From Yuukianura sp. NJ FZ-2021 (taxonomy: Eukaryota), in the NCBI GenBank assembly GCA_046563655.1, contig CM102284.1, positions 8,556,001-8,620,000 of the forward strand: a stretch of 64,000 nt of DNA. Direction: 5' to 3'. Positions 1 to 64,000 of the stretch are shown in pieces; positions within the stretch are counted from its first letter, which is position 1, and the number at the start of each line of letters is the position of its first letter. The notes beneath the pieces are model-generated. The model was not told where the DNA came from and searched no databases. It saw only the letters and a list, made by a program, of their open reading frames with translations. A program made the translations under genes and the position numbers.

Positions 1-279
1 TGAATGCGTAGGTCTGTGTTAAGTTATTTAATTTACTCTCTTAAGTTCTCTTATCGTTTCTCTAAGTAAAAACCTCATGGATTTAACAATCTACGTTCTC
101 CATTTTATTTTGCAAGGATTCTCTTACGCTAACTTCCTATTACGCTATTACGCTATTTACGCTTACTAAACTATTAATTATTGTAATACTTGCAAAGAAT
201 GACCTTGTTTTTTACTTGTGTGTGCGTTTTGATTAGTACAATACATTGATTTAAATTATCTTAGGCGAGTCATCAAGAC

Positions 280-2436
280 TCAGCAGAAAGGTTGGAGTAT
301 GGATATCTGTTTGGGTTTGTCCAAAAGTTTTGATCGACGAGGTTGATACGCCTCTGATACATTTGGAAAGCGTATATCCCATGGTACAGATTTCGCACGA
401 TTGCAGTTGATCAAATCCAATTTTTGAACAGTATCAAAAATACTTCCATCAAATAGTGGCTGGATACCATCTTCAATTTCATCATAATAGTCACGAAATT
501 CGTCACCATAGTGGTATTTTACAGAAAAACTTCTGAGATTTGGAAATTGTGCTGCCGATAAAGGAGTCGAGAGGAAGGGTTGACTCATATTATCCCAGTT
601 CGGTTCGGCAAATTCCAGTTCCAGTACTTGTAGATTTGGGAGCATTGGGATTGTAATAGTGCACCATTCTACGAGGAGCTTCAATTTGTGAAGTGTTGCG
701 GCAGTACATTTTAGTAAAGCGAGAGCCAGGTCCGGAATGACTCGAGCCTCCTCAACAGTACGTGGTATCCTGTTATCATTAAGTAGGTAGAAATCCACGC
801 AGCAGAGGTACAAAGTATGCAGCAGAGTTGGCAATGGGCTTGCGATTAACTTTTGAACTAGAAGAATATGCCATTCAATATGCAATTCAAGCTCGACAGC
901 ATCAAAATTTTGAAGCAGTCGCACGTATTCTGTTGCTTGAATATCTGAAGTTGCTTTCACACCGAAACTGCATTCGACAACTTGAAGTGCCGGTGCATTG
1001 GAAAACCATGATGAAAACTGATCGAATTTGATTTGCTCAATTTGATCGCGATACGACCATTCCGCTTTTTTTGAGCAGGGGCTGACTTCAATGTACTTCA
1101 GTTTAGGAAGATAGAATGATGAGTTCAAAGCAACCGCCGTGGAGCATCTGTCGTTGTATCCGTAAACGGAAAGTTTTTCCAAGTTTGGTGCCTGGGCCAG
1201 TATAACTTCGAAGACCTCATCTGTATCCCCAGCAAATTTGGGCTCCAAGTGTATCACGTAGTGTTTGACAAATGGCCCCACGGTATCGGCCAGTTTCTTC
1301 AATGAGGCAAGAGTTGGAAAAATTTGACATGTTTCATTGCTGATTGGAGATTTGGATGTGCACAAGTACAATTGGAATTTGGAAAATGGGAATTTTGTGT
1401 CTTGCAGTCTGCCCTCCATCGTTTCCAGAAACTGTTGTATTTGTTTGTCGATTTCTTCCCCTCCGCTGCGGGTAGTGCGTTCAGCACAAAATTCGACCGG
1501 TAGGCCTTTCTGGAATATATGGTGAGTGGTTATTTCGTTCCAAGCTCTGCTAACTGTTCGCCATGTTAAAAGATCCTTGGGGTCATCCACATAACCAAGA
1601 ATCTTGAACAGCACCTAATATTAATCGAAACGTTTGTAAGGTTTTTGTTCAAAGTGCTTCAATTCATTTTATAGTCAAACGAAAGAACATTCCCTAACAT
1701 TAAACTTAAAAAGTAAGCCAAATAGTAAACTAAACTTTACAACACAACTGCATGACTCACCTCATTTGGAAGACGTGGATTACTGCCGTCAGACGTCTGT
1801 GATGGCAAATTCATTGCCAAAATATGGTTGGATTCTACCAAACGGGGCCCAGATGAAACATGGTAGAAACCTTGAGAGTTTAGATTCCCGCTTGGATCAA
1901 CATCCTCCATCATAAACGCGGACGGCTCTATCGGAGAAATCTAAAATGTTTTAAATTAAAAAAAATCAGCATTAGTTTTTGAAATTTATCGCTTTAAGTC
2001 ATAAATAGACAGCTATTCATTCGTAAATGGTAGTAGAAAAATTTCCAAACTGGGACCGGAATAGAAGGTGCAACTGTAACAGTGTACTCACCATATCCCC
2101 AACGAAAGTGCAGCCGTATCGATAGCCCGAAGACTGCAATGCGCTCATAGACACGTTTTGTGTAATCTGAAACTGGGGACTCAGCGACTCGCTAACAATG
2201 ACCCTTGTACCTTCGATGGGATTGGAGGAAGTAGCTCTGAAAATTGAAGAAAAATTATGAGCCGTCCTCGTCCGGTTATAAGCTTCCGTTAAGAATACAT
2301 TACCTTTTAGTGCAATACGCTTGTGCAGCTCTTCTAAAGTTCCTGATCCTGGCTTATCTTTGAATCTAGGGTCAACACGCAATGCAGTATGCAGTATCAG
2401 GAGGCACTGGACGAGTCCAGACCAGGCAGGGTACAT
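280..2436 (-). CDS. F-box domain protein with C-terminal LRR/RNI-like region
   Basis: Exons 1761-1940 and 280-1614 join in phase 0 (GT-AG) to give LPNEVLFKILGYVDDPKDLLTWRTVSRAWNEI, an F-box motif; downstream LxxLxL repeats. An upstream exon 2092-2436 is in frame; otherwise the start is ATG 1913. Confidence 0.8.
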
Positions 2437-2489
2437 AAGTCAACCAAAAATAGTAGTTTCTTCAACAAAAATTAAAACTAATTGAGATA

Positions 2490-2830
2490 TTCAAATTTTT
2501 TGCCGCCACTTGCTCCCCACCCAGAGAAACACTGGTGAGGGGAACAAGAGGAGCCTTTTTGTTTCGCATAATCTCCGCATAGGATCCGGCCAAAATCGAG
2601 AGTCCACTTTTAGGATAGCAGTCTGCACGACATGCAAAAATTCACACAAATCACACTGTGATACAACACCAATCGACACTCACTGCTTACCTACGCTAAA
2701 TTACGTTCTTATTCACATGGCATTGAATGCATGCAAACGCAAAGTAATAACAATCGATTTTTATGTGAGTTTATTACCATATTCACTCTATGCTTAATTA
2801 CAACAATTCAATTAATTAATTAACTCTCTT
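2490..2830 (+). repeat. Interspersed repeat family A, copy 1
   Basis: Core GGAGCCTTTTTGTTTCGCATAATCTCCGCATAGG...CGCTAAATTAC.TTCTTATTCACA.GGC recurs at ~11993 and ~49440. Confidence 0.85.
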
Positions 2831-3057
2831 CCATCTCATTCTTCAAAATGTAACTTCACAAAAGGCGCAAATTAAAATTTGTAGAAATTCAAAATTCGAA
2901 AATTGGTTGTCCTAGCTGTTTGATTTTTAGTATCCGAAACACGAAAACAAAGTCACTTTTAGCTTTTTATTTAGAAAATCAGGAGTATGTGCTGAAGGAC
3001 TTGGAATTTTGAAAAAAGTTGAAAAGTTCCATAATTTTTCTGTTCTCTTTTGCAGAA

Positions 3058-5054
3058 ATGTTTGTGTTGCTGCTTGTGTCGTTAGTGTTCAATATGCGAT
3101 TTGCCCTTGGAGCCTCTGCTGGCGACATTGAGCTCTGGACAAGCCCCCTCAAGGTCCACGGTGACCCCTGCACTTTGACTGCGCAAAGAAAATTCCACTC
3201 ATTTCTTGGAAAATGGACAGACGCTGAACTGGAGACTGTGAGAGACGATCCGCAGTGGGGACTAGTTTGCAATCCATTCAAATTCTTCCAGTGCGACAGT
3301 AAAACTGAAAAATGCGTTTGCTGTAACAATGACGATGGACATTTGACCTTTGACCCAAAGACTGGTCGATGTCGGATCAAACTTGGAGGTCAATGTGGGT
3401 CACCCAATTCCACTTATGCGGAACCCTGTTTTCAAAATCCACTTTTCCAACCATTGAAGAACTTTGAGCCTGATGTTGTTTTTCCATCGCAAGTCCAGTG
3501 TTCAAATGGAACTTACGTCTTGAAAATCAGTGATTTCCAGTCACAGTTTCTGGATTTCGGGAACAATGACCTTGGAAATGACAATTTACCGAGACAGAAG
3601 AACGGGCTGGGTCAAGGGTCACCGTGCAACATCACGCAGGAAAATAATTTCATAAAAGCTCTGCGTCTGCGCGGAAATTCTACTGACTTTTCCTGGTTCA
3701 AGGATTTTCATTCTGTGTGTAACATTTTCAAGTATCTGCGCTGCGACGCTCATTCCGGAAAATGCATTTGCTGGCATGAAGATCTCTTCTGGGCTCCAGT
3801 TGAAATCAAACCCACTGTCCAAAATGGTACACTTTGAACTTGAAATTTCAAAAAACTTAAACTTTCAAAATTTGGAAAAACTAAAAACTGTTGTTTCTAA
3901 GACTCGACGAAGTTGTCCATGGACTTTGGACGGTACAAGGGACGGTGTCGTGTGGCCCTTGACCGATCCGATTCCTGCTCCGCTGACCTTCCCGTGACCT
4001 CTGTTTTACCGAAATACAAAAAACCATTTGGATTGGAAATTTTTGACTTGATTCCAGAACCGGTTGGTTCTGACTACGAACTGAAAACTTTAGACTCCAA
4101 GGGTCTCCGTTGTATTCCCAATTCCTGGAATCGTCTTGGGCACTTTGAGTGTGTTGACAAAGGGAAAGATATTTGCAAGACTGATCTGTACTTCCTCACT
4201 GCGGAGATGAAACTACTGCGGAAGTTGGGCGGAAAAGATACTGACTGGAGTTTCCCCCCGAATGATCTGTGCGAAGAGAGCAAGCAAGATGACATCCTCA
4301 GATTAGGTGCTCTCTACACTTGGGATTTCGACAGAGTCAGGGACATCATCATAAGAAAAGAAACGAGGGACTACTGCAACCCCTTCATTCACCAAATCTG
4401 CTTCAGAGGCATTTGGTACAAAATTTTAAAATTTTCTTTTTTCGAAAAAGAAAATTAAGAAATTGGTTTTGTTTTGTAGCGGTTGTCAGCGTCCCATTAC
4501 AAAACAGAATTTGAATCATGGACTCAAGGGAGATCGATATGTTTACAGAGATAACGAATGCATTGTATCCAACTTTCACTTTAACTTTCATTTTTCAAAT
4601 TCAATTTTTTTTTAGTTTTTTGAGTTTTGGTTTTCTAGTTTCTCGTTTTCTTTGTAGCCTGAAGAAGGAATCACTTGCTCAAGACGCTACTGGTACAACG
4701 GAAACTGGGTAAAATTTGTAGAAGTCTTTGAACAAATTCTGAGACTGATTTCGAAATTTGAAATAAGTTCTAAAATTCTAAAATTTGATAATTTTTGGTT
4801 CTGTACTTTAGGTGAACTTTTTGGACGAGTGTGACCTTTCACTCAAGTGCGTCCTTGCTCCTGATCGCTTGAATCACGTTTGCTGTGACCCCCAAGAACT
4901 CAAAAAGAATCGAATCCCGTTCGAAGCTAGGAAGAAAGGACGCTGTCGAGATCAACTCTTGGCTTACAACAAACTTTCTCCAACGCCAAAACCGCTTTCT
5001 AAAATTCTACTTTTCACTGCTCCAGCCATTTTAGCAACACATCAACTGAAATGA
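3058..5054 (+). CDS. Secreted or surface cysteine-rich repeat protein, unknown function
   Basis: Signal-peptide-like MFVLLLVSLVFNMRFALGASAG; repeated CNPF/CNIF..C....KC.C modules across several exons; mildly hydrophobic C-terminus. Confidence 0.7.
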
Positions 5055-5201
5055 TTCAAGAAAAGAGTAGTAGGGCTGTTGATGCAATAAAGATGTTTAT
5101 TTTGAAATGAAAAAAGAGAGGCCAGAACAGAATCTAATTGAAGAGAGAAAGAAGTGTGACCTTAAAGGTCAGTCCAGGTCATGGTCTAACTATCCAGCAA
5201 C

Positions 5202-6347
5202 TTACTCCTCACCGCCTTCCTCCGCTGGTGTAGTTGTGCGTGGTTTGCGAGTGCGACGAGTACGTCCGCCTCGTTTTTGTTTGGCCAATTCCTCACCGTC
5301 ACCACCGTCGTCTGATGGAGTCGTCGTGCGTGGTTTTCGCGTGCGACGAGTACGACCTCCGCGTTTTTGTTTTTCCAAAATGTCGAAAGACCGTTCCATC
5401 GCAACCGGAGTTGGAGCTGCAGTTGGAGCTGCAGTTGTAGGAGCTGCGGTGGTGGGTGCTGCGGTGGTGGGTGCTGCGGTGGTGGGTGCTGCGGTGGTGG
5501 GAGCAGCAGTGGTTGGTGCAGCGGTGGTGGCTGCAGTGGTTGTGCGCCTCCTCCTCCTCCTCCTCTTCTTTCCTCCGCGTCCACAGTTAGGCTTCCCCTC
5601 CTCCGCCTCCTTGCCAGACCCGCCCTTGAGAACGTCAAAGTCTGGAATCAACTCCTCCGTCGTGGTGGGTTCCGTGGGGGTGGTGGTGGGCGCTTCAGTT
5701 GTTGTGGTGGTAGTTGTGGTTGTGGTGGTGGTGGTTGGAGTGGTGGTGGTGGGAGTGGTGGGTCTTGGTGTGGGTGGGAGGCGGGTGGGGCGTCTGGTGC
5801 GTGGAGCTTGTGTAGTGGTGGGTCCTCCGTTGTCTAAAAAATGAAATGTTAAGTGGAGGGTCAAAGGTCACTGCTAAACTGAGTTACTCACCACCGCAGT
5901 TGCAAGTGACGTTGCGACAGTTTCTCCATCGCTGCGTCCGGAAAGATTCTCTGGGTGTTCTGCTGAGTCTGTAGGGTTGGCAGAAGCAAGTGTAGTTGTA
6001 GTCACGAGTCACAGTTCGGTTGTAGAAGATCTTCGGACAAGTGTTGCCGTTTCGCACTAAAAGTACGAATTTTAATAAAATAAGTAACTCACAAGTATTT
6101 AATAAAATATATTATGAAGAACATACTTTCTTTGCTGGGAGTTTCATATTGTACTCCTGCATCAACCACTTGGAAGATCTCACCCTGGCATTCGATCGCC
6201 ACCACCGCAGACAGAACCTAAACATTCAAAATTGAATGCATTTTTTTTTAAAAAAGTTTTGGAAAAGTTTTTTTTTCTTAATTTTTTGATTTTTGAATTT
6301 TTGGAACTTACGCCTGCGATTGCAGCGAAGAAGTGGAGTTTGTTCAT
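5202..6347 (-). CDS. Secreted mucin-like protein: 6-Cys domain plus Thr/Pro-rich and Arg-rich repeats
   Basis: Four exons (6312-6347, ~6127-6217, 5892-6056, 5202-~5833) splice in frame: MNKLHFFAAIAGVLSAVVA signal, CPKIFYNR...CFCQP...CRNVTCNCG, then PTTAA repeats. Confidence 0.8.
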
Positions 6348-7084
6348 GATGAAACTTTGAATTCTACAAGTGAAGTTGTAAAACCCATAAACTGATGAAC
6401 TTTACCAAAAAATGGCGTTGGTTTTATACGATTTGCGGCAGCAGATGTGGAGACACCGAAGAATAGTCCGGACCGAATTGTCGTCACTCTTCCAACCGCA
6501 ACAGTTGAATTTCAAGGTTCCAACTTTTAATGATTTGACACTTGAAGTAGTTGATATGACTCCAGTGACATGTCAATTGGTCATAATTTTCAAAAGACAT
6601 GAGAATGAATCTATAAATGCTGTCTTTTGAACATGCGCAGTTCAACATACGAAGGTCAACTCCTAACTTTGGAGACACTTGTGGAGTGTGGCCATTGTCA
6701 CTTCAGTACTTCGCCATATCTCATGACTCATGTCAACTGGCCACAATTTATGTCGCCAACTGGTGGCGTTACAACTCTACGATGAGAAAGTTTCCAAATT
6801 TTATGACTTTTCATAAAATTTTGGAGCTTCAGAATTCGGTTGCTTCAAATTCTGATTTCTGGATTTTAAAAGAAATCTTAATTGCTTTCTAAGTTTTTAT
6901 ATTAAATTTGTTACCCCAATTTACTTTGGCAGCAATTTGCGTAAACTATATCACTGAATTATAATTATTATCTATTTATATTAATATTTTTATTATATTA
7001 CTATTTACAATTATAATTATAAATTAAATTATAGAATTAATTTAAATTATAAATTAAGTTGTAGAATTAATGTAATTGCAAGAG

Positions 7085-7270
7085 GTAGTACGCCATGTAA
7101 AAAATACACCAATTCTGGAATAGGATCTATGCGGAAATTCTACGAAACAAAAAGGCTCACAAGCTTCATTGCCTCATATTTATTTTCAAGTGGACTTTAA
7201 ATCAACTACAAATTATATTTTTTTCAGGTTCACTCTTACCTAATTTTTGAAAAGCAATACTTAACAATGG
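7085..7270 (+). repeat. Fragment of repeat family B (GTACGCCATGTAA module)
   Basis: GTACGCCATGTAAAAAATA...TTTCAAGTGG matches 34233-34330, 38806-38900 and (reverse) 61393-61482. Confidence 0.6.
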
Positions 7271-7344
7271 AAATTTACTTGTCAAAATTTATTTTTGATG
7301 TGCAAAATTGATTTTTGACTCTTTTTCTTGAATTGGCGTGTGGT

Positions 7345-8113
7345 TTAAATGTGGGGTTGGCCCTTGGGGAACTGCGGAATGGGGATGATGTCTCTTTTGA
7401 GCGTTGTCCTCTCACCCCCTGCCCCACCCCCGCCTTGCGTCGTGGCTTCGGTGGAACTGGTCCCACCTCCGCCCGACCTTATAGTTGTAGTCTCCCCACC
7501 ATTGTCTGCACAAGTTAAAAATACAATAACTTTTAAAATATGGTACAAAAAGATGAAAATGTATTAGAAAAAGATGGAAATGTATCAGAAAAAGATGATT
7601 GGCGACCAATTACTAAAGAACTTTCTCTTTTATTGATTTAACACTACTGTTTAGTTTTAAAAAGTGAGTCCATGTCCACTACTGACCACATTGGCAGACG
7701 ACATTGGTGCAGTTGGCCCACTGCTGAGTCCGGAACCAACCCTGCCCTTGTCTTCTGCGCATTGGTTGGCAGTAGCAAGTGCGATTGTTGTCAGTAGTTA
7801 CGTGGTGGCGTCGGTAGATCTTGGGGCACCTTTCTCCATTCACCACTTCAACAAGTACAAAGTTAATTAACTCAACTAATTAACACTTTGGAAATTAGTT
7901 AATTACTTGGAAATAATTAAAACTTACTTCCTTTGCCTCTGCTGCAGGCAGTCTCAGCATCACCCTGCGACTCAATCACCACCAACACAGCCATTACCTA
8001 AACCAAATGCATTATATACTTCATTTTCAAAATTTCAATCAAGTTTGGCTAAATACTAAAAGTATATTTGGTATTACGACTGCGATCACGGCGAAAATGT
8101 ACATTTTGTTCAT
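7345..8113 (-). CDS. Secreted protein, paralog of 5202-6347 with a short Gly/Thr tail
   Basis: Same four-exon structure and phases; MNKMYIFAVIAVVMAVLVV signal; CPKIYRR...CYCQP...CTNVVCQC, then DNGGETTT. Confidence 0.78.
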
Positions 8114-8894
8114 TTTGAAATTCAGAATTTTACATGCAGAGATGCAACTGCTAAGTCGATTTAGAAATTTTTCAAGACTTTATACATTTCCAAAAACCAT
8201 TTTTTGAAAAGTGACACGAGGCAGGTCATTTCATTTCGCAGAAAAATTGCAACACTTGACACTTCATACTGTCAAGGTCAAGCGATTAAAATGTGACAAA
8301 TTGAAACAATTTGACATTTGGACCACAATTATACAAATGCTTTATGTTTGGGTGAAAACAGAAGTCTGTTACATAAATTACATTTCTAAATAATGGAAAG
8401 AATAATTTAACATGGAGAAACATAATAAATTACAATTTGGAATTAAACATTTCAAAGAATTGGGTTATTTTTGGTTGTGGATGACCTTGGGAAGTGCAGT
8501 CTATTAAAAAAGATGTAGTTTGACATACTTCTTAACTGTTGTGTAGAATAATACAAATTAGTTTAATTTAAATAATTTTTACACACAATTAAAACAAAAT
8601 CATGACTTTCATCCAAAATCTTTTGTTGCACTTGGAAGCTACTCAGTGTTGAAAATGTGCTTTTTAGCCATATCCAACGTGAACTAATTTTGTGAATTTT
8701 TGAGATCAGTGAAGCAGGAAATTTTGCAATGTTGGTTGCGAGTGGCCTAGTTTAGAAGATTGATGGTGAAGTGCATTTCGCTGTGCTAATGAGTTCTACT
8801 TTGCAATTTCCTGCTTGAGGGCTCTCTCCAAATCTCACTTTTTAGTTTCCTTTTTATTCCTCGCAGTGCGTAGCTATGCAAAAAGTCACAACAA

Positions 8895-11175
8895 ATGAAC
8901 AACTCCTCAAGTACACTCCTGAGGAGCAGCATGGGTGGACTCTACGACAATCACAAGGTCAATCTCAATTAATTAACACCAATTTAAGACAAAATAACAA
9001 CAATTAACTAACTTTTCCTTTAATTTAAGCCCCACCGTGGAATTTCGTGGCTTGCTTTTTTTGTGCGTCGGTGGCCAAGTTTGAAATGGCACAAACTGAC
9101 AGTTTACGTGGGATTCCTTGGCCTGATCCTCACTTTTGTCAACTTGAAACACCTCCTGGTTGTGCTGGATAAAGTGGAGGTCAAGTGCCACAGAGGTCAA
9201 GGGTCAAGGGCTCCAAAGACCTACGCTCTTCATGGCAAAAGGGTACGAAAAGTACAAACAAAATTTTCAAAAATTTAGAATTTCTGATTTTGTGAATTTC
9301 CAATTTTGTGAAATTGAGGTTGACAGTGGGTACTTGTTCCATGTGATGGACACCTTCGAGGCCTTGGGCTATGACCGGGTCAATGTCACTGACAATTGGG
9401 ACGTCCTGTGGTCACATGACTACCCATTTACAATACTCAAAGACCAGCTTCAGGAACTCAGACCGGGACAAAAGGTCAACTTTTAAAGTTTTTTTGAGAC
9501 AATTTAGCAAAAATTTGGAGATCGGAAGTTGCGAATTCTGAAAATTTGTTGAATTGTTGCAAATTTTGTTAGGTGAATCACTTCCCCGGTTCTGGGTTCA
9601 TCACAAACAAAATGAATTTAGCCACGAGCGAATTCTCTTTTGTTCCGAAAGCATTTCAACTCCCGAAAGCAAAAAATCATTTCCTCCAATATGTAAGACT
9701 TCCACGCCAAAATATCTCAATTTCTGTGTTAAAACATACAAAATTATTTTTAAAATTCATTTTTAGTCTTAGTTTTTTCTGGCAAAGTTTTAGTTGCATT
9801 TTTGTTTAAACAAAACTAGGCTTCCAAAAATCCATCGACTCTCTTCGTCCAGAAATCCAACAGTCACCGGGGAATCAAAATAGAAAAAATTGAAACTCTG
9901 GATTTGAACCAATCAGGATCCTTCGTCCAGACTTACGTCTCAAATCCACTGCTAGTGGATGGACACAAGTTTGACATCGGAGTGTATGTTGTTGTCACCA
10001 GTCTACAGCCACTCAGACTCTACAGATACACCGGAGACACTCTCTTCAGGTAAAACAAGGTCAAAGGTCAACACCTAAAGGTCAAAGGTCAAAGGTCAAC
10101 TTATTCTGTTTTCATTAGATTTTGTCCAGTGCAGTACCACCCCTTTGACGCAGAGGTGCTGGACAAGTATGTGGTGGGTGACGACTATTTGCCACTCTGG
10201 AAGGTCAACAGTTTGCAACATGCGTACAGTCAGGGATTCTCCATGCAGGAAGCCTTTGACAGCTTCATAAGAAAAACAGGTAAAAAATTACCAATTTTCA
10301 AAAAATTACCAAGTGTTTCGAACGTTTCAAAATTTTGAAAAGCAGGAAAAGACCCGGGACGAATTTGGACTCAAGTTGACAAGGCCATCAGAACGATTTA
10401 CTTGACGAAGGAAGCAGCCATGATTGAAACATGGCGTCACTACGACAAAAAACGAAACTTTTTCGAACTCGTGCGTTTTGACTTTGTGATTGACGAGGAC
10501 TTGAAAGTATTCCTCATGGAGGTACGTTTTATGCAGCGTCACTTTTCCAAAAATTTTCGAAATTTTGAAAGTTTTGAAAATTTGGAATGTCAAAGGTCAA
10601 CATGAGTCCGAATCTGAGTTCGGCCCATTTCCCATCCAATCGCCTGCTCTACGAACAAGTTCTGCTCAGTACGTTTTCACTCGTCGGAATTGCAAATCAT
10701 CTCGTCACCACCGGAACCAGGTCATTTTCCAAAAAAATGTTTCGAAATTTCAATTTCAATAATTTCACAAACTTTTTTTTTGAAAGATCACAACTTTCTA
10801 GAGCTGTCAGTTCGAAACAAGTTTATTTGAACCAAACTGGTTGCGAAAAATGTTTGGATTGCTTTGAAAAATGTCATCTCTGTCCATCTTGTACGAGTGA
10901 CGAAGAATTGGAAATTTTGAAGGAAGCTTACTTGGAGCATTTGAACAAAATGGACATGACCAGAATATTTCCAACTACTGGACACACGGTGAGATTTAAT
11001 TTACGTAATAAACTATTTAAAATTAAAATTACATTTAAATAAAATGAAAATAGTGGGAGTGATGACCTTTGACCTTTGATTTCAGGAGGAGAGTCTCAGT
11101 GCTGAGAACAAGTGGCTGTCCTTGTGGTACAATTCCAAATGCAAACAGCACTTGAGTTGGTGCAATTCAATTTGA
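8895..11175 (+). CDS. Tubulin-tyrosine ligase-like (TTL) domain protein, ttll-15-like, with N-terminal TM segment
   Basis: Motifs WDVLWSHDYPF, NHFPGSGFITNK, VQKSNSHRGI, NPLLVDGHKFDIGVYV and FELVRFDFVIDEDLKVFLMEVNMSPNL (ATP-grasp TTL); multi-exon. Confidence 0.85.
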
Positions 11176-11690
11176 GAAGACTATTCTGAAGGCCAAGGTC
11201 AAAGGTCATCTCACTTGGCTCTCACGCATATTTTTCCTTGCAAGTGATCTCAACTTTATGTTCATGAAATCTGAAACATGAATCTAAAAAATAAACGATT
11301 AGTGGACGTCACAATTTTTGCGAAATCGTCATTTCACACTCTTCCTGAGAAGAGATGTAGTTTATTTACGAGTGTTGCCAATTTCTGCGAATTTGTGCTC
11401 TTCGCTTCAGTTGTTCCAAAAACTTTAGCAAACTTCTGTTGCTAAAATTGAGATTTTGTGAATAAAATGTTAATTTTTTGGAGTGTTGACAATGGAAGAG
11501 TGAATCTGGTGGAAGTGGGCGTGGTGAGGTGAACAGTTGTCAAGCATTGGCATCTCGTCAGGCGTTGATTTCTGGAAATTCCAGCAGTATTAAGCACTTG
11601 CTGTACTGGAAACCAATCTGCTCTGGAAGGAAAATCCGAAATTCGGATTAAACCGAATTTGCAACGGCGTCGATTGACTTGGGAGGGCCA

Positions 11691-12646
11691 ATGGGGACAG
11701 ATTCTGATCAGGAGCAGTATGCGAGGCTCGTTGTTTTTCTGCTCATTGGCCTCTACATCCTCATCATCACATTGATCATGATACGATTCTTGGTAAACAA
11801 ATTAAATTTTACTTTTCATTTAAGTAGAGAATTAGTTCCAAAGTTAAAATATTTTAAAATAGTTTTCAAAATTTTTGACTTTTGAGAAAGTTAGACTCCA
11901 CTTGAAATATAAAATGAGTCAGGACTAGCTGCTGGTAAGGGAATGCCGAGTTGAGTGACGTCGTAAGTAGTGACGTCACAAGTTGAGCAAAGTGGGGAGC
12001 CTTTTTGTTTCGTATAATATCCGCATAGAATCCGGCCAAAATCGAGCGTCACGACACGCAAAATCTGCACGACACGCAAAAATTCACGCAAATCACACTG
12101 TGATAGGACACCAACCGACACTTACTGCTCACCCACGCTAAATTACATTCTTATTCACACGGCGTACTAATTTGATAAAGTAGTTTAATTTACCACTACA
12201 TTTTAACAACTAATTAATCAATTAAATAACAAAACTAATTAATTTCAAGATTCGCAATTTGTTGTTAAATTTTTGTCTCTGTCTTTTGTAGATAAAGACA
12301 TGTGTGCTTCGAAACGGAGTTGAACAAAATTTGCCTCCTCATCTTCAAATCAGATTCAGAGGTAAAATTTTAAAATTTTGAAATTTGGGAAAAGTAAAAA
12401 GTGAAATTGTTAGTTCCAGAGACTCCTCCGCCCCCCTTTCCCCTGGCCCTCAAGTGCCCCCTGCCTCCGAAGGAACAAATAGTTGAAGAGTCTCCGCCAC
12501 CATATAAACACGTTTGTCCAAAAACACCAACCATTCCACACTACAACATTCGCACAAATTCAGCAACTACTTCTGCAACTGTTTGCAAAAATGTAGCAAC
12601 TTCATCAGACGCCGCCAATTCAACCCACGTCACGCTTCACTTATGA
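11691..12646 (+). CDS. Small single-pass membrane protein with PPxY motif (cluster gene 1)
   Basis: Exons 11691-11792, 12292-12361, ~12414-12646; TM LVVFLLIGLYILIITLIMIRFLI; tail TPPPPF and SPPPY. Confidence 0.7.
11993..12170 (+). repeat. Interspersed repeat family A, copy 2 (intronic)
   Basis: Clear similarity to 2550-2725 and 49500-49675. Confidence 0.85.
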
Positions 12647-13931
12647 ACACAAACGCAATTCACTTTGGCAAGCAACCAAAACATCTGTGATGTTACAGGA
12701 TTGATTTTTGTAAACATTTTGAACATTTAGAACATAAGACATTTTACTACTGTATAGCTTTGTTACGAGGTCAAAGGTCAACTCTAAATTTGAGTAAATG
12801 ACATCATCATTTGTTTTGTTTAACTGGAACGTCGTTTAAAAAGATGAAAATGTGTGACTGTGACACTTGAGATGGAAGTGGTTTAAATAACCACTTAACA
12901 CCTCACAAAACCATTTCAATTTTTTTTAATCTCACAAATGCTTGCTGTTTCTGGAGCTGAACCGGTTAACAATTTATCTCAAATTCCTATTTTCTCAACA
13001 CCTTACGAAATTTTCCACTCAAAATGAAATACAGACCTTCATTTCAAAATTGTACAAATTCCCTTTATTCAAATTTGAATTTTCTAATTCTGAAATTTGG
13101 AACTGCAGAAACATACAGCAAATGTTAGGTGGAACAAGAAGCATAATTTTTGTAAATTGTGTTGAAATTTTGTAAAAGCGAGAGTTAATTTTAGATTGAC
13201 AGTTGTTGGAAAGTGGAGAATAAGGTTATGATTGTGAATTAATTGAATACTGAATTGAAATTCAGCATTGGAGAAGCCTTCCAGAAAATAGTTAGAGTGA
13301 CACTGGATCTAAAAATAAGCAGAGGCATCTCTACTTCGTCTATCACCTATTCTCCTGTCACTCTCCAACTGGATCCAACTACTTCCACTTTACTAATTAA
13401 CACTTGAATATTTAAACACCTCAATTAACTAATTAAGTGCCAAAGTACTTTTTAAACACCTCCACGTCCTTCCCCCAAGGAGCAAACCTCTTCCTCCACA
13501 TTTTTCTGGAAGGCATTCTGGACAAACCTTCCGTCACGTCTCTTTTTCCACAAAATCAAAAAGTAGAATAGGAAAAATAAGCGAAAGGTGGTTTCGGTGT
13601 AAATGACTTGTACTAAGAAGTTAGTGTTGTGTGTAGTGAGAGAAGGATTGTTGCGATAGAAGTTAATTGAAATTTAGCGTGACAGAAGTGACGAATTCAA
13701 GAGTGACGCAAGTCCATTCTTCCACAAAATCTCCCCTTCCAGTCTGCATCTCACAACAAAAGCAACTCTGTACTCAGCCAACAATCAAAAGCTGACATGA
13801 AAATGGAAGTTTCCAGCAGTTGACCTTGTAACTTTGTTGGAAACTTTTGGAACTGTTGACCCAGAGGTCAAGTGTAGTTTGAGTGACTAAACTTTGGAGT
13901 GTGATAGTGAAACCAACATTCATTTCCAGTC

Positions 13932-14608
13932 ATGGGTGAAATCCCAATCATTTTCCTAGTCTTCGTTCTCGTCTGGGTGGTAAGAGATTCAACTTTTTAG
14001 TTTCGAGGTCAAAGGTCACTCAAAGGCATTTCTCTGACCAAAGTTTGTTTCTTAGGCGGTGATTGTATGCTGTAGGAGTTTTTCCTCGGAGGATTTGTAC
14101 ATGAGTGAACGAGCGAGGCGAAGAGAAATCATTCTGAGTAGGAGACAAAATTCAGAAAAATACAAATTTTGAAATTTGAAATTGGAAAATTCGGAAATTG
14201 AAATGAGTTAATGTTGTTGTAGGTCAGCAACAAGCTCTGCGTCAATGTCACCTTCCGATTATGCATGGGCGAGGTGCCCGGGAGACGAGGAGTGCCGACT
14301 TCCGAGTGACCCCGATCCGGGTAACGACAATTTCCCGCGGAGGGGGCAGCATCAACATGGACTTTTACGAAATTCAACTGCCACAGAGGACGCACTCTCC
14401 ACTAAGAAGTGGAACTGAGCGATTAAGAGACACTCCAGTCCCACCGCCACCCTTCAACACAGCATATTTAGTGTCTTCTCCGGTGGGCCAACCAGAAGAT
14501 GTCCCACCACCCACATACGAAGAGTCACTCAAAAGTGACACGCCCAAAGGTCAACTCGGGTCAAGCAGGGGTCAAAAACCTCACACAGATACGGAAATCC
14601 ACATTTAA
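13932..14608 (+). CDS. Small single-pass membrane protein with PPxY motif (cluster gene 2)
   Basis: Exon 1 13932-13979 MGEIPIIFLVFVLVWV joins AVIVCC; last exon 14223-14608 with VPPPPF and VPPPTYEE. Exon 2 donor position uncertain. Confidence 0.68.
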
Positions 14609-14654
14609 CAACAATCTTCAATTAGTTTTTAAGTAATTTCTCATACAAAATTAA

Positions 14655-14808
14655 ATTTTCTAGGAGAAATTAACTTTCTAGGAGAAAATTTCCTAGCAGA
14701 AACTAATTTTCTAGAAGAAAAAAAATGTCTAGGAGAAATTACTTTTCTAGGAGAAAGTTTTCTACGAGAAATTACTTTTCTAGGAGAAAGTTTTCTAGGA
14801 GAAATTTT
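14655..14808. repeat. Minisatellite of near-palindromic TTTTCTAGGAGAAA units
   Basis: About 8-9 degenerate copies in tandem. Confidence 0.8.
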
Positions 14809-15306
14809 CAAAATTTCAAAAGTATTTGACTTGAAGAACTTTTTAAATATTTTAAATGTCGTTCATCTGATGCGAAATCAAACTTTTTTTTTCATAAAAT
14901 ACCATGTTCAAACTAGAAATATTTTTAAATGGAGCTGAAGCGAATTCAAATATTTCCGAAATTCCGAAACGAATTTTAAATACTAACTGTGTAAAATTGA
15001 AGTTTTACGAAAACAGTAAAAGCAATTGCTCATTTTATGTTTTTTAAGTGTGCAATTTGGAGGAAGACAATTTGCAAAAATTATTGCCAAAATCCCAACG
15101 TCACAAATATGATCCTTATCTGTCAAACGACTACGGTGACCCCGCGGCGCAAAATATTTGCACAAAATCCCATGCTAATTTTAAACTTTAACGCTTCCTC
15201 CTACCAATTCAACCAAGATTCACTTGAACAAGTGACTTAATTGCAAAATCAATTAACAAAATTAACTAATTTTTGAAGACAAGTGTTAGTTTTGAAGTAG
15301 TTAGGA

Positions 15307-15787
15307 ATGGACCAACTGTCTCTCGCTGGATTTATACTCGTCGTCAGTGTCCTCTCTGTCTTTTTCATCTTGCTTGTAAGAATACGTTTTCAGAAAAACG
15401 GAAATTTTTCACAGAAAACAGGAAATTAAAAATTTTGAATTTTCTCTTTTTTAAATTTTCCAGTCAATTTTTGCCGGGTACAAACTGTGGAAGAGTACTT
15501 GGGTTGATGCGAGAGAGCTTGACCTTGACATTAGTCAGTCCCTCTACTACATTCCGCGACTTCAAAGTACTCCAGACGGGATTCGATCACTGTCCACCCA
15601 TGTGCACCACCATGTCCATGTCCACGAGACCATGGCCATGTCACTCCCCACTTACGCCCATGTCACAGCACACAGTGACGACTACCCAACTCCACTTGAG
15701 GTCATGGAGGTCATCACCCTCGAAACACCGCCGCCACACTACGAAGACGTCGATCTCAGAATCCAACACCACTTGAACTACATTTAA
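15307..15787 (+). CDS. Small single-pass membrane protein with LPxY/PPxY motifs (cluster gene 3)
   Basis: Exons 15307-15375 and 15464-15787; TM LAGFILVVSVLSVFFILLSIFAGY; tail LPTY and TPPPHYEDV. Confidence 0.72.
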
Positions 15788-15851
15788 ACTCAAATTCCAA
15801 CAATTAAAAAGCTAAAAGTAAAAAGTTAAAAAGTTAAAAGTTAAAAGTTAA

Positions 15852-15923
15852 AGTTTATTCAGTGCATCAGCCAATCAATGTTAAGCAAAGCCCAGTGACA
15901 TTGACGGCATCATGGAATAAACT
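15852..15923 (-). promoter_or_regulatory. SECIS element (type II, atypical CAC apical bulge)
   Basis: Minus strand: GTTTATTC C ATGA T GCCGTCAATGT CAC TGGGC TTT GCTTA ACATTGATTGGC TGAT GCACT GAATAAAC. This gives helix I, the AUGA/GA core, an 11-bp helix II and a ministem. Confidence 0.85.
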
Positions 15924-15929
15924 CAAAGG

Positions 15930-16477
15930 TCAGTGACCTTTGGATGACCCTGGCGACGGGTCACCAGCCTTGGCAACCGCAACTGCAGCCACTTCAGCAA
16001 CTTCTTCGTTTTCTGTTGCCACTCTCTGGAATCCGTGACTCGTCATGATTTGGCGACATTCACGACGGTTTTTGCCCTGCAGATTAACAGTTTCCACAGT
16101 AACGCCAGCCTCGTTTTGGAAATTTAAAACTGGACCACCCGCTTCCATCAGAACCACGTCCACGTTCTCACTTAAAACATAGAAGGTCAAAGGTCAACGT
16201 TTGACATTTAGTTTTTAGACTTACAAGAAAGCAAAGTCGAGGGCAATGAACTCCATGACTGTCGGATGGTCCATCAAACTTCACAAGCAAAACTAAAAAA
16301 CACTTTGCATTACAAATTGTAGTTTAAAATCGCCCAATTTTCACACTTTTAAATTTTAATTGCGAATTTGCGATTTACCTGCAGAACGGCTTTGACTATT
16401 CCGCTGTCTTTGACTTTCGTTACATTAGGTTTTGCATTCCCACTGGAGTTCCCGCTGCTCTTGTTACGGGAAGCCAT
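15930..16477 (-). CDS. Selenoprotein of the Sep15/SelM thioredoxin-like family (CxU; Sec TGA at 16281-16283), 135 aa
   Basis: Exons 16379-16477, 16225-16292 and 15930-16170 (GT-AG, phases 0 and 2) give ...KAVLQFCL-U-SLMDHPTVMEFIALDFAFFENVDVVLMEAGGPVLNFQNEAGVTVETVNLQGKNRRECRQIMTSHGFQR, colinear with the Sep15/SelM redox domain; SECIS in the 3' UTR. Confidence 0.85.
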
Positions 16478-19091
16478 TTGACCTTTGACCTTTCACAAAT
16501 TTTGACCTCGCATCAAGGAAACATGATTTGCGTGTGGCACAATCCGTTGTGTTGGGCGATAAAATTATTGATAACTTGTTTATTTTTGGTTCACTTGGAC
16601 GCCACTCTTACGGAAAAAATGACAAAAACTGCAAAAATCACCGTTTTGCGAAATTCTTATCTTGTCATTTCAGTATTCTCCGAACTGTGATGCATTTTTG
16701 CAAAAATTTATTCGCATATCGCTAGATAAATGTGATTGTAATTTTTTTTTGCAATCAATACAAACTAAAAGTCCAAAGTTGAATAATTTGATTTCGACAT
16801 AATGGAGCAATAAGTACTTTTTAAAAAACAGGAACACGTCACATTGTTGTGCGTACTTTGTTCATGGCCATTACATCACACCACCTCCGTTTGCCCTTTT
16901 TTTTCGGAGATCCTTTGCAGAAGATAGACTTCAACATTTGCAAAAAATTGCAAAGAACAAAGATCGTCATTGTCCACTGCCCAGCATAACAACAAACAAC
17001 AAGGTCGGCATCCATTGAGCAGCCGACGGGAGTCTACACTTTTTTGTAAATATTTTGCACAGTATGCGTCATCTCTCTTCTGATATTTCGCAAATCATCA
17101 CCCTCCACAGTTTCTTCTACTTCACATTCACAGTCATTCCCAAATCATAAACACAACGTTACAGTCATCCCAAAAATTACAACGATTGTTATTGAATTTG
17201 CGAATTCTCACTTTCCCCGAATTACAAAATATTCTGAAATAACTGAAAAGAGCGGGAGCGGACTGTTGAATTTTCAAATTTTACGTACATGGTTGAACTG
17301 GCCAATCAGAAATTAGGCACTTTTATTTTTCGTACGAGACAAAAAGGTTCGCTTCCTCCCATACGATTTACTAAGGTATGCAGTGTCTACGTGCCTTCGT
17401 CCAACTAAAGTCGTTAGTTAATCAGGGTTAATCAATTAATTAACTGAAGATCTCGTTACGAAATCATCGTCAATCGTTGTTTGGGATTGGTTCATAGATA
17501 CACCTAACGGTAAGTACGACGAAATCGAAGTTTGATACAGTTAAAAAGGGATGTTTTTTGGTTTAGCCGGGATGACATTGTCGTTGTGGTTGGAGGGTAA
17601 GATTCATATCGTGAGTGAAAGCGGAAGTGCCTGGCGCAGTGGAGTGTCCGAATTCCTTCGTTTGTCGGAGGAAGTGTGGGGTGATGTGTGGGGTGACCAA
17701 TGGGAATGTGCAAAGTGGTGAATGAACTGAAACGCAGCTAAACAGGAATTTGGCCAAATAGTCTCACGCTCATCTTCACCACATTCACATTCTTACTTTC
17801 GTTGAGCCAGTTGTTTATTCGCAAGTGGCAGTGGACATACACTTTATTTCACTCTCTCATTCATACTTCTGTTATTTTTCAGTGACAAGCGGAGTGGAGT
17901 AGTTTTACAAGTCGGAGAGTTATCTTGTTGCGGAAAACCGAGAAAGGAGTCGGAAGACCTTGGCCCAGTGCCCTTCTCTCCTGGTGCAAAAGCAGGTTTT
18001 CCAACAGACCACTTCCACAACAGACTCTTTGACATTGGCAGATCGTGCCCAATTGAACACAACTAAGGTAAACAACTTTGTTCCACTCTTCGTCCTTTTA
18101 CTTTTAACAAACAATTGTGCACAATTATATCATTTACAAGTTCATATTCACTTTGTGGATGCTATCACTGGTTAGTCTTAGTTTGTAGGTCAGGAGTCAG
18201 AGGTCATCAGTCTTATTCCAACCATGCCCAGTATCGGAGTTCACAAGAGGTTACCAGATTAGGAAATCAACGATTCATGGAAGTTCTTTAGGGAATTACG
18301 CAATTCACAAGTCCAGACATTTCCCATCAACTTCGTTCTCTCGGAGTCCGATTCTTCGATTTCCAATAATCCCAACTTCAGTATGACGCCGCTCGATAAC
18401 CATTTTCCGTATCACCCTTCGAGGTCAACGTTTTAATCAGATCTCGGATGCAATGTCGCAAAATACAAGTTACACTAGCATTATTTTGGCATTCTCATTT
18501 TAACAACTAGGAAGCGTGAAAATGAGCGTAAACTGCTTACTTATCATTTGGAGTGATCCAGACGAGGACGAAGGTGATGAAAGTGGTGGGATTAAGTATC
18601 GATAGTGTCAAGTATTTATTAATTTAAATCCTACTTTTAGATGTTGAGATAGCGGGTCAGTGGGGCGATGGATGTGTGAGTTAGTGGAGTTTGATGTCCA
18701 AGGTCGGAAGGTGGGCAGATATGGTGTGGACAATGGCCTCTGTCCACCTTCTGCCTAAATGGACAACTCAACTAGTTAACTAGTGAGGATTTTAAGCAGA
18801 GGAGGATGTAGTGAGTAGATTAGTGGAAGTGTTTAGATAAAGTGCCGCATGGCCATGGATGTCAATGTGTCTATGTGAGTCCAATGTATGCCATAACCAT
18901 GCCACTTTTTGAAACGGGTGGAGAGGGGAAGTGTTTTTTAAGTAGCTCACTTTAGTCTCAACACTCTCCGAATCAAGTCTAATTCTCTTCATTTCCTTTC
19001 AGACTCAGTTGCCGGTCAGGCTTGTCAACTCTCCGAGGAGCCCTTAAGGACAACCCAAGTACCCTTGGCATTTCCTGGACAAGAGGAAGAG

Positions 19092-22481
<3,390 letters not shown>

Positions 22482-22682
22482 GACAACTTTAGATGAATTC
22501 ATATTTAATATTAGACAAAGATTCTATAAAATATTCAAATACATCCACAACTTATGCTAACAGGAGGTTAAAAGGTCAGCTTCCTAAAACTACTTTTTCA
22601 ATTAATGTCAAATACGTCTAGTTCTTTTCTGAGTTTTCAAAGTCAGCTCATCTTCGCAATCGCTTTCAGCGTTTCCGTTGAC

Positions 22683-23577
22683 CTATTCCTCTTCGGAGTC
22701 ACCGAGTCCCAATTCCTCCATGTTTTCAAGATTGAATGCCATTTTGTATGCGGCAATCTGCGACTCCAGCAGTTCAACTTCCTTTTCCAATTCTTCTGAA
22801 CGGAGAAGGAGCGTAGCAGTGCCAGTGGAGTTGGGTACACAGCATTCGTTCTAAACGCAAATGTTAAATGTCACGATTCAGTGATAGAATATCCAACTAA
22901 TTAGTAAAGTAACTAATTGTTTGTCTACCTTAAGCTCCAAGTGCGTTTGGGCCAAATCGGAACTCTTGTTGGCCAAGCCTTGAGCCAAGTCCACTCTATT
23001 TAAAAAACAGAAACGTTTTCCAGTATTACAATTGCAGTTGCTTTCTTTAGTAGTTAAAAGTTCTTACCGTAAGGTCAAGTTGGCCAACTCGAGGCTTTCC
23101 AACTGGGTCTTTTTAGTTTCCAGCAATTTTTCGCTACGGGACAATTCGTCGACCAGTTCAGCCGAAGCAGATTCGTCCATGAGTCGTTTCTTGTTTGCAA
23201 GCTGAATGCGGGCTAAAATAAGGAGATGAGCATTGGTTTAGGCAAGGAGGCTGGAATAAGTTGAGTGTGTTACCTTCCAAGTCTTTGCAGCGATTCAGCA
23301 TTTCATTGTTCTCAGCCACCAAGGTGTCCAGCACTTGGGAAGCCTCAGCTTCCATACTGAGCAGTCGTTGTAACTTGTCAGCGTAAACTTTGGGCAACTG
23401 ATGGATGTCAGTGTTGAGAGAGGCAAGGATTTCCTTTTTGTCAGTCCCGTCTTCGCAGCGTTTTTCAGGTCCGGATGCACCACTCTGCGCTGAAGCGACG
23501 ATGGAGTCGGAGTTAGTGTTCATGAATTGAGGCACTCCAGTCTCCTTTCCTTCCTTTTTTTCAGTGACAGCGTCCAT
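22683..23577 (-). CDS. Coiled-coil protein of unknown function
   Basis: Four exons splice in frame (23274-23577, ~23068-23213, ~22929-22995, 22683-22850); heptad-rich E/K/L sequence; TAG at 22683. Confidence 0.7.
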
Positions 23578-24293
23578 GTCTCAAGGTCTAATTCCAAAAG
23601 AATTGGCTATAAGTCTTTTCTTGCAAATTAATGAGCCTTAATCAGTTTCACTTTCGTTTTCTCACCTTCTTGTCGGATGAAGATTTATGTGGACCGATTA
23701 AAGATGGAGGTAACACGAACAATACAAGAGACAATTGACTATAGAATCGAATTAAAATCGTTTCAAAACTATCAGCAAACGACAAAAGAATACGAAAACG
23801 AAGATGAATGGCGGCGGCGGCCATACGCAGACGCAACACTGTGGGAGAACCACAAATATTCAAAAAAGGTACGGCAGCGCGGGTTTCAAAAAATTCAAAA
23901 AACGGTTTCGCGCTGCTTCACCGCGCTGCATGCACAGCCGTTCAAAAAATCAAATGTCAACTTCTTAAAAGTGTTAATTAATTAAATATGGATTTAAGTT
24001 TAAGGGATTGAGTTAATTAATTGTTAATTTCGTTAATTGATTGTACGAGTGAGCGTCCTCTCGTGTGTGGGTGTGGTACGAGTAGGTGAATTGTATAGTA
24101 GTTGTGTGTATAGCCCCCTTTGCATAGCTGTGGTGCGGTGGATGAGGTGGTATCTGGTGGAGACAAGCCTCAATTACGCTCTTTCATTGCACAACGAACA
24201 GCCACGCTGGTCGGTCTTTTCAATTCCAACCTCCCACCAACACACAACTCTACAACAACCGATCTTCAATTACTAATCAGCAGTACACACATC

Positions 24294-28400
<4,107 letters not shown>

Positions 28401-29724
28401 GAACCAAGCACCAACCACCCAGGATTCCTTAAGGAACCTCTCTACGTACACTCAGCCCAATATTAAGCGAGTATCAGGAAATTCACATTGGGAAAATTCT
28501 AAATTAATCCACTAATTAGTTACACACCCCTCTTGAGCCTCTTCGGACTAATGTTGAGAATAATTATTTTGATTTCATTGTCTCTGTCAAACCACTTCAC
28601 TCCTTTTGTTCAAACAAATCATTTCTGTTCTAAAGTGTCACTTTATTTGTCAGAGACCAGGTCAAAGGTTGCGTTAAGTTGTGACCGCCGTGTGCTTACT
28701 GCTGCTCCTGCGCCGTATCTCCCTGTCATTCATTTATAATTTCTTCTGTTCCTCTAGTGTAGGATTGTTTAGACTTATTGCTAATTAATTATTATGGGAA
28801 ACTGAAGTAAAGTTTATAAATAGTTATTAATTGTAGTTTTAAATACTAGTTTATAAATACTTGACTTTGTGATTGGTTGTGTGTTGGCTCCTTTTTTGGC
28901 TAGACAGAGTCACCCTCTTCCGTCCTCCGACCAAGGACCCAACCAACCCTCGCACCATTTCACTCGTGTAAAGACATGGGGAGGCAACCACACCGACGTA
29001 AAACCAGCTCGGCAGTACGAAAAACCGAGCTCAAAACTTTTTAGTGCACAACTTAAAAGTTGTGCATAAAAAGAAGTTTATAAAAAAGTGAAAGTAAGTA
29101 CTTGAAATGCTTGCAAATTGTCTGGTTGGAATCTGGTTTGAGATTATTCTATTTACGTTGGGTTTGAATAGGGTTTTGAGGTCCGTTTATTTATTTGTTG
29201 ACTATCATATCAATGTCTGGATTGCTCCTAAGGTCAGCTTTATGTCGGCGTTTAATCAGGAAAATACATAAGCGGAATGTGAGATAAAGGGGAATTGGGT
29301 TAGGCAGACATTTTGCAGAACTCGTTCTACTGCAAAGTTCCTTAATCCAATTCCTGATAAATTATATTTGTGTGTGATTAATTTTATTATTATTTTATTA
29401 TTTTGTTGAGGGTGCGGCTGCCTGTAGTAGTGTTAGACATGAGTGGTTGTTGGGCGGAGGAGTACGGCGAGGGTGGACTGGGGATGGGAGTCTGTGGGGT
29501 GTGTTGTGTCACTGTTCTGGGTATCACAGTAATCATATCAATTGGATCCTTATAACTTCTTGTGCTGCTCCTCCTGCCATAGTCACTCTCTTTCCTCCGG
29601 TAGTGGTCTTCCGGTCCTCCAACTACTCGGTGACTAATACTTGTCTCTCCAACAACGATACTCCACTCATCATCCACCCTCTCTCCAGTGACCACCGATT
29701 CAATTTCTATTGTCAACGGACACA

Positions 29725-30506
29725 ATGAGCTCAAGTTGGAACGACTACGTTGAGAAGCAACTCCTCGCTTCCAAGTGTGTCACCAAGGCTTGCATCGCTG
29801 GACACGATGGAAACGTTTGGGCCACATCAGAGGGATTCAACGTAAGTTACAGTTTACAAAGAGAAACGATTGGCCCAAGTAAAGCAGGGAGTCACTTGAC
29901 CTTGGTCAAGTTCATGGGCGTTTTCTTTAGCTCCTATCTGGAGTGGCTTGCGTTGATAGGCATTGACATAAAGTTAATCTTTAGTAGTGCAGGAGACTGT
30001 CATTTGGTTTTACATGCGGCTTTTCCTTGACTTTTCTGCCTGCCTGTCATGCTCCTGTAACATGACGAGGATAAAAAGAGTCCAGCTAGCATGTGATAAG
30101 GGAGAGTTGTGGCTGGAGAATAAGGAAAATTGAAAGTAACAAATTTCCGGTTTCCTTTGTTTTTTTCCAGCCAAGTGTCAAGGAAGTGAGCACCATCCTC
30201 ACTGGATTCGACAACAATGAAGTCTTCACTACCAACGGTGTCCACATCGCAGGTCATCGCTACGTTTATCTTTCAGGAGGAGACAATGTCGTCCGGGCAA
30301 AGTCTGGCAAAGTCGGTGTTCACTGCAGGAAGACTAAACAAGGTTAGATTGTCATAAAAGTACATTGACAGTTGAAATGTGTTTGTAAGTTGTTTGTTTT
30401 GGTTTCAGCGATCGTGATTGCACTATATGAGGATCCTATTCAACCGCAACAGGCGGCCTCCGTAGTTGAGAAACTAGGGGATTACTTGGAGCAGTGCGGA
30501 TATTAA
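29725..30506 (+). CDS. chic: Profilin (chickadee)
   Basis: [35 protein letters not shown]...YLSG...[12 protein letters not shown]...[15 protein letters not shown]; 3 coding exons. Confidence 0.95.
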
Positions 30507-30838
30507 CAACGCCAAAAGTCAAGACTTGAATGGTTGGTTCCGTGGGACCTTTGACCCGCCGGTGAGGATTTGATTATGCCAAGGAAAGGAATTGAATTTA
30601 GCCCTTCTTCTATAAAAATTAATTACAATACAACTAATTAACACTCTTCTCATTTCTAATGTCACTTTCCACTAAAATACTTTCCACAGGCAGTTAGGAA
30701 GTAATTGGCTCACAGACTACACTTACTCAAATATACAGAGAATTTGAAGAATAAAATTCAAACATTATATAAAGCTCCTGTCTAACTGCAAACCAATTCT
30801 TAATCTCAATCTACTTTTTAGTTGAACTGGATCCTAAT

Positions 30839-31308
30839 TCAGTAGTAGAATTCTGAAATGTGGTAGTGACACTCGGGACAGAGTCGGACGAGAGTCCTCA
30901 AGGGGTCAGGGCCCTTCGGTTTCGTTTTCTGGACTTCATCCAATCCCATCATAGAAACGGCATGGAGGTCATCGTCATCTTTAGTGTCCTCCATCAAGGT
31001 CAACCTCTGTTCTGCTTCTGGACGGTTTTGAGTGACCTTTGACCTCTTCCAGCACAGTTTGCGTAACCAAGCACAACAACCCGTGTCTTGGGTTTTGACT
31101 GGTGTCAATATGCCGCTGGGTCCGCCGATGTGACTGTCTCGGTAGCCAGTGATGACTTCAGGAATGATCATCTCACCACAGTTGGGGCATTGCATCTTCA
31201 CTGCATTCAAACAGAGATGAGTCAAACTTTTAAGTTTGGAAAGGGCAAAGGTCATGCATTACGTGGAGCCAAGACTGCGTCCAATCCCTCTTCATCGTTC
31301 GTGTCCAT
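30839..31308 (-). CDS. Small protein with two CxxC knuckles (LITAF-like zinc-binding arrangement)
   Basis: Exon 1 MDTNDEEGLDAVLAP joins LKMQCPNCGE...RLCPECHYHISEFYY; central CCAWLRKLCW. Confidence 0.6.
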
Positions 31309-31806
31309 TTCACCGTGGAAACAAACGTTTTCTCTTCGTCACGGTCACGCTGAATTCGTCATCCAAAACTTTGTTGGCTTTCACTTGAGCAAATGAAGAA
31401 GTGTTTTGAGGTCAAGTGGAAGGAGGGCACATGAAGTTTGTGTGGGTGAGTCAAGAAATATCCCAAAGCACGAAGCGATTTCCACAAAAACGCGCTGACA
31501 AAGACGCTGCTCCTCACTTCCGCAAAATACCATCATTCGCAAATCGCAAAACCGCCAAGTTTTTGCAAGGTTGAGAAAAGTTGCAAAAGCGTTTTGTGGA
31601 AGGGGATTGTTTTAGAGTGATTGGTTTCGTATCCATGTCAACGGTTGCTTTCTATTTGAACTTTCTATTGAACCCTGCCAAGTCGTTGGGGCATGAGAAA
31701 TGGTTGTGCAGATTCCAATTCCAAATTAAGAAAATTGCACAGATTTGCAAACTGATTTCGCGAAAAGAGAGAAGGCGGTGGTTTGGTGTGTTTCGGTGGA
31801 CACCAT

Positions 31807-31820
31807 GCGCCACCTAGCAG
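31807..31820. promoter_or_regulatory. CTCF-like motif between divergent genes
   Basis: GCGCCACCTAGCAG, close to the CTCF consensus GCGCCMYCTRSTGG. Confidence 0.4.
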
Positions 31821-31975
31821 AAAGGGACTCAACTACTGTTACAAAGGAAACTAAATTTCAAATGAATGAGAGCGTGCAAAATAAAAGTTCATCTGTCTCT
31901 TCGTCGCATCACACAGAGTTACCGGATAATCGGTTTTCTTCACGTCATCAATTAATTAATTAGTACACATCCACA

Positions 31976-32713
31976 ATGAAGTAAGTTTGGTTCATTTCTG
32001 ACATACTTTTGATAGTAGGATGTTAAGGATTAATCGATTAACGTGTACAACTAAATGGTTTGTGTTTGATTTCCAGGGTTGGTCTGTGTGCATACAGTGC
32101 TTACAAAATCTACCCGGGTCATGGCAAAACAATGGTCCGTGTCGATGGAAAGGTACGATTAAACAATAACTCAAACTAGATTAGGTTAGGCTAGCATAGC
32201 CTAATTTAGGAAGGATTTGAGGAGAGATTGTGCCAATTTGGTTGTTTTGATTTTAGGTTTTCACCTTCCTGAATTCAAAGTGTGAAAGGTCACACTTGAT
32301 GAGGAGAAATCCCCGGAAGGTGACATGGACCGTGTTTTACCGAAGGAAGCACAAGAAGGGAACTGAAGAGGAACTGCAAAAGAAGAGAACACGACGGACA
32401 CACAAGTTCCAGCGAGCAATCGTCGGAGCTTCCCTTGCAGAAATCCAGGCGAAGAAGAACATGAAGCCAGAAGTAAGGACTCGAAATCATCTTATATTAT
32501 CTCAATCAACATTGAACTGAACCGATTAATTTCTAGGTTCGTAAAGCCCAACGAGAACAAGCCGTTCGAGCTGCAAAGGAGCAGAAGAAGGCTGCGAAAG
32601 CAGCCAAGAAACCGCCACCAGCAGCCAAACCTTCTGCCAAGGTTGAAAAGACAAAACAGAAGGTGGCGAAACCCACACAGAAAGCTGCTCCACGAGTCAC
32701 TGGCAAGCGATAA
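31976..32713 (+). CDS. RpL24: 60S ribosomal protein L24 (eL24)
   Basis: [19 protein letters not shown]...[19 protein letters not shown]...[10 protein letters not shown]; 4 exons. Confidence 0.97.
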
Positions 32714-32829
32714 ACTTCTCACTTCCCTGGTTAATTGTCGCAAGTTAAGAAAAACTCTTTTATTCTCCAGTGTCAGGTTCTTAGGTTTCTGATGAATAAA
32801 ATTCATAATTTTGTGAATTTAATTTACAA

Positions 32830-33037
32830 TTATGCATCATCTGAGTCATTATCGTTGTAGCCTTCTCCATTGACATCCGATGCTTCAGTCTCTTCAAACA
32901 AGTTCAGTTTCTTCTTCCTCTTCTTCAATTCAGCATTTGTCATGTTTTCCAGAATAGCACTGCCAAAACCGATACTTCTCTGGACGAAGGAGCCGGAACT
33001 TGTCTATCGATACTTGTTTCTGAGCAGTCGCTGCCAT
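32830..33037 (-). pseudogene. Internally deleted, frameshifted duplicate of RRP1
   Basis: Matches the RRP1 5' end (36091-36211) fused to its 3' end (34567-34650); a 22-nt replaced segment shifts the frame. Confidence 0.85.
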
Positions 33038-33326
33038 TTTGAAATCCTCTCCTCCGTCTTCTGCAGTGCGAGGTCCAGATGAAGATGAAACGAATTTAAC
33101 ACTTCCTATTAATTAACTTAATCGATTAATTAACTCGCAAGAATAAAAAATGTAAAGCATTTCTAATTGTTTTCGCGGGAAAATAGTTGAAATTAGCGTT
33201 TGAATAATTTATGTGGTTGTAGAAGCAGTCACTCGCACAATCCTTCTCACCCTTTGAATTTGTGTGGTTTTTGTAAGAGTTACTGCACACCCTTGTCACC
33301 CACTCTGATTTTGAACTAAAGTTTAA

Positions 33327-34400
33327 CATTGGGGAAAGGCAGAAGACAGGAAAAGTTGAAAGGCGATCATGCGAAGCAGGAAGGCTACACTCCCTTCCCT
33401 ATCCTTCCCACGGCACTTCCCTTCCCATACAAAAAGCAAAGGAGAGAAATAGCCCTATGTCGCCTCTTCGCTTCGTATAATCTCCGATCTACTTTTCTGC
33501 TCTCTCGCCTATCTCCCCATGCAAAAGACTCTTTCAAAAGTTGAACTTGGAGGTCACGATCATTTGCACAGCTAGTACAACTCACGAATCAACTCCATCG
33601 ATAGTACTCCGCCAGCATCTTTTTTCCAAATATCCTTACACATAATTTGGCAAAAAAATGCAAATACTACTTACATTATAAATGCTTTCCCCAATGCTTT
33701 CCAATTTTAGAAAATTCATTAAAAATTCACCTTTTCAGTGATTTCTATTGCAGGAACGCTCCATTTCAGTGGTAGAATCATATTTTGCATAACTTTATAA
33801 CAAAAAATTAATTAAGCCAGTGTTAATTAATAGGTTCCCATTGATCCAACAGCGCCTTATGCAAAAGTGTGCAAATTCCATTTTGCAGTGATTTCTATCT
33901 CTGGAGCGCCCCATTTCATAACAAAAACGAATATTTCATTGCAACGAGCCAATGATTATTTAAATATGATACAATATTGCTAATGTTTGACCTTTGACAT
34001 TGACAGTTTGGCATTGTCCAACTGATTTCATACTAAGAATTGTATTAGGGTTGAAATTAAAGTCAACATGGGTTTTGCAGAGAGAGGGTGAGTTGGAATT
34101 GAATTGATTGGTTAATTTGATTGTGGAAATGAAGAGAGAAGAGTTAATTACCTTGTTGAAACAATTATAAGTACAAAAAATATAAAAATTAATAAATTAT
34201 AAAAATATGAATTTTTTTTTATAATTTCTACTTGTACGCCATGTAACAAATTAGATAATTCAGGCTTGATGACGATAGCAGCCATACCTTATGTACTTTA
34301 AAATAATTTTCAACTGGCGTCTAACTCAACTACACAAAAATTTAATCTCTCTCAAATTTTAAACGGAAGATGCAATTTTTTTTTAAAAACATATTTTGAA
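33327..34400 (+). mobile_element. Interspersed repeat family B (~1.1 kb, non-autonomous DNA-element-like), copy 1
   Basis: Colinear with 36496-36930 and, inverted, with 61330-62462; begins TTAA-CATTGGGGAAAG with an inverted copy CTTTCCCCAATG at 33685. Confidence 0.8.
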
Positions 34401-34566
34401 AATTGAAGATTGTAAAACTGTTATTTTACTCTTGATTTACCTTGCTAAAAATTAATTTTATACCCCAACAACAAATATTTCCAGCGTCAACTTCTTTTAT
34501 TCCCCAGTGTCAGGTTCTTAGGTTTCTGGTGAATAAAATTCATAATTTTGTGAATTTTATTTACAA

Positions 34567-36211
34567 TTATGCAGCATCTGAGTCATTATCGTCATAGCCT
34601 TCTACAGCGTCATCCGATTTTCCAGTCGCTTGAAACAAGTTCAGTTTCTTCTCCTTCCTTCGGCGCTTCTTGTCTCCTCGTCGTGGTTTCTCCTCTTTTA
34701 GCTTCTCCTCCATTTCAACCAAACGTTTAGCAGCTTCCTCCACGGCAGATCGCTTTATGGCTCGAGTTCGGCGACTTTCATGTTTAAATCCCAATGGAAA
34801 CTGTCCCTTGGTCAGTTTTTGAAATCTGAAAGATATAAATATATAAAATACTGGTCTAATTTCACGATTTCTAAGTTTTCCTTAGCTAATTGACTTACTC
34901 TCGAACCAATGACATTAGAATTTTTCTGTTCTTCGCCCTGGTATTCTCCTGGGTGGCGGAAGCTGTAAGTTTTTCAATGAGTGCTTCGTAGTCGATATTC
35001 AGTTGAGGTAAAACGACATCAACTTGACCAGCACGTGGATCAAGCGGTCCATTTTTAGTCGGCTCATTGCTCAATTCATTGTCGTCGCTCTCGTTCATCT
35101 CTTCATCGTCTAACTCCTGTAAAATTTAAGTGTTTGATTACTTCTACTATCGCTATTTAAATCAAAAGTAAAACAAGAATACTAAAGTAAGTGATGTTTA
35201 CCACTAATTCCATCGTGCCTCCGCGTGACTCGACGTAATCGATCCCTACATCGCTCTGTTTCATCAAGTGGTGAAATATCCTGGTCTTGATTTCTTCTAG
35301 CAGGCGATCGTCATCATTTTGAGCCATTTCATCAATGAACGGAGTCAGTAGCCTTAGAATGTTGTCACTTTCCAATGACGATCCACCGATCTTTGCTAGT
35401 TCTTCGAGGAAGATATTGATAATGTGCATCTGGAAACCCATTGGTGCTTTCGGGGGTTGCGGAGTCTTCTTGGCAGCCTTTTTAGAAAGAGGAGGGTGGT
35501 GATTGAACAGGTTGATTGCAATGATTCTGTCGAATTGGTCCAAAAGTTCCACGTTCCAGTCATGCTTTGAAAACTCCAGTAGCAGTTTACGCAGGAATCT
35601 GCGAATCAACTGCAAAAAAGAACCAGAGTTAGATTTGTGGATTTGGATTTCAATGATTGACTCTTACCATCATGAACTTGTCAAGTCGAAGACGATCAAT
35701 CCAAGGCCATTCTCGTGCAAAAGTTGTGAAGAACCACTGAACAAAGAGCATCATGAGGTTTGGGTTGTGTGAGAAAATGGACAGGAGGTTGCTGATTTGT
35801 TCAGTCAACGTTTCTTGCGGCAACTGTTTGTCAGCCATCCATGTGCAGTAGAACAAGGCCTTCCAAACCCTGGCGAAGTTACCATCAAGGTGCTCTCGTT
35901 CTTGAGTATCTGAAATCAAAAAACAATTCAAAAGATTCAAGTTTAGAATCAGATTTAGTGCTTTCATAAGTTGTATAAGTACCCAGTGTGTCTGAAACCT
36001 TAGTGGCAATGGCCTTGAGCCACTTTCTCAACTTCCTCATGGTGACCTTCCGTACTTGTGGATCGTTACCCGACAACCGATGAATCATCGTCAATTCAGC
36101 ATTTGTCATATTTTCCAGAATGGCATTGCCAAAACCGATACTTCTCTTCTGCACAGATGGAGACTTTGCTAGTTTGTCTATCGATACTTGTTTCTGAGCA
36201 GTCGCTGCCAT
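34567..36211 (-). CDS. RRP1: Ribosomal RNA processing protein 1 homolog (Nop52/NNP-1)
   Basis: LSGNDPQVRK..LRKWL, VWKALFYCTWMADKQLPQE, FFTTFAREWPWIDRLRLDKFMML, HIINIFLEELAK (Nop52 domain). Confidence 0.92.
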
Positions 36212-36495
36212 TTTGAAATTCTGTCTTCCGTCTTCCTTCTGCAGTGAGAGATCTAGTTGAAGATCAAACAAATCACTTTTACTATTAATTAACTTAATCG
36301 ATTAATTAATCACAAAATAAAACACTGCTTTATGTTAGGACGCGGGAAAATAAGTTGAAATTAGTAATTTGAATAATTTATGTGGTCGGTGTAGGAGCTA
36401 CTCGCACAATCGTTGTCACCCTGTGAATTTGTGTGGTTTTTGTAAGGGTTACTGCACACCCTTGTCACCCACTCTGATTTTGAACTAAAGTTTAA

Positions 36496-36930
36496 CATTG
36501 GGGAAAGGCAGAAGACAGGAAAAACTGACAGGAGATTATGCGAAGCAGGAAGGCTACACTCCCTTCCCTATCCTTTCCACGGCACTTCCCTTCCCATACA
36601 AAAAGCAAAGGAGAGAAATAGCCCTATGTCGCCTCTTCGCTTCGTATAATCTCCGATCTACTTTTCTGCTCTCTCGCCTATCTCCCCATGCAAAAGTACA
36701 CTTCAAAACTTTATAAATTCAGACACATGCTTTCCCCAATGCTTTCCAATTTTAGAAAATTCCTAAAAAATTCTGCTTTTCAGTGATTTTTATTGCAGTA
36801 CCGCTTCATTTCAGTTGCAGAAGCATATTTCGCACAACTTTAAAACAAAAAATTAATTAAACCAGTGTTAATTAACAGTGCCCTATGAAAAGTGTGCAAA
36901 TTCCATTTTGCAGTGACTTCTATCGCAGGA
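36496..36930 (+). mobile_element. Repeat family B, copy 2 (truncated)
   Basis: Near-identical to 33327-33905 with internal deletions. Confidence 0.8.
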
Positions 36931-37069
36931 ACAATTAATTATATGATAATTAATTCAATTAAGTTTTTAATTTTAGTTCTGTCGCTCAGAATCGTAAATT
37001 ATATAATTAACTGAGGCGTATGGCATGACTAAAAAAAACTCGTGCTAACATTGTTCGTTCCTTTAATTC

Positions 37070-39301
37070 TTAGAAGTTGTCAATGACGAATTTGATGATG
37101 GACGGAGTGAGACTCTTTTGGAAAAGATTGACGTTGACCTTGAGGAGGTCAAAGATCGTGACAATGTTTTTGAATCTAAAAGTTAATGTAGCTGGAGTGT
37201 GTCGTGTCAAGTGGAGGTTGAGACCGAGGAGAGTCCTTTGGAACAGCACTTCAAGGGCCCCCTTCCATTCCAAGTCTGCACTCACACATCGCTTCTCATC
37301 CCCCGTGCAATGTGGGTCTAAACCACACAATGTTGTTTCATACAGAGGTCAAGTGAAAGTTGATGAGAAAAAGAGAGCTTACGGTACTGGAGGAGTAGTA
37401 GGGACTCTAGAAAAGAAAGTTCAAGTGGGGTGAGAGCCAGTTCCTGACAAAAGTTGGACACGGAGGCCAGTAAGTCACTGAAACAAAAACTTGGAAGCTT
37501 TTATGCATTATCATTCGGATGTGCTGGATTGATGCTTACAAGTTTTTGAGTTGGAGCTGATCTGGAGAGATGGATTTGTTGGGAAGTGCCCAGACACAGA
37601 GATGCAACTGGAGTAGCTGTGACCACACATTGCCCAGAATGCTGTCCTGAATTGGTCGAGGGAGAAAGGCAAATGGGGGATGAGATCGAGCATGCTTCAC
37701 AGCCAAAATCAACAGATTCAGCAAACCACTCCCTACAAAAACAACCCAATATTGTTAAAATTCACAATTTAGCAATTTAGAATTACAATTTATACTTCAT
37801 CAATTTAAATTCCAAGACCTTCTAGTCCATTTCCCTGCTCCCAGTAAAGCGCTGGCTGTCCAAAATTGAGAAGCATCAAGGGACAGAGATTGTTGTGACC
37901 AAAAGTGGACATGACCTCTGACCCTCCGCTTGTTCCCAAACTCATTTCAGTTCCACTGGATTCCGCCGAAGAGGCCTTCGGTTGACCTTGAAAATCCATT
38001 GACCTTTGACCTTCCAAGTCACTTTGTTCCTTTTGTGAAGGTGGGGAGGATGGGACTTTGTTCTTGGTCCTTCGTGGTCCCCTTTCTTCCTGGACAGCTA
38101 TAAAAGCAGAGCTTTGTGTTAAAAATGGTAAAGTTGAAGAATGAAGAGGTTGAAAGGCGACAGGGGTGAAAGTGTTGTGTGAATTAATGATGAGATTCTC
38201 TGCCCTCCTCCACTCAGAGAAAGCACCTCCTATTCACTTTCACTCTCCCTCACTTAAAAGTTGCTCAATTGTTGAGGTCATGCAATCCAACTTCTGCTCT
38301 ACCTCATCCATTTTTCAACACAAACTTACCTTTTACAAATTCATAAACTAATATGTACCATCCAACCACAAAAGAACTTTCTCAACAAACTTACAAAAGT
38401 TACTCAACTGTCATTTCATAAAATCGAACTTTGACATCAAATGAACAGTTGCTTACCACTGGAGTTCATCTGCATCTCAAAGCACTTCTTCAACCGACAT
38501 CCCGGACACCAATTCCTCCTCGCTTTGTCAATCACGCAATTCCCGTTACCTACAAACAACTTTTACTAAAACACTTTTAACATTCTATACTTATCTTACG
38601 AATACTAAAACGGCTGTAGTTTAGTGCTGAGATCGCAGTGACTCATTAAATTCTCAATGAGTTTTCTTAAATGTTAAATGTTTTATTTTTAACTTTCTCA
38701 AGTTAAATGTAAACCAAGGTTTAAATTTTGAAAAGAGAAAGCAGCATGAAATAGAAGAAATGAAGAGAGTAAATTGAAAAAGTTATAAAAATAATTTTCA
38801 AAGCCAGTACGCCATGTAAAAAATAAAAATAATTCGGAATAGGAAAAGTCCTGTCTTCACCTAACACAAATTATTTTTTATTTCAAGTGGCGTCTACAAG
38901 AAATACAAAAAACCCAACTTTCTCTAGGAAACTTCGCGAAACTTCAAAAATTTGACTTTTGTAATGACACCATTTTCTCTTGATATTATCACGCAATCTT
39001 TTCAAATTACTTTTGTTAAAAATACTTTAACACAGCATTTTAAACAATAATTATGTAAGCAACAAAATGAAATTGTAGGTCTTACCAATGCAGTTGTAGA
39101 TGATGTTTCTGCGGATGGATCTTTTGAAGAAGCAGGAGCAGCCATCGCAGCAGTAGACGTTGTAATGCTTCCCATAAGATTTGTCTCCACAAATCTTACA
39201 AGCGACCGGCACAGGAAGTGTCCTCCCTAAACACACAATTTAAAATTAACTCTCAGAAACTGAAAAACATTAGTTTAGTTAATTGTTTTGAAATTACCCA
39301 T
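37070..39301 (-). CDS. Hr83: Nuclear receptor of the NR2E group, Hr83/NR2E5-like, with reduced LBD
   Basis: [41 protein letters not shown]...[19 protein letters not shown]...AVQEERGPR; degenerate LBD signature [27 protein letters not shown]. Confidence 0.8.
38740..38940 (+). repeat. Fragment of repeat family B in nuclear receptor intron
   Basis: GTACGCCATGTAAAAAATA...TTTCAAGTGGCGTCTA similar to 7085 and 34233. Confidence 0.6.
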
Positions 39302-40336
39302 AAGTTAAAGTTGTTTCACGAGATGAAAGTGTTGCGAGTCGTTGGACGTGGATGGGCCAACAGGTGAAGTGAGAGGAGAAAGTGGCCTTCCACACCCTGC
39401 TTTCTCCACCCTTAACTCCACCGCTCAACAAACAAGAACCAAAGGAAGGCGGACTTTCTCCACTTTCACACAAAACCACTCCCATCTCAAACACACTCTC
39501 CCCTCACACTAAAAACACTCTCATTTCCAGTACTACTTCTCTCTAAACACAAAGTGCAACTACTTACAACTTGCCACATGTAATTAATTTCCAACTAATT
39601 CTTAAGTCCAACCTAATTTTTGGATTCAGTTGGAACTCCATTTGCCCTCTCTGGTTTACTCTGCTATCACTTTCATTTGTGTTTACTTTAAGATTGTAAC
39701 AATAGTGTTAATTTTAATAATAATTAAGTCTAACACTTGACATAATTCAGTACCTAATTCATTCGTAGTTGGGGGAACCAAGTGACAACTAAAGTTGCAG
39801 CAGTGGACACCCGACGTAAAATATAATTTAAAATGACAATTCATGAGGGCAACAGAAACAATCTTGTCCATAAACAGAAATCAAGAGAGAGTAATACATT
39901 TAAATGAAAGTCATAATTTAAATTATTTCATCTTTTCACAATTTGACAAAACAGGAGCGGAAAATCAACTCTCCACTTCATTGATCGAAGTTATTTCTTC
40001 AACGCCATCCAGTGAGTGAACTGTTGATGGGAGTGGAAAGTGTACGGGTAGAATTTAACAAAACTCAAAACGGAACCAAGTCGCTTCAACACTTTTTGAA
40101 AAGAAGTGTAATTTTGGGAAATAGTTTTCATTTCTAAATCCCACAAATGGTAAAAAGGCGGAGTGGAGTGATTAGAATTTAGTTTTGAATGAAAGGAGTG
40201 CGTGGGAAACAGTTGCAAGTAGCGACAGGGATTTTGAGAGGAGGGGATGCGAGTACTTGATGTTTTAGAATAATTTACAAGAATGTACCTCGGCTGTGGA
40301 TTCATGTGGTCACTTGACCTCGGAGTGACCTCTGAC

Positions 40337-45293
<4,957 letters not shown>

Positions 45294-46934
45294 GCTCCCT
45301 TCGTTTCCGTTCTTGATATCCTCAATGATCTCTGCCTCTTGATCTTGTGGAACGCTGAGATTACTGCCACTAGCAGGAGATGAGAGTGGTGGGACTAACC
45401 AGGGACAGCCAGGACCAGAATAACTGAAAAACCAATCCCTTATTACAATCCATATTCATAACTTCACAAGCATCGTCACCTCTTGCAGCATATGCATCCA
45501 ATGTCTGCTTTTGTTAGTCTAAACGCAAAGTGAAGCTCCACAAACGTTCCTTCACCTTCGTCCAAGGCGTGTCACTTCTACTTTGATCTTGTCTCTCGTC
45601 ACTTTTTCGCTTATCGTTCGCCAACCTCCAAAATCCTGAAACAATCATAAAATTACTCTAATGGAGGAACTTAGATCGGCTAAGATTTGCCGTACTAGAC
45701 CGAGTATACAAAAGTCCATTGAATGAAATGAAACGTTGGAATAACGTAAGAATCGGTTGATGTGCCACTTACTTGTTATGAATTGGCGCAGCTTAGAATG
45801 CCGATCATGAGAGTGAATTAGAATGTTGGAAATTACTACAGAAGATGAAGGTTTAGAATTGGGGAAGATGTGTTTTTTTTTAGTACGTTTGTTGTCACAT
45901 GAAGAGAGTGAGTTGGATGATTGCGAATTGATGATCTAGAGAGTACGTTGAGTTGGGAATGCGAGTGGACACTGTAGATGTGAAGATGATAGAGATAAGG
46001 TTAATCGATTAAGCCAATTGATGATTGATTGGTGACTGATCAAGTAAGAATCCCACAAATTCCTCTCAACTTTCTTTGATTTCTCTTGCTGTCTCTTCCA
46101 ATTTTAAAACTCCCTCACGCACTTCGAAGCTAAGCATAGAGTGGGTGGTGGGTTGGGTATATTGCAAAACGAAAAGCAATTGCCAATTCCTATTCCAAAA
46201 TACCAAATCTAATTTCAAATTAAGCATTCCGTTATGTCGTTTAACCTTTTCAAACAGTTTAAAAACGTAAAATTATAAATTCTAATACTCAATCTTTGAT
46301 CTCTTGCTTGTATAAGTAGATTAATTAAGGTTTGACTAGAATTGGGAGATGTGAATGAGTAATTAATTTGTATTTTGCAACAACAGAAATGCCAATGCGC
46401 GGATCAAGTGTATTTGGCAATTGGCAAATTGGCGATAGTAATGGCTATACTAAGATAGGGGGTGAGTATGACGATTACGAAACGAACCCTGCGGCAGCTG
46501 AGTCACTCCCGCATCCCGCCCCCAGTTGTTTCAGATGAAAAACAAAGGAAAATACTGCCAAGTATTGTTGACAAGTATTTTCCAATGCAATGACCTTTGC
46601 AGGGTCACGGACTTTCTTAATTTGAGGTCATTGGGGATTAATGCATTTGTAAACCTAAAATTAGGCGCCCCTTCAATGTACAATTGTGTCTGCCGTTTGG
46701 CTTAAGGGATTGGACATTTGTGGTGTACAGATGAGATCAATCAGCTGACTGTTGAGAGTCAATTCCGCTTGACAGGGATTTAAGCCTATCTGGGTGACTG
46801 ACTGACCTGTTGAAGGAAGCGTGCAACCGGACAGAGGTCACGAGGTCATTCCAGTTGTCTCCATTTGGCCAGTTCCACTTCACCCGGCTCTCCGATCGCT
46901 GATTTGGGATTATTTTGAGCAGAAATCGCTGAAG

Positions 46935-48993
<2,059 letters not shown>

Positions 48994-49439
48994 CCTTCGA
49001 CCTCCCATTCGTAGACATTCGAAACAGCAGTGGAATCTCAGACTATATATTTTTACGAACAACTCAATCAAAATGCAGAACAATGACTAATAAACCAGTG
49101 TCAGTAGGCACACAATGAAATCAAACTTGTGAACTTCACTAATCGATTAATTGAAAAGTGTAACGTCAAGTCAATTGTTTCTTTGAAATAAATTAAGAAT
49201 TAGTAAAAAGAAATTCAGAAATTCCAATCTAACAATCACTAATCACAAGTCGATAATTTGGCTCCAAACTAACCATTTGTGTGTCGTAGACTAGCTGATA
49301 CTTACGGATGGAACTGAACAAACAATCTTAACTTAATTACAAACTGATTAATCGATTAACTTCAGTGTAAAAACGATTACTTGTGTAAAAAGCGAAATGA
49401 TTCTTGGAAAAAGTGAATTAAAATTAAAATTTGAATAAA

Positions 49440-49790
49440 TTCAAATTTTTTCCCGCCATTGCCTACCCACCCTGAGAATTAGACAGGGGGGTAAAACAGG
49501 GGAGCCTTTTTGATTCGCAGAATCTCCGCATAGGCTCCGGCTAAAATCGAGGGTCCACTTTTAAGACAACAGTCTGCACGACGTGAAAAATTTCACACAA
49601 ATCATACTGTGTTGTGTTACTAGCCGACACTCACTGTTTACCGACGCTAAATTACATTCTTATTCACACGGCGTTACAATAATGCAAAGTAAATATTTTT
49701 TTGTAAGTGAAAATATTTAAGTATCGCACTTACTTTTCTCTCAACTGCCACAATTTAATTAAATAATAACTCTCGTGTATTTCATGCTTT
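49440..49790 (+). repeat. Interspersed repeat family A, copy 3
   Basis: Colinear with 2490-2850. Confidence 0.85.
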
Positions 49791-50378
49791 CAAAATCTAA
49801 CTCAATTTCTATCATGGTTTAACTTTAATTTAATTAATCAATAACAAATCAATTAGACACGAGAACCTCATTCAATTTTATAAAGTTGGCAAAGCTATGT
49901 AACTTTCAAAAATAAAATTCATTTCAACCATGCTTTCTAATTAGAAAGAATTCTTCAAAACCATTATTCAGAAATTCAGAAACCACAGGATAATGTTTTT
50001 GACTTTTGGATTTTAGCAAACTGAAAAGTTTGGTTGTTTTTCCCAGAAGGTGAAAATTATTAGTATTGGCTCACAATAGTTAATGACGCTTGACCATTTC
50101 TTCGAAAGTTAATTGGATGCGTGTCTAATTTACTTCAATTTCCTGTTTTTTAGATTTGAATATTGCGTGAGTTTAGTTGTGTTCTGCAGTAGAGCTTTTT
50201 TCATCTATTTTGTGATTTGAGTGATTGAACTGCCAGTCGAACATTTCCAACTTTTTAATATGGTGCTTTTTTTTTCGTGGGAGAAGTGAGTGAAAGTGAC
50301 TTTCTCCGCGCGTCCTCTTTGCATAATTAACACACTTTCTCGTGTCCAGGGCGACGGCAGGAACAACAAAGAGTGTGG

Positions 50379-52887
50379 ATGACCATGGCCATCGTCACCT
50401 CTGCTCTCGTGACGATCGTCACATGTGTCACCCTGGCCAGGGCAAAGGTCACTTCAGGTCACATTCAGACGAGAGAAGACTGGGTCTTCATCGACCGCTT
50501 CTGCTTCCTCTCTCTCGACGGACTCTTTGAATACGAAATCTCTTACGACCCTGCAAGTTCCTCTCAAAATCTAACCAAAAACTTTAAAAAAAACTAAAGT
50601 TTCAACTAAAAACTTAAAGTTAAACTAAACCAAATCTAAGTATTTAATTTGTTTTTGAGTTTAGAGTGATGGGATCCCAAGTCTTCTGATGTATCCTGAC
50701 CTCCAGTGGGAAGATGCCTACAAAAATCCAAAGGCCAAGGTCAGAGGTCACTTTCTAATAATTGTTTGGTCACATTTCACTTTGTGTTTTTGTCATTAGA
50801 CGTGTGTTGCGAAGCAGAAAGTGCTGATTCCTGAGAAGCATCAACTCATTCCTCTGTCTGTGTTTGTGGAGGAGGCAGGATGTGAGCAATTGCTGGACTC
50901 AATTCCATCTCCAAATGAATCTTCTATTCAAGTGTCTTCAAGAAGCAAAATTGTGTGTAAAAACCGTCGTTCTTTTGCGACTGCGCGGGAGAGATGGTGG
51001 TTCATCGCCATTTCCAACTGCCACTCCAACGGAAGTAGAGGATTAGATGTAGAATTTAACTTCAGAATGACCAATGGCAGGAAGGGAGACTACTGGTACG
51101 AACACTTCTCTGCAGACGAATTCTGTAAGATCAAATCTCAAATTCATAAAAATCTAAATTTACAATTTTGCAATACTTTCACAATTTGTAAATTCTTTGT
51201 TTTTTAGATATCCTACCCTGTCTCACGTCTTTTACATTTGTCTACCTCTTTCTCCTCTTTACTTCCCTCATCTTCGCTGGTAAGTTGCAATTTGTTTTTA
51301 AAACTGAAACTTTTTTCAGAATTTGATTTTGGAAAATTAAAAGTTCTTTTTTTGTTTTCAGTTGAGCTGAAATGTCGCCAACTGTTTCACGTAACTTACA
51401 AAGTATTCCTGGGTTCAATGACTGCGCAGACAGTGGGAGTCATTTGTCTTGCCATTTCTTATGCTCGATTTGCATCCACTGGACAAACACTCACCCAGTT
51501 GAAACTGACAGGTCAACATTTTACATTTTTTAAAAAGTAAAAAAGTGAAAAAGTAATTAAAAAGTGAATTTGAATTGATTTAGGAAGAATATTTGAGGCC
51601 ATTTCCGAGTTCCTGTTGGTTTTGTTGGTGTTGCTTTTGGCGAAGGGGTACACCGTGACCCGAGGTCGTCTGCGTCTCCCTTCCGCCGTCAAACTGACTG
51701 TGTTCCTCTGCCTCTACTTTCTCATCTACACTTTCCTCTTCTTCTTCCAACAATACGTAAACTACGATGCTAAGTACCAAGTTGAAGTGAATGTTGACCT
51801 TTGACCTTTGTAGTTCTTTGACCCCGGGAGAGTGCTCTACATCTACGAGTCTCCGCCTGGCTATGGGCTGCTGCTTCTGCGCATCCTCGGCTGGCTCATG
51901 TTCATCTACGGAATCATCTTCACTCTCAAACACTTCCCGGAAAAAGGCCCCTTCTACTTTCCCTTTGCTCTTCTATATTCTCTCTGGTTCATCTCTGGTA
52001 ACTACAACTTATTATTAAAATGTATTAATTATTTTATATAATTTATTAATTATTATTAATATACCTATATTATTTGTATTTAGGCCCCATCATCATCCTC
52101 ACTGCCAACCATGTCATAGACTCTTGGGTTCGAGAGAAAACAGCAGTGATTGTGGAACACTTTGCCACTTTTGTGGCTCATGTCATCTTTCTGGTCTACT
52201 TTTCAAATTCAATTTTTAATTTTATAGTTTTGGATTTAATAATTGTGTTGGTTTGTTTTTTTAGTACCTGACGCGTCCTTCTGCTGCCAACCAGAGTTTT
52301 CCTTACCATGTGCGCACAACGCAAGTGGGTGCAGATTTGTCCAGCAGCACTGAGCCCCTGGACAGATTTGATGCCCATTCTTATGCTCCATCAGTCATGG
52401 ATGCCACTGGAAGGACAGTCGACGTGTTTACAGTCAGAGGAGTTCTGCAGGTAGGAAACGCCAAATTAAAAATATTTAATAGCATGGGAGGTGAAAATGT
52501 ATAAAAAACAATGATTTACATGCGGAGTGGCGTTGAAGTTTTACATAGAAATTGTAAACTTTGATATTTGAAACCGACTTGAAACCAATTTTGAATGACA
52601 GCAAATAATTAACTAAACATTGAAAATGAAATTAAATAATTATTTTTGTTTATTTTTAGCGACTGGAGCCACTGGACGTGTTTTCTGCTGGTGGAGAAGC
52701 GAGTGTTCCGGTGGCATTCAAAGCCCCACCGCCTAAATATTCTGATGTTTTCCCGCATGAGGGGCCGGGTGAGGTGGCTCAGATGCTGCGAGAGGGGGAA
52801 GAAGATTCCTTTGAAGAGACGTCTGGAGCAGAGTCACCCACCCACCAAGGCCCCACCACCAGAGAAGCACTCTACACCGTCCAATAG
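50379..52887 (+). CDS. TMEM145: Transmembrane protein 145 (GOST/intimal thickness-related receptor family)
   Basis: DWVFIDRFCFLS, RERWWFIAISNC, HFSADEF, LLLAKGYTVTRGRL, DPGRVLYIYESPPGYG, WVREK, LTRPSAANQSFPYHVRT. Confidence 0.92.
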
Positions 52888-53171
52888 CCACCAACACAAC
52901 CAAAATTAACAACTAAACTTCAACAAAATTAAGCTAGCCAAAATTATGAAGGAGGAAGGGAAGTGGAAGTGGACGACCTCTGCTCCAAGGCCAATTCACA
53001 CTTGCACAAATACAGTAATTGTAATTTTACAAAACACAACACTTACTACAGTTCAAGTCACAACAACACACTTCAACGCCACTCACACTAATAACAAACT
53101 CCAAGTAAGCATTTATACATAGCAAGATTAAATTATATTTTAGAGTGAGTTCAAAACAATTCAAAATAGCG

Positions 53172-53406
53172 CAAGGTTTTTAAATAAGAGTCTCACTTTC
53201 ACCGGAAGTTCATTTTACATTTTTCCTTAATGCACCAGTGTTAATTAAAATTAAGGAAATTTAATAACCACCTAAATAATCGCAATCTACAACAATAACT
53301 AAGCTTCGACAATAACGTTACATTTAAAATTGAACTGAACCACTCATTTGTAAGTCAAGTTTTACAAATCAACTTCCGGTGAAAGTGACTCTCTTTAAAA
53401 ACCTCG
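53172..53406. mobile_element. MITE-like element
   Basis: About 36-bp inverted termini: AGGTTTTTAAA..AGAGTC(TC)ACTTTCACCGGAAGTT / AACTTCCGGTGAAAGTGACTCTCTTTAAAAACCT around an AT-rich interior. Confidence 0.7.
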
Positions 53407-53957
53407 TTGTAAGTTTAATTTAAAAAACAGAATGTTTTGAGTAGGAGGAGCAAACATGACCTGTGGCAACGTTTTGCGTGACCTTTTGCCCAGAGTGCAG
53501 CGACCTTTGCGTGGACGCAATCCACACACTCCCCCTGACCTCACAGTGTCAAAAAGTTCTACTCTCGTCTACACTTACGATGACCCCGACAGAGAAGCCT
53601 TCTTCCTCCCTCTAACCATTCTACTCTCTCTCCATCTTCTCTTCCTAGCACACGTCTACTGCTATGGAAATACACATATATTTAATTACATTTAATTATT
53701 TAATTACATTTAATAAAATAACGAATTAAAGTAATATAATGAATTGAGAGAGTATTGTTTATTGGAGTCTTTTGAAAGAGGAGACTAGAGGATTGTAGGG
53801 TCCCTGGAAGGCCGTTCAACAAGTGATCGAGTATCTAAAGTTGTAGTAGGAAGAGAGAAAGTTAACTTATCCTTAATTATAGTTAGTTTGAGTTAGAGTG
53901 AGCAAAAAAACTTCGTTTGGAGTTGGATTGTTGCGCATTGAAGTAGTTTGGTTGACC

Positions 53958-54744
53958 TTAGAAGGGGAGGTCATCGGGTGGGCCGAGGAGGAGTCTGGCC
54001 AGGTTCCTCACATGGATCTTGACGATGAGGAGGCCGAGGAGTCTGAAGAGGACGCACCCTGCAAAGTAGCACACTGCCAGCACTGTCCACTGGACGAACG
54101 GAAGGACGAACAGAATTACTGCCACCACCAACGAGATGCTGGACATGCGCATCCACATGCTGCAAGCACCCTCCTCCTGCTCACACGGCACCTTCTAAAC
54201 ACAAACACAAATAAGTGACCTCTGACCTCAGTTGGAAGTTGACAAGTGACTTACGCCGTTGCAGGCCTTGAACATAATGCAGGCGACAGCCACTGGAGCA
54301 AAGTGAAAAGTTAGAGTTATAATTGGTGACCTTTGACCTGTGACCTTACCTTGGAGGATGGTGGAGAGGATGTAGAGGAAGGAGAGGAGGGGTGAGATCA
54401 TGGCGATCCCATGCGGTCCCACCTTGTGTGTCCGATATGTCTTCTGCAGAATGGTGCCCAGTTGCATGCCCTCCCCCATTGACCCCAGTCCCAGCACCTC
54501 CACTTTGTGAGCCAACAACTCCAGGATGGAGTACAGGAACTCCAACACTCGCCAAATCTAACACACAAGTGCTCATCTTTAACTTCATCTTAAAAGTGTG
54601 TCAAGAGAGAAAGTCCACTTACGAGATCCAGGAGGGCAATGACCTTGCATTTGCTAAAAAGAAAGTAAGATTAAGTTAAAGTTGATTAAAGTAAAGTTGA
54701 AGTAGTTACCATCGGTGTTTGTTGGTGAATGACCTCTCCATCAT
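53958..54744 (-). CDS. Four-TM membrane protein of unknown function
   Basis: Five exons splice in frame from MMERSFTNKHRC to ...LLGPPDDLPF; four hydrophobic segments. Confidence 0.7.
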
Positions 54745-54882
54745 CCCTTGACCTGAGCAGTAGTTGGTTGCCCTGCTGGATCTCCCAGATCGATCTGCTC
54801 TCCTCCCTTTCTCTCACAAATCTCGCACTTTCACTACAAACACTTTCACTCACTTTCACTTTTCAACAAAATAGACACACAC

Positions 54883-54896
54883 GCGCCATCTAGTGG
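54883..54896. promoter_or_regulatory. CTCF-like motif between divergent genes
   Basis: GCGCCATCTAGTGG matches the CTCF consensus. Confidence 0.5.
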
Positions 54897-55216
54897 ATTC
54901 AGCCAAAAACCAAGGTATACTCTTCACAGGGCCACTCTCAACCACACTTCTTTTTCATACAACTTCATCCGGCCTCCGGCGTGCACTTATAGTCATCTGT
55001 CTTCTCTAATTCTAATTAACTTCAGTTAATTAACCGATTAATCAACAATTAAAGGTAAGCAATACATCACGCACTATGTGTCAGTCATCAACTGCAGAGA
55101 AAACATAACGTTTTCTATACGTTTTCTTCATTTCAAGTCCAATTTAATAGGGAGTGAAATGTACTAATTGAAATTGTGAAATTATGAAAGTAATTGAAGT
55201 TAATGGTTTGGTTTAG

Positions 55217-55822
55217 ATGGCCCTGAGACACGATGTCCACTGGAAGTACCCTTCCTCTGTCAAGGACGTGGATCCTCACAAGTTCGTCAAAGCATTCGCT
55301 GCTTTCTTGAAAAAGTAAGTGACCTCAACTTATTCAGTAACTGAGCCACCAACGAAACCATTTCTGTCTTTGATAGATCTGGGAAGGCCAAAGTTCCTGA
55401 ATGGGTTGACCTCGTGAAGACATCGCAAGCCAAGGAGTTGGCCCCTTATGATGAGGACTGGTTCTACATTCGATGTGCTGCCATCGCCAGACATCTCTAC
55501 ATCCGATCTCCCATTGGAACCTCCACTGTCCGCAAGATCTTTGGAAGTATGTTCAAATACTCAAAATACTTCCAAAGTACGAATTCAAATTGATATGTCT
55601 TTGTCATTTCCAGCACGCAAACGGAACGGTTCAACTCCGAGTCACTTTTGCCGAAGTTCTGGAAATGTAGCTCGGAAGGCCCTTCAGGCTCTGGAGTCTG
55701 TCAAGTTGGTTGAGAGAGTGCCAGAGGGAAATGGACGACGTCTGACCTCTCAAGGGCGTCGTGACATGGACAGAATTGCAGCACAGCTCAAGCCCAAGAA
55801 GCTCCAAGCTGCTGCGTCTTAA
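55217..55822 (+). CDS. RpS19: 40S ribosomal protein S19 (eS19)
   Basis: [56 protein letters not shown]...[19 protein letters not shown]-like CTTCTTTTTC at ~54947. Confidence 0.97.
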
Positions 55823-56615
55823 TTTTTATTGACCATTTTTCAATAAAGTCTGTTCAGATTTATAATCGGTGTCTTTGTTCATTATTACTTGGAAGATGTC
55901 ATATGTAGAGTTTCCAGTTGAATTGTTAGAATTGCTTTTAATTGATTGAATGTGGGTCAAATTCCCCCTTGGGGAAGGTTCAGATCCATCCGAGAGTGGG
56001 AGGACACGAGGCAGCGTTCGGTGCGCATCAATTTCAAGGTTGTTGCCCTCCATCCGTCTCATTTTGGATCTCCAAATCACACGCCTTTCACCACGGCTGA
56101 AAAATAAAGCATTACCGCCACAGTGGATTGGTTAGCCCCCTTACTACGGCGCGTGGCACTTTTTTCAGCATAGTTGACCTTCATCTGACCTTTTTGCTAA
56201 TTGCAATACAGAATTCTGTGCTACTAAAACTATTGGTAAGCATATAACACTATTTAGTTAAATTTTAAAACAACAATTAATTGAATATTGATTTAACAAA
56301 CGGAAGAGTACGCTGAGGCGCCAAATTTGTGGTTTGAGCTCTCCCCCTCCCTCCCTCTTTTTATTGCAGAACCCCCGACACGAGTACAATTTTTTTTTCG
56401 GTTGCTATGACTACCTGCCTCTGTGTTTGGCGTAGAAACCAACACTGAAGCGGGTGTGGTTGGGAGAGACTTTGGTGGATCGGAGTTTAGTTAGGTGACG
56501 TCTGTCCTGTTCTCTGTCTCTTTCCTGAAAGCCATTTTGACTTGACAAGGTGTGGGTCCAAATTGTAATTTAGGAAATCAATTAATTGTACGTCAATCAA
56601 CTCACTAACCATACT

Positions 56616-59784
<3,169 letters not shown>

Positions 59785-61329
59785 ACGCGCCCCACCAACC
59801 CACTACATACAAGTATAAAGAGAGGATTCCACACCACAAGGAACACACCCACCAGGAATTAATTAATAGTAAGGAATCCAATTAATTAGAAACACAACTT
59901 TAAACTCTCTACTTTCTCCATGGAATTCAAATCCAAGTTGTGTTTACTGGGAAAAAGAAATGAAAGTTAGGGAAAGTAAGAGATGTAGCATTAACTTCCT
60001 TTTAGTTTGTAGATTTCCCCGTAATCTCCGTAGGTTAATGTTTTTGTGGTGGTTTAGAAAGAATTCTCTCGTTTTGTTCATACTAAAGTTAGATTTAGTT
60101 TTTGTTGTGTCTGTTAAAGTGGGTGTTTTTTAATTTTTGTTTTGGTTATGGTTATTTTTGCCTTCTCTGAAAGTGTTTTAGTATTTTGCCGTCCCAGTGA
60201 GTGCGAGTGTCTTCCTCTATGCTGTTGCTAAGCAACACTGAATCGCTGGAAGCGTAAGGGGGCAGGGGTAGCTTAAGGTGGGGGCAAGACGTCCTCCAAG
60301 TATTATCTTCCCAGCATCCAAGTATTCATTGCCAACTCAACCCCCTTTCTTGTACAACAATGTGAGAGACAGTCAGGCAAACTTCTCTTTTCTTTTTCAT
60401 TTTTTTAAAGGAAGTAGATTCAATTTTTGTTTAAAATTTAAATTATTAAGGTCAAATCAGATTCCGCCCAAAATTTGCCGGACCTCCTAAGGGCCCCTCC
60501 TCCGACACAAGACTTAAGTGCTCGCCCCACCATGGTGGGACAGACGAAACTACTCTAAGCGTTAACGTAACTTATTCTAGTTTTGGAAATGTTGGAGTGA
60601 GGAGTTTGCGAGGGGGGATTTAAATTAACTGGATTGTGTGATATTTGAGAGTACAAACAGAAGAGGTCAGAGGTCATGAGGAACCTCTACTTCTCACTTG
60701 TTTGTACGACACATTTTTTTGAAATCCGTGACCTCTGCGAGTTGCTGGACAAGTGACTTGGGGTTGCATGATTTGACTGATTTTCTCTCACTCACAAAGA
60801 AAGTAAGCATTAGATCCTAGTCTCTCGGCTGTTAAACGTCTGTGATCTTCCCAAAAGTTTATCGTTAAGGAAATTGAGATCTCGAGATGTTTTGAACAAT
60901 TAGAGGGACAAGATGAGTTTCTCCTCATTTAATTTCTCAAATGTGGCAATCGAATGGGAAAAGGGCTTGGGGGAGCCTTGGGATGGCAAAATCCCTCTTC
61001 AGAGAAACCACCCACCAACACTACCAACTTCGAGCTTCTCTCGAAGGCTGTAAACAGACAATTCACTAAACTTAATAAATCAATTCAATTATACTCAAAT
61101 TCATTATTTACTCTTTAATCGTTGGACGGCGGCTGCTGATGGAGATGAGAGTTTTCTCCTTTGCAGACTTTCGACTTCTTGCACTGCTTTCACCGCTGCT
61201 ACCAGATCGATTCAACAGACGCTGGAAAGGTGTTGGGATTAAAGCTAATTTTATCAAGGTAAATCAACAATAAACTAACAGTTTTACAATATTGAATTTT
61301 GAGAATATGTTTCTGAAAAAAAAAGTTAT

Positions 61330-62462
61330 TTTTTTTTCATCTTTCGTATAAAAAGAAAAGAGAGAGAAATTAATTTTTTGTGTAGTTAATTTAGACGCCA
61401 GTTGAAAATTATTTTAAAGTACACAAGGGTTTGCCGCTAACAATTTCAAGGTTGAATGATTCAATTTATTCCATGGCGTACAAGTAAAAATTAAAAAAAA
61501 GTATTTTTTTAAAAAAAAAAAGAAAAGTATTTTTATATTTTATAAGTTTTATATTTTTTTATAATTATAATTATTTTAACAATAGCATTAACTCCTCTCT
61601 TTTCCACAACTTAATTCCAACTCACCTGCTTGCTGCAAAACCCAAATTTAATTTTCCTTTTCACCCTAATCCATACAATTGTCAGTTTGAAATTAGTTTG
61701 ACACTGTGAAATTGAGGGAGTGTCAAGGTCGAATATCATACAATATGGATCATATTTAAGCATAATCATTGGCTCTGTGCAATAAAATATTCATTTTTGT
61801 TATGAAATCGTTCCTGCGATAGAAATCACTGAAAAATGGAATTTGCACACTTTTGCATAGGGCACTGTTGGATCAATCAACACTTAATTAACACTGGCTT
61901 AATTGATTTTGGGTTAGAAAGTTAAGCAAAATATGATTCTGCAACTGAAATGGAGGGTTACTGTAATAAAAATCACTGCAAAATGGAATTTTTAATGAAT
62001 TTTCTAAAATGAGAAAGCATGTGTCTGAATTCATAAAGTTGCATTGTCAAAATAAAATCTAGGAACTATGATGCATAAGGTTTATTTTTCAAAATTTCAC
62101 AAAATTTTGAATGTTAGTATTTGCATTTTTTTGCCAAATTATGTGTAAGGATTATTTGCAGAAGAGATGTTGGCGGAGTACTATGGATGGAGTTGAGTCG
62201 TGATTTGTACTAGCTGTGGAAATGATCGTGACCTCCAAGTTCCAGTTTTGAAAGAGTCTTTTGCATGGGGAGATAGGCGAGAGAGCAGAAAAGTAGATCG
62301 GAGATTATACGAAGCGAAGAGGCGACATAGGGCTATTTCTCTCCTTTGCTTTTTGTATGGGAAGGGAAGTGCGGGGGAAAGGATAGGGAAGGGAGTGTAG
62401 CCTTCCTGCTTCGCATAATCTCCTCTCAACTTTTCCTCTCTTCTGCCTATCCCCCAATGTTA
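61330..62462 (-). mobile_element. Repeat family B, copy 3 (inverted, near full length)
   Basis: Reverse-complement match to 33327-34400; ends CCCCCAATG-TTAA. Confidence 0.8.
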
Positions 62463-62548
62463 AGCCCAATTTATACTCGCGGTTTTGCCGGGAAATTTCC
62501 CTGGCAACGAATGGGGAACGCAATTTATACTTTTTTCCCTCAATCAGT

Positions 62549-63923
62549 CTGGTACCTTCGCATTCTGAAGCGACCAAATCGCTTCTGGGAGCGACCATGG
62601 GTCGCTCGAGGCTGCGACTAAAACGCTTCCAGGAGCGACCGCTTGCGAGAGCCATCTGTTGATTTTGCTACCAAAGCACGGAAAGTCGCTACTGGAAGCG
62701 ACCGGTCGCAAATTTCCTTGAAAAGCGCTGTTGCCTATATTTACTGTGCAGTTTTACATTCAAACCCCATTTTATACGTTTTATACTGATTAAAATCACA
62801 TTTTCCATTTTTGGTATATACAATTTTAAACGGATTTTTATCACAAGAATAATTTATGATAGAATAAATTTTAGTGGACATGTGCCATGCTCGACTAAGA
62901 TGTGTTCATCTTCTTCACGGAATGATGAATTCGAGCGTTAATTTAAATATACTCCACTTGGTTTCAGCCATGATTTAAACCATGGTGTAAACCAATTGGT
63001 TCAGAACATATGAACCCTGAGTGGACATAGGAGTCCTTTATATTAAAATTTTTAACTTGTGAGATTTAACTAATACTTTAACACAGGGGACGTAAAATAC
63101 CGTATTTTTCGGATGTATTATACCGCATTATACGTATAACTGTATAATACGTATTATACATTCTGAATGTATTTACCAGTGAGACACTATAAAAAATACG
63201 AGTATTATACCACGTATTATACGAATGATACAGACTACTTGCACTGCTTCAACATACAAAAGATAGTAAAGGGTAACATGTCTTGTTAATAATTAGTTGA
63301 TCTAAAATGTATTTTAGTTAAACTTACACTAATGTGTTTTAGGAATTTGTTCTGTATGAATTATTTCACTTATTTGAACATTGGATTAATTCAGGTTATA
63401 ATGAGAAATTAACGCATTACAACGTTGCCGATCTGTTCCCTGGTTTTAATTCTCTGGTCGCACCAGGCAGCGACCCGGCCTACTCTAGCTGCGACCTGCT
63501 CCACTTCCCTTCACTTTTTTGAGAATATCTCGGAAACTGCTTAAGCAATCGAAGTCTAAATTACTGATTAAAAAACTAGACAAAATTTCCTAAATCGTGG
63601 TACCCTGCTTATGCAAAATAAACGCCTCAAACAGCGAAAATTCGGGATTTGAAAACGGTTTTTTGAATAACTTTGTAACCGGTCCGAAGGGCAAGAAACC
63701 CCACGGTGAAAATTTAAAAAAAGTAATTTTCTTTCGAATAAATCAAAAAACTCAAACTTTCACCGGTGGGAAATACGTCCTAAACACGAAAAACTACAAA
63801 GTCGCTTCCACTTGCGACTTTTCCTATCCTGGCTGCGACTAGGTCGCTTTCAGCTGCGACTAGTCGCTTCGGGGAGCGACTTTTCGATTTGCGACTCGGT
63901 CGCGCCAGGCTGCGAAGGTGCCA
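62549..63923. mobile_element. Candidate ~1.4 kb non-autonomous DNA transposon
   Basis: Inverted ends TGGTACCTTCGCA / TGCGAAGGTGCCA; subterminal arrays of GCGAC/GTCGC motifs on both sides; AT-rich non-coding interior. Confidence 0.55.
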
Positions 63924-64000
63924 CAGTGTCAATGGCAAACCGTTTCCTGGGAGACGAGAGGGAAACGGATTTCTGGGGAAAACAATTTATGCTTTTCCGT

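Follow-up and report, generated by a model that had tools for sequence, protein, structure and literature searches.

Does a minus-strand reading frame that is interrupted by a single TGA represent a selenoprotein gene and, if so, to which family would its product belong and in which compartment would it work? The question arises from a sequence-only reading of a 64-kb window, by which we mean the whole stretch of DNA that was analysed; positions given below are those of the window unless another contig is named. Judged by its sequence, the locus is an unannotated minus-strand gene of three exons, predicted to encode a small, selenocysteine (Sec)-containing redox protein of the Sep15/SelM family. 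We hold with good confidence the fuller description of this product as a divergent Sep15/SelM selenoprotein with a CxU motif, ~134 residues long and encoded by three exons, which is probably cytosolic or nuclear and in which UGA-37 would be read as Sec by way of a form-2 SECIS element.

Structure of the gene and its surroundings

The minus strand was read between 15500 and 17000. Joining the exons by coordinate gave a frame of 408 nt, i.e. 135 codons and a stop, within which the sole in-frame TGA is found at 16283-16281 in the context ...FCL*SLM.... The gene includes the following features, all on the minus strand:

16379..16477, minus strand: coding part of exon 1, 33 codons, with the ATG at 16477 (read from the sequence)
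16293..16378, minus strand: intron 1, 86 nt, GTAAAT...TTTTTTAG, GT...AG, with a T-rich tract ahead of the AG
16225..16292, minus strand: exon 2, 68 nt, which encodes the C-L-U redox motif
16281..16283, minus strand: in-frame TGA, codon 37, putatively read as Sec (TGA in the window and in the homologous locus L001, with coding conservation on both sides)
16171..16224, minus strand: intron 2, 54 nt, GTAAGT...GTTTTAAG, phase 2
15930..16170, minus strand: exon 3, with the remaining Sep15/SelM domain, a tail of ~30 residues of low confidence and the stop codon at 15932-15930
15854..15859, minus strand: AATAAA polyadenylation signal within the 3' arm of SECIS helix I (read from the sequence)

The product of exon 1 is a hydrophilic, basic and Cys-free N-terminal tail, followed by the start of the first beta-strand (IVKAVLQ). 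Its ATG has an A at -3 and a G at +4. The C-L-U motif follows the first beta-strand at codons 35-37, and residues 1-34 include no Cys. The three GT-AG exons, the 135-residue frame and the single TGA at 16281-16283 that had been proposed from the sequence alone were thus reproduced exactly. The two claims that FCL*SL has the CxU spacing known from Sep15, and that the Cys-rich N-terminal domain of Sep15 is missing, also hold. Two very short upstream ORFs of 3 and 6 codons lie ahead of the main ATG (16478-16540, minus strand), the second of which terminates at the in-frame TGA 6 codons 5' of that ATG.

A homologous locus is present in L001, a metagenome contig that encodes the database protein P0001 and that is the sole homologous locus compared with the window at the DNA level. 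The L001 homologue has the same three exons. Its ATG-initiated exon 1 spans 2758-2886 and is followed by a GT-AG intron of 86 nt, equal in length and place to intron 1 of the window. Exon 2 is 68 nt long, as in the window, and reads F-C-L-TGA-S-L-M; the second intron (GT-AG, 82 nt) has the phase and position of the 54-nt intron of the window. Upstream of this homologue, at L001 470-2180 on the plus strand, same-strand exons resemble an ankyrin-repeat protein, as judged by eye from ORF translations. L001 also includes an AATAAA near 2538 and exhibits no synteny with the window.

Within the window, the 3' ends of the selenoprotein gene and of a convergent plus-strand ORF are only ~65 nt apart. 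The gap between the poly(A) signal and the stop of this ORF (15787) is filled by a tandem array at 15804-15852, which has a period of 7 and ~6 copies of AAAAGTT and was also scored at periods 15 and 22. Two plus-strand ORFs, 14207-14608 and 15455-15787, encode PPxY-type motifs (PPPTYEE, PPPHYED) and His-rich stretches. Pfam gave no match for either of them. Both probably belong, as exons, to an adaptor-like gene that is unannotated and convergent with the selenoprotein gene. A further tandem repeat, at 14648-14809, has nested periods of 15, 18, 33 and 69 nt and an open frame of NFLGE-like units. At 5083-5867, several frames of a low-complexity stretch are open on each strand; the minus-strand translation is mucin-like, rich in Thr, Pro and Ala, whereas that of the plus strand is rich in Val, Gly and Ala. 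Other genes in the window are:

280-1614, minus strand: single-exon F-box-like ORF, 444 aa
19000-22000, plus strand: AMP-binding, acyl-CoA-synthetase-like gene, divergent from the selenoprotein gene
35157-35663, minus strand: Nop52-domain gene
43834-44391, minus strand: USP7
47756-48277, plus strand: carboxyl-transferase gene (propionyl-CoA carboxylase beta-like)

In pairwise comparisons, the USP7 exon is closest to that of Orchesella cincta, a springtail with which it shares 160 identical residues (86% identity). The best insects share 154-157 identical residues with it, a marginal gap to the springtail, and Daphnia is 78% identical. The source of the window is thus arthropod-like and nearest to the hexapods, and may be a springtail.

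Family membership and location of the protein

The sequence-only reading had seen a resemblance to SelM in the domain downstream of the TGA and had named the Pfam family Sep15_SelM (PF08806) as a check. The check came out in part: exon 3 alone matches positions 29-75 of the 75-position profile with an E value of 0.0037, but its 17.7 bits fall below the gathering cut-off of 26. Separate Pfam scans of the 23 aa of exon 2 and the 32 aa of exon 1 gave no match. The resemblance itself proved to extend to the whole domain. The firefly (beetle) 'Selenoprotein M' P0005, which has a signal peptide, is an undisputed PF08806 member that scores 159.5 bits on the Pfam profile and served as the reference (E values at Z = 1.84e9). 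Against P0005, exon 3 alone reaches 37.1 bits (E 3.8e-4), whereas the whole spliced window product reaches 69.4 bits (E 3.7e-14) with Sec written as C and 64.0 bits (E 1.8e-12) with Sec written as X. The whole L001 product, with Sec as C, scores 80.7 bits (E 1.2e-17). The part encoded by exons 1 and 2 contributes 10.6 bits on its own, a score that was reached by none of 200 shuffles (143 scored, the best with 8.8 bits). In the alignment the Sec residue falls on the second Cys of the CSAC and CSGC motifs of P0005, with a gap of one residue in the window motif, and the motif is therefore CxU and not CxxC or CxxU.

Further likenesses are found in the C-terminal half of the domain, where P, N, V-E, N-R, C and G columns are common to five aligned sequences and an invariant N-R-x-x-C...G-F block is common to the window product, a SelF/M protein of an annelid and the SelM of the beetle. 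Of the ESM-Atlas clusters, the nearest three are assigned to PF08806 (best score 0.88), which is no more than a lead. An AlphaFold model of exon 3 alone folds as strand-strand-helix with a pLDDT of 83-89, falling below 52 in the tail. Compared by Foldseek with 350,542 PDB chains, this model has mouse SelM (2a2p) as its top match, with a probability of 0.90 and an rmsd of 1.3 A over 42 columns, and with an E value of 1.1 that is not significant alone. A sequence profile search of the PDB returned no Sep15 or SelM entry, its single row being an unrelated protein (E 0.92). On the P0005 match, the shared C-terminal columns, the ESM-Atlas clusters and the fold lead from exon 3, the predicted protein is a member of the Sep15/SelM domain family; it is probably closest to protostome SelM, Sep15 having been compared by description only.

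Relatives of the product are few. With exon 3 (79 aa) as the query, a HMMER search through 1.84 billion representative proteins yielded eight matches at E <= 1e-3, four of which carry the Sep15_SelM domain (P0001, P0002, P0005 and P0008). The other four (P0003, P0004, P0006 and P0007) were rejected as relatives, since a Pfam scan identified them as long bacterial repeat proteins (Ig_7, PASTA and similar). P0001 (81 aa, E 4.5e-11) and P0002 (71 aa, E 2.7e-9) are both exon-3-only fragments from metagenome or assembly contigs. Only two canonical family members were thus found with exon 3 at E <= 1e-3 among the 1.84 billion representatives: P0005 and P0008, an annelid 'Selenoprotein F/M domain-containing protein' that also has a signal peptide. 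A three-sequence profile search of a 5.8-billion protein collection revealed no members beyond P0001 and P0002, and a word-indexed protein search with exon 3 gave no match. The expectation that automated annotation would truncate the gene is borne out by the only two database relatives in this subfamily, both of which cover exon 3 and nothing else.

The two canonical relatives have features of their own. P0005 (207 aa) includes two tandem Sep15_SelM domains behind one signal peptide, each with a CxxC motif (CSAC and CSGC), and such a duplicated-domain architecture is unusual for the Sep15/SelM family. P0008 (110 aa) matches the Pfam profile from position 31 only and is without the redox motif; its public gene model probably skipped the Sec-containing exon.

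To our knowledge, all described members of the Sep15/SelM family are ER proteins, and the location of the present protein is therefore a question of its own. The tails ahead of the domain are hydrophilic, basic and Cys-free in both loci, with 26 residues in the window and 36 in L001. Mean hydropathy over 9 residues is negative up to the first beta-strand in both, and neither tail includes a hydrophobic segment or a visible signal peptide. An in-frame TGA lies 6 codons 5' of the window ATG, which agrees with what had been reported from the sequence alone for the hydrophilic N-terminus. The absence of an ER-retention signal stood up as well, as the C-terminal sequence has no KDEL-like motif, nor does it have a PTS1. 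The C-tail conserves P, G, S and G across the window product, P0001 and P0002, and includes an S-P-G-x-S-x-G block in the window product and P0001. Two other destinations were considered and rejected: mitochondrial targeting, as the tails contain Asp or Pro and show no amphipathic Arg/Leu pattern by eye, and targeting by a C-terminal PTS1 or KDEL, motifs that are absent.

The hydrophilic basic tail in both species, the missing UGGT-binding domain and the missing retention motif suggest a protein that acts in the cytosol or nucleus and not in the ER lumen, a reading that we regard as likely. The main alternative is that the gene is an ordinary ER-luminal SelM or Sep15 orthologue with a signal-peptide exon that was missed further upstream, in which case the ATG at 16477 would be internal or would lie in an intron-flanked exon. 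Besides the ER residence of the described family, the hydrophobic N-termini of P0005 and P0008 fit this idea, and three N-x-S/T sequons in the window N-tail would fit a luminal protein, although as a weak hint. The window also offers a candidate exon, a lone ATG-ORF with a hydrophobic head at 16970 that is followed by GT dinucleotides. This ORF is not conserved, however; in L001 the final long ORF of the same-strand neighbour upstream stops 577 nt short of the ATG, and this interval includes no hydrophobic-headed ORF. When 2.6 kb 5' of the window gene and all of the L001 upstream sequence were scanned, no coding exon conserved between the loci was found. In-frame stops, moreover, are found 6 (window) and 18 (L001) codons 5' of the ATGs. 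The 15 nt between the upstream stop and the ATG of the window include no acceptor with a pyrimidine tract; the AGs in this gap are preceded by purines, in contrast to the T-rich tracts of the two real acceptors. Both ATGs also have an A at -3. We consider a missed signal-peptide exon unlikely.

The in-frame TGA and the hairpin behind the stop codon

That the TGA would be conserved in orthologs was an expectation of the sequence-only reading, and it is found at the identical codon in both loci (window and L001, the one homologous locus fetched). Forty-eight of 82 domain residues are identical between window and L001, 24 of them with different codons, and identity at codon positions 1, 2 and 3 is 59/82, 61/82 and 36/82. 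NG86 estimates are 0.33 for dN and ~3.0 for dS, which is saturated, with a dN/dS of 0.11. Ahead of the TGA 8 of 10 residues are identical; after it, in the rest of exon 2, 11 of 19 are, 7 of these with synonymous changes. A TGA flanked on either side by purifying selection is the classical mark of a Sec UGA and speaks strongly against a terminating TGA or a chance ORF.

A SECIS element just after the stop had also been claimed. The region includes a hairpin with the following parts, all on the minus strand:

15851..15924, minus strand: SECIS-like element (folding, alignment with L001, covariation)
15924-15915 paired with 15860-15851, minus strand: helix I (fold)
15913-15910, minus strand: AUGA core (fold)
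15908-15898 paired with 15881-15870, minus strand: helix II, a 12-position region (fold)
15897-15895, minus strand: apical bulge CAC (fold)
15894-15890 paired with 15886-15882, minus strand: mini-stem of 5 bp (fold)
15869-15866, minus strand: 3' UGAU (fold)

This hairpin (15924-15851) begins 6 nt 3' of the stop codon and folds with -25.6 kcal/mol (z = -4.3), a value that none of 200 shuffles equalled. A hairpin in the L001 3'UTR has the same fold (z = -2.1). Despite the saturated synonymous sites, 40 of 49 nt in the hairpin core are identical between window and L001, by a hand count on the alignment. Seven of the nine differences are at paired positions: one double change is compensatory (G-C to A-U, in the mini-stem), four one-sided changes are compatible with pairing, and one opens the last pair of helix II. 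Pairing is kept in 31 of 32 cells, compared with 16-47% in controls in which the 3' partners were slid by 1-3 columns; this covariation comes from two sequences only, and a shuffle control is uninformative at n = 2 (254/500).

The usual apical motif of SECIS elements is AA. Here the unpaired apical bases read CAC (window) or CCAC (L001), and Rfam reported no SECIS row at E <= 10 in window 15000-17500, window 15800-15960 or L001 3300-3589; the rows in these three scans are chance-level sRNA, snoRNA and miRNA only. Thus the claim of a SECIS stands as far as a conserved AUGA/UGAU hairpin 6 nt beyond the stop is concerned, and falls short of the canonical form, with CAC for AA and no match to the Rfam model. 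Apical motifs other than AA have been published. According to the available part of PMC3328465, the motif can consist of adenosines or cytidines, and the part of PMC3316567 at hand names mammalian SelM and SelO as the only vertebrate SECIS elements with a CC apical motif. Because apical C and CC motifs are on record for SECIS elements, we infer that the hairpin is a genuine though atypical form-2 SECIS, which would be functional. No tRNA gene of the Sec machinery, or any other tRNA gene, was found within the 64-kb window.

A different explanation would be that the TGA is not a Sec codon, and that it either terminates a peptide of 36 residues with a decaying relic downstream or is decoded as one of the standard amino acids, the case known from hymenopteran SPS1-UGA. 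The lack of an Rfam SECIS match and of the apical AA would agree with this, and a conserved UGA with non-Sec readthrough is documented for insect SPS1 in the available text of PMC4561486. The same text, however, describes SPS1-UGA as being without a SECIS, whereas the AUGA/UGAU hairpin here is conserved and covaries. Selection downstream of the TGA equals that upstream, and the TGA falls exactly on the redox Cys/Sec position of the family. We judge a non-Sec TGA to be very improbable. ORFs and GT-AG pairs might also have come together by chance, without a gene behind them; the exons are short and the protein collection includes no annotated protein of this locus, but the recurrence of the same exon architecture, motif, TGA position and hairpin in the independent contig L001 at saturated synonymous divergence shows the gene model to be more than chance and, together with the significant SelM homology (P0005), effectively refutes such a chance origin.

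With the TGA read as a Sec codon, the SECIS 6 nt past the stop would recruit the Sec machinery, which would recode UGA-37 as selenocysteine. C35 and U37 would then lie where helix 1 of a thioredoxin-like fold begins, the C-L-U pair occupying the position of the CxxC or CxxU of the family, and would cycle between selenol/thiol and reversible selenenylsulfide states. Such a selenenylsulfide and an oxidoreductase activity are predicted from sequence features; the protein may be a small thiol-disulfide oxidoreductase that acts outside the ER.

Comparison with known selenoproteins

The protein lacks the defining feature of each named subfamily: the CxxU of SelM, the UGGT-binding domain of Sep15 and the signal peptide of all of them. 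None of the open-access texts searched describes a Sep15/SelM member that lacks a signal peptide, and such a member is provisionally undescribed; supplementary tables (e.g. Strigamia Table S26) might list one. The broader proposal would be an undescribed nucleo-cytosolic Sep15/SelM clade, with CxU, without signal peptide or UGGT-binding domain, with a basic N-tail, a conserved S-P-G-x-S-x-G C-tail and a CAC-type SECIS, which annotation systematically misses and which would occur in three or more divergent lineages that are arthropod-like. We put the chances of this proposal at about even.

Sep15/SelM proteins are generally regarded as part of ER quality control. If a conserved member has no ER-targeting signal, the redox fold would be placed in the cytosol or nucleus, and one would have to ask which substrates it meets there. 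The hexapod side of the arthropods would, in addition, gain a selenoprotein in a group with selenoproteomes reported to be minimal or lost: in the available parts of two papers, insects are described as having few or no selenoproteins, compared with 20 in a centipede (PMC4244043), and Sec as having been lost altogether in several insect orders (PMC4561486). A springtail genome paper, in the part available, reports four Rfam SECIS hits and no selenoproteome (PMC5644144). No description of springtail selenoproteins was found in the open-access texts searched.

If the clade holds, its apical C-A-C would extend a deviation for which the CC of mammalian SelM and SelO has been the sole form on record. 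Kept in two lineages with saturated synonymous divergence, the CAC motif would be a natural test case for the role of the apical bases, and it is a warning that SECIS scanners based on AA may overlook real elements. The exon-3 fragments that are the sole database relatives of the subfamily offer a concrete case of selenoprotein genes escaping annotation.

Among the known selenoproteins, SelM (SELENOM, PF08806) is probably the closest. Like the predicted window product, it is a small protein with a single thioredoxin-like domain and a Sec in an N-terminal redox motif, and has no Cys-rich extra domain. It provides both the best named sequence relatives (beetle SelM and annelid SelF/M) and the top structural match in the PDB (mouse SelM). 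The SECIS of mammalian SelM also has a non-AA apical motif (CC), according to the available part of PMC3316567. SelM differs in its motif, which is CxxU or CxxC as opposed to the CxU of window and L001, and in its signal peptide, which is not visible in the window product. Unlike SelM, the present subfamily has a basic N-tail of ~26-36 residues and a ~30-residue C-tail that is poorly conserved save for S-P-G-x-S-x-G. The simplest derivation of the protein would start from a protostome SelM that lost its signal peptide, turned its redox motif from CxxU into CxU by deletion of one residue, and gained disordered N- and C-terminal tails.

The mammalian Sep15 redox motif is CGU. Sep15 (SELENOF) thus has the CxU spacing of the window product as well as the same Pfam domain, but includes a Cys-rich UGGT-binding domain and a signal peptide, both of which the window product lacks.

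Fep15 (SELENOE) is a lineage-restricted offshoot of the same family without a UGGT-binding domain, and is ER-resident. In the part of PMC3316567 available, it is restricted to vertebrates, namely fishes, with a Cys homologue in frog. The present subfamily, by comparison, comes from one genome that is arthropod-like and from two contigs of environmental or assembly origin, and its members lack a signal peptide.

In their predicted mode, the selenoproteins of the Rdx group (SelW, SelH), which are cytosolic or nuclear, would resemble the window product, as small, soluble thioredoxin-like proteins with Cys-x(n)-Sec and no signal peptide, and SelH is nuclear and basic. No sequence relationship connects this group with the window product, however; the sequence, feature and fold leads all point to Sep15_SelM.
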